This document shows positions 1-64,000 of a stretch of DNA of 64,000 bases, piece after piece. A program made the position numbers and the translations under genes. The stretch lies in contig BAAIJX010000012.1 in NCBI GenBank assembly GCA_054600435.1, positions 62,001 through 126,000 of the forward strand. The letters are read 5' to 3'. How positions within the stretch are numbered: the first letter of the stretch is position 1; each line of letters starts with the position of its first letter. The notes below the pieces were generated by a model. That model did not search any database. It had not been told where the DNA came from and worked only from the letters and a program-made list of their open reading frames with translations. The stretch is from Neophaeotheca triangularis. Lineage: Eukaryota.

Positions 1-115
1 TTTGAGGTAGCTGCACTAGTGTTGCTACGTTCTCTTCCGGGGGTGATGAGGACGACTCGGAAGCTTCGTATTTGTCCTCCATGTTGGTAAAGCTTTCGCT
101 AGCGACGGACCCCAT
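1..115 (-). CDS. Probable 5' end of a gene running off the left edge (MGSVASESFTNMEDKYEASESSSSPPEENVATLVQLPQ...)
   Basis: ATG at 115-113 in ATCATGG context; frame open to base 1; preceded on the minus strand by a CT-rich leader (about 150-280) and about 2.5 kb without a convincing gene. Product not identifiable. Confidence 0.45.
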   Translation of the reverse strand, partial: MGSVASESFTNMEDKYEASESSSSPPEENVATLVQLPQ

Positions 116-2656
116 GATGGCCGCAATCTCCGCGAAATCCTTTTGCGGGGGAGAAGAGGGAGAGCGAAGTCAAGTGTTATTGGCAATTTGGGTAGAGGGA
201 GAGAAAGATAAGGTCGGGGGAGTAGTGGCTAGACCAGAGGAAAGGGAAGCGAAGCAAAACGAAACGAAACAGCAAAGGGCAGCGCGCGATGCCAGGCGGG
301 TCTACCTCTCGTTATACACGGAAGTTCCCCACGACGAAGACAACGACGACGACGACGACGACGACATATGTAAGTGCCTACTACTAATGAGAGTTGTGTA
401 CAGTAATCCAAGGGACGAGTTATCTCCGGCTGGTGACTACTAGACACTTATTATTATTACTACTAGGGTCCCCACCACTGCGCACACGCCTTCAGGTCGC
501 CTAGCTTTCCAAATTGGACGTGCCAACCTGGAATGTGGATAATGATGGGGGGGGGGGGGAAGAAGGTCATCCACTGACATGCGGCGTCACATGCCTCGCT
601 CCAATAATCCAACCTGGAACTCACCTGCACCTGGCACCTGGGCACTCGGCTTACCTACGCGGGGAGTGGGGGTTAGTTACTAGTAGGCTAGGTAGGTAGG
701 TAAGGTACCTAGTGACTAGTGAGCCTGCAGGTACCACGAGGCAGTAGATGGCCCCTCCATGCCTCCATGCCCTCCCGCTCCCCTCCATAGCACAACCTTG
801 GCTAAATCGTTCTGTTTAGCGGGGAAACAGAAGTGATGGTGTGCAGGCAGCTACCTACCTAGGTACCGCTCGCTGTACGTACCGTGTACAAGTTAGCTAT
901 CCCGGCAAAGTGTCAGGTGTCGATTGGACGGCAACTTTATCATTATGATTTGAATAATCATTCAAACAGGTGCCGCAGAGTTTAACGGTACCCGTCTGCT
1001 TTGTAATTTGCTTCAGCTGGAGAAGTCCGCATCGTGTCGCCAGATTATTGACAACTCACACATTATTGGCGAGAAGGTGGAGAAAGTGACCTTGTTTACG
1101 CCCGCAAAAACGGTGGGCTGTAGGGGTTGCCCGCTTAGTGGGTTGGCTGGCGGGTGGGTTTTGATGTGGGACAGCTGGGGAAAAAGCTGGCAGATGGTCG
1201 CTTGTAGCGCCTTGATTGGGAGTCTGCGCCGCTCTCGCTGAGTCGTTTCCCAAGCCGTTCTAGTCCTAACCGCCGAGACGTATCGACATCTTCTCTCGAG
1301 TACTACTATTCAAGCACTTATAAGTGAGTCGAGTCGAGCCTCGTGTTTCCGTTTAGAGGTGGGTAGAGAGAGGTAGCCGAGGTTAGAGTTCGCTGTCGCA
1401 TTGGTCCATGGCGAAGTATACCATACCTACTACTGTATCGTCCGACGTATCGACCTTGTTCATCATCAGTAGTAGCATCCAATCACATGTACCGTTCGCG
1501 CCTTGCTGCACGGCTCATCCATCATCTCTTGATCTCCCTCCTGTCCGCCTTATACATAATAATGCGGCGCAGTGCACAGATGATGAGGACGAGCATAAGT
1601 CGGAAGCGTGATTTGATGGTGGCTTTTTCAGCGACGCCTCGGAGATTCGCCAGCAGTGGTACTTCTACTTCTTCCTAAAACCATCCTCACCCTCACTCTT
1701 TCTCGAGTAATGCCGGACTTCCCGCTGCCGCTACAGTAGGTACCTAGTCTACTTTTGAGGTGGCCGATGGAGAGCCCCAGAAAGACGTCCGACCCCGGAC
1801 CTCCGATCGCCACGGGCGAAAGGGCGGGCGCGACTAAGGTTGACTTCCATCTACCTCCTAGCGGGCTCGAGTGACATTGCCGGCTTGGCTTGCCGTCTCC
1901 TCCATACAGTAGTAGCATACACTTTCGAGTGCGAACCAGGCCACGGTTTAGTAGTTATTATCCGACAGCTCCGGCCTCCAGATCGATGGTGCCGGAGTGA
2001 AGTGGAAACGCTCGTGTGCCGGTTAACGTTTCGAAAGGCGTAACGTTAATAATGGTTTCCCGATAATACGAATCGATCGACGTTGCGTGCGAGTCGAGTC
2101 GACGTTGTTGTTGCGCTCTGGATGGTCGTGTGCTCGTCAAGTCGTCACACTGGACCTGCTCTAGGTCTTTGACAGAAGTAAGATTCGTCTTCGCTGCGAG
2201 AAAGCTGCACGCGGGTACCCACCTTCCTTCTAGAACCTTAGGTGGTTACATTTATACATACAGTAGTACATAGTAAGTACACACCTACAGTACATACAGT
2301 AGTAACACGTTATTCCCGAAGGATCGGGACCCGGAGGTTGTGTCGACCGATTCACTTTGTCGTGGAGTCTACCGTCTACCTCCTACACAAGGCAGCTCCT
2401 CGAGCCCCACGAGTACACGTCCTTGGGATAGCTCACACCGTCCACGAAGAGGTTCTAGATGCCTCACCGCCATCCGCTGCCAGCCCGCTCAGATCTCTCA
2501 GAGCGTCATTGCCAGGCTAGTCTAGTTTGTTCACAATGGCGATAGGCTCGGTTGACTCGAAACTCCAAGTGTATCAAGGGAACAGACTGTCCGAGAATCG
2601 CTCTGTCGGGGTATCGATAATACCAAAGCAAAAGCCTCCAATAACATCCACTACGA

Positions 2657-3774
2657 TCAGGCCTTCTTCACGTGGCCATTGGCCGTGGCCGCATTCTTCT
2701 TCTTCACCACAAAAGGTATACTCGTGAATAGGCTGGGCCAGACCAATTCATACTCATCCTGTCGCCCATTCAAACAGTGTCTGAGCCAAATCCCCCACGT
2801 AATGTAAAAGTACCTGGAAACCCAAGTCAGCAAATCACTCCGCACAAATCAAAGGCAAGACTGGACAAAGGGAGCCAACTCACGCGCCCAGCCCGGTCAT
2901 AAGATGCCACCACCCATGGCCCTCGAGCAGAATCCCCCAAGGCAGCCCCACCTCTCTCCTCCAAACTCGCAAACTCCCACAAAACGCATTATCCAGATTC
3001 CAGATCGCGAAGCCACCGAGAAAGACTGTCAAGCCGGTCGCAACCATCGTCCACATCAATTTCAAGACCTCGCGATCCCGCTCATCCTGCCGCTCCTCCT
3101 CGCCCTTGCTCGTGCTCTTCCTCACCGCCACGGTTTGTCCCCGCAATTCTCTGCGTTTGCGGAAGTGTGGCCGAATGCGCGTTTCCATTATGTACATGCT
3201 GCGGAGCAAGACGATTGCCGTTAGGATGGCGTAAGCGTTTTGGTGGAACGCCGGGTCTTGCAGGTAGTGGTAGTAGGCCGTGATGAAGATGGCGAGCGCC
3301 GCAAGAGCTATGGCGAGCATCGTTTGTACGAATGGCGTGCGCGTGTGCGCAAAGGTGGCCCAGCACATCAGGCAGGTTGTGTAGATCATTGAGAGCTCGT
3401 CGACGAGTTGCATGGGATCTGTGTGAGCGGAAAGGGGATGCGGATTAGCCGGAGCGCATAGGATTTGTACTATGTTTAGGGAACTCGTTCATACATTTCA
3501 GCGAGGCGTGGAAGGCGCCGCTACCAGTGCCGACGACCAGGTAGCCGATGAAGGTAATAAAGAAGATGGTCTCATGGCCGTGCTTGAGGCAGTTTTTCAT
3601 GCCCCGGAAGGCGAGCACAATGAAGAGGATGTTCGTGATGGTATTTACGATCTCGGCGGCGTAGACGGTCGCATAGTAGTCCTCTTCGCACCAGTTTAGG
3701 GTGGACGTTACGGGCGCCCAGTAGCCATCTTCACGAGCTGGTCCGTATGGGATTGATGGCAGCCAGGTCGGCAT
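2657..3774 (-). CDS. Alkaline ceramidase (Ypc1/Ydc1-like, CREST family), 3 exons
   Basis: Exons 3774-3495, 3418-2884, 2813-2657 joined by GT-AG introns. Motifs WAPVTSTLNWCEEDY, GSGAFHASLKYPMQLVDELSM, LEGHGWWHLMTG; multiple TM segments. Confidence 0.93.
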
Positions 3775-4241
3775 TTTCCCAGCGACCTATGCAGGGCAAG
3801 CAAGCTTCTCGGCTAGACCTTCAGAGGTTGCGGAGTCTCGAGTCGTTGTGTATGGTGGTTGCCAGGTTGGTGCTGCTGTCGGTAGCGAGCGCAATGGGAA
3901 CAGACGTCCCTTTTCCTATGGTTTTAACGGTAGTCGTGATGGGGTTTGCCTGTGGTCGAGCAATGAAAGGCCTAAAGTTTGAAGCTGAGCTTGCTTTGGC
4001 TCTTGCCGCGGCGCTCGTCACTCTGCATACATTTACTTGCACGTGCAAAATATTATCACTTTGGCTCGAGCATCAGCGGGGTTGCACAAAATCGTTAGCC
4101 GTTTGCTTATTATGCAAGGCGCGTGAAACCGTCCGATAATCGATAACAACCTTGAGATCCGGCCTTAGACGTGCCTTTTTATCCAGAACACCCACGACCA
4201 GTACCCAAGACTGCCACATCTCATATAGACTAAGACCAGCC

Positions 4242-4750
4242 ATGGCGATTCCTAACGAGAAGCTGCAGCAGGTGAGTCCCAAGCTCGAAGAACGGGACAG
4301 AAAGCAGTAACATCTCTGACCCATCAACCTCAGCTCCTCCAAGAAATCGAACAAAAAGCCGCCTTCGCGCAACAGCAACTCGGCATCGTACGCGGGCAAA
4401 TGGCAGCCAAAAAGCGCGAAGAGCGCATGTTGCAACTCTCCACCGTTGAGCTCAACGCCCTGCCCCAGGAAACCCCTGTCTACGATGGCGTGGGCAAGAT
4501 GTACGCAAGACATTCCCACACACGCTACCGCGCCGTCGACATAATCTCTAGGTGAGGCTGGTTTGCTAACGTAGCTGCGGCAAATAGGTTCGTCGCCATG
4601 TCGATTCCGGACGTCAAGACGAGGCAGGCCAAGGAGGCTGAGGATGTGAAGAAGGCGATTGCGGATTTGGAGAAGAAGTTGCATTATCTGGAGACGACTT
4701 ATAAGAATAGTAGGGAGCACATGGAGGCTTTGTTTAAGAGGGGAGGATGA
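4242..4750 (+). CDS. PFD1: Prefoldin subunit 1 (beta-type), 3 exons
   Basis: Not in the ORF track. Exons 4242-4271, 4334-4500, 4589-4750 give MAIPNEKLQQLLQEIEQKAAFAQQQLGIVRGQ...PVYDGVGKMFVAMS...LEKKLHYLETTYKNSREHMEALFKRGG*; YxGVGKMF hairpin between coiled coils; canonical splice sites. Confidence 0.9.
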
Positions 4751-5764
4751 ACGTCGGCCCCGGTCATAGGGGATGCGAGGCTGTTTGCTGCGAAGGGAGC
4801 TTGTGCTGTGTTTGGATGGGGAAAGCCAAGGGGCCGTCTGGAGAGCGTGGTTCCCATGAGACGATGCAGGCAGGCCCGGCCTAGAGCACTGTGTGGAGAT
4901 GACGCTCGAATCGCTCCAAGGACAAGAATCCAAAGATTCTCCTCGACGACCGAAATCTAATGGCTGCAAGTGCTCCAAGGACTACTAGAAGATGCGCACC
5001 ACGAATATACGACTCAAAAGCACGATGATCACCAGCTGCAATCGGCGTTGGCAGCACAACGGGGGATATTGCGTACAGGTGGATGGTCTCTCGAAATGCT
5101 TTTGAATGCAAAGCATTGTTACAGAGCTGAGCATAGGGACCCATTCTTTCCGATGGGATAGATCTAAATTGCATAACCCTCCCCCATCAACGTTCCTCTC
5201 ATGCTTTCAACGTTCTTCGGAGCATCTCCTGAAGGATACCTGCAAACTCGACCTGATGTATCGTGGCAGAATTTGATAATGTATTGCGACAAATGCGCAG
5301 CGCTCCTAGCGGAGGTGAGGGGAACTGTAAAACTATACGCGTGATTCCGAGTGTCTGTTGTTGAGGCCTTTCAAGATTGTGAATGAAACCGACAAAGCAC
5401 ACAGAAAACGTCCAAACATTAGCGTTACGCGAAACTGGCCAATTGGCTCTTGGCAAAGCTCGAATACTCGCCGGCCTTTACATCAACCACCTGCATTATT
5501 CTCACCACTCGTACAATGTAGCACTTGCTAACCTATACCTACAATTCCTGACAAAAACGTTCCGCAAATCTCTACAACATTCCGAACATCCTTTCAGGAA
5601 CATCGGCATTTTCAGACTGTCAGTGCTGCTTGGACGAAAGGCCTGCTGGCGTGATCCGTGCTTGTACATTCGAAAGAAGCCGAACAGCTTCAACGACATC
5701 TTCTAGGCCAAGTACATCTTTCTCTGTTTCGTTTGTACTTTTGTTTCTTTCCACTAGTCTCACT

Positions 5765-7684
5765 ATGCGCGTTGCTGCTGGGAGGACCGCACTGTGTGCA
5801 CGAGCAGTGCTTACTGCGGCCCCCAGACGACCAGTCCGTACGCCCGTTCGCCAACACTATTTGAGCCTCCAACGGGCACACTCCACGATACCCGGCCTAT
5901 TGACAACTCCAGCAAATCACGGAAGATGTCGCAAAGATTCGCCAATTGCACGTTCCTCAAGCTCGCAACAAGCCCGACCTCTGCACAACCCAACCGACCC
6001 CCCCAACCACCTAGCCCTCCACGAAGAGCACACGCGCGCCGTTGCTCAGATCTCCGCGACCGTTAAAGATTTCCACTCTCGTGGCGAAAAGTTTCGCATC
6101 TTTCATGGATCGACAAACAGCACGCGGAAATCGGCCATGGGCAAAGACCCGCGCAAAGTTGTGGATACTAGCAGTTTGAAACATGTGATATCCGTGGATC
6201 TAGACAGAAAGACGGCGCTAGTGGAGCCAAATGTTGCTATGGATGAGTTGGTGGCGGCGACATTGGAGTACGGGCTTGTGCCGCCCGTGGTCATGGAGTA
6301 AGAGCATCGCTTTTCTGATGGGCATGAGGGCTTGAGTTGGAAGTGGGATGCTGATGTTTGTGTTGCAGATTTCCGGGGATCACTGTTGGAGGCGGCTATG
6401 CGGGGACGGCAGGGGAGAGCAGCTCTTTCAGACATGGGTATTTCGATCGGACTTTGAATAGGGTTGAGATGGTTCTTGCGAATGGTGAGGTTGTTTCGTG
6501 CTCTGAGGGCGAGCGCGAGGATCTGTTTCGGGGAGCGGCGGGTGCGGTGGGTACTCTGGGGGTGGTTACGCTGGTGGAGATACAGTTGCAGAAAGCTGCG
6601 AAGTTTGTCGAGACTACTTACCATCCGGTTGGGAGCATGGACGAGGCGATACAAAAGCTAAGGAGTCTTACGCAAGAGTCGGAGGGTGCTGCTGACTACG
6701 TTGATGGGGTCATGTACTCGCAAGACAGCGGTGTAATCGTCACAGGACGTCTGACTGACGAGCCCTCGGACGATCTACCCGTCCAATGCTTCAGCGGAGC
6801 AGCGGACCCTTGGTTCTATCTGCACGCACAGGAGCAAGTCAAGAGGGGCAAACCGGTACAAGAAGCGGTACCCCTGCCAGAATACCTCTTCAGATACGAC
6901 CGCGGCGGCTTCTGGGCAAGTCGCAAGGCCCCTCCAAATAGCTCAGCACTTCCCTCACTAACAACCTCCCCCACAGGTCGGCAAATCCGCATTCAATTAC
7001 TTCCCTGGCATCCCCTTCACCAACTGGACCCGTCGCTTCCTCGACGACTTCCTGCACACCCGCATGCTCTACAACGCCCTCCACGGCAGCGGGCAGTCCC
7101 AACGCCTCATCGTCCAAGACCTCGCTCTGCCCTACTCCGCCGCCAAGGACTTTGTGAGTTTCACCGACCAGCGCTTCGGCATCTGGCCTTTGTGGCTCTG
7201 TCCCTTACGCCAAAGCCCCTACCCAACCATGCATCCCCACCTTCGGGAAGCGCGATCTAGAAACGAGCCGTTGGAACCTATGCTCAACATTGGCTTGTGG
7301 GGCGAGAGCCAAGCCCGCAACGAGAACTTTGTGCAAGCAAACCGCGAGCTCGAGGCGAAATTGCAAGAGCTCGGGGGTATGAAGTGGCTGTACGCGCAAG
7401 TATACGCCGGGGAAGAAGAATTCTGGAAGGATTTCGACCAGCAGTGGTATCACGCTCTGCGCGAGAAGTATCACGCCACGTCGCTGCCGAGCGTGTTCGA
7501 AAAAGTCTGCGTCGATCCTGAGGCGGAGAGGAAGGCTGCTGCGGACGCTTCGTGGGGCAAGAGGTTACTGGCGAGTTGGCCGCTAGCGGGAGCTTTGGGG
7601 TTGCGGCGCGCGATTCAGAGTCGGGATTATTTGAGGGCCAGGGATCCACCTTGGAAGAAGTGGGCTGAAAGCGGCAAGAGCTGA
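5765..7684 (+). CDS. FAD-linked oxidoreductase, DHCR24/DWF1-like, paralog A, 3 exons, Arg-rich N-terminal presequence
   Basis: Exons 5765-6297, 6369-6915, 6977-7684 stitch three ORF-track fragments. Motifs FHGSTNSTR, VEPNVAMD, VVMEFPGITVGGGYAGTAGESSSFRHG, YLFRYDRGGFWVG, VQDLALP, WPLWLCPL, GGMKWLYA. Second intron is GC-AG. Confidence 0.9.
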
Positions 7685-9646
7685 GCGATACGTTGGAGAC
7701 GCTGGTGCAGTAATAGGTGGTGGCTGGCACGGTTCGGCTTTGAAGCACTTATCAGCCAGGTGCCTGCACTGAGAGAAGGTGGCATCGAGGCATTTGACGA
7801 TATCGTGCACGCTACAGGGTAGCTCGTGAAGCAATCTTTCGGATACCATGGCGAGAAACCGTACAGTTATCGCAACTGTTCGAAAACGACTTTCCAACAT
7901 CCAAAATACTGGTGAGTTCGAGAGCGAAGCCCAAATCCTCAAGACTCGCGGCGTTGTCACGTTTCCGTTAGACGAAGTTTACGAGCAGCGTTGGCCTTCA
8001 CGGATGCGGAATGGGGAATCGCACGGTCTTGTATGCGCTTGCGGGTATCTCTCCCAATGCCAACACACTCGAGCAAAAAGTAAAATCTAGCGGCGCAATA
8101 GAAAACAGCGGCTGCCATCATGGGAAGCAATAATCTCAGCGGCGCTCGAAACCTGGGGTCTTTCTGCATGGAGTTGTTCCGGATATTTTCAAGAAAGCCA
8201 CCGAAGCCTCTTCCCCTTCGAGAACCTGGGCACATTGGCTTGCTTCCCGTTCCCGAGGGGAAAGGCAGGTCGTGGTCTCTAAGCCAGGGGTGCAAGTGAT
8301 ACACGAACTATTCGGTCAGTAGGTAGAATACCACGACACCGAGGATCGTGGCGAATGACACTCGCCATGGCACTTGCTCAGCTTTTGTCGCGAACCAGAT
8401 ATCCCACCAAGCGAAGTAAAGGCTGCATAAACGCAGTCCACGACGTCCAGGGCAAAAATTTCGGACTGGGAGAGTTCAAGTCAAATGTCGTTGGGAATGT
8501 GAGGGATCGGTCGCGCCGCCGGTCGAAGGCCCAGCAAGCGCGCTAATCCCATGGCCCTCAGCAAACCCATGAAGAAACTTTATCTGTAGCACCGTGATTA
8601 GTCTAAGGAGTACATCGACCTTGTTACGATCCCGGATGGCTCGGGACAAGTCTGATCAGGCCTGAGGATAAAGTAGTCCCTTCTGGGAGATGTGCTCGTG
8701 GGCGATCAAGTAATGGGGTTGCTTTAAATCGACCGGAAATTGCGGGCATTCTTCGCCCTGGAAGGCCATTTGCAGCACAAAACCGCCCCTATCTGCCCGC
8801 AGAAAGATTGTGAACGAACACGTCCATGATATCCAGCCTGCCTTGCCTTCTTAGTGGCTGGGTCCAGCCTTGTGTTGTCAGCTCGGAACCGTTTGGTGCA
8901 GCGAGCTCGATTAGTTTCGACGGAGTTGTGCTAGGGGGATTGCTGAGGACAGGCTAGGGGATCGAAAAGAGCACAATGGCTATGAGTGCTAGGCAATCCA
9001 TCGAAACGTGAATATAAGGACTCCGCTGAGCTGGTTGCGACAGGGCGATCGAGGGTTGGTGTCCTGGACTACCGAGTAGCACTAACGGGATACCGTCAAA
9101 GGTCGGCATTCAATTCCCCTTTTCGCCCTGGATCTCTTCATCTGAAGACCTCCCCCAAGTAAACGAACACCTTCATCATGTAGGCAAGACCTATTCATGG
9201 TATGATGACTTTGACCAAAGCTCAAAGCCGTGATATGAGAAGCCTCGAAGTCCAAGTCTCAGCCTCGTTTCTTACTCTATACAACTCGTTTCCAAACGTC
9301 CTCTACAACGCCATGCTATATCAGTTGGAAAGCGACGTAGCCGAGTATTAAATGTACTCTGAAATTGCATTGAATGATGAGACCTGTTTACGAGACCTCC
9401 TCTTGGCACTTCCCAATTGACCCAAGACCCACTTAATGATGATTAAGACAATATGACTGGCCAATGTCAAAAGCTGGCGACCTCTGTAGCAACTCTGTAG
9501 ATTCTATGCTGGCGCTCCTCTGAATAATTTATAACAGTCAATTGATAGGTACTATACAGCTCCGTCTCTGATATTCAGTTCGCCAGTGGCTAACGATAAT
9601 CTGCAGCGGCAGCCATTTGTATCAGCACTACGAACTGCCCCCTCCA

Positions 9647-11227
9647 ATGGCATCGTTATCTGCAGCACAACATCAAATCGTTCCATCGGAATCGCCCCAT
9701 TTCGAGCTTGGGAAAAGCGGAAGCCATACCAAACCGGCGACAGAGCATGAAACCCGCGTCAAGCAGATTGCGGACTCGGTATGGCGATTCTCAGAGCGCG
9801 GCGAGCAGTACAGAATCTACCATGGATCCACAAACACCACCAGGAAAACCCAGCTGTCGCGCGCAGGCGTTGTGGATACCAGCGGACTGACCGAAGTTTT
9901 GTCGATTGACAAGGAGAAGATGGTTGCCGTTGTAGAGCCCAATGTTTCGATGGAGAAGCTTGCCGACGCCACCCTCGAAGTCGGTCTCGTGCCCCAAGTA
10001 GTTATGGAATTCCGTGAGATCACCGTGGGAGGCGGTTTCGCCGGCACAGCGGGCGAGAGCAGTAGTTTCAGGTTCGGCCTCTTCGACAATACCATCAGCG
10101 AGATAGAGATCGTGCTGCCCTCAAGCCAAGTCCTCACTGTTTCCGCCGACGTACGTCCAGACCTTTTTCGCGCGGCTGCTGGGTCCTTTGGAACGTTCGG
10201 AGTCATCACTCTCTTGACAGTGCGGCTTGTGGAAGCTAAACCCTATGTGGAACTGACATATTCACCTGTCGCGGGCATGGAAGAGGCCGTGCGGAAGATA
10301 GAAAACTTGCAAGACGATCACGACACCGAGTACCTCGAGGGCATCATGTTCGGCCGTAACAAAGGGCTCATCATCCACGGCCGCAAAACGGCCAAAGTCG
10401 ACCAAGACCTGCGTTGCCAGCAATACCTGCGAGCCACCGACCCCTGGTTCTACCTCCGAGCAGAAGAAATCCACGGCCAAAGCCTCGACGACTTCCGCGA
10501 GCTCGTGCCCCTCAAAGACTACCTCTTCCGCTACGATCGCGGCGCCTTCTGGGGCGGCAAATACGCTTTCCAATACTTCCTCACCCCCTTCAACGCCCTG
10601 ACGCGCTACCTGCTCGACTCCTTCATGCAGACCAAAACAATGTACCACGCCATGCACAAGAGCCGCATGTCGGACCACTACATCGTGCAGGACATTGGCT
10701 TCCCGTACGCAACCGCGAGCGCCTTCATCGACCACCTAGACGCAGCCTGGGGCTACTACCCGCTCTGGCTGTGCCCGCTGCGCATGTCGCGCCACATGTC
10801 GCCGCAACCGCGCCGCTTTGCCGCTTTCGAGCCCGGCGCCCGCAGCCCCGGCATGATGCTCAACATCGGCATCTGGGGCCCGGGCCCGGCGCGCTACGAC
10901 GACTTCGTCACCGCCAACCGCCGCCTCGAGCGCAAGACTGCCGAGCTGGGCGGCCTCAAGTGCTTCTACGCCCAGGCTTTCTACACGCCCGATGAGTTCT
11001 GGGCGCTGTACGATAGGGAGTGCTATGACGGCTTGAGGGCCAAGTACGGGGCCGAGCGCTTGCCGAGCGTGTATCAGAAGGTGAATGTGGATTTGACGGG
11101 GCGGGTGCCGCGGGCTCGGCAGGGCTGGGGCGCTTGGTTGTATGAGAGTTTCAAGGAGCAGTGGCCTGTGAGGGGCGTGTATGGCGTTTTTTGTGTGCTG
11201 ACGGGGAAGGATTATTTGTTTAAGTAG
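9647..11227 (+). CDS. FAD-linked oxidoreductase, DHCR24/DWF1-like, paralog B, intronless
   Basis: First ATG at 9647 within ORF 9617-11227. Same motif series as paralog A: YHGSTNTTR, VEPNVSME, ITVGGGFAGTAGESSSFRFG, YLFRYDRGAFWGG, YPLWLCPL, GGLKCFYA. Confidence 0.92.
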   Translation: MASLSAAQHQIVPSESPHFELGKSGSHTKPATEHETRVKQIADSVWRFSERGEQYRIYHGSTNTTRKTQLSRAGVVDTSGLTEVLSIDKEKMVAVVEPNVSMEKLADATLEVGLVPQVVMEFREITVGGGFAGTAGESSSFRFGLFDNTISEIEIVLPSSQVLTVSADVRPDLFRAAAGSFGTFGVITLLTVRLVEAKPYVELTYSPVAGMEEAVRKIENLQDDHDTEYLEGIMFGRNKGLIIHGRKTAKVDQDLRCQQYLRATDPWFYLRAEEIHGQSLDDFRELVPLKDYLFRYDRGAFWGGKYAFQYFLTPFNALTRYLLDSFMQTKTMYHAMHKSRMSDHYIVQDIGFPYATASAFIDHLDAAWGYYPLWLCPLRMSRHMSPQPRRFAAFEPGARSPGMMLNIGIWGPGPARYDDFVTANRRLERKTAELGGLKCFYAQAFYTPDEFWALYDRECYDGLRAKYGAERLPSVYQKVNVDLTGRVPRARQGWGAWLYESFKEQWPVRGVYGVFCVLTGKDYLFK

Positions 11228-11630
11228 GTTTTGGGACCTGTGGGGTGGGGTGCTGAGGTGGAAGTACCTATGCTGTTTGTAGAGTTGGGGATTTATCGGT
11301 GGGGCCCGTTATGAAGGGTAGGTAGTGGAGGCATTGTGATTGTTGGTTGAGTAGCGACACCGGAAGGCAAGTGAGCGGATACAGTTTGAGATCGGTATTT
11401 AATGGGAGAGGGGCTGTGAGCTGAAAGGGCAACTTGGGCATGATGTACTCGCTAGTAGAGCGACGACATGTTTAACAGCCAGACCAAGACTTGACGTAGG
11501 GGAGTTCAACGTAGAGAGCTACACATGTAGCTACTGTAAAACCAAAAGACAAAGCACTCAAGGCAAAGCAAGCCAATTAACCAATACATGCGCCCCTCAA
11601 ACTCTCACACACCCACCTCAAGCGCCGCAT

Positions 11631-13226
11631 CTAGAACAGCTTATGCTCAAGCGTCATGTCATTTTCGGGCTCCAGACCAACACAAGCCCGCATAATGTTA
11701 ACCATAGCACTCCTCTGCTTGGCCAGCGCATTGACAACCGGCGTGCCCGGCGGCGTGAGCGGCGCCTTAAGCATATAGCTCAGCACGCTCAGCACGGAAT
11801 GGAAACCCCTCCACTCCTGCTGGCCGTGCTCGCGCCACTGAATACGCGTCATCAGCTCCGCAACAAGAACGAGGTCGATGATGAGCGGCGACGCGAGCAG
11901 CGAGTCCTCGCAGACGTTGAAGAGCGAGATGGTCTGGTGCCCGCCCATGAAGATCTCGGCGTAGTACTCGTCCAGGGCGCGCTTGTTGTCGCCCACGGCC
12001 GGCATGTACTTGATGACGACGGTGTGGTCCGGGTGCTCACCGGGTTTGTAGAGGACATTGTTGGCCGCGACCATGTCGTCGACGACGTTGGATTTGGAGA
12101 TTTCTTTGCTGCGGAATTGCTTTTGCGACGAGAGGTTCATGCCGTCGTTGTTGCCTAGGTGGTTGTAGGAGGCGATCGAGGTCAGCTTGATTCCGGCGTT
12201 GATGAGGAAGTCGACGAGCGCGGATTTCATCTTGGTCTGTCCGGATTTGAAGTCGTCGCCGCCGATGAAGGCATTGTGTCTTTCCGCTAGCTCGATCGCG
12301 CCTGGGACGAAGGTGTTTTGGGGGGAGCCGTTGATAAAGGGCGTGTTCTCGAGGATACAGGCGACGGCGAAGACGGTGGAGGGCGAGACCTCGGCGTTAC
12401 CGTCTTCGATGGCCTTCATCAGATTGTCAGCCGTGTCGTTGACGCCTGAGACAAGGTCGGCGTAGCGCTCGGTGTTGGCGGTCCACTGAACGATGACCTT
12501 GTCGAGGTTGTTCTGGGCTTTGAAGTCGCGAATGTCCTGACGGAGCTTCTCGACGTGCTCCATGCTGGCCTTGGAGCCGGGAAGGACATTGTCGGCACGC
12601 TCCTCCTGGTTGGAGGCGATGAAGTCGGGATAGTAGATGCTGGGGAGAGGCTTCATCTGGGCCATCTCCTTGCCAACGAGAGCTTTCAGCGTAGGCTCAA
12701 GGACCTTTGCGCGGTCCATGCTAGCGGCCATGTCCATGCCCGAGATGTCCCAGCCACCGATGGCGAGGTCATTGGGGTGGACCATAGGCAGCATGTCATG
12801 GAGAGGGATGTTGATCTCCTTGCCCGTCTTTGCATCGGTGCCGAGCTTGATGGTCGAGGCCATGACCATGGAGCCGTAGTAGTTGGCTTCACGAGGACCT
12901 TCGCGGGTGCCCCAGGTGAGCTTGCCGCGGTTTGCAATAATGCCCGCGGTGACAGTGGTGCCATTGTTACCACCCCATCCGACGAGCATCATGCCGACCT
13001 TGCCGACCTTGCGTTCGGTCTTGAAGTCGTAGACAGATTCCTTGGGAGTAGCGACATACTTGCCATTGTCGGAGGTGATCTCGGTGGTACGGTAAGTGTA
13101 CTTGCTGGTAATGTCGTTGTCATTGTAGCTGACGTTGTCCGAGTTGACGGTAAAGAGATCACTTTTGGCTTGGGTGTAGGTCATGCCTTGGGCATTGCCG
13201 TTGGCGTCGTTGGCGTGAGGAGCCAT
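11631..13226 (-). CDS. INO1: myo-inositol-1-phosphate synthase
   Basis: 531-aa ORF with the MIPS signatures GWGGNNG, (Q)[19 protein letters not shown] and [10 protein letters not shown]. Confidence 0.98.
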
Positions 13227-13265
13227 TATTGTTGGTGGAGGGTGCTAGTCGTAGAGTTTTGACTT

Positions 13266-13505
13266 TTATCTAGTATGAGGGGCGTCCGAAGCTGCACCTG
13301 CAGGGCTACAGCGACGGCCGGCGTGGGTGTTGTGGACGCTGCAGGAGGAGTTGTAGTCAGTAAAATAGAGTCGTCGAAGCATGTTGCTTGCTACGTCAAG
13401 CCGAAAGCATAAGGCTTCGCGATCAAAAGGAGAGCTGTACAGGGATGCATACGAGTTGAGAAGGTTGGAGAACGTCTTGACGGCTGCGGGGTCAGATAGA
13501 CCCGT
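13266..13505 (-). other. Candidate non-AUG (ACG) upstream ORF in the INO1 leader, split by a 114-nt intron; 41 codons
   Basis: Intron 13452-13339 (GTATGC...TACTGAC...CTCCTGCAG). Spliced frame TGLSDPAAVKTFSNLLNSVHNTHAGRRCSPAGAASDAPHTR* stops at TAA 13268-13266, 39 nt before the INO1 ATG. The intron is well supported; translation is inference. Confidence 0.55.
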
Positions 13506-13575
13506 GGGTACAGTGAGTGTAATGTGGCAAAAGTTCTGGAGCTGGAGGATTCCAAGGTTGGTTGAGATTTGCTTT

Positions 13576-13618
13576 GGAGAGAGAGAGAGAGGAGAAAGAA
13601 AGAAAGAAGGAGAGAGAC
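13576..13618 (-). promoter_or_regulatory. CT-rich tract, probable core promoter element just upstream of the INO1 transcription start
   Basis: About 43 nt almost purely pyrimidine on the minus strand (GA/GAAA repeats on plus); such tracts commonly precede start sites in filamentous fungi. Confidence 0.5.
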
Positions 13619-15509
13619 AGCAGATGGCAGGATTCTTATCCTGGCGGCAAGAACAGCTCGCAGTGCGCTTACCGTAGGCTTCCATATTATCCATCCGTAG
13701 ATTCCGTGCTAGGCGCGTTGGTTGGGCTTGACGGTCAGTTGTTGCTGTACGCTACGGTGTATAGTAAGTCCAGAAGATGGATGGAGGATGGATCAACTGA
13801 GGTCGTCGGAAGCAAAGTTGTTCCGGCCGGGGAAGCTCTGGAGAGTGAAGGGTGAAGACCGTCAACGACGGGAGGAAGTTCAGGTTTGGCCTTAGTTCTG
13901 AAGACATGACAGATCACGTAATCCGAGCTGACCACGTTCCATTGTCCATGGCAAGTTTTGCTCGGGCTGCACCTCTTGACGTCGAGTATCTTGCGGATAG
14001 ACTCATCCTGTTGATGTCGTGGCTCGCCGGAGGTATATCCCCAGATTCCAGTGCAGACCACTTGTACCGAGGTGCTTCATCTCGTCGCTCCGATTGGCAG
14101 TTTTTAGGCCAAGGAAGGCTTTATAAGTGGTCTACGTTGCGTGATTCAAAGGGCGAACACAGACACAGATCAAGCCCGGGGAGAGGTTCGACGACAAGCT
14201 CTCGACATGTCGCGGGAGAAGATGTTGTCGTCGCACCGATCAGCAGTCAGCACTGAAAGCGGCCGGGCACCTGGCCTCGATATGGTCGCCATGCTCGGAC
14301 ATATCAATAGCAACGCGCCGACGGAACCCTACCCTGCCCTGCCTCCCTGCCTATGTACCCTACCTCGAGCCTACGTTGCCTACCTACTACCTAGGTTAGG
14401 TGTGCAGAGCTACGGTCTACCTTACCAGGATCAAGGTCTCGGAACAAAGCAGACGCGCTAAGGTGCAGAGTTCCCGTCTGTCTGGAGAAATAAAACACAC
14501 GAGTCGGAAAGTGGGTTTCGCGGCTGCTGCTGTGACAACAATTGAACCAGCAAAGCAAAGCAATAAGATAACGTTAGCAGAGAGGTTCCAGACTTCCAAT
14601 TGCCTCTCTTCAAGCAGCCTGATACAACCATAGCAGCATGGCTTGCGATGATTGCGTCGCCGCTTGATCGATGGCGAGGTGTACATGTAATAAGGTACTC
14701 TCTTGAGCCTCCCGTCCCCTCTCGCCACAGAGTTCCAAGGTTGTAACTGGTGTCCATTCAAGGGCCGCAGTTGCCGAAGCTTGGCTCCCGTTGCTAAAGT
14801 TGGAGTGTCGACGCGTACTACACCAAGGTACCTACAATAAATAATGTACATAAATGTACAGGGCATAGTACTATATAGTTAGTTGGTGTGAAGATGAACT
14901 TGTACTACTGCACTGCACTGCACTGCCTCTGGTAAGAATAGCTGACGGGACAATTCCGAGAGAGGATCGTGGAGGATCGAGGAAGCGGGCAGCTGATGAG
15001 TATTATGTATGTAGTCAAGTAGTCCAAGCCTCAATCACTTCGTACTAATGCCCTGTCGTGGATGTGTTGGAACAGAGCTGCTGTGGGTCAGATTATCATC
15101 GCCGTCGATGAGGCCTTTGCATCTAGACCCTGCCTACCTGAAGTGCCTGTGTAGTATTTTTATTATGTGTCCATGTGTACCGAACATTGCGCGTTGCTAT
15201 GCCAAAATAGCCATGCGACAGCCTTCCAATTCCTTAGCTTTCCTTCCTCCACACACGCTAAGAAAGTGGTCCTTCGAGACAGTGCGTCGGGTCTTTGCCT
15301 TGTCAGTGCGTTTGTGATATATATATTAACACCCAGGGGGACCCGTCTCTTCTTTTGCATTCCTCTCTTCCATTCCGCATCTTTAACACACACACATACT
15401 CAAACTCACGCACACATTCGATTCACAAGCCTTTTCTGTGAATACTCAGCAAAAGCCCATTCATCCACACCAACACTTTCAATCAGCAATCCATCGCACA
15501 ATAATCAAC

Positions 15510-16256
15510 ATGCGTTCCTCCATCCTCTACGCCGCGCCTCTCTTGGCCGTCGCTTACGCTCAGGAAGACAACCTCAACACCGTAAGTAGATCGACCCGAA
15601 CCAACAGAGGGTCTGGATAGCAGGGGCTGACATATCCTGACCAGACGACCGTTCTTGTTGAATCTGGCACCGCAACCGTCAGCTCGACATTCGTATACAG
15701 CAATGATTTCACCTCCTTCCTCACCCAGACCAACTCCCTCGGCGTCGTGACTGGCCAGCCCGAAGTTGCCACCAGCCAAGCAGCACTCCCGCCAGGCGTT
15801 ACTACCCAGCCTGAAGTAGCGACCATTCCTGCTGGCCTTCCCGTCGGACAGACTGTCATTCAAATCGGCAACGGCACCGCCCTAACAAGCTTCACCGTTG
15901 ACGTCCAGTCCTCCACCACCAACGTCCTCGGTGCCGATGCTCAGCCTACCGAGATCGAGGTCGAGACCTTCACAGGAGACGTTGCGACTGGTACCGACGC
16001 CATCTCGATCTCTGCCGCAGCCACAACCGGTTCCAGCGACGCCGAATCGACCGGCACCTCTACTACCGACAGCGACGACAGCGACGACGCTGACAGCACA
16101 GCGGACAGCACAGCTGACAGCACCACTGATTCCGATTCTGCCGATTCTACCTCCGCAGCCGACTCCGACGACTCCGACTCCGCTGCCGTCAGTAACGCCC
16201 AGCTCGCTTCCATGGGCGTTGTCAGCTTCGGTGCTCTTGCCGCCTTCTTCCTGTAA
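15510..16256 (+). CDS. Secreted Ser/Thr/Asp-rich, probably GPI-anchored cell-surface protein, 2 exons
   Basis: Exons 15510-15581 and 15645-16256. Signal peptide MRSSILYAAPLLAVAYAQ; internal repeat GVVTGQPEVAT/GVTTQPEVAT; ADST repeats; hydrophobic C-terminus SAAVSNAQLASMGVVSFGALAAFFL. Confidence 0.88.
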
Positions 16257-16704
16257 AGAGATGAAGGTTTGCTTCTGGTACATGGGTTTAAAAGTCAAGT
16301 CCTCGGGGCTAGATGTCGTTCTTGTTGTTCTTTCAGCGATAGTAAAGGGGCATAATGGCTCCCAACGCAAAGTTGGATAGCAGCGTGGGAATCTGGCGTA
16401 GACACAGTAGCGGTTAATACCCAGGATAATGGATGTTTGAAGTATTGGTGTAGTGTTCAACAATCGATATGACGTGATGTCATGTAGAACGTTTCGTGAT
16501 CGTTCTTGACGTTCAAAACGTGGACTTCAATTGTTCGAATACCTCAAGGTACTGTAGTAACTGTCAGACAGCCTCCACGAGCCTCCCAGGGTACAAAGCC
16601 AAATCCGCGCTAGCGCTGCAAGGCACTCCCGCTTCAACGACACCTCACATCGCAGTACTTAAAGATAGACTCATAGACGGAACACCAAATCAGCTTAAGG
16701 ACAC

Positions 16705-19061
16705 ATGCAACGCGCCCTCCGCAGGATCCTGCAAACCACAGCCCTGCTCAAACCCACACCCAACACCCAACTACCACGCTCCATCTTCACCCAACACCAG
16801 CAAATTGCCACCATGCACGAGCAAGCCATGGACCAGGCGACGCTGAAGCAATACCTCGCCGATGACCCGCCGACAATCGTGCCCCTGTCTATCAAACCGC
16901 ATTTCGAGGCCCTGAACGAGCGCGAGCAAAAGTATGCGCATTTTATCAGCCGGGCCAGTCACGCGGGTACGAGGATCAATTTGCGCCAGGTTAGCCCTGA
17001 GAGTGAGGGTATCTTTGATTTTATTTTGGCGTTGCATCGGAGTGTGGAGGGTATGTCTTCTTTCGTCTTCCTGTTTGGGTTTTTTTTGGGTGATAGGTTG
17101 ACTGGGAATGGGGAGAGCAAACGTGCTTTTCTAATTCCGTGCATGGTATAAGCTGACTCCAGACAGGTGATTGGAGTCAGCTGCAGAAGTCTGCGGGTAT
17201 CTCTGGCCAAGATCTCAACCATTTTCTGAATTACGCTGGTCAATTCATTGGAAATGCTGGTAACTACAAGTCGTTCGGCGACTCCAAATTCATCCCCAGA
17301 CTTCCGAAGCAGGCTCTTGATGCTCTCGCAAACACTTCGAGCGAGGCTAAGAAGCTTTACGAGAAAGTCGAGCACTCCTTCTACGCGACCGAGACTACTG
17401 CGAAGATGCACCTTGGCTACCCCGACAAGGGTCACATCTCTGCATACTATCCCGACTCGCCCAATATCACTACCGAGGAAATCGAGTACACCGCGACTTT
17501 CCTCAAGGACAAGGGCTTGCTGCCAGAGAACACTCGCATGCGCAAAACTTCGTCTGGAGACTTTGACGTCCTCGTCGCTTCTGCTGTGGCTGACCCCAAA
17601 GTCAAAGACCTCAAAGAAACCGAATGGACATTGGAGGGTCCGGTCCAGGGAAAGAAACTCCGTCTTCTCTTCGGTGATCACCAGAGGGAAATGACAAAGA
17701 TCTCGGAGAACCTGATGGAAGCCAAAAAGTACGTCGCCAACGAGCAGGAAAATGCTATGCAATCTGAATACATCAAAGCTTTCCACGATGGCTCCATGGA
17801 AGCTCACAAGAACTCTCAACGTCACTGGATCAAGGATGCCGGACCGACTGTGGAATGCAACATCGGTTTCATTGAGACTTATCGAGACCCGCATGGCATT
17901 CGTGGCGAGTGGGAAGGTTTTGTAGCCATGATCAATAAGGAGCGAACAAAGGCTTTCACTAAACTCGTCGACTCCTCGCCAGAACAGATTCCGAAGCTAC
18001 CCTGGCCGAAGGAGTTCGAAAAGGCCAAGTTTCTAGCCCCAGACTTTACCAGCATCGAGGTCCTCACCTTTGCCGGAGCCGGTATTCCACTCGGAATCAA
18101 CATCCCCAACTACGACGACGTGCGACAGACTGAAGGGTTCAAGAACGTATCCCTCGGCAACGTCATGTCTTCGACTGCCCCGAACGAGCCCACACCCTTC
18201 ATCAAACCGAGCGAGCAAAAAGTCTACGATGAATGCAAAGACGAAGCACTCGAAGTTCAAGTTGGTCTACACGAACTCCTCGGCCACGGTTGCGGCAAAC
18301 TGCTCCAAGAAACCGAACCAGGCCAATACAACTTCGATATGCAAAACCCACCCCTGAACCCCATCACCGGTAAGCCAGTAACCTCCTACTACAAACCAGG
18401 TGAAACCTGGGGCTCCGTCTTCGGCGGCATGGGCCCGTCGTACGAAGAATGTCGCGCCGAGAGCGTAGCCATGAGCCTCTGCCCCGACTACGAAATCCTC
18501 AAAATCTTCGGCATCGGCGACGGCACCGCCGACATCCACTCCAAAGCGGGCGACGTCCTCTACGTCTGTTACCTGCAAATGGGGCGCGCAGGCATCGCCG
18601 CCCTCCAATTCTGGGACCCCAACAGCCGCAAATGTGGCCAAGCGCACATGCAAGCCCGCTTCGCGATTCTGCAAGTCTTCCTCGAAGCCGGCCGCGACTT
18701 TTGCCACCTCGACTACACCACCACCACCGATGGCGAAATCTCTGACTTGACTCTTGTCCTCGATCGTAACTTGATCGAGTCTCAGGGCCGGCCTGCCATT
18801 AATGCCTTTTTGCAGAAATTGCAGGTTTTCAAGGCCACGGCCGATCTGCAGCGCGGGAGGGAGCTGTATGAGCGGTACACGAGCGTGGATGACTGGTGGG
18901 CGGGACCTCTGCGGAGGGAGGTGTTGAGGCAGGCGAAGCCCAGGAAGGTTTTTGTGCAGGCTAATACGTTTTTGCGTGGGGATGGGAAGGTCGAGTTGAG
19001 GGAGTATGAGGCTACGCCGCAGGGTATGATTCAGAGTTTTGTGGAGAGGGAGTATATCTGA
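16705..19061 (+). CDS. DPP3: Dipeptidyl peptidase III (peptidase M49), 2 exons; alternative starts at 16813 and 16828
   Basis: Intron 17051-17166 (GTATGT...GCTGAC...ACAG) joins the frames. Motifs NYKSFGDSKF, GFIETYRDPHG, HELLGH, EECRAE, QAHMQAR. Confidence 0.96.
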
Positions 19062-19616
19062 GCTAGTTGATGGTGGCAAGGGGAGGATCTCATGGTTAGG
19101 TATCTAGCTTGGTCGGTGCCATGTCGTGGCGGTATGACAGTTATGCTGCACACTACCTTGCGCACCCGCGGTTCCTAACGCCTCCGCTTTTCTCTCACTC
19201 CTTCCCTTTTGGGATTGCTCATATCATGCATGCATGCCTTGGTGAGCTTGAGATTGCAGGCCTCTTGAGCTTTTCCTTCCGCGGTTTCTATCTGTGGAGG
19301 ATTATTTGTAGGTCGGCCGACCGAATTTGCCTGTGGTCCCGGAAGACCAATTCCGTCGTCGGTCTAGTATATCATTTCCTTTGAAAGAGCCTGCCAGGTA
19401 CCACCAAGTGTCGGGACGTACATCTCGCTGGTTCGGCTATTGGCAGTTCGGCGGTCCATGAGACATGGCAATAGATAGCAAGGTCGTGAGATCATAGGGC
19501 CATCTACGAGTCTTCTCGAGTGATACGCGGCAGCTCCTGCCGAAACACGCCCTCATCCCGCCGCGCAAGTCCACAATGAGTCGTCGTCTTCTCTTCCGCT
19601 CCCACAAGCCCAAGGA

Positions 19617-20102
19617 TCACAAATGCACCCCCTCATCCTCCTGTCCACCGGCACCACCCGTCCGCTCCTCCATCCGCCGCCTCAACTCCTCATCCGTCAA
19701 CCTCCCACTCTGAAACTGGCGCTCCGCGCCCCCCTCGGCCCTGCCAACGACAACAGCCTCGCCCTCCTCCTCCTCCAAAACCCCATTCACAACCTTGGCC
19801 CCCGCAACCCCATCCCCCTCCCCACTATGCTCCCAAGGCAAACCGCGCCTCTCCACCTCGGCCCTGATCAAGCCGACGCGCTCGTTGAAACGCGACATGA
19901 CCCCGAGGTTCTCGAACATGGCTTCGCGGCAGTCGGCATCGCCTTGGTCGGCAAAGGGCAGCATTTGCTCGTTGGAGGCTTTGAGTTGCGCGATGCTGTT
20001 TTGGATCTCGCTGGCTTTGGCGTGCAGGGCGTCGATGGGGAGGCTTTCGAGTGCCGTGGCGAAGCGCGCTGCTGTGATGGGTTGTTGGTTGTTTGTGGCC
20101 AT
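19617..20102 (-). CDS. Tma17/Adc17-like small coiled-coil protein, 161 aa
   Basis: ATG at 20102. Pattern PI...F..AL..L....L.....EIQNSI..L..SN...EN..V....NERV..I..E...R plus a short hydrophobic C-terminus (EGVHL) resembles yeast Tma17/Adc17 as I recall it. Confidence 0.65.
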   Translation of the reverse strand: MATNNQQPITAARFATALESLPIDALHAKASEIQNSIAQLKASNEQMLPFADQGDADCREAMFENLGVMSRFNERVGLIRAEVERRGLPWEHSGEGDGVAGAKVVNGVLEEEEGEAVVVGRAEGGAERQFQSGRLTDEELRRRMEERTGGAGGQEDEGVHL

Positions 20103-20412
20103 GGTTGGAGGTGGGGGGGGGCGGGGTTGCTGGCTTCTTCTGCTGCGCGAGGTGGTTTGTTGGGTGTGTCGTTCGTCTTTTTGCTGTGGGCTCCCGTGGC
20201 AGTGCGTGGGTAGCAAGTGTAGTGGGTGTCTGTGGGTGTCTGTGAATGTTGAAAGTCAAGGCAAGGTGAGTATGTATGTCTATGCAAGGTTGCGGAGGTG
20301 GTCCGAGCAAAGCCGAGACTTGAAGTGAAGTTCGTCTCTCGTGCTTTGTGTCCTGCGACAGGTACCACGCAAGTCTGCCACCATTTGTCCACCTAGCGAG
20401 GAGTAGTTTACG

Positions 20413-22347
20413 ATGAATCATGTGTGGTCGCCGGTAACGATGCGTGCGTCTCATGCCGCGCCGAAAGCACCATCTACATGCTGCCTGCGCCTGCTACGAA
20501 GCCTGATCCGCGACGACAATGCGCCGTCGCCTTACTGGCTACCGAGGAGAGCGTTTTCGAACCAAGCGAGATCCTGGACGCATGCTCGTCTGGCGCAGTG
20601 GGAGAAGCAAAAACGTAGCTATACTGCGACATCGAGATGCCTTGCCAGGAACAGAAACCTGAAGACCCCTACGAAGAGTCCCTCTGAGCCTGTGTCTGGC
20701 GTCCAGCCAGCGCCGACGGAGGGATCGTATACCGATGGAGTCGTGTCTGGTGACGCTGCAGAGCTGACATGGCGGGACTACGATCCCGTTGGAGGCATGC
20801 CTCTGCCGGTCGGCGTACTTGGCGAGGAGGATATACATGCCATCTTTGGAAGTGAAATGGACGTGGAGACCGGCAACTACATCTTGAGCATCATGCACTA
20901 TCGTCGGTTATCTGGACAGCTTATAGACGCCGGCGTCTCGTTCCCCAAGGACAGTGGGGTCACTCGCGAGCAAGCGATTCAGGGCTTAGAGTATGTGAGG
21001 CAGATGGAGCCGGACATCAATGAGGAAGAGAATGGAAACATTTGGGCGGAAGAGGAGACAAAAAGGATTGAAGCTGAAATGCTTGAGCGTGCGCAAAACT
21101 TGGGTATCTACAAGAGGGAGCCGGTCGAGGCTGAGGAGGAAGAGCAGGGCACCGAAGAAGGCCGGCAAAGGACTGGCGAAAGCATGCTGATCCGGCAGAG
21201 AACAGAAAAGGAAGCGGAATGGGAGGCGGAAGAAGCAGAGCGCTTGATACAGCGCGACAGACAGGCAGTGTCAGACATCAAATCGCAGCGTGGACCCCTT
21301 GAGCTCTCAGGCGGTGTCCAGCCATCGTTGCAACTCATGACCACGGAGACGGGAGGCATCGCTATTCGGCCACCACCAACAAAGGCGTGGCTTGCGCCTG
21401 TTGAACGCAAACCTTGGGTCAAGTATTACGAAGATCAAGCTACGATTATCAAATCGCAAACGGTGCCGCAGATGTCCTTGCTTCGACGTCTCGGGCCCTC
21501 GTTACTTGTGGCTATCGCGACGATTGGCGGCGCTCTCTACCTGTCAGAAAACTACACGGCACCTTCTCATTCGGCGCGCTTGTTTCCAGACTACTCTCGA
21601 GCCGTTGCCACAACAGGTGCGCTCACCACCCTCCTACTTACAGCCTTCATAGCAGCACGAATGCCTCCTTTCTGGCGCCTGCTGAGCAAATACTTTACGA
21701 TCGTACCTGCATACCCCTACGCCATTTCCATTCTCGGTGCATCACTTCGGCACGAAAAGGCCAAGCATCTCGCGCCCATAATAGCAGTCCTCTGGGCATC
21801 CGGTTTGACGCTGCACCAAGACGTCGGCCGCGGCGGTTTCGTCGCCGTCCTCTTGGCCTCGGCAGCTGTAGGCGGCTTTGCCTCGCTGAGTTGGCAAGTC
21901 TATCAAAAGGCTTGGTCGTCATACATCTATGGTGCATCGTCAGCTGTGTTGGGTGTCTTGGCGGCGGCGTGTGCACTGCATCCGTGGGGAAGGATAGAGA
22001 TTGCCGGTCTGGAAGTGCCCCTGACGGCGTGGATGTTCTTGGGCACCTATGCTGGGTTACAGGTCTATGCACTCGTTAAAGGGAAGGGCCCGGCGAGGAA
22101 TACGGATTACGCTGGCCACGTTGGAGGGCTGGCCACTGGTCTGGCGTCGGCATACTACCTTGGGCGGAAGGACCGGGGCAAAGACGTTTTGATGAAGAGG
22201 ACTGAGGCAAAGGATGAAGATATAGCTCAAATACTCGCTTTTGCTGAGACAGAGCAAGGCGAAACCCAAGATGAGCCGCAGCTTGCTATGACAGCAGCTG
22301 CCGCGAGGAGAGAAGGCGGTGGGGGTGCCCTGTGGCGGAACAATTAG
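20413..22347 (+). CDS. Rhomboid-family intramembrane serine protease, probably mitochondrial (Pcp1/PARL type)
   Basis: 644-aa ORF with Arg/Ser-rich presequence-like N-terminus and a C-terminal multi-TM domain containing YGASSAV (catalytic Ser) and DYAGHVGG (catalytic His). Confidence 0.85.
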   Translation: MNHVWSPVTMRASHAAPKAPSTCCLRLLRSLIRDDNAPSPYWLPRRAFSNQARSWTHARLAQWEKQKRSYTATSRCLARNRNLKTPTKSPSEPVSGVQPAPTEGSYTDGVVSGDAAELTWRDYDPVGGMPLPVGVLGEEDIHAIFGSEMDVETGNYILSIMHYRRLSGQLIDAGVSFPKDSGVTREQAIQGLEYVRQMEPDINEEENGNIWAEEETKRIEAEMLERAQNLGIYKREPVEAEEEEQGTEEGRQRTGESMLIRQRTEKEAEWEAEEAERLIQRDRQAVSDIKSQRGPLELSGGVQPSLQLMTTETGGIAIRPPPTKAWLAPVERKPWVKYYEDQATIIKSQTVPQMSLLRRLGPSLLVAIATIGGALYLSENYTAPSHSARLFPDYSRAVATTGALTTLLLTAFIAARMPPFWRLLSKYFTIVPAYPYAISILGASLRHEKAKHLAPIIAVLWASGLTLHQDVGRGGFVAVLLASAAVGGFASLSWQVYQKAWSSYIYGASSAVLGVLAAACALHPWGRIEIAGLEVPLTAWMFLGTYAGLQVYALVKGKGPARNTDYAGHVGGLATGLASAYYLGRKDRGKDVLMKRTEAKDEDIAQILAFAETEQGETQDEPQLAMTAAAARREGGGGALWRNN

Positions 22348-22546
22348 ATACCATACACAAGATATGTACAATCATAACAGGATCAGCTTTGAAAGTTCCC
22401 AGCGCAATGTTTGGGTTGTTGGACATGTATATATTGCAAGTAGAATCGACTAAGCCCGAAAGGTTCTAGCGCGGTATTCGAGGTGAAGTCCGACCTCGAC
22501 TTCATCCCAACTCTACCGGCACCATCAACACATCAGCTCTTCGCAA

Positions 22547-23419
22547 ATGCTCAGTAAGCGAGCGTTCAGCGTAATCAACCCCCAAAGATGTAGTCGTCTT
22601 TATTCGTCTGCACCGTCAGACTTGCTTCAACATGTCCAAATCCTTCCAGATGCCTCGCTCGAGACCTTCCGCTCGCAAGCGTTCCACGCCTCAAAGCCAA
22701 TGCTGCTACCACGAAGCCACTTCAACGCCGCAAACATGCCGGCAATGGACACCTGGTTCAAGAGCCCAAATAATCCTGCAGAGCTAAACCACAACCATCT
22801 CTCCCCCTACGCCGACACAGTCCTACCCATCGAAATCACCTCCGACACCAACTTCGCCCGCGTCGAACAGCCCCTCTCCCTCTTCCTCCACCACCTCCGC
22901 ACTCTCAAACTACAAGACCCCGCCACCAACACACGCATGTACATCGCCCAAGCCTCCCTAGCCGACCTCCCGCAACCCCTGCAATCCGAGCTGCCCGCCC
23001 CCCTTCACGTGACACAAGCAGGCAAAGGCGACATTTACGCCAGCAGTCTTTGGCTCGGCCTTGCCCCCACCGAAACCCCGCTCCACCGTGACCCGAACCC
23101 CAACCTTTTCGTGCAGCTGGCCGGGACGAAGAGGGTGCGGCTCTGTGCTCCCAGGGTCGGGGATGGGGTGTTTGCGGCTGTGAGGGAGAGGTGTGGAGAG
23201 GGGGTTGGGTCGATGGCTATTAGGGGCGAGGAGATGATGGTTGGTGCTGAGAGGGGGGAGTTGGAGAGAGTGGTTTGGGGGGAGGGTGTGGACGGGAGCA
23301 GGTTTTGGGAAGCCGACGTTGGGAGGGGGGATGGGTTGTTTATTCCTAAGGGGTGGTGGCATAGTATTAGAAGTGTGGGGGAGGGGGTGGTGGGAAGTGT
23401 GAATTGGTGGTTTAGGTGA
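22547..23419 (+). CDS. JmjC/cupin-8 type Fe(II)/2-oxoglutarate oxygenase
   Basis: YIAQASL, GDIYASSLWLG, TPLHRDPNPNLFVQLAGTKRV, GDGLFIPKGWWHSI give an HxD...H facial triad; N-terminus looks like a mitochondrial presequence. Confidence 0.9.
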   Translation: MLSKRAFSVINPQRCSRLYSSAPSDLLQHVQILPDASLETFRSQAFHASKPMLLPRSHFNAANMPAMDTWFKSPNNPAELNHNHLSPYADTVLPIEITSDTNFARVEQPLSLFLHHLRTLKLQDPATNTRMYIAQASLADLPQPLQSELPAPLHVTQAGKGDIYASSLWLGLAPTETPLHRDPNPNLFVQLAGTKRVRLCAPRVGDGVFAAVRERCGEGVGSMAIRGEEMMVGAERGELERVVWGEGVDGSRFWEADVGRGDGLFIPKGWWHSIRSVGEGVVGSVNWWFR

Positions 23420-25423
23420 AGAGGTGGATCAGGTGGCTATATGCCATGTGTGGACGAGCAGGCAGCTTAGTGGCTGGCAAAGGGTGGCATTTACTAGTAA
23501 CTTGGGAGCGGCCTTGTGCAGTATTGTCAGGTGGGAAGCATTGCTTGGAATAGTCAAAAATTGCAAAGACGAATCAGTTTCAAGAGCGCTAGCCCGCCAC
23601 AACACCACCTGCACGAGACCTCTACATTCAACCTAATCGAGTACTTCACCTCATTGCCAGCCGCACGGCGCACGTCTACGTCCCCGTGTCTTCCCGGATG
23701 CCCTCATTAGTTCTTCCAACCACGAAGCTAGCTAACGGCTTGTGTATCTCAACCCATCGCGAGCAAGCAACAAATTGATCATTCCTCGACCGTTCTGAAC
23801 CGTGTCCAGACTCGCAACTAGCTCAGAGCACCTGACCACGAAGACCGTTATCCAAACTTTAGAATCTGAATTCACGCGAATCCCAAAAGCCTCGAGGAGC
23901 GAGAGCGACCGAAACGTCCAAGACCGCTGTGAATGGACGGTCAAGCACGCTCCCAGATTCTTGAAACCCCCGCCCTTTGAAGTAGCAATCGATTAGGGCT
24001 AGAAGTATAGCGGTACAGAAAAAGCGATTGAAAAAGTACCGCGAGCCCGCACTCGGGAAAGTGAAGCCTTAGCTTCGTCCCTACATGGCATTTGTTCGTC
24101 TTAGTACTGTCACTCACGTACATGTAGGGGTAGCGAAGAGGAAAAAAGTATTCATGACTAGCGCAGGAGGTATTTAAAAGCACTGTAGGAAGGGTAGCGG
24201 TATTAGTAGCACGAGGGACATGAAGTCGGGCGATGACTCGCAAAGATGGAGATTGCGCATCAAGTCCGGACAGCGTGCGTGCATTAGATACATGGATGTT
24301 GTGCACTACGGAAACACGTGAACCAGTCTCGCCAGGTGCGTACGCATGGGTTTCAGGAGATTCTCCCCGTTAATGGACCGACCAATGGGATGCTGTTGCG
24401 GTGGCAATGGGGGAATGTGCCGTATTAGCATTTCTACTCCTCTCTCTCAAAAGTAAAAGCCGACGGGAGGCTTTCATAGTTCGTGAAGTGCTCGCGCGGT
24501 GCTTGTGATCCCAAGCTCGCGAGAGGGCCCGAAGGACGGGATGAAAGCCGGTATACTGTCTTTGAAAGCATCCGGTATCGATCGCGATAAGGCCATACGC
24601 ATTTCGAGACATACCTGGCTTGAAATAGCAGTAGGCGACCGACTTGTGAGCTCGAGGCGCCAGTCACAGTATCAAGCGAACGGGAGGCTGCGCGAAGAGG
24701 TGTAGTAATGATTCCATTGTTCTCGATACAGTCTCAATGTAAGTGTAGCCCGATGCCGTGCCAGACCCGCCCAACGCAAGCCGGCAATCTCATAGCCCGT
24801 CCCATTGCAAGTATCTTTCAACAAGAGCGCCACAGTGGGGATGAACACATAAGACTCCGTCGATTAGTTGCGCCTGTGCGCCGCTGTGGTGAGGGAAGAA
24901 ATAAAACATGTAAACAATGGTCGAGCGAAAGGGAAGAAAGCGGTGCGTTGCCGTGCCGCTGGATGGATAAATCCATGCTGAAATGGGGGAAAAACTTTCG
25001 TGGTCACAGTGGTCTCCTGTGCGGAAGAGCTAGCGGCCAGAGTTTTGGTGTCGATGTTGGTGTAGTAATAATTCATGCTTTTGTGAATGCTGCCGGCCGG
25101 CCCCTATGGTATATAACTCCGTGGAACGCCTGCACCAGCTTTGGACCGAGCTGGTGTTGATGCAAGGGTTGGGTCGTAGGTGCTGGTGGATTGAGTATTG
25201 ATTGAGGACTTAGTACAGTGGAGTCGAGCAAAGTCGGAAGCGCCATGGTGGAGGCTCCGGTGACGATCGACTCGACCGCAACCAAAACCAAGAAGTTTGC
25301 CATTCGTTAACAGCAGTAACCACGAGGCGTTCGGTGCTACATATGCTGAAAGGCCGTGATGTTGGCCCTTTTGCTGCAATTCTCGTAATAATGTTGAACA
25401 AAAATAGTTCGAGCGAGTCACTC

Positions 25424-28400
25424 TCAACCCTCCAGTTGCTCCTTGAGCCCCTGGCTCAAGTACTCGGAAACTCTTTTGCGGTTCTTAAGGTTGAGGGCAC
25501 CATCACGCCAGGCCGAGCGCAAAGCCTTGAAGTGCAGGCTCTCATCCTTCTTGTTCTCGCTCTCGACAGAGTGGGCGAAATCCTGAGCGACGACATCGCG
25601 GATGTTGTGCTGGCTGCGCAGAGACTCCTCGTAGAACTTGGTGAGGTTCTTCTGGCCAATTTTGGAGCCTCTGTGCTCGTCATCATTGGCGTAATACTTG
25701 AACTCGTTGTACATGCGGTCGTTGAAGTTGCGGATCAAGAAGTGAGACCAGAATTGATAAAGAACCTCAAGGTCATAGGGACAGCTGCCGAAGGAGGAGT
25801 TCTCGCGCTGCCGAAGAGCTTTGAGGCGAAGCTGGACGTATGGCTCGTAGGTGACGCCAGCTGGAGCACTGTTGACGGGGGTCTTGCTGTCCTTGACCCA
25901 GAAGAGCGAAATGGACGCATCCTTTTCCTTCCGTTCAGGCGAGCGGGAAGCGTTACGGCTTCGTGTCATGGGTGACTGAGATCTGCTAGAAGTCGAGTCA
26001 CTACATAGTGTTAGCGAGGAAAGACGAATGGTGCCTGAGAATGCGAACTTACCCGTTGACGAAAGCTTCGCCGTTGACGGCAGGTGCGGGCTCCTTGGCC
26101 TCGCTGGCCTTGGCTGCATCACCGAAGACGTTCTTGGAGTCGATTGAGCCGTCAGAGAATGTTCTTGTGCCAGCAGAGTGGAATGGAGGCTGCTGCGTAG
26201 CTTTTGGGCCACCATTCTTGACGAGAACGGTGAGCATTTCGACTTGCTCATTAGGGAAGGCGTCTGGCTCTTTCGCGTCACCACCAGCAGGCTGGCCATT
26301 CATCAAAGCCCCGTTGGCCGCTGACCTAGGCTCAAAGGTACGTGGAGATTTCATCCTGCGCAGGCTGTTTTCGTCACCGTTCATGGTCGTGCCGCTCGAG
26401 GAGCCCTCGTGATGACCCGGAAAGAACGAAGGCGGGCCTCCGTTCATCATCGAAAAGTTGGAGTCGTAGGACCTACGGTCCGAATTTGGGTAAGCAGACT
26501 GTGGTACGCCCATAGGCGCTGGAGGTTGGCCGTAGTAGTGAGGCTGCGGTTGCTGGGGAATGTGGAGCTCCTTCGGTCCATCGTTCTGAGCGCCTGGCAT
26601 TCGTAGATTCACCGGTAGAATCCATTTGTCCCATCCCTCCCGTGCCCTAAGACGCTCCTTGCCGTCATCGCCAACACGGATCTCAACGACCGGTGACTGA
26701 AGGCAAACAGCCTTGATAAGATTCGCGTCGGTGGTCATGGTCTTGATGCGATGGAAGCTAGCAATCACTTCAAGAAGGACGAAGCCTTGCGAATCCATCT
26801 GCTTGCGTAGGAACTCATCCTTGAGCAGGTTGTCGAGGGAGAAGTAGTACTCAATCTGGTTGCGGACCGCGAGGCTTACGGCGTTGACATCAACAAACTG
26901 CTCGTATCCGACCGGTGCCACAGGGTACTCGTAAGGGTAAGCGGCGTAGGCAGGCATCTGAGGATGCATGGGCGATGGTTGTTGGTAGAACCTGCTTGGG
27001 TAGGTGTGGTCGATTGGTATCGACTGCGAGCGAGACGCATTTCCGCGCCATCCTCCGCGCGGGTGCTGGGGGAACCCGTTCTGGTACTGGCCGCGACCAG
27101 AAGGCATTTGAGCCGTAGCGAACTGACTAGCAGGAGAGAAATCTCCGAGATGACCGTTCGTGAAAGCATGGCTGGCGTGACCGTTGGCCATCTCTCTCGA
27201 GCCACCTCTACCACGCCCACCCCTCTTGCCACCACCACGCGTAGACTGTCCAGTCCAGTTAAACTCTCTACCGGAGTCTTTCGCTTGATCGCGAGGACCT
27301 TCAAAGCGGCTGCGGTTTTCGGAGCCGCCCTTCCCAGTCTGTGGGGTTTCGCGCGTGGATGCTTCTTCTACGTTTCCGTTGACTTCTGTTTGGGTTCCGA
27401 CAGACGTCTTCCTGGGGATCGGTTCGGGAACCTTGACGTCGTCAGTAGCAGTTGATGCGTCGACCTGCTTCGGTGACTTGATCCTTCGTCCTCCATTGAC
27501 AGAGTCTGCGGCACCAGACACGTTGGCCGTGGCTGTGGCAGCGGTGCCATTCGCAGGAGGAGCACCTTTGCGAGTCTCATGCGTGCCTTGGTTCCTAGAA
27601 TTCCTGTCGGTACGAGAATCGTTGTTTCGTTCCTTGAAATTCCCAGCGCTTGCCGCACGAGCTGGCTTCGTAGTGGAGGCGGCATTCTCGCGGCCTGCGT
27701 TTGGTCTTCCACGCTGGGAGCCGGTCGCAGTCTCCTCGTCGCCTGTTGAGCCCTCTGCACGCGCGCCGCCATTGCCACCGCCGCGCACACTGGCACCGCC
27801 ACGGCCCCTCAGGCTTCCGCCTCCTCGTGCTCCACGCTCTCCATTTGCTCCATTGCGGGTACGTCGCTCGCCTACTCCAGGGGTTTCCCACAAGATATTG
27901 GGCACCACCGGCATCGGCTTCCACTGTTGCTTCGAGCGTGGCTTGGAGGTGCCATTCTCCTCGTCGTTTTTGCTCTCGGTCGTCGCCTTCTCGGTAGCTG
28001 CAGGCTTCTGTTCCCTCTCAGGCTGCGTGTCCGGGGTAGGCCATGACTTCGAATCCTTGACCGAAGGCAGGGCAGCCTTGGCGGGCGTGTTGGCTCCAGC
28101 GCCCTCGATGTTTGACTTAGTACCTTGCTTCCACGGGTTGACAGCAGGCCGCGAGCTGGTAGGCGGCTTGGCCGGTGCTTCCTCAACCTTGGGTACTGCA
28201 TTCTTGTCGCTTTCCTGGGTCGCTTCACTACTAGGGGCAGCGGGGGCGAGAGCTTCCTTCACGGGGCTTCCAGCGCTGAGCGAGCTAGCCTTTTTGCGGG
28301 CTTCGGGTTTGGGACGCTGGTTCTCCTTTGAAGGTGCCGCCTTTGCAGCAGTGACGGGGGCAGTGGGCTTCTTGGGCGGCTCGGCCTGAGCAGGCTTGGC

Positions 28401-29006
28401 CTTGGCAGTTGTAGTGGTGTCCACCACGCGCTTCGCCCAGGGGTTGACGCTTGGTGGTGGTGCGTCGTGTAGTACTACCGGCGCCGGCTTAGGTGCGGGC
28501 TCTTTTTGCTTCTTCTCGGACTTGGCAGGTTCTTCGGCCTTCTGCTGGGCGGCATTCTGACGATCCGCACGTGCTTGAAGCCAAGAGCCCTCCTTCGGGT
28601 CTTGCGCTTTGCTCTCCTCCTGAATGGACCCTTGTGGCGCGCCGTTGGGTGCTGATGGGAACTCGCCGTCCCTGCTTTCCACCATGACAGGCGACGACAC
28701 GCTTGAATTGCGAGTCTTCACATTGTCCGTAGAGTCAGGCTTCTCCGCTGCGTCATCCTTGGCCTCTGTGGAGATACTGTCCTTCACCGAAGCAGCCTGC
28801 TCGCTGCTTGCCTTCTCCGGCACGGTCTCCTCCATCTCCTCTGCCCAACTGCTGCTCGCCATCATGTCGGACTGTGGGCCACTCACAGGTGTGGTGGCAC
28901 CCGAAGTGACCTTGCTCGACGGATCCTGCGAAGTAGAGGTGGAAGAGCGGCCCATTGCTGCTTGGGCGTACGAAAAGGAGCTAGCACTCTCTTTCACGCC
29001 AGCCAT
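25424..29006 (-). CDS. La-related RNA-binding protein (LARP1-like): La motif plus C-terminal DM15-like domain, 2 coding exons
   Basis: ATG at 29006; intron 26052-25983 (GTAAGT...GCTAAC...TAGCAG). La motif QIEYYFSLDNLLKDEFLRKQMDSQGFV..IASFHRIK; RGG tracts; PPPSVNPW motif; exon 2 LYQFWSHFLIRNFNDRMYNEFK is DM15-like. Confidence 0.9.
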
Positions 29007-31265
29007 TGCGACTTTGTAGATGTCTGGATGAGGTGTGTGATGAGCGACCGACGCTCGGTATCTTCCTGATGGAAGTACTGCCCCGTTGGGCGTGTTCCAA
29101 AGATTGTGCGGATGCGCGCCGCTGCTGTCCTTGCCCTGTCCGGAGTGGACCTGTCGCTCACCTCTCCTCACGATCGCCTGAACCTACAGCAGAATCGCCT
29201 GGGATAGAAGTCGGCTGCTGGAAGAGTTGTTCGTGAAGGAATGAACCTCGAGCTCGCAATGCCCAAAGTTAGGTCGATATACGAATTGTGTTTGGACGAG
29301 GTGCTGTTCGAAATTCGGTGCGCGGTCAAACGGTGCCAATCGGTGAGTAAGCGTGCCTGCTGCATTGGGTGTAAATTAGCTGTGATGCTCTTGGAGGTAT
29401 CGCCGAGGTCTGAAGCAGCACGTGGTGCGTTCGTTCTAGGGGATTGAGCATTTGTGCAAAGGTATTGCAGTAGCATTGGAAGCGCGAGATACCCGTTGGC
29501 TAGTTTTTCGCTCACTGTTCCTGCCTGAAGAAGGGTTCTCTAGACAGTCGAGCGGGTGAAAAGCTATCCAGAGGCAGAAAGCGAATGAGGAGTGAGTAGT
29601 ACCTTGGTAGATGGGTGTCGGAAGAGCTGTGACGCTGATGAATGCGTGTGGTCTGCAGAGAGCCGGTGAGTACGAGCGTGGTGGGTAGGTAGGATGGCAG
29701 CCTGGGAGTCGGCGTACGAGGATGGGTTTGGGTGCGAGAGAGGTTCTTGAGTGTGTCGAGAAAGAAAAGCTCACAAGCCGGGGACCGCGGCCGGAAGATA
29801 TCGCGCGTATGGCGGGGCACAGTGGCAGGGAGGAGAAAAAGCAGCAGGAAGGATGAGTGACTGCTGGCAGACCTAAGCCGCTTGTGCAAAGGACGTGAGG
29901 TGTGGGAGAAGAGAGAGGGAGGGAGAGAGAGGGTGGTATATGGGAGTCGGAAAGGGTGCAGAGAGTAGTAGTGCGTGTGAGCAGAACAGAAAATTAGGTG
30001 GAGTCGCTGAAGGCTTGAAAGTTGCAAAGCTGTGTGCAAGGACCTCCTCTCCTCTCTTCACGCACGCTCTTTAGTGCGCGTACCTGTTGTGAGTGTTGCC
30101 GGCGGGCTTTCTTAAGGTTTCTTGTATTTCATCTTCTACCGACCTACCAGCCTGCCTACCACCTCCAACACAATCCACAAACACCCGGACTGTGTTGTAC
30201 TCATCCATGGATACCTAGGTAGCCCGTCTAGGTACTGTACTCTGTACGTACATGGCTTGCCCAGCAGCCCAGGTGCTCTTTGCTTCACGCCATCCAAGGT
30301 AAGCAAGCAAGCAATAAAATCATCATCAAGAAGACCTCAACCTTGTGTCTTGGTAGAGAATTGCTGTCATGGATTTGCTACCCTCTACCCGCAGTCATAC
30401 AGTCGCTCGGTCGGCATCAAACAACGACCTGGGTCCAGCTGATGATCATTCATTACCTAGTCGGACACATGGGACTGGTAACATGAGGTTGAACTCCATG
30501 TCTTAAATGCCGTCGGTAGTCACGCCATGCGAAACTTGACCATCTGCCGCCAGCTTCTCGTGCGACTTGTAACCCTGGCGTGCCCTGGCCAACATTGTCT
30601 GCTGTCTCGGCACTCGTATGGCAGTAACATGTCTGCAACGCTTACCCGTTTCTCACGCGACACGACTGGACTTCAGGTCTGCCATGCTGTCTCGGACTTC
30701 CTCTTCCTTCTCATCCAAGATCCCACGGTGCAGATATAGCCTTTTTCCTTCATGCCACGTTGGGTTGTGAGTTTTATACGTAGGCACGTACGCATTGCAG
30801 CCCGTCCCCGTCGTGCGTCGAGTGTCACAATGTCCCAGTGCCGAACATCCTCGCTCCAGACGGCAGCCTGTGAGCTTCAAGTCGATTAAATGAATCAAAA
30901 TTTTCCCATGAGCTCCCGTCTTCCTGCATTCAATCGATACTTGGCGCGGGGTACAGTATCGGTGCCAATCTTGCATCAACAATAATGTTTTGCCAACGTC
31001 TGGGTGAGAGATACAACTCGTACCCTAATGTACCTTGCGAGATAGTCTGGCTCTACAACTCAAACTCTAGCACTAAAGGACGTCGTCGAGCTGTGAGCTT
31101 GTGATAAGCCTGTGCCTGCAATTTCAATGCTAGCGCCTTCTCGGCTCACGTACCCGAAAGCTTGCCCTTTTGGGCCAGAAAATTACATACATCGAGCAGA
31201 TACACCAGCAGCTTTCACTTGAGCCATCAGGCATTCCCTTTTGTACACGCCTGAAATTCAAGACC

Positions 31266-33512
31266 ATGGCACCCGTACGTAAGAAGCAAAGACTTTCCAA
31301 CGACATGACCGAGTTCCCAGAGAACAGCAATGACGCCCCCGCGGCAGTCGAGAAAAACCCTGCAAAACCACAAGACGAGACCGCAAAACCGGAGCAACCC
31401 AAACGATCCCTTTTCGTCCGCTCTTTACCACAGAGCGCAACCTCCCAGTCTTTGACTGAGCTCTTCTCCGAATCCTTCCCGATCAAACACGCCACTGTGG
31501 TGACCGACCCGGCAACCAAACAGTGCAAAGGCTACGGCTTTGTGACTTTCGCAGACGCCGAAGATGCTCAGCAAGCCAAAGAACAATTCAACGGCCATCT
31601 GTTCGACGGAAGAAAGCTACGTATCGAGGTCGCTGAAGCGCGCCATCGCGACGAAAAGGGCAAATCAACAGCACCCAGCAAGCCGGTGAAGGAAGCCACA
31701 GGCAAACATGGCCCAGAAGCTACGGCGCCTGCATCTTCCAAACTGATTGTGCGCAATCTGCCTTGGACCATCAAAAAGTCGGACCAGCTGGCGAAGTTGT
31801 TTCTGAGCTATGGCAAGGTTAAGCAGGCGTACATCCCGACTAAGCCTGGTGGACTGCTCGCTGGGTTCGGGTTTGTAGTGATGCGGGGCAGGAAGAATGC
31901 CGAGAAGGCTATGGAGGGTGTGAATGGGAAGGAGGTAGATGGGAGGACTTTGGCTGTAGACTGGACTGTAGAGAAAGAGACTTTCGAAAGCAAGACCGAG
32001 CAGAAGGATGACAAGGATACACAAGACGCTGTTGAGGATGGTGAGGATGGAGAGGAGGAGGAGGAGGCGAACAGAGAGCATCTGGATGGCATGTCTGACT
32101 ATGATGAGGACTCGGACGACCACGACGACGAGGAAGATGGCAGCAAGGAAGACTCTGACGAGGAAGAAGAGAGCGAGGTTGAAGAAGGCTGGTCGGAGGA
32201 CCGGTCCTCCACACTCTTCATTCGCAATCTGCCCTTCACCTGTACAGACGAAGACCTTGAAGACCACTTTCGGCAGTTTGGAGCCACACGGTATGCTAGA
32301 GTGGTCATGGACCCGGGCACCGATCGATCGAAAGGCACAGGCTTCGTCTGCTTCTACAACCGCGACGACGCTGATAGTTGTCTGCGCGAAGCTCCTCGTC
32401 GCATGTTGCCAGCCAAACCCGACACTACCAGCGGTCCGATACAAGTTGCTAACTCTGTACTCCAGAATGAAGAAAGCGATCCTTCAGGTCGGTTCACATT
32501 GGATGGCAGAGTGCTACAAGTTACACGCGCTGTGAACAAGACTCAAGCCAGTCGATTCACCGAAGAGGGCCAAGCACACCGCAATAAGCGTGACAAGGAC
32601 AAAAGAAGACTCTACTTGCTGTCCGAAGGCACCATCCCATCCAACTCGAAGACCTGGGAGGCCCTGGCGCCCTCTGAGCGCACTATGCGTGACGCGAGTG
32701 CTAAACAGAGGAAGACGCTTATCGAGAGCAATCCATCTCTGCATCTCAGTTTGACCCGACTCTCTGTACGCAATCTTCCACGTAGCATTGGCTCCAAGGA
32801 GCTCAAAGCTCTTGCTCGTGAAGCGGTCGTGGGCTTTGCGACTGATGCCAAAGCCGGCACGCGCTCCAGACTGTCGAAAGAAGAACTATCACGGGGTGGC
32901 GAGGAAATGGTCGAAGCCGAAAAGGAGCGCAAGAAACATGGCAAAGGTATCGTCAAACAAGCCAAGGTCGTCTTCGAAGCCCAAGGTGGCGGCAAAGTTG
33001 GCGAAGACACCGGTGCTGGCAGAAGCAGAGGCTATGGCTTTATCGAATACTACACCCACCGTAGTGCTCTCATGGGTCTTCGCTGGCTCAATGGCCACGC
33101 TATCGGCTACCAGGTGAAGGAGGGCAGTAAGGGCAAGCTGAGCAAAGACGAGATGCAAGACCGCAAGAAGCGCCTCATCGTCGAGTTTGCGATTGAGAAC
33201 GCGCAGGTCGTGCTGAGGCGCAAGGATCGTGAGGGCAAGGCTCGAGAAAGGTCCAAGGCCGTCCAGTCTGGCGCGGTCCCAGCCGACGGCGATGCGTTGG
33301 AGACTCCTGACGCAAAGGGAGGCAAAGGCCCGAAGGGTCAGAAGCGTAAGCGAAGTGCTTCGGACGCGCAGAGCTCCGTTGCCGGTGGCGCTGCAGGCAA
33401 GGATGCCGGTAGCAAGCAGAAGAAGCCGATGGATGAGAAGTTGGCGAAGCGGAATCATATTATTGGCAAGAAGAGGGCTATGCGAAAGGAGAGGGGCAAG
33501 GGTAAGGCCTAG
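31266..33512 (+). CDS. NOP4: Nucleolar multi-RRM protein Nop4 (RBM28)
   Basis: ATG at 31266. Four RRMs (KGYGFVTF, AGFGFVVM, KGTGFVCF, RGYGFIEY), central acidic tract, DKRRLYLLSEG and SLTRLSVRNLP, basic C-terminus. Confidence 0.94.
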   Translation: MAPVRKKQRLSNDMTEFPENSNDAPAAVEKNPAKPQDETAKPEQPKRSLFVRSLPQSATSQSLTELFSESFPIKHATVVTDPATKQCKGYGFVTFADAEDAQQAKEQFNGHLFDGRKLRIEVAEARHRDEKGKSTAPSKPVKEATGKHGPEATAPASSKLIVRNLPWTIKKSDQLAKLFLSYGKVKQAYIPTKPGGLLAGFGFVVMRGRKNAEKAMEGVNGKEVDGRTLAVDWTVEKETFESKTEQKDDKDTQDAVEDGEDGEEEEEANREHLDGMSDYDEDSDDHDDEEDGSKEDSDEEEESEVEEGWSEDRSSTLFIRNLPFTCTDEDLEDHFRQFGATRYARVVMDPGTDRSKGTGFVCFYNRDDADSCLREAPRRMLPAKPDTTSGPIQVANSVLQNEESDPSGRFTLDGRVLQVTRAVNKTQASRFTEEGQAHRNKRDKDKRRLYLLSEGTIPSNSKTWEALAPSERTMRDASAKQRKTLIESNPSLHLSLTRLSVRNLPRSIGSKELKALAREAVVGFATDAKAGTRSRLSKEELSRGGEEMVEAEKERKKHGKGIVKQAKVVFEAQGGGKVGEDTGAGRSRGYGFIEYYTHRSALMGLRWLNGHAIGYQVKEGSKGKLSKDEMQDRKKRLIVEFAIENAQVVLRRKDREGKARERSKAVQSGAVPADGDALETPDAKGGKGPKGQKRKRSASDAQSSVAGGAAGKDAGSKQKKPMDEKLAKRNHIIGKKRAMRKERGKGKA

Positions 33513-34821
33513 AGGATACATCGCCCAAGCGATCTTCTACGATTCGGCGCACTGTGTTACGGCTTTTCGTGAAGCTCGCGATCTTGTGGATCTTCTAAGG
33601 CCCAGCATCGATGGCTTCGACACGAGTGTCCGGGCGTTCTGGACATGGACGTTGGATCCTCGCTCCCGAATCTGTCAATCGCACGCTCAGCCGCTCTTCG
33701 TGGAAAGCCGGGTTCTACCTCCACGAATGCTTTCCGCCGATAACGAGGATGGTAGGGGTCTGAATACTGTATAGTTACCTAATGTTATAGAGATACTCGA
33801 GCTGACTCTTGATTGAACATGCTACATGCCGTATCACCTTTCTTTTGTGGTTTTCGGCTTACGCGCTTGCCGTACACGCAGGAGCTCGAAACGACTTCAT
33901 CCAAATTTGCTGTCGTACATATGAGCTGTTGTTCTGCACGATTCCTCAGCAACCGGCCAGGTATTTTTCTCGCTCCCAAACACAAGCCGGTCTCGGTACG
34001 TAGCGAAGTGCCCGACTCCCACGTGTATTGGGGTTTTTGTGATCGTACAGTCGTCTGACGACAGCTAGACCTAACGTATGCAGTACTATTAAATGTCGAC
34101 ATCCATAGCTCACACCATCCCCCCACCTTAACAGCTTCCAACCTACAATCTCCCCTATGCACAAATTTTCAAAAGGAGAGTGTAGTCCACGACTCGGGAC
34201 TTGATGCCTAGAAGCCTACACGTTCGAAAATACTGACGAACGCCACAAGACTTCGCTATCCATGGCGCTGGGAACAAGCCACGGATACCGAAGGTCGAAC
34301 TACCCGCTGATCGTTGCTCGAGCTACAACTATACCACGGAACGCACCGCCCGCGATCCGAAGTCACCGTTGCGGAATACTGCAGACGACCAGTGTTGACG
34401 TTGGACGCTCGTGCAGCGTCTCGAAAACCCGGATGCACTGCTGCAACGACAGCTCCCATGTGGTACCGTGCAACAACAGCCTGTCTACGGCCTCGACTGC
34501 CAACCCAAGACTACTCGACATCAGGGACAACAACATTCGGAACGGTTACCCACACGTCATGCACTCGACCCAAAAGCTGAAGAAAGCACGGAAATGGCGG
34601 TGAAAAAAGTGATATATCAATAAGTTCGAGCTGGCTGCCAGCCAGTCCTTTCGCACCCCCAACGACCACCTCTCAGCGCTGCGATCACTCCACCCCTCAA
34701 TTTTCTCCCCCATTGCGCACCTGCAGCTCCTTGACCCTCCCAATGGCAGTTTCCTGTGCTATGCTCCCCGCCCAACGGTAGGCTCTCTCACGGACGCCTC
34801 TGCATGCCTGCAGGCTACACA

Positions 34822-34837
34822 GGGGGGGGGGGGGGGG
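34822..34837. repeat. G16 homopolymer (a G13 run also occurs at 547-559)
   Basis: Read directly from the sequence; both runs are intergenic. Confidence 0.9.
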
Positions 34838-35527
34838 CTCCGCTCCCAAGCACCCAAGCATTCGACTCGCTCGAGCCATCATCCTAGTAGTCTCAAAATA
34901 CTCGAACGATCAGAGGCGCCGCTTCTGGACGGTTCGAATGAGCGCAACCAGGGAATCGGCGCAGCGTCATCGTCGCTCGCGCACAGCCGCGCGAAGATGT
35001 CTGGACCAGGTCATCCTTCCTCCAGAACCCCCCAGTCGAACCTGCAGATCCGCCAGGCTTTGCGCTCTTCTATCGGACTGTGGCGGATCGATGAAGCTAC
35101 AGCATGTAGGATTTTTGCGACCGTGCGCTCGCCGGTGCCCTTCAGCCTGGTCGAGTAGATAAGTATGAGCTTGCGTCGCTGCTCTTTAGGTATGACATCC
35201 CCAATTGTACTTCTCCACCCTCAATCCCAATACAAACCTAGGTTTCGCGTCGTCGATTTTCAGTGCGGTGGTTGTATCTTGTCATTTGGTGGCTGTCGAA
35301 TCTTTGCTGCCACGTACACAGACCAGCAAGCAAACGCCAAAGCCTCGAGCATCCCCGTGCTGCACGGTGGGACGCGCCCTTGATATCTTCAGTAATACCT
35401 CCCCGGCTAACAACCCGAGAGCAGTGACCCTCAACTGAACCGACCAACCCCAACCCCAACCCACCCACAAGAGCTCAAAGTTACCGCCACCCACTACCCA
35501 TCTCCTCCTCCCTGCCCTAGACGAGCA

Positions 35528-35841
35528 ATGTGCCAAGTAAGCCTCTCGAATTCCCTTTTCCCCCTCACCCCACAGACCCCTCCAAACCCCCACTAACCCC
35601 CCCTCGTCCGCTTCAGTTCGAAGTCATCCATTTCCACTGCGGCCACGCCGGCCGCCGCCTCATCAAGCACTGCCACTTCGCCCGCAACGACCCAAACCAC
35701 CAGTGCTTCGGCGCATGGTCCATCAAGCGCGAGTGGATCAGCGCGAACCAGCTGTGTCAAGCTTGCGGCAGTCGTCGCGCAGGCGGGCACCGCGAGCAGC
35801 AGCAGCAACATCAACCGTCGCAAGCGGGTTTGCGCTTGTAA
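35528..35841 (+). CDS. 77-aa Cys/His-rich microprotein of unknown function with a 9-nt first coding exon
   Basis: ATGTGCCAA|GTAAGC, intron 35537-35616 with CACTAAC branch point and TTCAG acceptor. Product MCQFEVIHFHCGHAGRRLIKHCHFARNDPNHQCFGAWSIKREWISANQLCQACGSRR...GLRL*. Confidence 0.75.
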
Positions 35842-36178
35842 TGTTGCTTGCTTTCTAGCTGCGGCGCATCTTGTTTCCAGCCCGGAGGTCGTGGGGGCTG
35901 TGTTGAGCGTTCATTCCGGTTTCGCACGGGTTGGTGCTTTAGTTTGTGCCCGGGGACGGCGTTGGCGTTGACGGTTATATCCCACTGAGTGCTTACCTTT
36001 TCATCTTCATAGCTTCGCGGGGTCAGCGGTCCAAAGAAAATGGATCCTTGGGAAAGAAAAAGTGCTTTCAAACTGTATCGAGGAGCTCGCAAACGTGTCA
36101 TCAGCCTCTCAGACTCTGAAACCCCTCGTGTTCCCCAAAACTCCTCTGGGCTACTGCCAACTACTCGTCCCGCCTCCC

Positions 36179-36778
36179 TCACTGCTGCTGCTGCTTCACC
36201 TTGCCCTTGATGTTATACCGCTTGCTAAAAAACGTATACCAATCATTCAGCACCTTCTTGTGCTCGTCCGAAAGATCCTCCCACTCGGGCCTACACTCCT
36301 CCGGTTTGAGAGAACTCTGGGCCAGCGCGCGAGAAGCGTCTTTGCCCGCGAAAACTGGAGCGGCGTGAGTTGCTTTGCTCGTACCGTACATTTGGCTAAG
36401 AGAGGGGGGTAGGGTGGGGAATATTTCTCAGGGGAAGCGTGCGTACCTTTGTACGACCCTTCCGGGCCGTAGGCTTTGTTGCCGGTCACGTCGAAGACGG
36501 TTCCCTGGGTGACGCTTGCTGTCAGATTGGCTTCTGGGGTGCGTTTCTTTTTGGGCCAGGGTGCATGGTTGATGGCGGAGTTGGCGCCGTACCTTTATTG
36601 CCACGTAGGTTGGGTAATCTGGGTTTGTGCCTGCAGAGGCCGGGTTAGTCGCGGGCTTTAATTCTGAGACGGGGGGTTTGGGGGAATGGTTACCATCGCA
36701 CTTGGAGAGGTAGTCGAGGCTGATTTCGTCGTCTTTGGGCGGGTCCAGCTCGACTTTGTGTTTGGGTTCGAAGGACAT
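36179..36778 (-). CDS. Small cytochrome b5-like heme/steroid-binding protein (MAPR family), 4 exons
   Basis: Exons 36778-36694, 36630-36593, 36504-36447, 36354-36179 give ...[36 protein letters not shown]...WYTFFSKRYNIKGKV. No N-terminal TM anchor. Confidence 0.92.
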
Positions 36779-37318
36779 CTTGGGGGATTTGCTGTGACGA
36801 CGGAATTGTTTCCTTTTGGTCAGAAGGATTGATATGTGCGGTATGGCTAGCTAGAGTAATGTAAGGTATCAGACAAGGAGGTTTCAACCTAATGGATGTC
36901 TATGTTTCAAGGTCACTCATGACGTTGGCGTTGGCTTGAGGCTCTCCAGCTTTCCAGGTTCCCAAGGTTGAGCCTCGGTCCATCTAGCCGGATTAGGAAG
37001 GGAAGATGCAGGTGTCCGAACACATGTATTGAACATTTCAAATCTCACAGCCGTCAACGAAACAATACAAAGCGTGATCATTGACTGCTAGACACTTGAA
37101 GCCTCACTGGCGACGAGTAGACGTGCCGTCCTGTACCCTCACATTGGCAAGGCTCACGGCCGGCGCAGCTATCTAAAAGCCAAGACGGTCAAAGGTGTCT
37201 CTTTCAACAGACCTGCTTGAGCACATACATACGTACGTGTCTGTACCACCACCCGTGCAGCAGAAGACTCTCAAACCCACATTCATGGACCCAGCGACAC
37301 CGAGTGGAACACGCATTT

Positions 37319-38647
37319 TCACACGCTCCTAACCGGCGTCTCCACCATGAGTCGCACCAGCGAATGTACAACCTCAGCAGCCGCCAGCAAAGTAGTCTCG
37401 CCGGGGTTATCATAGATCGGTGCCACCTCAACTGCAGAGAAACAAGAGTCAGCAAGAAAGCGTGCTCTCACGCAAGATAAACGCAGTAACTTGCAGCGGA
37501 ATTTACTGACCTACATCCGCCCCCACGACCTCGAGCCCGCTTAGGCCGTCGAGGATCGTGAGCAATTCCCTCGTCGTCCAGCCCCCGACCTCCGCCGTCC
37601 CAGTCGCCGGCGCGAATGCGGGATCGAGCACGTCGATATCGACGGAGATGTAGACTTTGGTGCCCTTGACGCGGTTTTTGAGCTTCTCGATCACGCCTTG
37701 GGGAGTCAGCCGGTCGAGGTCGCGAGCGGTAATGATGTTGAAACCGCAGGCTTTGTCGTTGCGCAGGTCATATTTGGCGTTGCTCACTGGCGCGCGGATA
37801 CCGGCGTGGATAGAGGTGTTGTGGATCAGGCCTTCTTCGTGGGCGAGGTGGAGGAAGGTGCCGTGGTTGACTCCTCTGTGCTCTCGTCAGCGTTCTGCGA
37901 GAGACCTGTTCCTCATGACTTTGTTGTTGTCCTCACGCGTAATGGGAGATCCCGCCGCCCAGGACGTCGGGGTCCCAAGTATCGAGATGGCTGTCCAAGT
38001 GTATTACGCTCACCTGACCCCAATGATCGAATGTCGATCTCAACGCCGGTAGAGTTGTTGTGTGGTCGCCACCCAGTGTGATAATACGTGGCACGGGGTA
38101 GTCCGAATCGTTTGTCTTTCGGCCGGACACGATCTTGTGGCTCTTAGTGAGTTGACTCAAGGCAACCGTATTGTCGAGCCAGGTCAAAGGTGCGTCGCCA
38201 CAGTCTACGACCTTTGCCCAGTCTTTGAAGGTGTCCTTTCCGTCGTAAACGCTGTAGGAAGAGCCTGCCTCAATCCGTCTCGAGCCCTGGCGAATGCCAC
38301 CGGGGCCGTATCTAGCCCCAGGCCGCGCAGTAACGCCAGTATCAAAAGGTGCGCCGATGATCTAAGCATAGTGATCAGTGACGGATTTTGGTTGAAGACC
38401 GGCAGATGTATCTGTAGCATACGGCTATGTCGTACGGCTCGACCTCATCACCCTCTTTCGCCAGACAGTGGACGTATGGCAAGTTCGCATAAGTGGTCAA
38501 GCCAGCGAAACGAGAAGAGGAAAGATCATCTTCATGAGGGCCCCCGAAGAATGTCTGACCGCCTTGGTAAGCAGCGACAGGCGGGAAGGTGATGTCCCGA
38601 GCAGCTGCGGCTCCTGCTAGAGTGATGGATGCGAAAGCTGACAGCAT
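37319..38647 (-). CDS. Ureohydrolase, agmatinase/guanidinobutyrase family, with signal peptide, 4 exons
   Basis: Introns 38422-38362, 37936-37876, 37510-37432. Motifs GAPFDTGVTARPGARYGP, GGDHT, HLDSHLD, SVDIDVLDPAFAPATG, VEVAPIYD; N-terminus MLSAFASITLAGAAAA. Confidence 0.92.
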
Positions 38648-39119
38648 ATTTGCTAGAAGTGTCTTTGATATGTAGAGCGAACAATGACAGCAAAGAAGCA
38701 CACACGAACCATTATTGATACAACATACAGTAAGGGAACCCCCGAATAGGAAAGCCACTTCTCGCGTATATAAGCTCGGCTTTACTGTGAGCTCATCTAC
38801 ATTTAGGATTACCTGAGAGATAGACTCACAGCATCAACCCGAAGACTCATAATACCGCCATTTCCATTTGAGTCTCATTAGGCTCAGTATTGATGCAGTT
38901 ATAGGTATCGAAATTGCTAAAAGGAATAATAACACAACCTTAAGCAAGCGCGCTCACTTTGGCAGACGAACAAGCGTGCCCAACCGCACGGTCCGCAAGA
39001 AGGCAAATGCTGGGGGCGACGAGGTTTCTTTCCCGTCCACCACGAAAACAGTATTGTCTAATGCCACCTCCGAAAGGCTCATCTCCCCAAGCAAGCAAAG
39101 CTGCAATAGAGCCAACAAT

Positions 39120-42100
39120 CTAACCCCACCCAGCAACAACCTCAAGCACTCTCCTCAAAGGCCCCAAAACTTCTCCAGCCCCCGACCACGGATCCCCAGC
39201 CGTACCCACCGCCCTCGCCAACAAAGGCTGCAAGAAAGCCAAATGCGCTTTATCCCTCTGCACGCCATCACCGGTTTCCGCCTCCAACCCCAGCGCAACA
39301 GGCTGGCATTCCAAATTCCCAATGGCGTTGAAACAGAACAACAGCTCCTCCAGCTCGGACAACGGCTGCGGCCACGTGCCCCGTAGAGGCTGATCGGCAA
39401 TGTAGGCGCGAATGGGGATGGCGAGACGGAGAATTAGAAGCGGTGCCGCTGCTTGCGAGAAGCGCGTAGAGTGCATTTGCGTCAGAGCTGTGAGTTCGTC
39501 GAGGCAGAGGTAGCACATTTCTTCGCGGGGTGAGGGGGAAATGGGTCTAACGCGGCCTCTGCGGATGGTGTGTATGGCGGCTAAGACTGCTGAGTCAGGT
39601 GGCGGTAGCTCGCCCGGTTCGGGTTGGTGAATCAGGGATGCTTCAAACAGAGAGCGCGTGTAGACTGGAAGCAGCTTGTTGGCGAAGCCGTAGTTGCCCA
39701 GGCGTGGGATGAGGACGTTTCGGAGCGTTTTGAACTTTTCCATGTCGAAGAGCATGTCTTGGTAGATAACCGATTCGTCGTCTTGCTTTCCTGGGCTTGC
39801 ACTGACGATTGCACTTGCGATGCCGACGTATGCCGTCCAGTTGGCTTCGATTGCGGGATTATCGCCTGGCTTCGACGCAACTGCTGCTTCGGCATCTTCA
39901 AGCACAGGCTTGGCGAGTTCCACGGCCGTTGATGTGGCCACACGCCATAGCGCCTGGGAGTTGCTTTCTGCCTGAAAGGCATGTTTTGCCTCGATAAGGA
40001 GAGCAAGGGCCTCGAGTGTCACTTTCAGAGCGTCGGAACAGAGAACATCGCTGTCAGACACGTGTTTTGGCACAAGCTCTTGCAACCACGTAATTGCGGT
40101 CCCTGACAGAGCGATAAACGTCGGGCCTTTCTTGCGAGGTTCAGCGCCCCGTTGCGACGTGCATTGCAAGATCATTTTCGAGGCAAAGGCTATAAGCTCA
40201 ATCGCCATCCCCTCCGGGTTTGAACTGAAAGACTTGACTAGCCCCATAATTCTGTACTGTAGGGGGCTCAGCTTATTGACATCAGCGCCGTAGCCTGGGC
40301 CATCGGAAGTGCGAATGCACGCTTCGCAGTTTGCAAGAATTCCGGCGGCTTGCTGGGCGGTGAATGTATTGTCGTTGAGGCGGCTGATTTCTCCTGCCAG
40401 CTCAACGTAAGCTAAATAGGCCGACTGGTTGTCCTGCTCGCTGGCGCGCTCGTCGACTGAAGTCGGCGGACGTTTGTGCCAAAGCGTTGTTGTTTGAGCT
40501 AGCACATCCTCCCAAGCTTCCACCATGGTACTGATATTGGACAACACCACGGAGAGCGCGCGCCAGACCGAGGCGTTGATCGTGAGGTTTTCTAAGTCAA
40601 GATACCTGCTGAGCGCCGAAAGATATCCTCGCCATACCCGCGCCACGTTCTCCGAATGCTTTTCTGACTGGATCTGTTGGGCTACAATGTCAAAGCATCC
40701 ATGGATGAGTGCTGAAGTAGTGGCAGTGTCGATGCTCTTCCGCTCTTCTCCAGAGCTTTGCAGGGAGGCTACATGTCGAGCGTCTTCGACGAGCATCTCC
40801 AAGACTACACTTCGCAATAAAAGTTCCCAAGATTTGGTTGAGATTCTGGCGCCATGGCTGTTGAGAATAGCGCAAAGTGTGCGGAACGCAGCATTTTGAA
40901 CTTCCCTTGGCGACTCATTGACAACATCCCGCAGCTTGACGAGAACAAGAAGCCATTGAGTTTGTCGTGAGGTAGAGCTGCCGGTCGCTAAAGCTTTATG
41001 AAAATCTCCAGCTGAATCATATCCCAGGAGCAGCTCCTCCATGGGCCCGCTGAGGGCTTGAGAGACAAGGAAATCGGCCGTCGCCCAAGCCATGGAGACA
41101 GCAGTGAGTGCAATGTTCAGATCCTCTTCTTGGCCCATGAAACGACGCAGTAGTTCGATACTCGAACTGAAGGCGGGGATCGGCAAGGAAGCGAGGAAGT
41201 CTGAACACAAGACCTGCGTGGCCGCGAAACCGACACGACCGAGGTTGACCGAGACGAAATCATCGCCCACGTGCTCCCAGTTGACATGAGTCCGTCTATC
41301 AGTACCTTGGGGATGGGCTTGAGCCCAGTGCTCGACTTCAAAGACCGAGCTCAGCAGCGCCATGATCTTGTTCCAGCCTGCTATCAGAGCATCTCCTGAC
41401 TGTTCGAGAATGCCACGTAGAGCATCCAACGCTCGGCTGTGGATCTGAAGCTCGACAGCACCAACCGCGCTGTCGCTGTCATAAATGCCATGGACTATGC
41501 CGGTGAGCACTGATAACGCTCGTCTTTGCACGACGGCTCTAGGGTCTTGATCTTCCCCACCAACTTCGAGGACAGTCTCCGAGGCTGTCTTGCACAAGAC
41601 TTCGGCAGCCGCCACTCGAGCTTCTTTGGGTAAATCCCGACTAGCTGTGATTGCGAGCATCTCTTGCACGAGGAGGTCCCAGCCGCTAGTGCCGGCTTCG
41701 CTAGCTGCAAAACGAGCGATGTTAAGCTCAGCAAGATGCCCAAGTTTAGGTATCACGAACTGATAGTCTCGAGATTGTACTCTGGTTCCAGTTGAAAGTC
41801 CTGGTAACCCTGAAGTTGTTCTTCTGCTGGTCGGCAATGTCGATGGGGTTGGAGAGTGTGCCGGTCTGGTATTCGTCGACGTTTCTTCATTGTGGTGCAA
41901 AATCTGGGAAAATGCTTGGAGTACGTTCACGAAAGCTTCGTCGGGGTAGTCTTGAGTGCTTTCAAGTAAACGCGAAGCTGCAGCTTCAACCGCACCAACT
42001 TCGTTGCTGAAGGCTTGCACAATAGCGGCATCTTGCCCAGACCCTCGAACCGACCCCGAGGCGGCGCGGCTATCACGTGCCATTTGCTGAGGCCCAACAC

Positions 42101-44220
42101 TGCTCAAGATGATGTCTGCTTGCCTCAGTGTGTCCACAACAACCGTAAACGCTGTATCCAGAACCGGACCCAATGCGATCGCAAGATTGAGCAGTGCTCG
42201 AAGGCACAAAAGATTCCTCGTGGTCAGTTGAGGCTTTCCCTGCTCCACTGAGGACCTCCCGTCTTTGTCAAGCGATAACGAAGAAGCCGGGCTGACCAAA
42301 GCGTCAACACTAAGTACATTTTTGGGATTGGAGAAGACGCGTGGACTCTCGGTGCTATCAGGCGATCTGCTTTGGTCGGCAAAAGCACTATTCAGCACGT
42401 GAGGAGGAATCGCCGACTTGGCCAGTGTTGTGAGGAGTGCGTCCCTAGAAGTGGTGTGGCGAAGTAAACCGCATACTTGAGCGAATCGCTGGTATGCCTT
42501 TACCAAGGTCTTGAAGTATTGGTCGTCTAACGCTGCGTTCAAAAACGTGCTTGACGTCGCAAGTAGAGCAGGCCAGCAATGGTCCACGATTCCAGCGACA
42601 CTCTTGATTTTCCCGTAGGCAGCGTCCTCCACGAGCGTCAAGGGATCGAGAGGTACCGTCCTCTGTTGGAATGAATGCGATCTTGTGCGGTGGTTGGCTG
42701 GGCGCGCGTCGCCGTTCGATTGTAGAGGCTTCTTGTCACGTAGGAATTCGCGCTGAGTCGCCACGGGTAGCACGATCTTGGCGAGGGCATCTGCCAGGAA
42801 GTTCAAACAATCCATCACAAGAGTGTAAATGTATGTTTCCGGCGGAGACGGTGGATCAGTCTTGTCGAGAAGATCTGTAAAAGGAGTTCGCGGGACGCTC
42901 CATTGCGTGCTTATTCCGGCCACGCTTGATTCAGAAACGCCGAGTGCAGATGTAATCACCCCAGCCATTCCACCAGCTGCTTCAAGGGTAGATAGTTCTT
43001 GACTTGGTTCTCGTTGTGTAGGAGCTCCGACCGGTAGCGTTGATTGTTGCGACAGTCCAATCGCGGCCGGCTTTTCAGATGATAAGCGGACAAACGAGGA
43101 TAGAATATCCTGGACAATAGGCTTGCCACCTTCCATTCCATCGTAAGAAGCATACATTTCGACGATCAGGGAGCTTTCTGAAAACACGTTCCGGACCGTC
43201 TCCATCATCAAAATTCGTTTCCACAATGGCGCTGCATCCTGATCCAGCATATGGGTTACGAGTCCGAGCGCGACTTCACATTCATCCGAAAACCTTCGCA
43301 TGTACCGCCTCAAGATCAGACCGAGGATCCGCACTGAGCGAACAGTCACTTGGAAACTGAGTTTTTCGGATAAAGCTCGAATGATTGCAGGCATGATGCT
43401 CGAGCTAATGACTTCGCAGAGCTCATCGTGCTTGAGAAACAATGTCGAGTGCGCGTCAATCGCGGTATGTATGAGCTCCAGACAGGAGATGGGGGAGGCT
43501 GCGAGCTCAACGAACTTTGCTTTACGATTATCGGTAGTCAATGCAAGATCGCGGAACAGGCGGTAAGCATCGTATGCTGCTGGTCGGAGCTTGACAGGCG
43601 TATCTTGGCCAGGAATTTCCGCCACGACCGAGACTTTATCGAGTTGCTGATCTTCTTCAACAACCTTGTCAAAAACCGAATTGACCAGCTGTTGCAAGGT
43701 TGCCGTCGCCACACCAGAGACGGTCGGTGCCTTGGCATTTTGCAAGGACGAACACACTCGAAGCGCAGTGCTCAGGAGATCGCCTTGCAACTCATCGCCA
43801 TAGTTTTGCAGCAGCGATGGAAGGGCCTGGAGGATCTTGAGTTGGACGTCCAGGTCCAGATCTGTACAGTTGTCGAAAGCTTGTAGGGCATCTTGCAGTC
43901 TGGATTTAGGTAGTGCTTGCGTGGTGATAAGTCGCTGTAGGCAGTTCAGAGCACCACTGCAGTACTTTGGATTCCTAGACCCGCATGCAACCAGAAAGGG
44001 ATCGATAAATGCGGGCCTTCGGCTTAGGTCTCTTGTCAGTCAGTTACACCACCTCGACTGCTACCTTTTGCTGCTTCTCACCGATGGCCAGCTGCTGCTC
44101 AGAGGTCGCATGAAGCCCATTGAGCTCCTGCAGGGACTTTTCCGCCGCGGTCCTGAGCTCAGTATTCTTCCTTTTGGAGATCAAGCTTGTGAGCTCGTTG
44201 GCGAAGAAGGTCGCACTCAT
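39120..44220 (-). CDS. MON2: Mon2/Ysl2 endosome-Golgi trafficking scaffold, 2 exons
   Basis: ATG at 44220 (...SKRKNTELRTAAEKSL); intron 44081-44030; DCB-like FIDPFLVAC...DVQLKILQALPSL; later LDKTDPP, CWPALLA, RDALLTTLAK, RNLLCLRALLN, LCSDFL, AYIADQPLRG. Confidence 0.9.
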
Positions 44221-44748
44221 GATTTGGAAACGCCGTGCAGCACTGGCATCATGATAAGACCAAGCAAGATGGCCAACAGTTGACAGCGGGATTGGCCGGT
44301 ACAGAGCAAATGCTAAAGAGAAATGTTTGATATTGTCGCGCCAGGGAGAGAACGCACCTCAGTAGACGAGACGTGTTGTTAATCTTGGCATATACAGCAC
44401 AGGGCTGCCACGTGCTAAAACGGGAAACACACCCCCCACCCCACATCAAGCTGCAGCGGGCCCGGTCAGGGCATGTACCCATGTCGGGTACTAACTACTA
44501 TACGTATCGTAGCGTTAATAGAAGGTACCTTACTGTAGTAAGCTTCAAGTGAGGTTCCGTTGGATCAGCACACTCTAACCATCGTTTGGGAAAACACCTT
44601 TTGAAGAAAATTGTTGTCACAAGTCGATTGGCTCCTGTCCGCGTTCCTACCCTTTTCAACATTACTATTGCCGCGGCAATACATGGTCAAAGACTCGACG
44701 GCTCCATCTCAACATCTCGACATTTCCACCACCAGGATCACATCTTCT

Positions 44749-47222
44749 ATGTCCGACTCGGCGCAACCGACAAACCCTCAGCAGAATGCCACTTTAGTCC
44801 AGAACAAGGCAGGCCAGGGTGAAGACCTGATAGGAACGTCAGATACAGCAGCGACGGAGAACAACGTATCGAACCAGGCAGCAGGGAACGACATCTCGAC
44901 TACAAACCACGAGGGCCGGCCCAGTTTCGACAGCCGTGGTGAACCGCACCATGAATTGGCGAACGCAGAAGCAACACTGGAACCAAAGAAGATGGAGCAG
45001 GTCCAGGGAGAGCAGGATCAGACACACCACGTAGAGCAGGAGGCGAGCGAACATCTGGCTCGTCGTGCCGCCGAGATGACAGTAGAAGATGGCAGTACCG
45101 TGTCCAACAAGGGGAAAAAGGATGTTATGCCTGCTACAAATCAAATGACCTTCCCGGAATCTAACAAGGGCAAGGCAAAGAGTACAGCGCAGGACGACGA
45201 GTACGATGAGAAGCATCCCCCAGAAGTTGAGAATCGACCTGAAATTCCAGAAGCGCCCCAAGGGACAACAGAACCTACCGGCGAGGAGATCCAGGACATC
45301 ATGAATCAGTTCAGAGATGGCATCGGGGGGCCAGGGGAGCAAGAAATCATGTCACCTCGACTTGAAAAGCAGCAACCGATACTGCACCTGCCACCTCGTA
45401 CTTCGAGCCTTGAGCCGAAAGAATCGTACACGATGAGTCCGCAGACTAAAGGTCAAAGTTCAGAATACCCCTTCCCAGCCAGATCAGCCAAAGCGCAATC
45501 TGTCTCGGGCAACAGTCTGCACCAGTCGAAGTCCGGCGATGGCGAGTCCATTCACAGCGCCCACGCCGGCTCCGTCTTCCAGCCTCCACCGCCGTCACCT
45601 GACCCGGAACCGACGCTACCTTTCGATTTTCATCGATTCTTGGAGCAGCTACGTCATCGAACGGCAGATCCAGTAGCAAGATATCTGAGATCTTTCCTCA
45701 CAGAATTCGGCAAGAAGCAATGGCAAGCACACGAACAAGTCAAAGTCATCGGCGACTTTCTCGAATTTATAAGCAAGAAAATGATGCAGTGTGAAGTTTG
45801 GCGAATGGTTTCGGATGCGGAGTTCGACAATGCGAGAGAGGGCATGGAGAAGCTTGTCATGAATCGACTGTATGCCCAGACCTTCTCACCTGCGATTCCG
45901 CCACCTGATGGCAGTCCAAGAAAGCGGGGCAAAGGCAACAAAATACTGGGCGATGTTGCAAACCCAGCAGGCCCGGGCAGAAGAGGCCAACACCAAGAGG
46001 ACGTGGAGAAAGACGAAGTCATTGCCGAAAGGCTACGAATATACGGCTGGATCAACGAAGAACACCTCGACATCGCCCCTTTGGGTGAAAAAGGCCGCAA
46101 GTTTCTTGTATTGGCTCAGCAAGAGCTGCTCAAGATCAACACCTACAGGGCGCCGAGAGACAAAGTCATATGTGTTCTCAACTGTTGCAAAGTCATTTTC
46201 GGCTTCTTGAAAAACTCCAAATCCGACCAGAGCGCCGATGCCTTCGTCCCCTTATTCATCTACACCGTCCTCCAAGCCCGCCCGGAGCACCTGGTAAGCA
46301 ACGTCCAATACATCTGGCGCTTCCGCAATCAGGACAAACTTGGCGGCGAAGCCGGCTACTACATGAGCTCCCTAATGGGCGTGGTGAGCTTCATCGAGAA
46401 CCTCGACCGCACTAACCTCACCATCACCAACGAGGAGTTCGAAAACAATGTCGAGCAAGCCGTTCGCACTATTGCCGAAGGCCACAAGGCCGAAGAATAC
46501 GAACAACATCTGCACGCTACTGGCGGCGCCACGGCGGCTTTCAACCCCGCCCTCCCCAGCGCGCCAATGCAGCACCTTGCGGAGAAAAGCGCCCTCAGCC
46601 GCGCCGAAGTAACCCCCCGAAACAGCATGGACGCCGAGCGCTCCAGCCCGCGCCGCAACGTGAGCCAGCGCCTCAGCAACCGCACGAGCTCTTCACAGCA
46701 AAACTCCGCCACCGAGGAGGATGACAACAGCGACGCCGTCACCGGCCTCCTCCGCACTATCCAAAAGCCCCTCTCCAGCATCGGCCGCATCTTCTCCGAC
46801 GACGCGGGCACCCAACCACAGCAGCAGCAAACAGATAGCCGTCGGCCCTCCGGCGCACGTTTGGCGACTGCCCCCCTTCCACAGCGCCGCGCCCCGTCGC
46901 CTTCCAAACCGGACCGCGGCCATAGGCCTTCCGCCGGGCAGCGCGCGCAAACCCAAACCACCGACGACGTGGCGGCAAGACAGGCGCAGGAGATTGCGCA
47001 CGCGCAGCGAATGCGCGCGCAGGAACAAAGTGTAGTCGTCGAGTGAGTATTGCCCATGTCCCGTGGTGGTGTAGTTGCAAGCTAACGGTTTTGGGGAAAT
47101 GAAAAAGGACACTGCAAGGCATGTTCCCGTCTCTTGATAAAGAGGTTTTGGAAGACGTTGTGCGCTCGCAAGACGGCAATGTAGGGCGCGCGGTTGATGC
47201 TTGTCTTGCTATGAGTGGGTAG
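44749..47222 (+). CDS. VPS9: Vps9 Rab5/Vps21 GEF with C-terminal CUE domain, 2 exons (an upstream in-frame ATG exists at 44683)
   Basis: FDFHRFLEQLR, NAREGMEKLVMNRLY, YRAPRDKVICVLNCCK, SADAFVP, GGEAGYY. Intron 47043-47107 adds the CUE segment TLQGMFPSLDKEVLEDVV...AVDACL. Confidence 0.94.
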
Positions 47223-47851
47223 GGTTGGATTGCTATGGTGAGAGTGGCTGCGACAGCGGGGATGTAGGAAGCGGATTAGGGATGGGGATAGAGGTAGGGA
47301 TTTGGAACAGGGTGCGAGCATTTTTGAAAGACGGCGAAGCGTTGATACCCTGGTTGGTAATATGTACATGTACCTTATGACTCGGCGGGGGCGAAGTCCT
47401 GCTTCTAGGACCTGGTCGACTCGCCGAAGTGTCGGGTCTATTTGGCGATTTTCCTTCGAGCTTTTCGTCGCCTTGCAACGCTCTCTTGAAGGCATGTCTG
47501 TGTCTATGCGTGCCGCGAGTACGGCAGAGCAACATCACTGCCATGAAATCGTTCACCTTTCGGGACGGCACTTAGCCCATGATGACGCGGAGTGGCCCTG
47601 CCCAGTGTGTCCACCCACGGCATCGAGTCCCTTTAAGCCAGCGGAGCCCGCATGCTGCATTCCGTATTCCATCTAATGCGCATGGCTGGTCGGTCGCTGG
47701 CTTCTCCTTACGCCAAACTAGCGCAGCGACTGCGCTGGCTCCAGCACATTCACCTACGAAGTTTTTGTGTTGTCTCCGATCCTCCGCGTACCTCTACTCC
47801 CAACAAAAACATACCATACTCTTTCTCTCAAAGCCAAGCCAAGCCATCTCC

Positions 47852-49147
47852 TCACTCCATACCCTCCATCAATTCAACAGCATCCAGCACCATGCCCCGC
47901 TTCCCCACCCACTCCCTTAACGCTTCCCACTCCACACCCTCCTCATCACCCCTCCGTTCCCTATCCGCAAAACCCCAAGAGCCCGCAACCTCATCGACCG
48001 CCCGCCTCTCCTCCTCCCTCACCCAGCGCTCCCAAAGCGGCACCCCTTGCGCCCAAGTCACGCGATCCATCTGGTCGTTCGCAGTTGTGACGGCAATATA
48101 GCCCATACTGCTCACAGCAGCCACATAAGTCATGATGCCCGCGAAAGCGATACCGGTAGCTGTTTCCGGGGGCAGAGCGGAGGATTGGAGGTTCGAGAAT
48201 TGTTGCGAGAGAGTGTAAGCTGCCACGGGAGCGAGGGAGAGGCCCATACCCGGGATCAAGGCTTGCTTGATGAGTTTGGATTTCTTGTGGGCGGGGGTCG
48301 CGAATGTGGTCTCGATGATGGAGGTGCAGAGGCCGAGGTCGTGAATTTCGATTGCAGTTTCCAGCGCTTTGTTGGCGACGTCGGGATTGACGGCCGCGTT
48401 GGCTTTGTTAGGAGAGGCTTCGGTGTAGGTGACGCCGGCTCCGGAACTCTGGGGGACGGGTTTGCGAGCGTAGAGTTCGAAGACGTCGGGGAAGCTGTTT
48501 GGGCGGTCGAGGAGGCTTTGGAGGTCTACGTATTGCTTTAGTACGGCTGGGGTGAGGAAGATGAAGGGGTGTCGTGCGATTTCCTCGGCTCGGCTGCTGA
48601 TGTGCTCGAGGAGGGATTGTTTGGTGATCGGATTGTTTTGTTTGCCGTGGGAATTTACGGAGCCCAGTAGGGCCGAGGTTGCTGTGGTGTCGCTGCGGGA
48701 TTTTGATGGCCGAGCATCTTGTCTAGACGGCGTTTCGTGAAGTAGAGATTTAGCCATGGCTTCAAGTTGCTCGAGAACATAGATGATGCGCTGTTCCGGG
48801 GGCAGAGCGATTGAGGTCGGATGAAGGAGGGGGTTCGTAAGGTCTAGAATGCGGTACTGAATTGCCTCTAGGCCTGTTGGAGGGTTTGGTGTTCGCGAGG
48901 CTGTTTGCTCTGTTGCATAGAAGCGCGGCACTTGAGGAAATCGCTGCCTACTACGCTTTTGTTCCCTCGAATCCAGTGACTTGGTAGTGCTGTGATATGA
49001 AGCCAGGGGGAAACATGGTCCAGACACTGGTCGTGATCGAGGGAGCCGTGCCTTGGTCGCCGCCGCCTGAGGCCTCAGACTGCGCACCTGGCGCATGGCG
49101 GACAGACAGTTGTGGCATACTGGGAAGGTTATGCGGGTGATGTTCAT
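47852..49147 (-). CDS. Hypothetical fungal membrane protein, probably mitochondrial
   Basis: 431-aa ORF with a basic presequence-like N-terminus, two hydrophobic segments near the C-terminus, and a Trp-rich tail TTANDQMDRVTWAQGVPLWERWVREEER. Confidence 0.75.
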   Translation of the reverse strand: MNITRITFPVCHNCLSAMRQVRSLRPQAAATKARLPRSRPVSGPCFPLASYHSTTKSLDSREQKRSRQRFPQVPRFYATEQTASRTPNPPTGLEAIQYRILDLTNPLLHPTSIALPPEQRIIYVLEQLEAMAKSLLHETPSRQDARPSKSRSDTTATSALLGSVNSHGKQNNPITKQSLLEHISSRAEEIARHPFIFLTPAVLKQYVDLQSLLDRPNSFPDVFELYARKPVPQSSGAGVTYTEASPNKANAAVNPDVANKALETAIEIHDLGLCTSIIETTFATPAHKKSKLIKQALIPGMGLSLAPVAAYTLSQQFSNLQSSALPPETATGIAFAGIMTYVAAVSSMGYIAVTTANDQMDRVTWAQGVPLWERWVREEERRAVDEVAGSWGFADRERRGDEEGVEWEALREWVGKRGMVLDAVELMEGME

Positions 49148-49537
49148 CTTTGCTTGCTGTCAATTGTGAGGTACCAGAGCGAGAGACGCAGCACGTGAAA
49201 GAAAGAAGGGGTGAGGTTCGCATCGACCTTCAATCTAGCTGCGGCTCGGATCACGGATGCCATGAGGCTCAACACCAAGTGGCTGCAGCGTGACGAAAGA
49301 AGCCCGCCAAGACCAATGCCTAGGAAGTACTGTACCTTACCCATCCCAGACGAATCGACGACGGTTCATGCTGCGACAACTTCCCTCTGTCAACCTGCGC
49401 TTTTATCTCAAAAGGCGAGGCGTCCAACAGAAGAAACACCATCTTCGCAACATCTAACTAATCTGGGAACAGCCTATTCCCGGACTTACCTTTGAAACAA
49501 CCCAGACCCAGGGAGAGCGCTTCTAGGCGACCGCAAC

Positions 49538-51060
49538 ATGCCTGCTCCACCACCCCCTCCGCCTCCGCCACCACCCCCTGGAGCAGCAGGAGGTAGGGAA
49601 ACACCAACAATCGTTAGAATGCATTTTTACTGACTCTCCTAGGTCCCCCACCCCCTCCTCCGCCTCCTCCCCCCGGTAATCTTCCAAACAGGCCTCCTCC
49701 GGCCGCAGCTCAAGGACGAGGAGCTCTCCTCACCGACATCAGCAAAGGCACGAAGCTGAAGAAAGCCCAAACAAACGATCGATCTGCGCCTGTAGTAGGT
49801 GGCGGAGGGGCAAGCAATGCTTCGGCCGGTCCACCTTCAGGTGGCGCACCACCCGTGCCTGGACTGGCTCCCCCAGGTGGTGGAAATAGGGCGCGGAGCA
49901 ATTCTGACCAAGGTAGTGGAGGAGGCGGAGGCATGGAAAGTTCAGCGCCTCAACTGGGAGGAATCTTCGCCGGAGTTGGGATGCCGAAGTTACGGAAGAG
50001 TGGTGGAGTAAAGACTGGCGCATACGACTCGGACCCGGGAGAGAGTTCAGCGCGCAGCCCTCCTCGACCCCCCTCAGCAAGCCCGAAGCCTCCAGGCACT
50101 CCTCCGGCTCCTCCTCCAGCTCCTCCCGGCGCAGCGCCTCCTCCACCAGCACCTCCTTCTGTCCCGTCTTTTAGGGACAACCTCAAACCATCCGACGCAG
50201 GTCGGTCAGAGAGCACACCTCCACTCCCATCGACAAAACCCAAACCCCCTCCGCCAATTGGCAAAAAGCCACCGATGCCACCTCCAGCCTCTCGGAAACC
50301 AAGCTCTACCGCTCCCCCGCCCCCTAGAACTGCGAGTCCACAACCTCCAGCTGCACCTCCACCACCTCCTGGTGGCCCTCCACGACCTCCTCCTCCACCA
50401 TCAAATCGCTCTGCGCCTGCACCGCCGGCACCGGCACCACCACCTCCTCCGCCACCAACTCCACCAGATATGAACGGCAGCAACACAGCACGCGAACCAA
50501 ATATGGCCGAGACAGCAGCCCGCAATGCTTTCCGCACAGCCAGTCCAGCCGCGCCACCACCACCCCCTCCCCCAGTCCCCCCGCAAGAAGAAAACCCAAG
50601 CACAAGCCCAGAACCCCCAGCGCCACCTCCGCCACCCCCATCCGCACCTCCCATGCGACCCGATAGCAGCGCTCCAGCTCCACCACCGCCGCCGCCGCCC
50701 CCTCAGTCCCGAAGCGCAAGCCACGCGCCTCCGCCACCGCCACCACCACCACAAGAAGAGAAGCCAATTCCAACTCCTGCAAGAGCCATGGACCCAAGCA
50801 CGTACACCCTCACCAACGGCGACGGCGGCAACCGCGAGCGCAGCTCCAGCAACACCAACATTTTCGGCCACGGGGGAGGCGGCTACGCTCTCGGTGGCAA
50901 CAACGCGGGTGGCGGCGAGAGATTCGTCGTGCAGGATTCCAGGTGGAGGTTTCAGGATGATGGTCAATTACCCATTCCGCGTGGTTTCACTGGGGTAGCT
51001 AAAAGATACAGGGCCGGGAGGGGAAGTAGTGTACCTTTGGATTTGTCGGCTTTTTCTTGA
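49538..51060 (+). CDS. VRP1: Verprolin/WIP homolog, 2 exons
   Basis: MPAPPPPPPPP start; intron 49593-49642; WH2 domain GRGALLTDISKGTKLKKAQTNDRSAP; second motif QLGGIFAGVGMPKLRK; polyproline body; C-terminal DSRWRF...LPIPRGF...YRAGRGSSVPLDL. Confidence 0.93.
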
Positions 51061-51600
51061 GCTAAAGTAAACGGGTTGATTGGGACATGGATTCTACGAG
51101 GTGTCAAGAGAATTACTCGTGTGAGAGGAGTGATCAAGTTTAGCGGGAGTTTTGGGAGGGCGTAGTATGTAGCGTTTTGTATGGATTCTAGCAAAGGATA
51201 GATGAATCAGAACTTTTGGTGGCCTGTCATGTTGTCCCACATCATGGATTTGAGAACAGCCATATTAACACCACTGCTACCGCTGGGCCTCTCATACTCC
51301 CTCATTCTTTCAATAGAAGTCGCTTAAGCATAAACGCTCTTCGCTCTTACGCACGGCGTCAAGCAGCTCATAGTCCTATCTTATCTTCCAATTCCTCTTT
51401 CACCGTGGGCTTTCCTTTCCATCTCGTGCTCATGTGCCGCCTTCTTGTCACGATAGCGAGCATTTACCCAGTGACTTTCCGTCCGAGAGCCTGGCTGGGC
51501 CCACTCAAGCACCAGCAGCAGACCTCCCCACACCGAGCTCTTCAATCCAAGCTACCGCGAACCACACGTCCATTAATCTTCCTCCAAACCCCCCGTCCCC

Positions 51601-52178
51601 TCAAGCCCCAGCAGCAGCCGCCGCCGGCTGCCCCTGGCCCTGCTGCCCTCCACCACCACCACCACCTTCTCCCTTCAACATCTTCTGCCTCAAAACTTCC
51701 TCCACAACACGCAGATTCTGCGCCTTCCCATTCACAACCTCCTCCAACCCCTTAACATTTCCCCCCAACTCTTCAACCTTGCGCTCATAAAACTTCCTCG
51801 CACTCTCCACATCCTTTTCAACGTAAAAGCCCGTTCCCACATCCACTAAAACATGTTCCGTGGAAGCGAGGGTGCCGGGGACGTAGAGGGAGGAGGTCAG
51901 GGGCACGAGGAGGGGTTTTGGCGTTGGTTGTGGGGTCAGGCCGGTTTTCAGCGAGGCGATGCAATCGCGGAATTTTTGCTGCGCGCCGCGGAGGTTTTGG
52001 TGGGAGGTGGTTAGGTGCTGGATCTCGTCGTCGAGTTGTTTTTTGATTTGGGAGAGTTGTTGGGCGGGAATTGTGGAGAGGTCGACTGGTTTGGGGGGTC
52101 AGTCGGTTGGTTGGCATTTGGCAGGTAGGGAGGGGGGTTTTTACTTTGTTGGCCTTGGCCTTGACCGCCGGACGCCAT
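51601..52178 (-). CDS. GIM5: Prefoldin subunit 5 (alpha-type), 2 exons
   Basis: ATG at 52178; intron 52144-52086; IDLSTIPAQQLSQIKKQLDDEIQHL...LLVPLTSSLYVPG...VLVDVGTGFYVEK. Confidence 0.94.
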
Positions 52179-52421
52179 TGTATAGGCTGTGCAATGCAAA
52201 TGTGTTGGGTTCAAGATACGGGAGAGTAGGTCAAGGGCGCCCTTGTGTCACGTGTGCGGCGCACAAAAAGTGAAGTTGGTACAGTCCAGCACCAGCACCT
52301 GCAAGCCTCCCCCGCGCTTGCTGCGCCGTGCGAGGACGGTTGCCCACACGTATCTACTTACCCGGCCCGAGATCCATGTCCCGTAGCTCTACGGATAGTA
52401 CGGAAGGCACCTATTCCGCTC

Positions 52422-52710
52422 TTAATTATTACTACTACTACTTCTAGGCACATTAGGTATTATTATACAACAACAGAAGAATGAAGATACTAATAGCACC
52501 CCTTTACAACCTAGAGGTTACGTATAGTAGGTTATATATAAAATACTACTAGTAACTACAAGTTAATACTAGTAAGTAGCTGAACAAGTTAAAGCCACTA
52601 GTACTAATACTACTAGTAGTAAGTAGTACTAGTACTAGTACTACTAAGGACTACTTTAGTCCTAAGCTAGTACTGTATATATATCTATATAATAACCTAT
52701 CCCTCCCTCT
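52422..52710. other. AT-rich, TpA-enriched island with RIP-like composition
   Basis: Dense TACTACTAGTAG/TATATA text with few CpA/TpG, sharply bounded by GC-rich flanks; no recognisable TE remnant. Confidence 0.6.
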
Positions 52711-52972
52711 ATCCTGATATTAAGAGCGTCGTAAGGCTGTTGCCATATCATAAAGTCGTACGGTCGCTAATGTATCGCAAGGTTGCCGTCGCATCGTAAA
52801 TTCATGTCGTAGATGAGGTGCGCATGCAGGACATGAAATGAGCGCTAGGTATGTGTGGGCCACCAACCGAGAAAGAAGAGCAAGGATTGATAGAAGCCGA
52901 CATGCTTCGACGGAATCAAACCGCACTTACTCAAGGTCACTCTATTGCGGCTGCGCGCGCGCTACCCACACA

Positions 52973-55515
52973 ATGGAATCCGTCGCCAATCTCGCCAACT
53001 ACGCGCTCCTGGCGCAAGACGCTTCGCAAGCGCAAGAATCGCCCCAGCAGAGCGAAAGCCCCGCGCAGCAACCTCAGTCCAACAAGCGCAAGGCCGGCTC
53101 CGGCGACGATGTCGTTTCTTCGCAACAGCAACAGCAACGCGCCAAGCGCAATCGCTATATTAGCATCGCTTGTAATGAGTGCAAGCGCCGGAAGATCAAA
53201 TGCAATGGCCAGACGCCTTGCCAGCGGTGCGGTAACTTGAATCTGGAATGCGTGTACGCCCCGAATTGCTGCAATGGGTTTAAAGAGACGCAGGAGTATA
53301 AGGAGTTGTCGCAGCAGGTTCAGGGCTTGAGAGAGCAGGTCGCGGTTCTGTTTGAGGCTCTTGAGGGCTTGAGGGGTGTCGTCGGGGAAGCGAGGACGGA
53401 TCGCGAACAGCTACTGCGGCAGGAGGGGATTGATCCTGCTTTGCGGCTGCAGGGGTACGAGCAATTTGGGAGCAATGGCATGGGAGAAGTTACGTCGGAA
53501 TTGGCCCGGCCCAAGAGTCGCGCTCAAGTGCAGCAGCCGAGTTTTCGCGGTCCTACGAGCTCGGATTTCAATTTCAGCGTTGCGAGAAGTAGCCTGCAGA
53601 CTATGGGTATTACTGGGCAGTCGCAAGGGATGGACGACGATGGGGCTCAGGGCGAAGGTGGGAACGTTTCCCATCAGTCGCCCGTTAGATCGCCACCTCC
53701 ACCGAGACAGGAGTCTGGAAGCTCACAGCCTTTTCGAAAGGGCAAGGATCCTATCTGGAAGGTCTCGAAAGAGGAGGCCCTCAGGCTTTGCACCCTCTTC
53801 GAGGACGAAATGGGTTTGATGTATCCTGTTGTCAGTGTCGACAGGTTGCAGGCTTATGCTGTCAGGCTGTACGGGTTCATGGACGCTGTGACGAGGAATG
53901 GCTTTGTGCAGCTGGGCATGCCCGGCGCCGATGCTATTGATGACGAGGACACGAATATTTTGAAGGTTGTTCTGGCTATTGCTATGACCGTGGAGGGCTC
54001 GGGGCGTAGCGAGCAGGGCACGAAACTTTTTGAGTATGTTCAGCCGGAGATTGATGCTACTCTACTCGGGAATGTTGGCGTAAAAGGAGTTCAATTGCTT
54101 GCGCTGACGGTAAGTATTCCCGACAGTTCACCGGCGACGAACCGAACATTCTTGCTGACGATTCTCAGGCAATGTACAACTTCAATCGCGACAACGAAGG
54201 CACAAGTTGGCGCATCATAGGCCTGACTGCGCGCTTGTGTATCGAGCTTGGTCTGCACAGACGTGAGACTTACGAAATGATAAAAGACGACTCCGAGCGC
54301 GTTGAAACGACCCTTCTGTTTTGGGCAATTTACGTGCTGGACAGGCGCTGGTCGCTAGGTACCGGCATGCCCTTTGCCCTACAAGACGCCGACATCGATC
54401 CCCTCCTCCCCAAGCCAGCAGATCATTCTCCCTACCTCAACTGCATGATCCAATACTCCGCTCTGGGTAGCAAAGTCTGGCGCACCGTCGTTTCAACACC
54501 GTCCCCGCTCTCCTCGGGCGGCACCAGTGCCGACGAAATGGCCTACCTTGACTACCAAGTGGTCCAATGGCACCGCAACGTGCCCGTCCACCTGCGCTTC
54601 GAGCACCCCTCGCAATCTGCGCAATCCCTTAATCCAATAGGTCCGTCGCCCTCCCGAGCCGGTCGCCGCCTCCGCATCCTCCTCTACCTCCGCGCCAACC
54701 AAATGCGCATCCTCATCTACCGACCCGTCCTTCACTCGGCAACCTCGATCATGCAATTCCGCAACCAAGCGCACATCGTCGTCGACGTGGCCAAAGACAC
54801 AATCCGCGTGCTCACGCACATCAACCAGACGACAGATTTATACCGCACGCAGCAAGTCCTCTTCAACGCTTTCCTGACATCGGCGCTCGCCGTCATGTTT
54901 CTCGCGATCGCGCACACTCCCGCCATCTTCGCCGATGCCGTGCGAGAGGAGTTCTACATGGCGTTGGAGCTCGTGCGCGGGTTCAGCAAGGACAGTTTCG
55001 TGAGTAAACGGTTGTGGAAAACGATCCGCGTGCTTAAAGAAGTGGCACCTCATGTTGGGCTCGCTGTTGGCAAGAACAGCGATGACCCGCAATTACTGCG
55101 ACAGCGCTTGCAGCAGCAGCGTGGCCAGGGTCAGGGCCAGGGCCAGACTGGCGGTGATGTCGATCCCTCGCGCTCGGCGGCCGTGGCTATGGCAGGGTTG
55201 GCTGGACACGACGTCACGGATGAGATGGCGCTTTTCCAGAATGGTCGTCACGACAACTCGTTGTGGAGTGGGGCCATGGGGAGCAGTAGTAGTCCCGAGG
55301 GAATTGCGAACGATCTGACGAATTTGTTCGAGGCCGCCGGGGGTTATCAAGCGCTTGGGGAAGATGGATCGCATCGGCAGCAAGGTCTTCAGCAGCATGG
55401 GTATGCGATGCAGGGACAGAGACAGTTGGGCAGCGGTGCGCAGAGTGATGGCGGCATTGCTGCGATGTTTGGGGGAGAGGAGGGGTTGAGTGGGATTTTG
55501 AAGGAGCTGTTTTAG
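52973..55515 (+). CDS. Zn(II)2Cys6 transcription factor with fungal-specific middle homology domain, 2 exons
   Basis: ACNECKRRKIKCNGQTPCQRCGNLNLECVY followed by a coiled coil; intron 54110-54168; ARLCIELGLHR...FWAIYVLDRRWSLGTGMP. Confidence 0.94.
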
Positions 55516-56339
55516 ATGAGGACTTGTTTTGTAGACATATGAATTAAGTGCGCATGAAACACTGCTCTCGGGCTTGTCACTGTCAGCTCAAGTTATACGT
55601 GGTGGTAGGTGAATGTAGCTGGGAGATTATGCTGGATACTTTATGTACAGTATGTCAGTCAATGTCTTGGCAGTCAATAGTGGGCATCCGGCATCCCACT
55701 TTGCAGACTGCTGCATGCACAAAGCCAAGACATACCCACCTCAAACATCCAACCCTTCCGTGACAATTGCAACGACACCTCGCCCCCCGTGTAGCCCCCC
55801 ATTGTACCCGACTGACAACGCACGATAGAGAAGCACATTGATATTGCACTTCAGCAACTTACTCGCCAGCTCCACAGCTACAGCCTCCCCGCTTACCGCA
55901 ACAGGCAACGACAGTGATGAGGGGCGGAGTGTAGCGGTTGAGATAGTGAAACGCTTCAAAAGACGTCGCTCGTTAACCTGAACCCTTCCTCGACGGACAG
56001 GCAATACCTCCACCAACCCCCTTCCGTCAAGTGAGATCAGAGAACTCGCGCGCCGCCGCCATTACCACCTGCGATCTGGATCCCTCCCGCACCACGGCGG
56101 GCAGTGCATCCGCAAATAGGTCCGCCATCCTCCGAGGCCTAGTCGCCCAAAGCACGCACGCGATAGTCCAAAGCCAGCTCGACCTCTGGCGCGCCGTCGA
56201 AGCCAACGCCGAAGAGCTTGCCGACCCCACCACCACCTCCTCCACCAGCGACGGCGAGTACCTCCAACTGCCCGACAATACCCCCTCGAAACCGCGCAAT
56301 AACGTAAACCAAATCGCCCCGGACGAGCACGACGTCAGC

Positions 56340-57581
56340 ATGTCCTCCTCTTCACAAGCGCCCGAGAGCTGGATCTCGGCTTTTTGTTCGCTCGTGGGCC
56401 ACGAGTACTTTGCAGAAGTCTCCGAGGATTTTATCGAGGACGATTTCAACCTCACTGGTTTGCAGAGTCAGGTGCCTATGTATAAGGAAGCTTTGGAAAT
56501 GATTTTGGACGTCGAACCGGAAGATGCGAGTGACGAGGAGGATGAGGAGGAAGACGACGAGGATGAGGACTTGGATGGCATGTTGGCGGAGGGCGACGGC
56601 ATGGGGGGTTACCGGCGTGCTATGGACGCCGCGGCAGATGCCATTGAACGGCGGCATATGCGCATCACCAGCGATTTGAGTGTCATCGAGAGCTCAGCCG
56701 AGATGCTATACGGCCTCATCCACCAGCGCTTCATCACCAGCCGGCCAGGGATCACGCAAATGGCAGAAAAGTACGAACTCGGGCACTTCGGCCACTGCCC
56801 CCGCGTCTTCTGCCATGGAGCAAAAGTCCTTCCGGTCGGCATAGCAGACATACCAGGCCAAGAAACGGTCAAGCTCTTCTGCCCAAGCTGCCTAGATGTC
56901 TACAGCCCGCCCAACAGCCGGTTCCAAACTGTCGACGGCGCCTTCTTCGGCACAACCTTCGGCTGCCTCTTTTTCATGACCTTCCCCGAACTCGAAGTCG
57001 GCGGGCAGCAAAAACCCCCACCCAGCCCGTCAGCCGCCCAAGACGCTCCCGGTTCCTCCCCCCTCAGCAGCATCGCGCACTCCAACTCCCGCACTTCCGC
57101 GTCCCAGCAGCAAGCCCAAGCCCTCTCCTCGATCCCGCCGCAACCGGAGAATATCAACGGTGTCGCCCCCAAAAACCTCGCCCCCGGCCTTGGCGCCGGC
57201 CAAATCTACGAACCGCGCATCTACGGATTCCGCGTTAGCGAAGTCGCGAAGACTGGGCCGAGGATGAAGTGGTTGCGCTCAAGACCTGCGGACGTTACGG
57301 AACTGGATGAAGTGCGGTTGGAAAGCGAGGCGCAAGCTGCCGCAGCGGAAAGGGAAGCGCAGGCAGGTGGCAAGCGGGGGCCCGCTGACTTGGAGGGGGA
57401 CGAGGAAATGGGCATGGATGAGGAGGACGAGATTGGGGAGGAAGAAGACGTCGGGGCGCAGGAGGAAGATGTGGGCCTCAAGGATCGGGGGCCGGGGGAG
57501 AAGGAGGCGAGGAAGGTTATTGGCGCCAAGGCTAGGTCGAATGGGAGGAGGAGAGGGGATGCTAATGGGGGTGCGGGTTAG
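56340..57581 (+). CDS. CKB1: Casein kinase II regulatory subunit beta (Ckb1 type)
   Basis: First ATG at 56340. SWISAFCSLVGHEYFAEVSEDFIEDDFNLTGL, acidic loop, LYGLIHQRF, zinc ribbon CPRVFC...CPSC, DGAFFG, YEPRIYGFRV. Confidence 0.95.
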   Translation: MSSSSQAPESWISAFCSLVGHEYFAEVSEDFIEDDFNLTGLQSQVPMYKEALEMILDVEPEDASDEEDEEEDDEDEDLDGMLAEGDGMGGYRRAMDAAADAIERRHMRITSDLSVIESSAEMLYGLIHQRFITSRPGITQMAEKYELGHFGHCPRVFCHGAKVLPVGIADIPGQETVKLFCPSCLDVYSPPNSRFQTVDGAFFGTTFGCLFFMTFPELEVGGQQKPPPSPSAAQDAPGSSPLSSIAHSNSRTSASQQQAQALSSIPPQPENINGVAPKNLAPGLGAGQIYEPRIYGFRVSEVAKTGPRMKWLRSRPADVTELDEVRLESEAQAAAAEREAQAGGKRGPADLEGDEEMGMDEEDEIGEEEDVGAQEEDVGLKDRGPGEKEARKVIGAKARSNGRRRGDANGGAG

Positions 57582-58066
57582 TGTGTTGGCTTATTGGAAG
57601 GTGATGGATATTGGCGGAGAGAAGATTGATGTGCCCGATGACGTTGACGTGGTCACTAGCATGAGGCGTCCCGGCGATGTGGGTAGTGGAGATGGAATTT
57701 GTTTTCGTTTGATAATACCACGGGGAATTGAAAAACGCTTTCTGAGACTTGCACCTTTTCACGGTTTCTTGACTTACGTCTTCGTGACCGGGTAGGCTTT
57801 CTAGTTTCTACCTACTTGTTTTCTCGTAGCCCATTGCGACGAAGGGAACCACATGGCCGGTACACGCTTTCACTGCGGCCACGACCCTTGCTAGTGCTAG
57901 TGCTGGTGCGTTGCGACTACATCGTGGCAGTGGTGAACCTGTCCTGAGCCCTTTTCAACGTTACCTGGTAGATGCGTCGTCCTAAGCGCTTCATCTCCGT
58001 ACGCGCAGCCGCACATCCCTGACGCCCAAGCTCCAGTAGGCCAGACCTACTCCACACTTAGTCCCT

Positions 58067-59906
58067 TCACAACACTCTATCCCATACATCCACCCCGTCC
58101 ACCTCGTCCACCCCGTCTACCCCATCCACCTCATCATCGTCCCACAAGAACCCCCGACAAGCAAACTCCCCGCAGTTACACCTAGGCAAATCCCTATACC
58201 TGGGATCCCTCAGCTTAGCCTCCCTCTTCCTAACAATCTCCTCATCTTCTTCATCATCACGATCCGCATAATCAAAAACCAGCTCGCTGCCCTTGGGAAT
58301 CCTCTCAATAGCAAAGAACGCCAGGTCATAAACCCAAAAATCATTCTTGTTGTAACTGACGGTATGCTGCCTGACATTGGGCACGCAAGAATGATTGATG
58401 AACCGGCCGACGTTGCCCATGTACTGCCCGTCCACGACGTGGCAGGTGTCTTTCGTGAGACCGTCGACTTCGTCGGTGAACTTGTCTAGACTGTAGAGGT
58501 AGGAGCCTTTAAGAATGCCGGCGTCCGTCTCCCGCGAGCTCGCTTCGGCGTTGCTAATGACTTCGCCTAGGTAGACATCTATGAATTCGCCTGCGAGGAG
58601 TTCTTCTTCGCAGCGTACGCCCCAGCCGCGGTTGGGGGTTTTGAAGATTGTGAGGGGTACGCGCCGCCCTTTCTGCACGAGGCGGGATTTGCAGAGCGAT
58701 CCACAGTTGCAATTTGAATTGCATTCATATATGGGCCGGCGGGAGTTGCGGTAGAAGGACGTGAGGGTGGATGAGTGTCTTGGGTCTTTTGGCACTTGGT
58801 AGGGGAACTTCTTTGGGAGGTTCTCGAAGACTGTTTGTCCTGTTGCCTTTTGTTCGAGGTAAAGGGCGTATTTGTCCAGGTCTGAGGATTTTAGTCGCTC
58901 TTCGTCCACGTCGGCGTATTCGAGACAGCTGCACTTTTGTGTGTACTCGCATCCGCGATTGAGACCCATGTTAGGTTTGCACGGCAGAGGGCATCCTTCT
59001 TGTGTAGCTGGGTCAGCACGCTCTACCGGATCCCGAAGCACAAACTCGTCGACGAATGTAAAGTCAAGCGAGGGCGCCGAATTGTCGATGTTGTTCTCGA
59101 ACGATATGTTGCGGCCTCGGAGCTTCTCGGCAAAAGCCCTCCAGACAGCCTTTTCGCCTTGGTGTACGTGAGCGGTTCGCGCGTGCTCTCGCATCTCCGG
59201 GGAGGGTAGTGTTGTTGCATCGATCGCGATTGTTTGCACCGGGTCCTGCGTCTGTCGAGTGTCAGCACGGATGCTAGAAGGTAGGTAGTAGGCTGAGGCA
59301 TGATGTGAAGCTTACCTTGTGTGTCACGACCTCGCCATTCTTCCTAACTAGGACGGCATTGAAAACCAACCCTTTTGCATGCTTCGCTTCTGTTCCATTC
59401 ACTGCCCCAGAAACCGAAGGTGACCGGGAGGAAGAAGTCAGAGAGCGCTCCGTTTGGGAGAGCAGCTTAGGTAAGCCGCGCGCGTCACGTGACACCAAGT
59501 CTTCCTGAGGCGAGTCGCGCTTTCGTTTCAAGTTGCGGGTGCCGTCCGGGTGGTCGTGATTGTGTCCGTTGAGGCCAGTAGATTGGCCGAGGCTTCTTGA
59601 GATGGAAAGTGACTCAATATACGCCTGTACCAGATGGAGGCAGTCGCGAAGCTCGTCTAGGCGATGCCACGAGCAAGGCGCGTCGCGTCTGTGTCTTGAC
59701 CGCCAGCGGATAAGATACTCTTCTGACTGCGATAAGAGGTTAGTGGGAGGTCGCTAGGCCTTGAGCAAACTTGGAGAGAGACGCACATCATTGTTGACCC
59801 GGTGGGAAAGCACCTTAGAGACCTTAGGAGAAGGTACAATGTGGGCGTGCGGGAGGAGACTAGGATAAGGCAAAACTGGCACTCCAATCCTTCGCGTCTT
59901 CGGCAT
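58067..59906 (-). CDS. dim-5: Histone H3K9 methyltransferase (Clr4/DIM-5/KMT1 family) with N-terminal chromodomain-like segment, 3 exons
   Basis: Exons 59906-59787, 59726-59316, 59251-58067 (an upstream in-frame ATG exists at 59942). Pre-SET cysteines (CSCL, IYECNSNCNCGSLC), SET motifs RGWGV, YLGEVI, RFINHSC, ELVFDY, post-SET CNCGEFACRGFL. Confidence 0.9.
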
Positions 59907-59940
59907 AGTGTGGTAACGGTCGACACCGGCCGTGCTAAAC

Positions 59941-60380
59941 ATAGTACTGTAGTAGTAAGCGTTTAAGGTAGGTTCACTACGTACTTAGTAGTAGCTAGGT
60001 ACGCTATAGCGTTTCTAAGTTAAGTGAGGACTTAGATAACTAGTTATTGTCGGTACTACTACGGCTATGCTTAGTAAGCCTCTCTAGCGCACTAGTGGAT
60101 ACTGAGATACTACTCTACCTAAACACTTAGATATACATATATCTCACATAGTAGACCTTAAAGGTCATCTAAGACTACTAAGACCTTATTACTAGTAGCA
60201 ATTAAGTACACCGTGACTATAAAATCATATTCTATCAATACTACTTATTAGCATGAGATAGACCGTCTTAATAGGTAGTACCAGTAGCGCTTCTCTAAGA
60301 GTAATCTAATAACTACTACTATTAAATACTAGTGGCGCCTATAAGCTCCGCCGTTAAAGGAAGGGCTATAGATCTAGTGT
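59941..60380. other. AT-rich, TpA-enriched island with RIP-like composition upstream of dim-5
   Basis: Abundant TAG/CTA/TAA/TAC, scarce CpA/TpG, frequent stop codons and no ORF-track entry. Confidence 0.65.
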
Positions 60381-60971
60381 AGAGCAATTATTCACTGCCT
60401 CCGTAATACAGAAGGATCTGTGAAAGTATCTCGTAGCGTATACAGCTCCTATCAACTAAACACTCGGTCAAAGTCAGAGCTTAGTAATTGCTACTTGGAG
60501 TAGACTTGCTTGTACACACTCCAAGCCGACATCCTATTCGCTCAGACTTTGCACATTGATCCCGCTGCTCCGGTATCACTCCGAATCGAATTCGGCTACG
60601 TAGTAGCAATCCGTGGATGTATCTACCTACCTAGGTAGTTAACTAGACGTCTACGGGTGTTACGGGCACCCTCTGGACAGCAAAACGGCGACGGGTATTC
60701 CCGAGCGTCGTCGCAATATCACCAAGATTCTCAAATTTCTGTCGCTGTTTTGATGTCCGGCGGAGGACGGGGGTAGCTGATAGTCCGTGCTTCAGTGCTT
60801 AATCAATCTTAGATAAGATAAGATCAACTCCAGCAAAAGCCGACTACCCTTTCACATGAAGCAGAATATTTCCGAATCGTAGAAAGTAACACCCTTCCAG
60901 TCTGTGATCGACTTTTCTTCCTTTAATACGCTTCGCGACTTTAGGAATATAAGTTGTAACAATCGAACGCA

Positions 60972-61778
60972 ATGGCCGCAACTAAGAGTTCGCAGCCCGC
61001 GAACCCTTTCATCAAGCAACTAGCATCAAGCGGTACGCGCAGAACGCAATTCTATTCACAGTGCTCCTCAAACTAACACCTCCTGCCAGACCGTCGCGTC
61101 CGCGACCGCGCCCTGACCTCCCTCCGCACCTTCATCTCCCGCCCGCAACCTATACCCTCCATTGAACTGCTCAAACTATGGAAAGGCCTTTTTTACTGCA
61201 TGTGGATGAGCGACAAACCACGCACGCAGCAACAACTCGCACGCGACCTCGCCTCGCTGGTAGACGTCTTGCACCGCCCTAATATCGTCCCCTTCCTAGA
61301 AGCTTTCTGGAAAACCATGGCGAGAGAGTGGGTAGGTATCGACGGCCTGCGCATGGACAAGTTCCTGTACTTGGTGCGTGTGTTTGTGCGTAAAGGGTTT
61401 GAGGTCGCGGAGAAGGGAAGTTGGAGGGATGAGGGTATGGTGAAGGGGGTTCTTGGGGTTTTGGAGGAGACTCCCTTGAGTGCGAGGGATGTCAAGGTTG
61501 GAAATGGGTTGAGGTATCATGTTGTGGATGTATTTGTTGATGAGTTGGATGCCGTGGACGCGGGGAGGGCGGCGCCGCTGGAGGTGCTGTTGGCGCCTTT
61601 GAGGAGGCTTGGGAAGGAAAGTCCGACTAAGAGTGTGAGGAAGAGGGTTCAGGAGGCGCTTGAGGATGAGAGGTTGGCGGATTGGAAGGGGGAGAAGGAG
61701 GATGAGGAGAGCGGTGAGGAGGCAGAGGGTAAGGACGACGATGAGGACGACGATGGCTTTGCTGGCTTTGACGACTGA
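60972..61778 (+). CDS. RRP1: rRNA processing protein Rrp1 (Nop52 family), 2 exons
   Basis: Intron 61033-61089; FIKQLASSDRRVRDRAL, LLKLWKGLFYCMWMSDKPRTQQ, REWVGIDGLRMDKFLYLVR, GLRYHVVDVFVDEL. Confidence 0.95.
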
Positions 61779-62916
61779 AGCCAAAAATTTTGGGTTTCGC
61801 GTGCATTGGCGCCAAAGGCAAGGCATGGTCAGATTGGCGAGAACAGGTATCGCCGCGCCCTCCGCAGCATGCCACACTGCATGTTTCGACCGATCTCGAG
61901 GACGCTCTTCTTGGCCGGGAGCTTACCTCCACGGTATGGAGCGGGAAGTTCTGATGGGGATACTGCCCGTTGCACTTCGTTAGTCGATCTTACGGTGCCA
62001 AAGCCTTGATATCAACCTGCGAACGGATCGAGGTGATGGCCCGGCTCATGATCTAATTCTCGAGATGGCCACAGCTTTACAAGGCCTAGAGAAGCCCATG
62101 AAGAGCGCTAAACGCTGGGTATGATCTGCACCCTACAAATACCGCGCTGCTATCAGACCTTTACGGCGTGATGTCTCTAAAGGCCACTTACACGGGTGCT
62201 GGGATGCTTGTACGAACCAAGAGTAGATAGTGTCGACAAGAAGCGCTTATAGCACTGAACGTATTAAATCGTCTGCTTGCGAACATAGAGACCTGTTGTA
62301 AGGTCCAGCTACAGGACAATTTCGATGGCTCATTGGGACTTCTTGATGTAGAATGCTCCCGATACCTAGCAGTAATGAGTACTAGTACTCTGTAGTAACA
62401 ATGCATAAGTTATTTCGAGCAGCAACAGATCCTCGCCGCTAGCCATTCTTAGCTTCCACGGAACGCTTGCCGGCAGGCGGCAGTCGTTCGTCATGCGCCA
62501 AAGCGGACACCTCGGGCGATCAGGTCTCCAGTAACTAGCACCTCAGTTTCTCACCTACAATTATACGTACGCGCCCGGCCAAGTGCTGAAATACAGAGCT
62601 TCTACAACGTACACGACCTCACCTCGACCCTCAAGTAACGAACGAAAGAAACGGCTCTGTACGAGTCCCGACCGCCGCCCCAACGACTGTGAACCCGTGG
62701 CACGACCCAACGGCCCTCTCCCTTCCTCGCCCGAGCAAGCGCACCGGTCGACCTAGCGCACGTCACTACTACTACATATCCTACCCTATCATTACCGCAT
62801 CGATATTCATCATTCACCGGGCGGTGTCACTGTCGGGTTTTGTGGACTGCCTGCCTTGACGGCTTCTCGGCTTTTTCGATCTTCCTTCTTCCTTCTTCTT
62901 TTGAATCTGCGTTACC

Positions 62917-64000
62917 ATGGTCGTCAATGAGACAAGGAAGCGGGTGTTGAGGCAGTTGAATAGTCGGTATATCTATGGGAGATTTGTAGGTTCCTTCTTC
63001 TCTTTCTATCTGCTTGGGATGGGAGTTGGTTTGGTGGGCTTGGTCTGGGAAAGATGGGAAGGAGAGAGGGAAGATGGTGGATTGACCAAGAGGTGCATGG
63101 CCTGGTGGTGCTGGTATTGCGGCTCGGCGGTGGTGCTGGGTGATGCATAGTGTCAAGAGGGTTGTGGGATGTGGGATGTGGTGGTTTCGCGGCCGCACAA
63201 GAAGAGGCAGATCGAGGGCATTTGGATTATAATTTGGGGTATAATTTGGCCATGCTAACAGCTTATTGCCACAGCCTTTACTCCACGCCATCATCGCCCT
63301 CCTGCAATTCGCAATGGTCTCGATACTCGTGCGCAAGTTCAACACCTACTACACCACACGGCCGGTGCTTACGACCATGATCGTCAATGCGGTGCGTTCC
63401 GACATTCCAATTCAAGAAGGAACAGGGCTCGAGACACAGGGGTAGTGGGACTGACAACATAGATTTACAGGTCTTGGGTGGCATCGCAGACACAACGGCA
63501 CAGACTCTCACAGCTATCAACAGACGGCACCGACAAAAAGCCATTGACCACGGCAAAGACGACTTCTTCGCTGTCGAGATTCACGAACTGGATAAGAAGG
63601 TGCCCTGGCCTGATGAGGAGGACATGCTACCGCCTTCCAAGCGCCGCGCGCCCCCGCCTTTCGATTTTGAGCGCTTGGTTCGTTTCATGGCGTATGGTTT
63701 CATGATGGCGCCGCTGCAGCATAAGTGGTTTGGTTTCTTGCATAGGACTTTTCCAATTGGAGATGGCCATGGCACGCTGAATGCGATGAAGAGGGTGGCT
63801 TTTGATCAGTTTCTTTTTGCGCCTGCTGGTGAGTTTACACGCGTGCGGCAATAACTACACTGGACAGGAGATCCAAGGGGTAAAAGTGGGCTGGAAGCTA
63901 ACAGCCTCGCGTCCGACAGGTCTGGCGACTTTCTTCACTTTCATGACAGTGGCTGAGGGCGGCGGTAAACGCGCAGTGATGCGCAAATTCCAAGACGTTT
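62917..64000 (+). CDS. Mpv17/PMP22 family membrane protein, truncated by the window end
   Basis: Exons 62917-62985, 63275-63391, 63471-63828, 63920->64000. RPVLTTMIVNAVLGGIADTTAQ, FDFERLVRFMAYG, WFGFL, KRVAFDQFLFAP. Confidence 0.88.

Follow-up and report, generated by a model that had tools for sequence, protein, structure and literature searches.

Myo-inositol-3-phosphate synthase, the product of INO1, catalyses the committed step of inositol synthesis, and the control of INO1 in budding yeast is textbook transcriptional regulation: Ino2, Ino4 and Opi1 act via promoter elements, and the gene is repressed when inositol is available. Closer to the case described here are peptides encoded in upstream open reading frames (uORFs). 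The nascent chain of the arginine attenuator peptide (AAP) of arg-2/CPA1 stalls the ribosome on the pathway end product, blocking scanning; its uORF starts at AUG, encodes ~24 residues and contains no intron. For AZIN1, a conserved peptide is read from a near-cognate start, and a metabolite-induced pause queues scanning ribosomes back to this weak start, raising its use. The AAP is cited as an example in a review (PMC11550727). The uORF of plant GGP starts at ACG, and ascorbate-dependent stalling has been proposed; changing the ACG to AUG strengthens repression and removal of the uORF relieves it (PMC11066809). In the cpc-1 leader of Pezizomycotina, a particular ACG is conserved in 98 of 100 species and supports initiation in vitro, as described in an article with 0 occurrences of inositol or inl (Ivanov et al. 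2017, PMC5487733).

We analysed the INO1 gene of a Dothideomycete-like fungus within a 64,000-nt stretch of DNA, referred to as the window (Table 1). The encoded protein matches Pfam PF07994 (E 4e-142) and PF01658 and shows 81-84% identity to the best-matching INO1 proteins, of which the named ones are from Cladosporium, Meristemomyces and Hortaea. From RNA contigs and comparison with other fungal loci, we consider it probable that the INO1 mRNA carries a leaky, weakly initiated uORF of 31 codons, encoding a regulatory peptide that would gate INO1 translation.

Table 1. Features of the INO1 gene and its leader (window positions; all on the minus strand)
Feature	Position	Strand	Details
CT-rich tract	13576..13620	-	Read in the sequence; 5´ of the transcribed leader
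Leader hairpin	13489..13503	-	GGGTC / 5-nt loop / GACCC; 3´ end 14 nt 5´ of the predicted uORF start
Predicted uORF start codon, ACG	13473..13475	-	C at -4, A at -3, T at +4
uORF exon 1, 23 nt	13453..13475	-	Start codon, FSNLLN and two bases of a Ser codon
Leader intron, 114 nt	13339..13452	-	Phase 2, in uORF codon 8; RNA joint
uORF exon 2	13266..13338	-	Final base of the Ser codon, VHNTHAGRRCSPAGAASDAPHTR, TAA
AUG-free spacer, 39 nt	13227..13265	-	uORF stop to INO1 AUG
INO1 main ORF (myo-inositol-3-phosphate synthase), 531 codons, intron-less	11631..13226	-	ORF list and Pfam

Splicing of the leader is directly supported by RNA. Among Logan contigs from marine metatranscriptomes, three of four runs (X1, X3 and X4, from two studies) contained contigs joining 13338 to 13453, with exact excision of the GT..AG intron (seen on the plus strand as a skip of 114 nt between CT and AC); the leader was outside the cover of the fourth run (X2). 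The bin 13369-13425 within the intron had zero depth in every run, and the intron carries the signals 5´ GTATGC, an ACTGAC branch site and 3´ CAG. The spliced contigs span 13201-13338 and 13453-13567, which places the uORF on the mature mRNA, as is characteristic of the conserved-peptide class of uORFs. A variant at 13290 in the contigs, within uORF exon 2, is synonymous (GCT>GCC). Transcripts extend upstream to at least 13567 (one contig), and transcription thus does not start 3´ of 13450. The mapping of the contigs skips 13573-13622 as a repeat; the CT-rich tract, which begins a few nucleotides 5´ of 13567, probably adjoins both the promoter and the transcription start.

Two ATGs, at 13694 and 13685, are located 5´ of the CT-rich tract. 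Those 3´ of the tract, at 13450, 13410 and 13382, are all intronic, and the spliced leader from 13620 to 13226 therefore contains zero ATG. One frame is open over the splice junction and ends at a TAA (13268..13266), with C in the third position of 55% of codons; INO1 itself has 53%, and the remaining frames of the leader have 30% and 40%. The initial annotation, made from the sequence alone, had described this open frame ending 39 nt before the main ATG, its C-ending codons, the confinement of the AUGs to a 114-nt leader intron and the lack of introns in the INO1 coding sequence, and each of these points holds. It had also noted an intron length that is a multiple of three and the absence of stops from the intron in the uORF frame. 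Both are true in the window, where the unspliced ORF in this frame is 142 aa, but neither is conserved: ortholog introns range from 47 to 143 nt and many have a stop right after the 5´ splice site. We therefore treat this state of the intron as chance.

Taken within the window alone, the open frame and the absence of AUG are within chance (2000 shuffles). One of the alternative frames in the spliced leader stays open over 92 codons, a length reached in 18.5% of the shuffles, and an ATG-free leader was obtained in 10.5%. This result would fit a non-coding explanation, in which the segment is a conserved DNA or RNA element, such as a site in the promoter, a signal for splicing or a fold of the RNA, or else the frame is a chance opening in a C-rich leader; in addition, a stem can be drawn within exon 2. 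The case for the putative uORF is decided by comparative evidence and not by the window.

In the 26 distinct uORF coding sequences recovered from fungal INO1 leaders, the frame is always open, and the other two frames contain stops in 10/26 and 21/26. The median NG86 dN/dS was 0.28 in frame (256 pairs) compared with 1.31 and 1.38 in the shifted frames, indicating the purifying selection on the peptide across taxa that marks conserved-peptide uORFs, and mean pairwise differences at the three codon positions were 0.34, 0.31 and 0.53. The median pairwise identity was 0.69 for the uORF, against 0.58 with shuffled partners, while no conservation by the same measure was detected for the intron (0.49 vs 0.47) or the spacer (0.53 vs 0.52). 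With exon 2 as a tblastn query against the ortholog leaders (a 57-sequence target set), identities of up to 65% were found (E 2e-7). As a point against the uORF, where the commonest motif is HHP[FY]NG, the peptide of the window deviates and reads HNTHAG. The architecture is likewise constant. The uORF has 31-32 codons throughout the models (31 in the window), exon 1 measures 23 nt in 32/32, and the position and codon phase of the intron are shared by 31/31 intron-bearing models. One locus (L029) is intron-less and reads the predicted junction as a single continuous frame. Across the 26 distinct leaders, ATG occurs 0 times in 3790 nt of exonic leader and 65 times in 2438 nt of intron.

These comparisons bear directly on the non-coding explanation. 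A conserved DNA or RNA element would not be expected to show a frame-specific substitution pattern with the frame intact in all 26 sequences, nor Leu codons that alternate between CTN and TTG among orthologs. The stem in exon 2 is without covariation support (78.4% paired vs 77.0% in shuffles, with 65/500 shuffles as high) and was rejected, RNAalifold found no consensus structure in this exon, and no Rfam family was matched at threshold, the sole hit being a sub-threshold chance match on the opposite strand. We regard a non-coding origin of the pattern as extremely improbable. The spacer that separates the uORF from INO1 is 34-71 nt in the 32 models, with a sequence that does not align and a length that varies modulo 3; the uORF is therefore not an N-terminal extension of INO1. 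It is instead a separate leader ORF ending 5´ of the main AUG, as in other conserved-peptide uORFs. A Pfam search with the unspliced frame matched no family, and one with the continuous peptide of L029 gave 0 families even with E as high as 10.

The same models identify the likely start codon. At the homologous position, ACG is present in 22/32 models (19/26 distinct coding sequences) although neighbouring third positions vary, and ATG and ATT are each found in five. The context follows the codon: all 27 models with ACG or ATT have A at -3 together with C at -4, and those with ATG have T at -3, a poor context. On a tree of INO1 (200 columns, many weak forks), the ATG models form one clade and the ATT models, which are Penicillium/Aspergillus-like, another (support 95 and 99), both within the widespread ACG. 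The codon is thus conserved, its context is favourable and there is no in-frame AUG upstream, as described for near-cognate uORFs. By these comparisons, the start of the predicted uORF is the ACG at 13475..13473, the Thr codon of 'KTF'. The substitution of ATG for ACG in one clade lends indirect support to translation of the frame.

The initial annotation had placed the start at an ACG at 13505, giving a sensing peptide of 41 residues. The frame is indeed open from there and that ACG has G at +4. However, the ten residues encoded between 13505 and 13475 are not conserved, no codon at this place is common to the clades, and the codon overlaps the 5´ arm of the leader hairpin. Moreover, in 11/32 models the conserved start is preceded by an in-frame stop at a distance of 0-17 codons (0-9 codons in six of them), and in three loci (L029, L030 and L052) a stop lies 6 codons 5´ of the start with no near-cognate codon between. 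A start at 13505 is therefore very unlikely, and the conserved unit is 31 codons rather than 41, given a start at 13475.

Upstream of the predicted start, the leader hairpin (-8.7 kcal/mol in the window) has an equivalent in other carriers: a stem-loop ending 10-17 nt 5´ of the start was detected for 24/25 near-cognate-start representatives and for 0/2 ATG-start representatives. In a second clade, 98.9% of 90 cells were paired, two of six pairs showed compensatory changes, and 0/500 shuffles matched this. We also built a covariance model (R1) for the hairpin; it recovered strongly only its own seed clade, with E of 0.02-2 for the others, and was for this reason left out of the hairpin counts. 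The fold of the entire spliced uORF was unremarkable (median z -0.85).

The full element was found in 42/56 fungal INO1 loci, 31 modelled directly and 11 sharing with one of these an identical sequence in the 400 nt nearest to the gene; the loci are metagenomic, with some near-duplicates, and the figure applies to this set. This distribution, together with the dN/dS of the frame and the shared intron position, bears out the initial proposal of a spliced, peptide-coding uORF with a near-cognate start before INO1. Judged by nearest named INO1, which is the sole basis of class assignment, the carriers are related to Lecanoromycetes, Eurotiales and Dothideomycetes. Exon 2 alone was found in two further loci; in L019, exon 2 was recognisable but exon 1 and the start could not be modelled. 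The element was absent from seven loci with 645-2500 nt of upstream sequence (L022, L048-51, L053 and L056), for which motif and regex searches, and tblastn using every exon peptide as query, yielded weak, chance-level matches only, such as one in L022 ~840 nt upstream (E 0.12). Three of these seven group with the window on the INO1 tree and have a leader intron but lack the uORF. The element is thus dispensable in some lineages, which counts against a regulatory role.

Given that the peptide is kept across distantly related filamentous fungi, we infer that the uORF probably controls the amount of enzyme, and we suggest the following mechanism. The uORF would be complete only once the leader intron has been spliced out. 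Its start would be kept weak on purpose, by use of a near-cognate codon in a good -3/-4 context or, in one clade, an AUG in a poor context, and because of this weakness most scanning ribosomes would leak past it and, meeting no other AUG in the spliced leader, initiate at that of INO1. The minority translating the uORF would produce a peptide whose sequence is under selection and which most likely acts within its own ribosome by slowing elongation or termination. A ribosome stalled in this way would block the scanning ribosomes behind it and reduce INO1 synthesis, probably under an ample supply of inositol or of one of its derivatives; it is the identity of the main ORF that points to inositol as the effector. 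Re-initiation at INO1 is predicted to be unlikely since the uORF stop is so close to the main AUG, and the covarying hairpin 5´ of the weak start codon probably adjusts how often that codon is used.

The uORF might instead be a constitutive brake that lowers INO1 translation, or triggers nonsense-mediated decay, to a fixed degree. Weak initiation, a uORF stop close to the main AUG and a leader devoid of AUG could all function in this way with no sensing involved. Consistent with such a brake, INO1 mRNA is increased in a Cryptococcus upf1 mutant, although that preprint shows no uORF (bioRxiv 10.64898/2026.02.19.706931). A brake indifferent to sequence would put no constraint on the peptide, whereas dN/dS was 0.28 for the uORF frame and ~1.3 for the shifted ones, with the length held at 31-32 codons. 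We consider a brake of this kind unlikely. Conservation covers the full length of the peptide and extends to its first eight residues, which would be far from the peptidyl-transferase centre. This might be seen if a free micropeptide of 31-32 residues, merely co-expressed with INO1 from one mRNA, acted off the ribosome, with the INO1 enzyme or inositol transport as conceivable targets. However, initiation at a near-cognate codon, or at an AUG whose context is poor, suggests that little peptide is made, the peptide matches no Pfam family, and the uORF holds a fixed position directly before INO1 and was never found away from it among the loci examined. We thus think a free micropeptide quite improbable, somewhat more so than the brake, and favour a peptide that would act in the ribosome that makes it.

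A more elaborate version of this ribosome-bound action can be put forward tentatively. The ribosome carrying the nascent peptide of 31-32 residues would itself sense myo-inositol or a close derivative, a queue of ribosomes would form a self-amplifying switch, and the intron would provide a second layer. A pause at the end of the uORF would cause scanning subunits to queue back exactly three ribosome lengths to the ACG or AUU, and the hairpin, refolded at the mRNA exit of the queued subunit, would raise start usage with inositol. The AUG-rich, positionally fixed intron would render unspliced mRNA translationally dead for INO1. As a whole this combination is possible but doubtful; if true, it would give polyols their first described nascent-peptide sensor.

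No report of an INO1 uORF was found in full-text searches of openly accessible papers. Lacking an AUG and interrupted by an intron, this uORF escapes standard annotation. In the lineages nearest to Dothideomycetes, Lecanoromycetes and Penicillium/Aspergillus, the uORF would add a translational layer to INO1 control, a hypothesis that is directly testable in laboratory moulds. Elements of this kind can serve to adjust how much enzyme is made, a use to which the plant GGP uORF has already been put (PMC11066809). The INO1 uORF would also be a new natural example of a start kept weak by selection, where ACG, AUU and an AUG in poor context replace one another at a single position, and would pair a structured element with a near-cognate start in a uORF existing only after splicing, three properties rarely seen together.

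Compared with the Ino2/Ino4/Opi1 system of yeast, the enzyme and the need are the same, but the leader element would act, if at all, on the mRNA; no CATGTG, CACATG or CACGTG motif was found within 13560-14400. The element resembles the AAP in being a fungal uORF peptide before a biosynthetic enzyme. The INO1 peptide nevertheless does not belong to the AAP family: its main ORF is INO1 and not the small subunit gene of carbamoyl-phosphate synthetase, and having no Pfam match, it matches no AAP leader family that Pfam may hold. With AZIN1, the likeness lies in the 31-32 codons (about three ribosome lengths), which, judging by length alone, would suit a queue, whereas the AZIN1 effectors are polyamines and the system is animal. 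The plant GGP uORF is ~60 codons, and that of INO1 about half as long. In the GGP/VTC2 case, a conserved-peptide uORF with ACG as its start likewise precedes the coding sequence of the committed first enzyme in a small-metabolite pathway (PMC11066809). The two systems differ in main ORF, kingdom and peptide; the predicted INO1 uORF has, in addition, a positionally fixed intron and a covarying hairpin upstream. Finally, cpc-1 shares with INO1 the deeply conserved ACG, AUU or CUG starts of filamentous ascomycete leaders, but its near-cognate codons extend the main protein N-terminally, whereas the INO1 leader would encode a separate peptide (PMC5487733).

In RNA contigs (Logan) from four marine metatranscriptome runs of two studies (X1-X4), position 13338 was joined directly to 13453 in three runs (X1, X3 and X4), skipping 114 nt with CT..AC borders on the plus strand, and depth was zero in the intron bin 13369-13425 in all four. 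This bears out the 114-nt INO1 leader intron that the initial annotation had read from the DNA. One contig carried the RNA upstream to 13567, so transcription does not begin downstream of 13450 and the mature mRNA holds the whole upstream frame; the contigs do not locate the transcription start itself, as the CT tract is masked by the tool. All leader ATGs below this tract (13450, 13410 and 13382) are intronic, leaving the spliced leader AUG-free, and the frame stays open across the junction to a TAA at 13268..13266, 39 nt ahead of the INO1 AUG, both as previously described. The RNA in X3 and X4 came from a close relative with three leader differences from the window, the sole one within the short upstream reading frame (uORF), at 13290, being synonymous.

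Features of the INO1 locus in the window
Feature	Position	Strand	Basis	Detail
CT-rich tract upstream of leader	13620-13576	minus	sequence reading	
Hairpin	13503..13489	minus		-8.7 kcal/mol
Leader intron	13452..13339	minus	sequence reading + RNA	114 nt; signals GTATGC, ACTGAC, CAG
INO1 main ORF	13226..11631	minus	ORF reading	531 codons, intron-less

A Pfam search found both domains of myo-inositol-1-phosphate synthase in the window INO1, whose top protein matches were 81-84% identical (best named: Cladosporium, Meristemomyces and Hortaea). From these nearest named matches, we take the fungus to be most likely a Dothideomycete. Tail-to-tail with INO1, ~400 nt beyond its stop, lies a 526-codon FAD_binding_4 ORF (PF01565, E 5e-13; window 9647-11227, plus strand), an ordinary neighbour with no evident link.

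By shuffling, an ATG-free leader arose in 10.5% of shuffles, and a second frame of the spliced, C-rich leader runs 92 codons without a stop (P 0.19); the AUG-free leader and open frame are right but carry little weight in a single sequence. Scanning metagenome contigs with the first 200 residues of INO1 gave 56 fungal INO1 loci at 64-83% identity to the query, and the window leader frame was compared by tblastn with the 900 nt ahead of every INO1 AUG. Both exon-encoded pieces were matched in most loci. The compared loci are metagenomic and partly redundant, with Sordariomycetes, Leotiomycetes, yeasts and Basidiomycota outside the comparison. Explicit models were made for the window and 31 loci (26 distinct coding sequences), and 11 more loci had the same final 400 nt of upstream sequence as a modelled one. 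The full element was present in 42 of the 56 loci and exon 2 alone in two (L021, cut by the contig end, and L019, with exon 1 unresolved); it was absent from seven whose upstream sequence spans 645-2500 nt (L022, L048-51, L053 and L056), and five (L018, L028, L045, L046 and L054) were outside the presence/absence calls.

The anatomy was constant. Exon 1 consists of the start codon and 20 further nt in every model, and the second exon completes the frame to 31 or 32 codons, ending 34-71 nt before the INO1 AUG. In all 31 intron-bearing models, codon 8 is interrupted in phase 2 by a GT..AG intron 47-143 nt long (28 of them with a CTRAY branch motif), the positional conservation proposed earlier as a check. 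In the exception, L029, the frame runs uninterrupted through the predicted junction (uORF at L029:101-199). This contig of 1937 nt, a transcript-like size, is little more than the INO1 mRNA and represents either a cDNA-derived contig or intron loss; its closest relatives have no CDS intron, and so do not discriminate between the two.

The uORF frame was open in 26/26 distinct coding sequences, with stops in 10 and 21 of them in the other two frames. Median pairwise dN/dS, the other comparison suggested in the initial annotation, was 0.28 in frame versus 1.31 and 1.38 in the frames shifted by one and two bases; variation was highest at third codon positions (0.53 versus 0.34 and 0.31), and Leu codons swapped between CTN and TTG. 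Apart from the uORF, only the preceding 60 nt showed conservation, and this was weak; the intron, spacer and more distal leader were no more similar than shuffled partners. The best-kept peptide pieces are T/[FY]SNLLNS, HHP[FY]NG, RR, GGASD and a C-terminal T[RK] before the stop, with L6, S8, H10 and G23 invariant; the window exon 2, VHNTHAGRRCSPAGAASDAPHTR, is a variant partly common to several other loci. Comparison of these sequences argues that the INO1 leader frame is coding. The frame-specific signal speaks against a non-coding element, and the conservation of the peptide against a constitutive brake.

The initial annotation had proposed a longer, 41-aa peptide from ACG 13505. That codon is not conserved, which speaks against this reading, and the conserved frame opens instead at ACG 13475..13473. 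The start was ACG in 22/32 models (19/26 distinct coding sequences) and never another Thr codon, even as third positions of the adjoining codons varied, and was always accompanied by C at -4 and A at -3. A clade nearest Lecanoromycetes has an ATG with T at -3 (in L009 directly preceded by an in-frame TGA), and ATT with A at -3 is found in another clade, where INO1 shares 90% identity with Penicillium lividum and 84-87% with Aspergillus species; L029, L030 and L052 each have an in-frame stop six codons before the start, with no near-cognate codon between. The ATG and ATT forms are each one clade on the INO1 tree (support 95 and 99), amid widespread ACG. The pattern reads as weak codon with strong context and AUG with weak context, as expected if selection favoured inefficient, leaky initiation. 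Such a weak start speaks against the product being a free micropeptide. Separately, in three lichen-fungus-like loci (L002, L005 and L007) a second in-frame ATG occupies the 3 nt preceding the INO1 ATG, and the protein may start Met-Met.

Across the 26 distinct sequences, exonic leaders downstream of the uORF start held 0 ATG in 3790 nt versus 65 in 2438 nt of leader introns (~27 per kb), so confinement of AUGs to the intron is a general property of this leader family. Because of this distribution, little INO1 would be translated from unspliced mRNA, and intron retention would be strongly inhibitory.

A stem-loop of 5-10 bp, ending 10-17 nt before the start, was present in 24/25 near-cognate representatives, while no hairpin of at least 5 bp was found in either ATG representative or in L043. 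A stability of -5 kcal/mol was reached in 24/27 representatives, whereas of 277 control windows drawn from these upstream regions just 26% did so. In the clade whose hairpin core is GATCAC/GTGATC, pairing holds in 98.9% of 90 cells (13-59% in slid controls), 2/6 pairs carry complete compensatory substitutions, G.U intermediates included, and 0/500 shuffles match the observed pairing or covariation score; in the window-type hairpin, A-U replaces G-C in L031 and L044. RNA structure is favoured over a DNA palindrome because changes in one arm alone are compatible with G.U pairs on the sense strand. The hairpin appears tied to near-cognate starts (ACG, ATT), a tie seen against one AUG clade, and structure upstream rather than downstream of such a start is unusual. 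The leader matched no Rfam family. Upstream of the hairpin, the Penicillium/Aspergillus-like clade (L026, L029, L033, L036 and L052) has a nearly invariant ~55-nt block, ~35-90 nt before the ATT start and beginning GGTTCGTATAA..CCTTGTCAGCAGGT, that is more conserved at the nucleotide level than the uORF itself.

The window's closest neighbours on the INO1 tree (L022, L053, L054 and L056) retain an intron in the leader ~330 nt before the INO1 ATG, its GT..AG and branch signals good, and have no uORF, the second exon before the AUG being just ~20-45 nt; loss of the uORF thus seems to have left the intron in place. On this short, partly unresolved tree, the element is lost several times, including in loci grouping with the window. 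L019 has a well-preserved exon 2 (62% identical to L030; ~150-260 nt before its INO1 ATG), with no start-capable codon at the expected exon 1 site, where the split codon would read stop; it may be a decaying copy or have a different exon 1.

The INO1 leader therefore contains a conserved coding uORF that is joined by splicing and opens at a tuned weak start; the path onward to INO1 has no AUG, and the uORF stop lies a short distance from the INO1 AUG. We suggest that most ribosomes would leak past the uORF start to the INO1 AUG, while those translating it would make a peptide that slows elongation or termination from within the exit tunnel. The slowed ribosome would block following scanners and might also leave the mRNA open to decay. 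Inositol status is the probable signal, since INO1 is the committed step. More speculatively, the fixed length of ~93 nt, roughly three ribosome footprints, would suit a ribosome queue feeding back on the weak start, by analogy with the antizyme inhibitor (AZIN1) leader.

The peptide matched no Pfam family, and we found no description of a fungal INO1 uORF in the full-text literature (subscription journals and supplements being outside this scope), nor in the passages of PMC5487733, PMC11550727, PMC12810187 and a Cryptococcus NMD preprint returned by term look-ups. The closest fungal precedent, by analogy, would be the arginine attenuator peptide, and conserved near-cognate starts are documented for Pezizomycotina cpc-1 (PMC5487733). 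The closest functional analogue would be the plant GGP uORF, which starts at ACG, encodes a conserved peptide and has been proposed to stall ribosomes in response to ascorbate (PMC11066809); the INO1 uORF resembles it in the ACG start and conserved peptide. On its sequence features, we would class the INO1 element with regulatory conserved-peptide uORFs having non-AUG starts.
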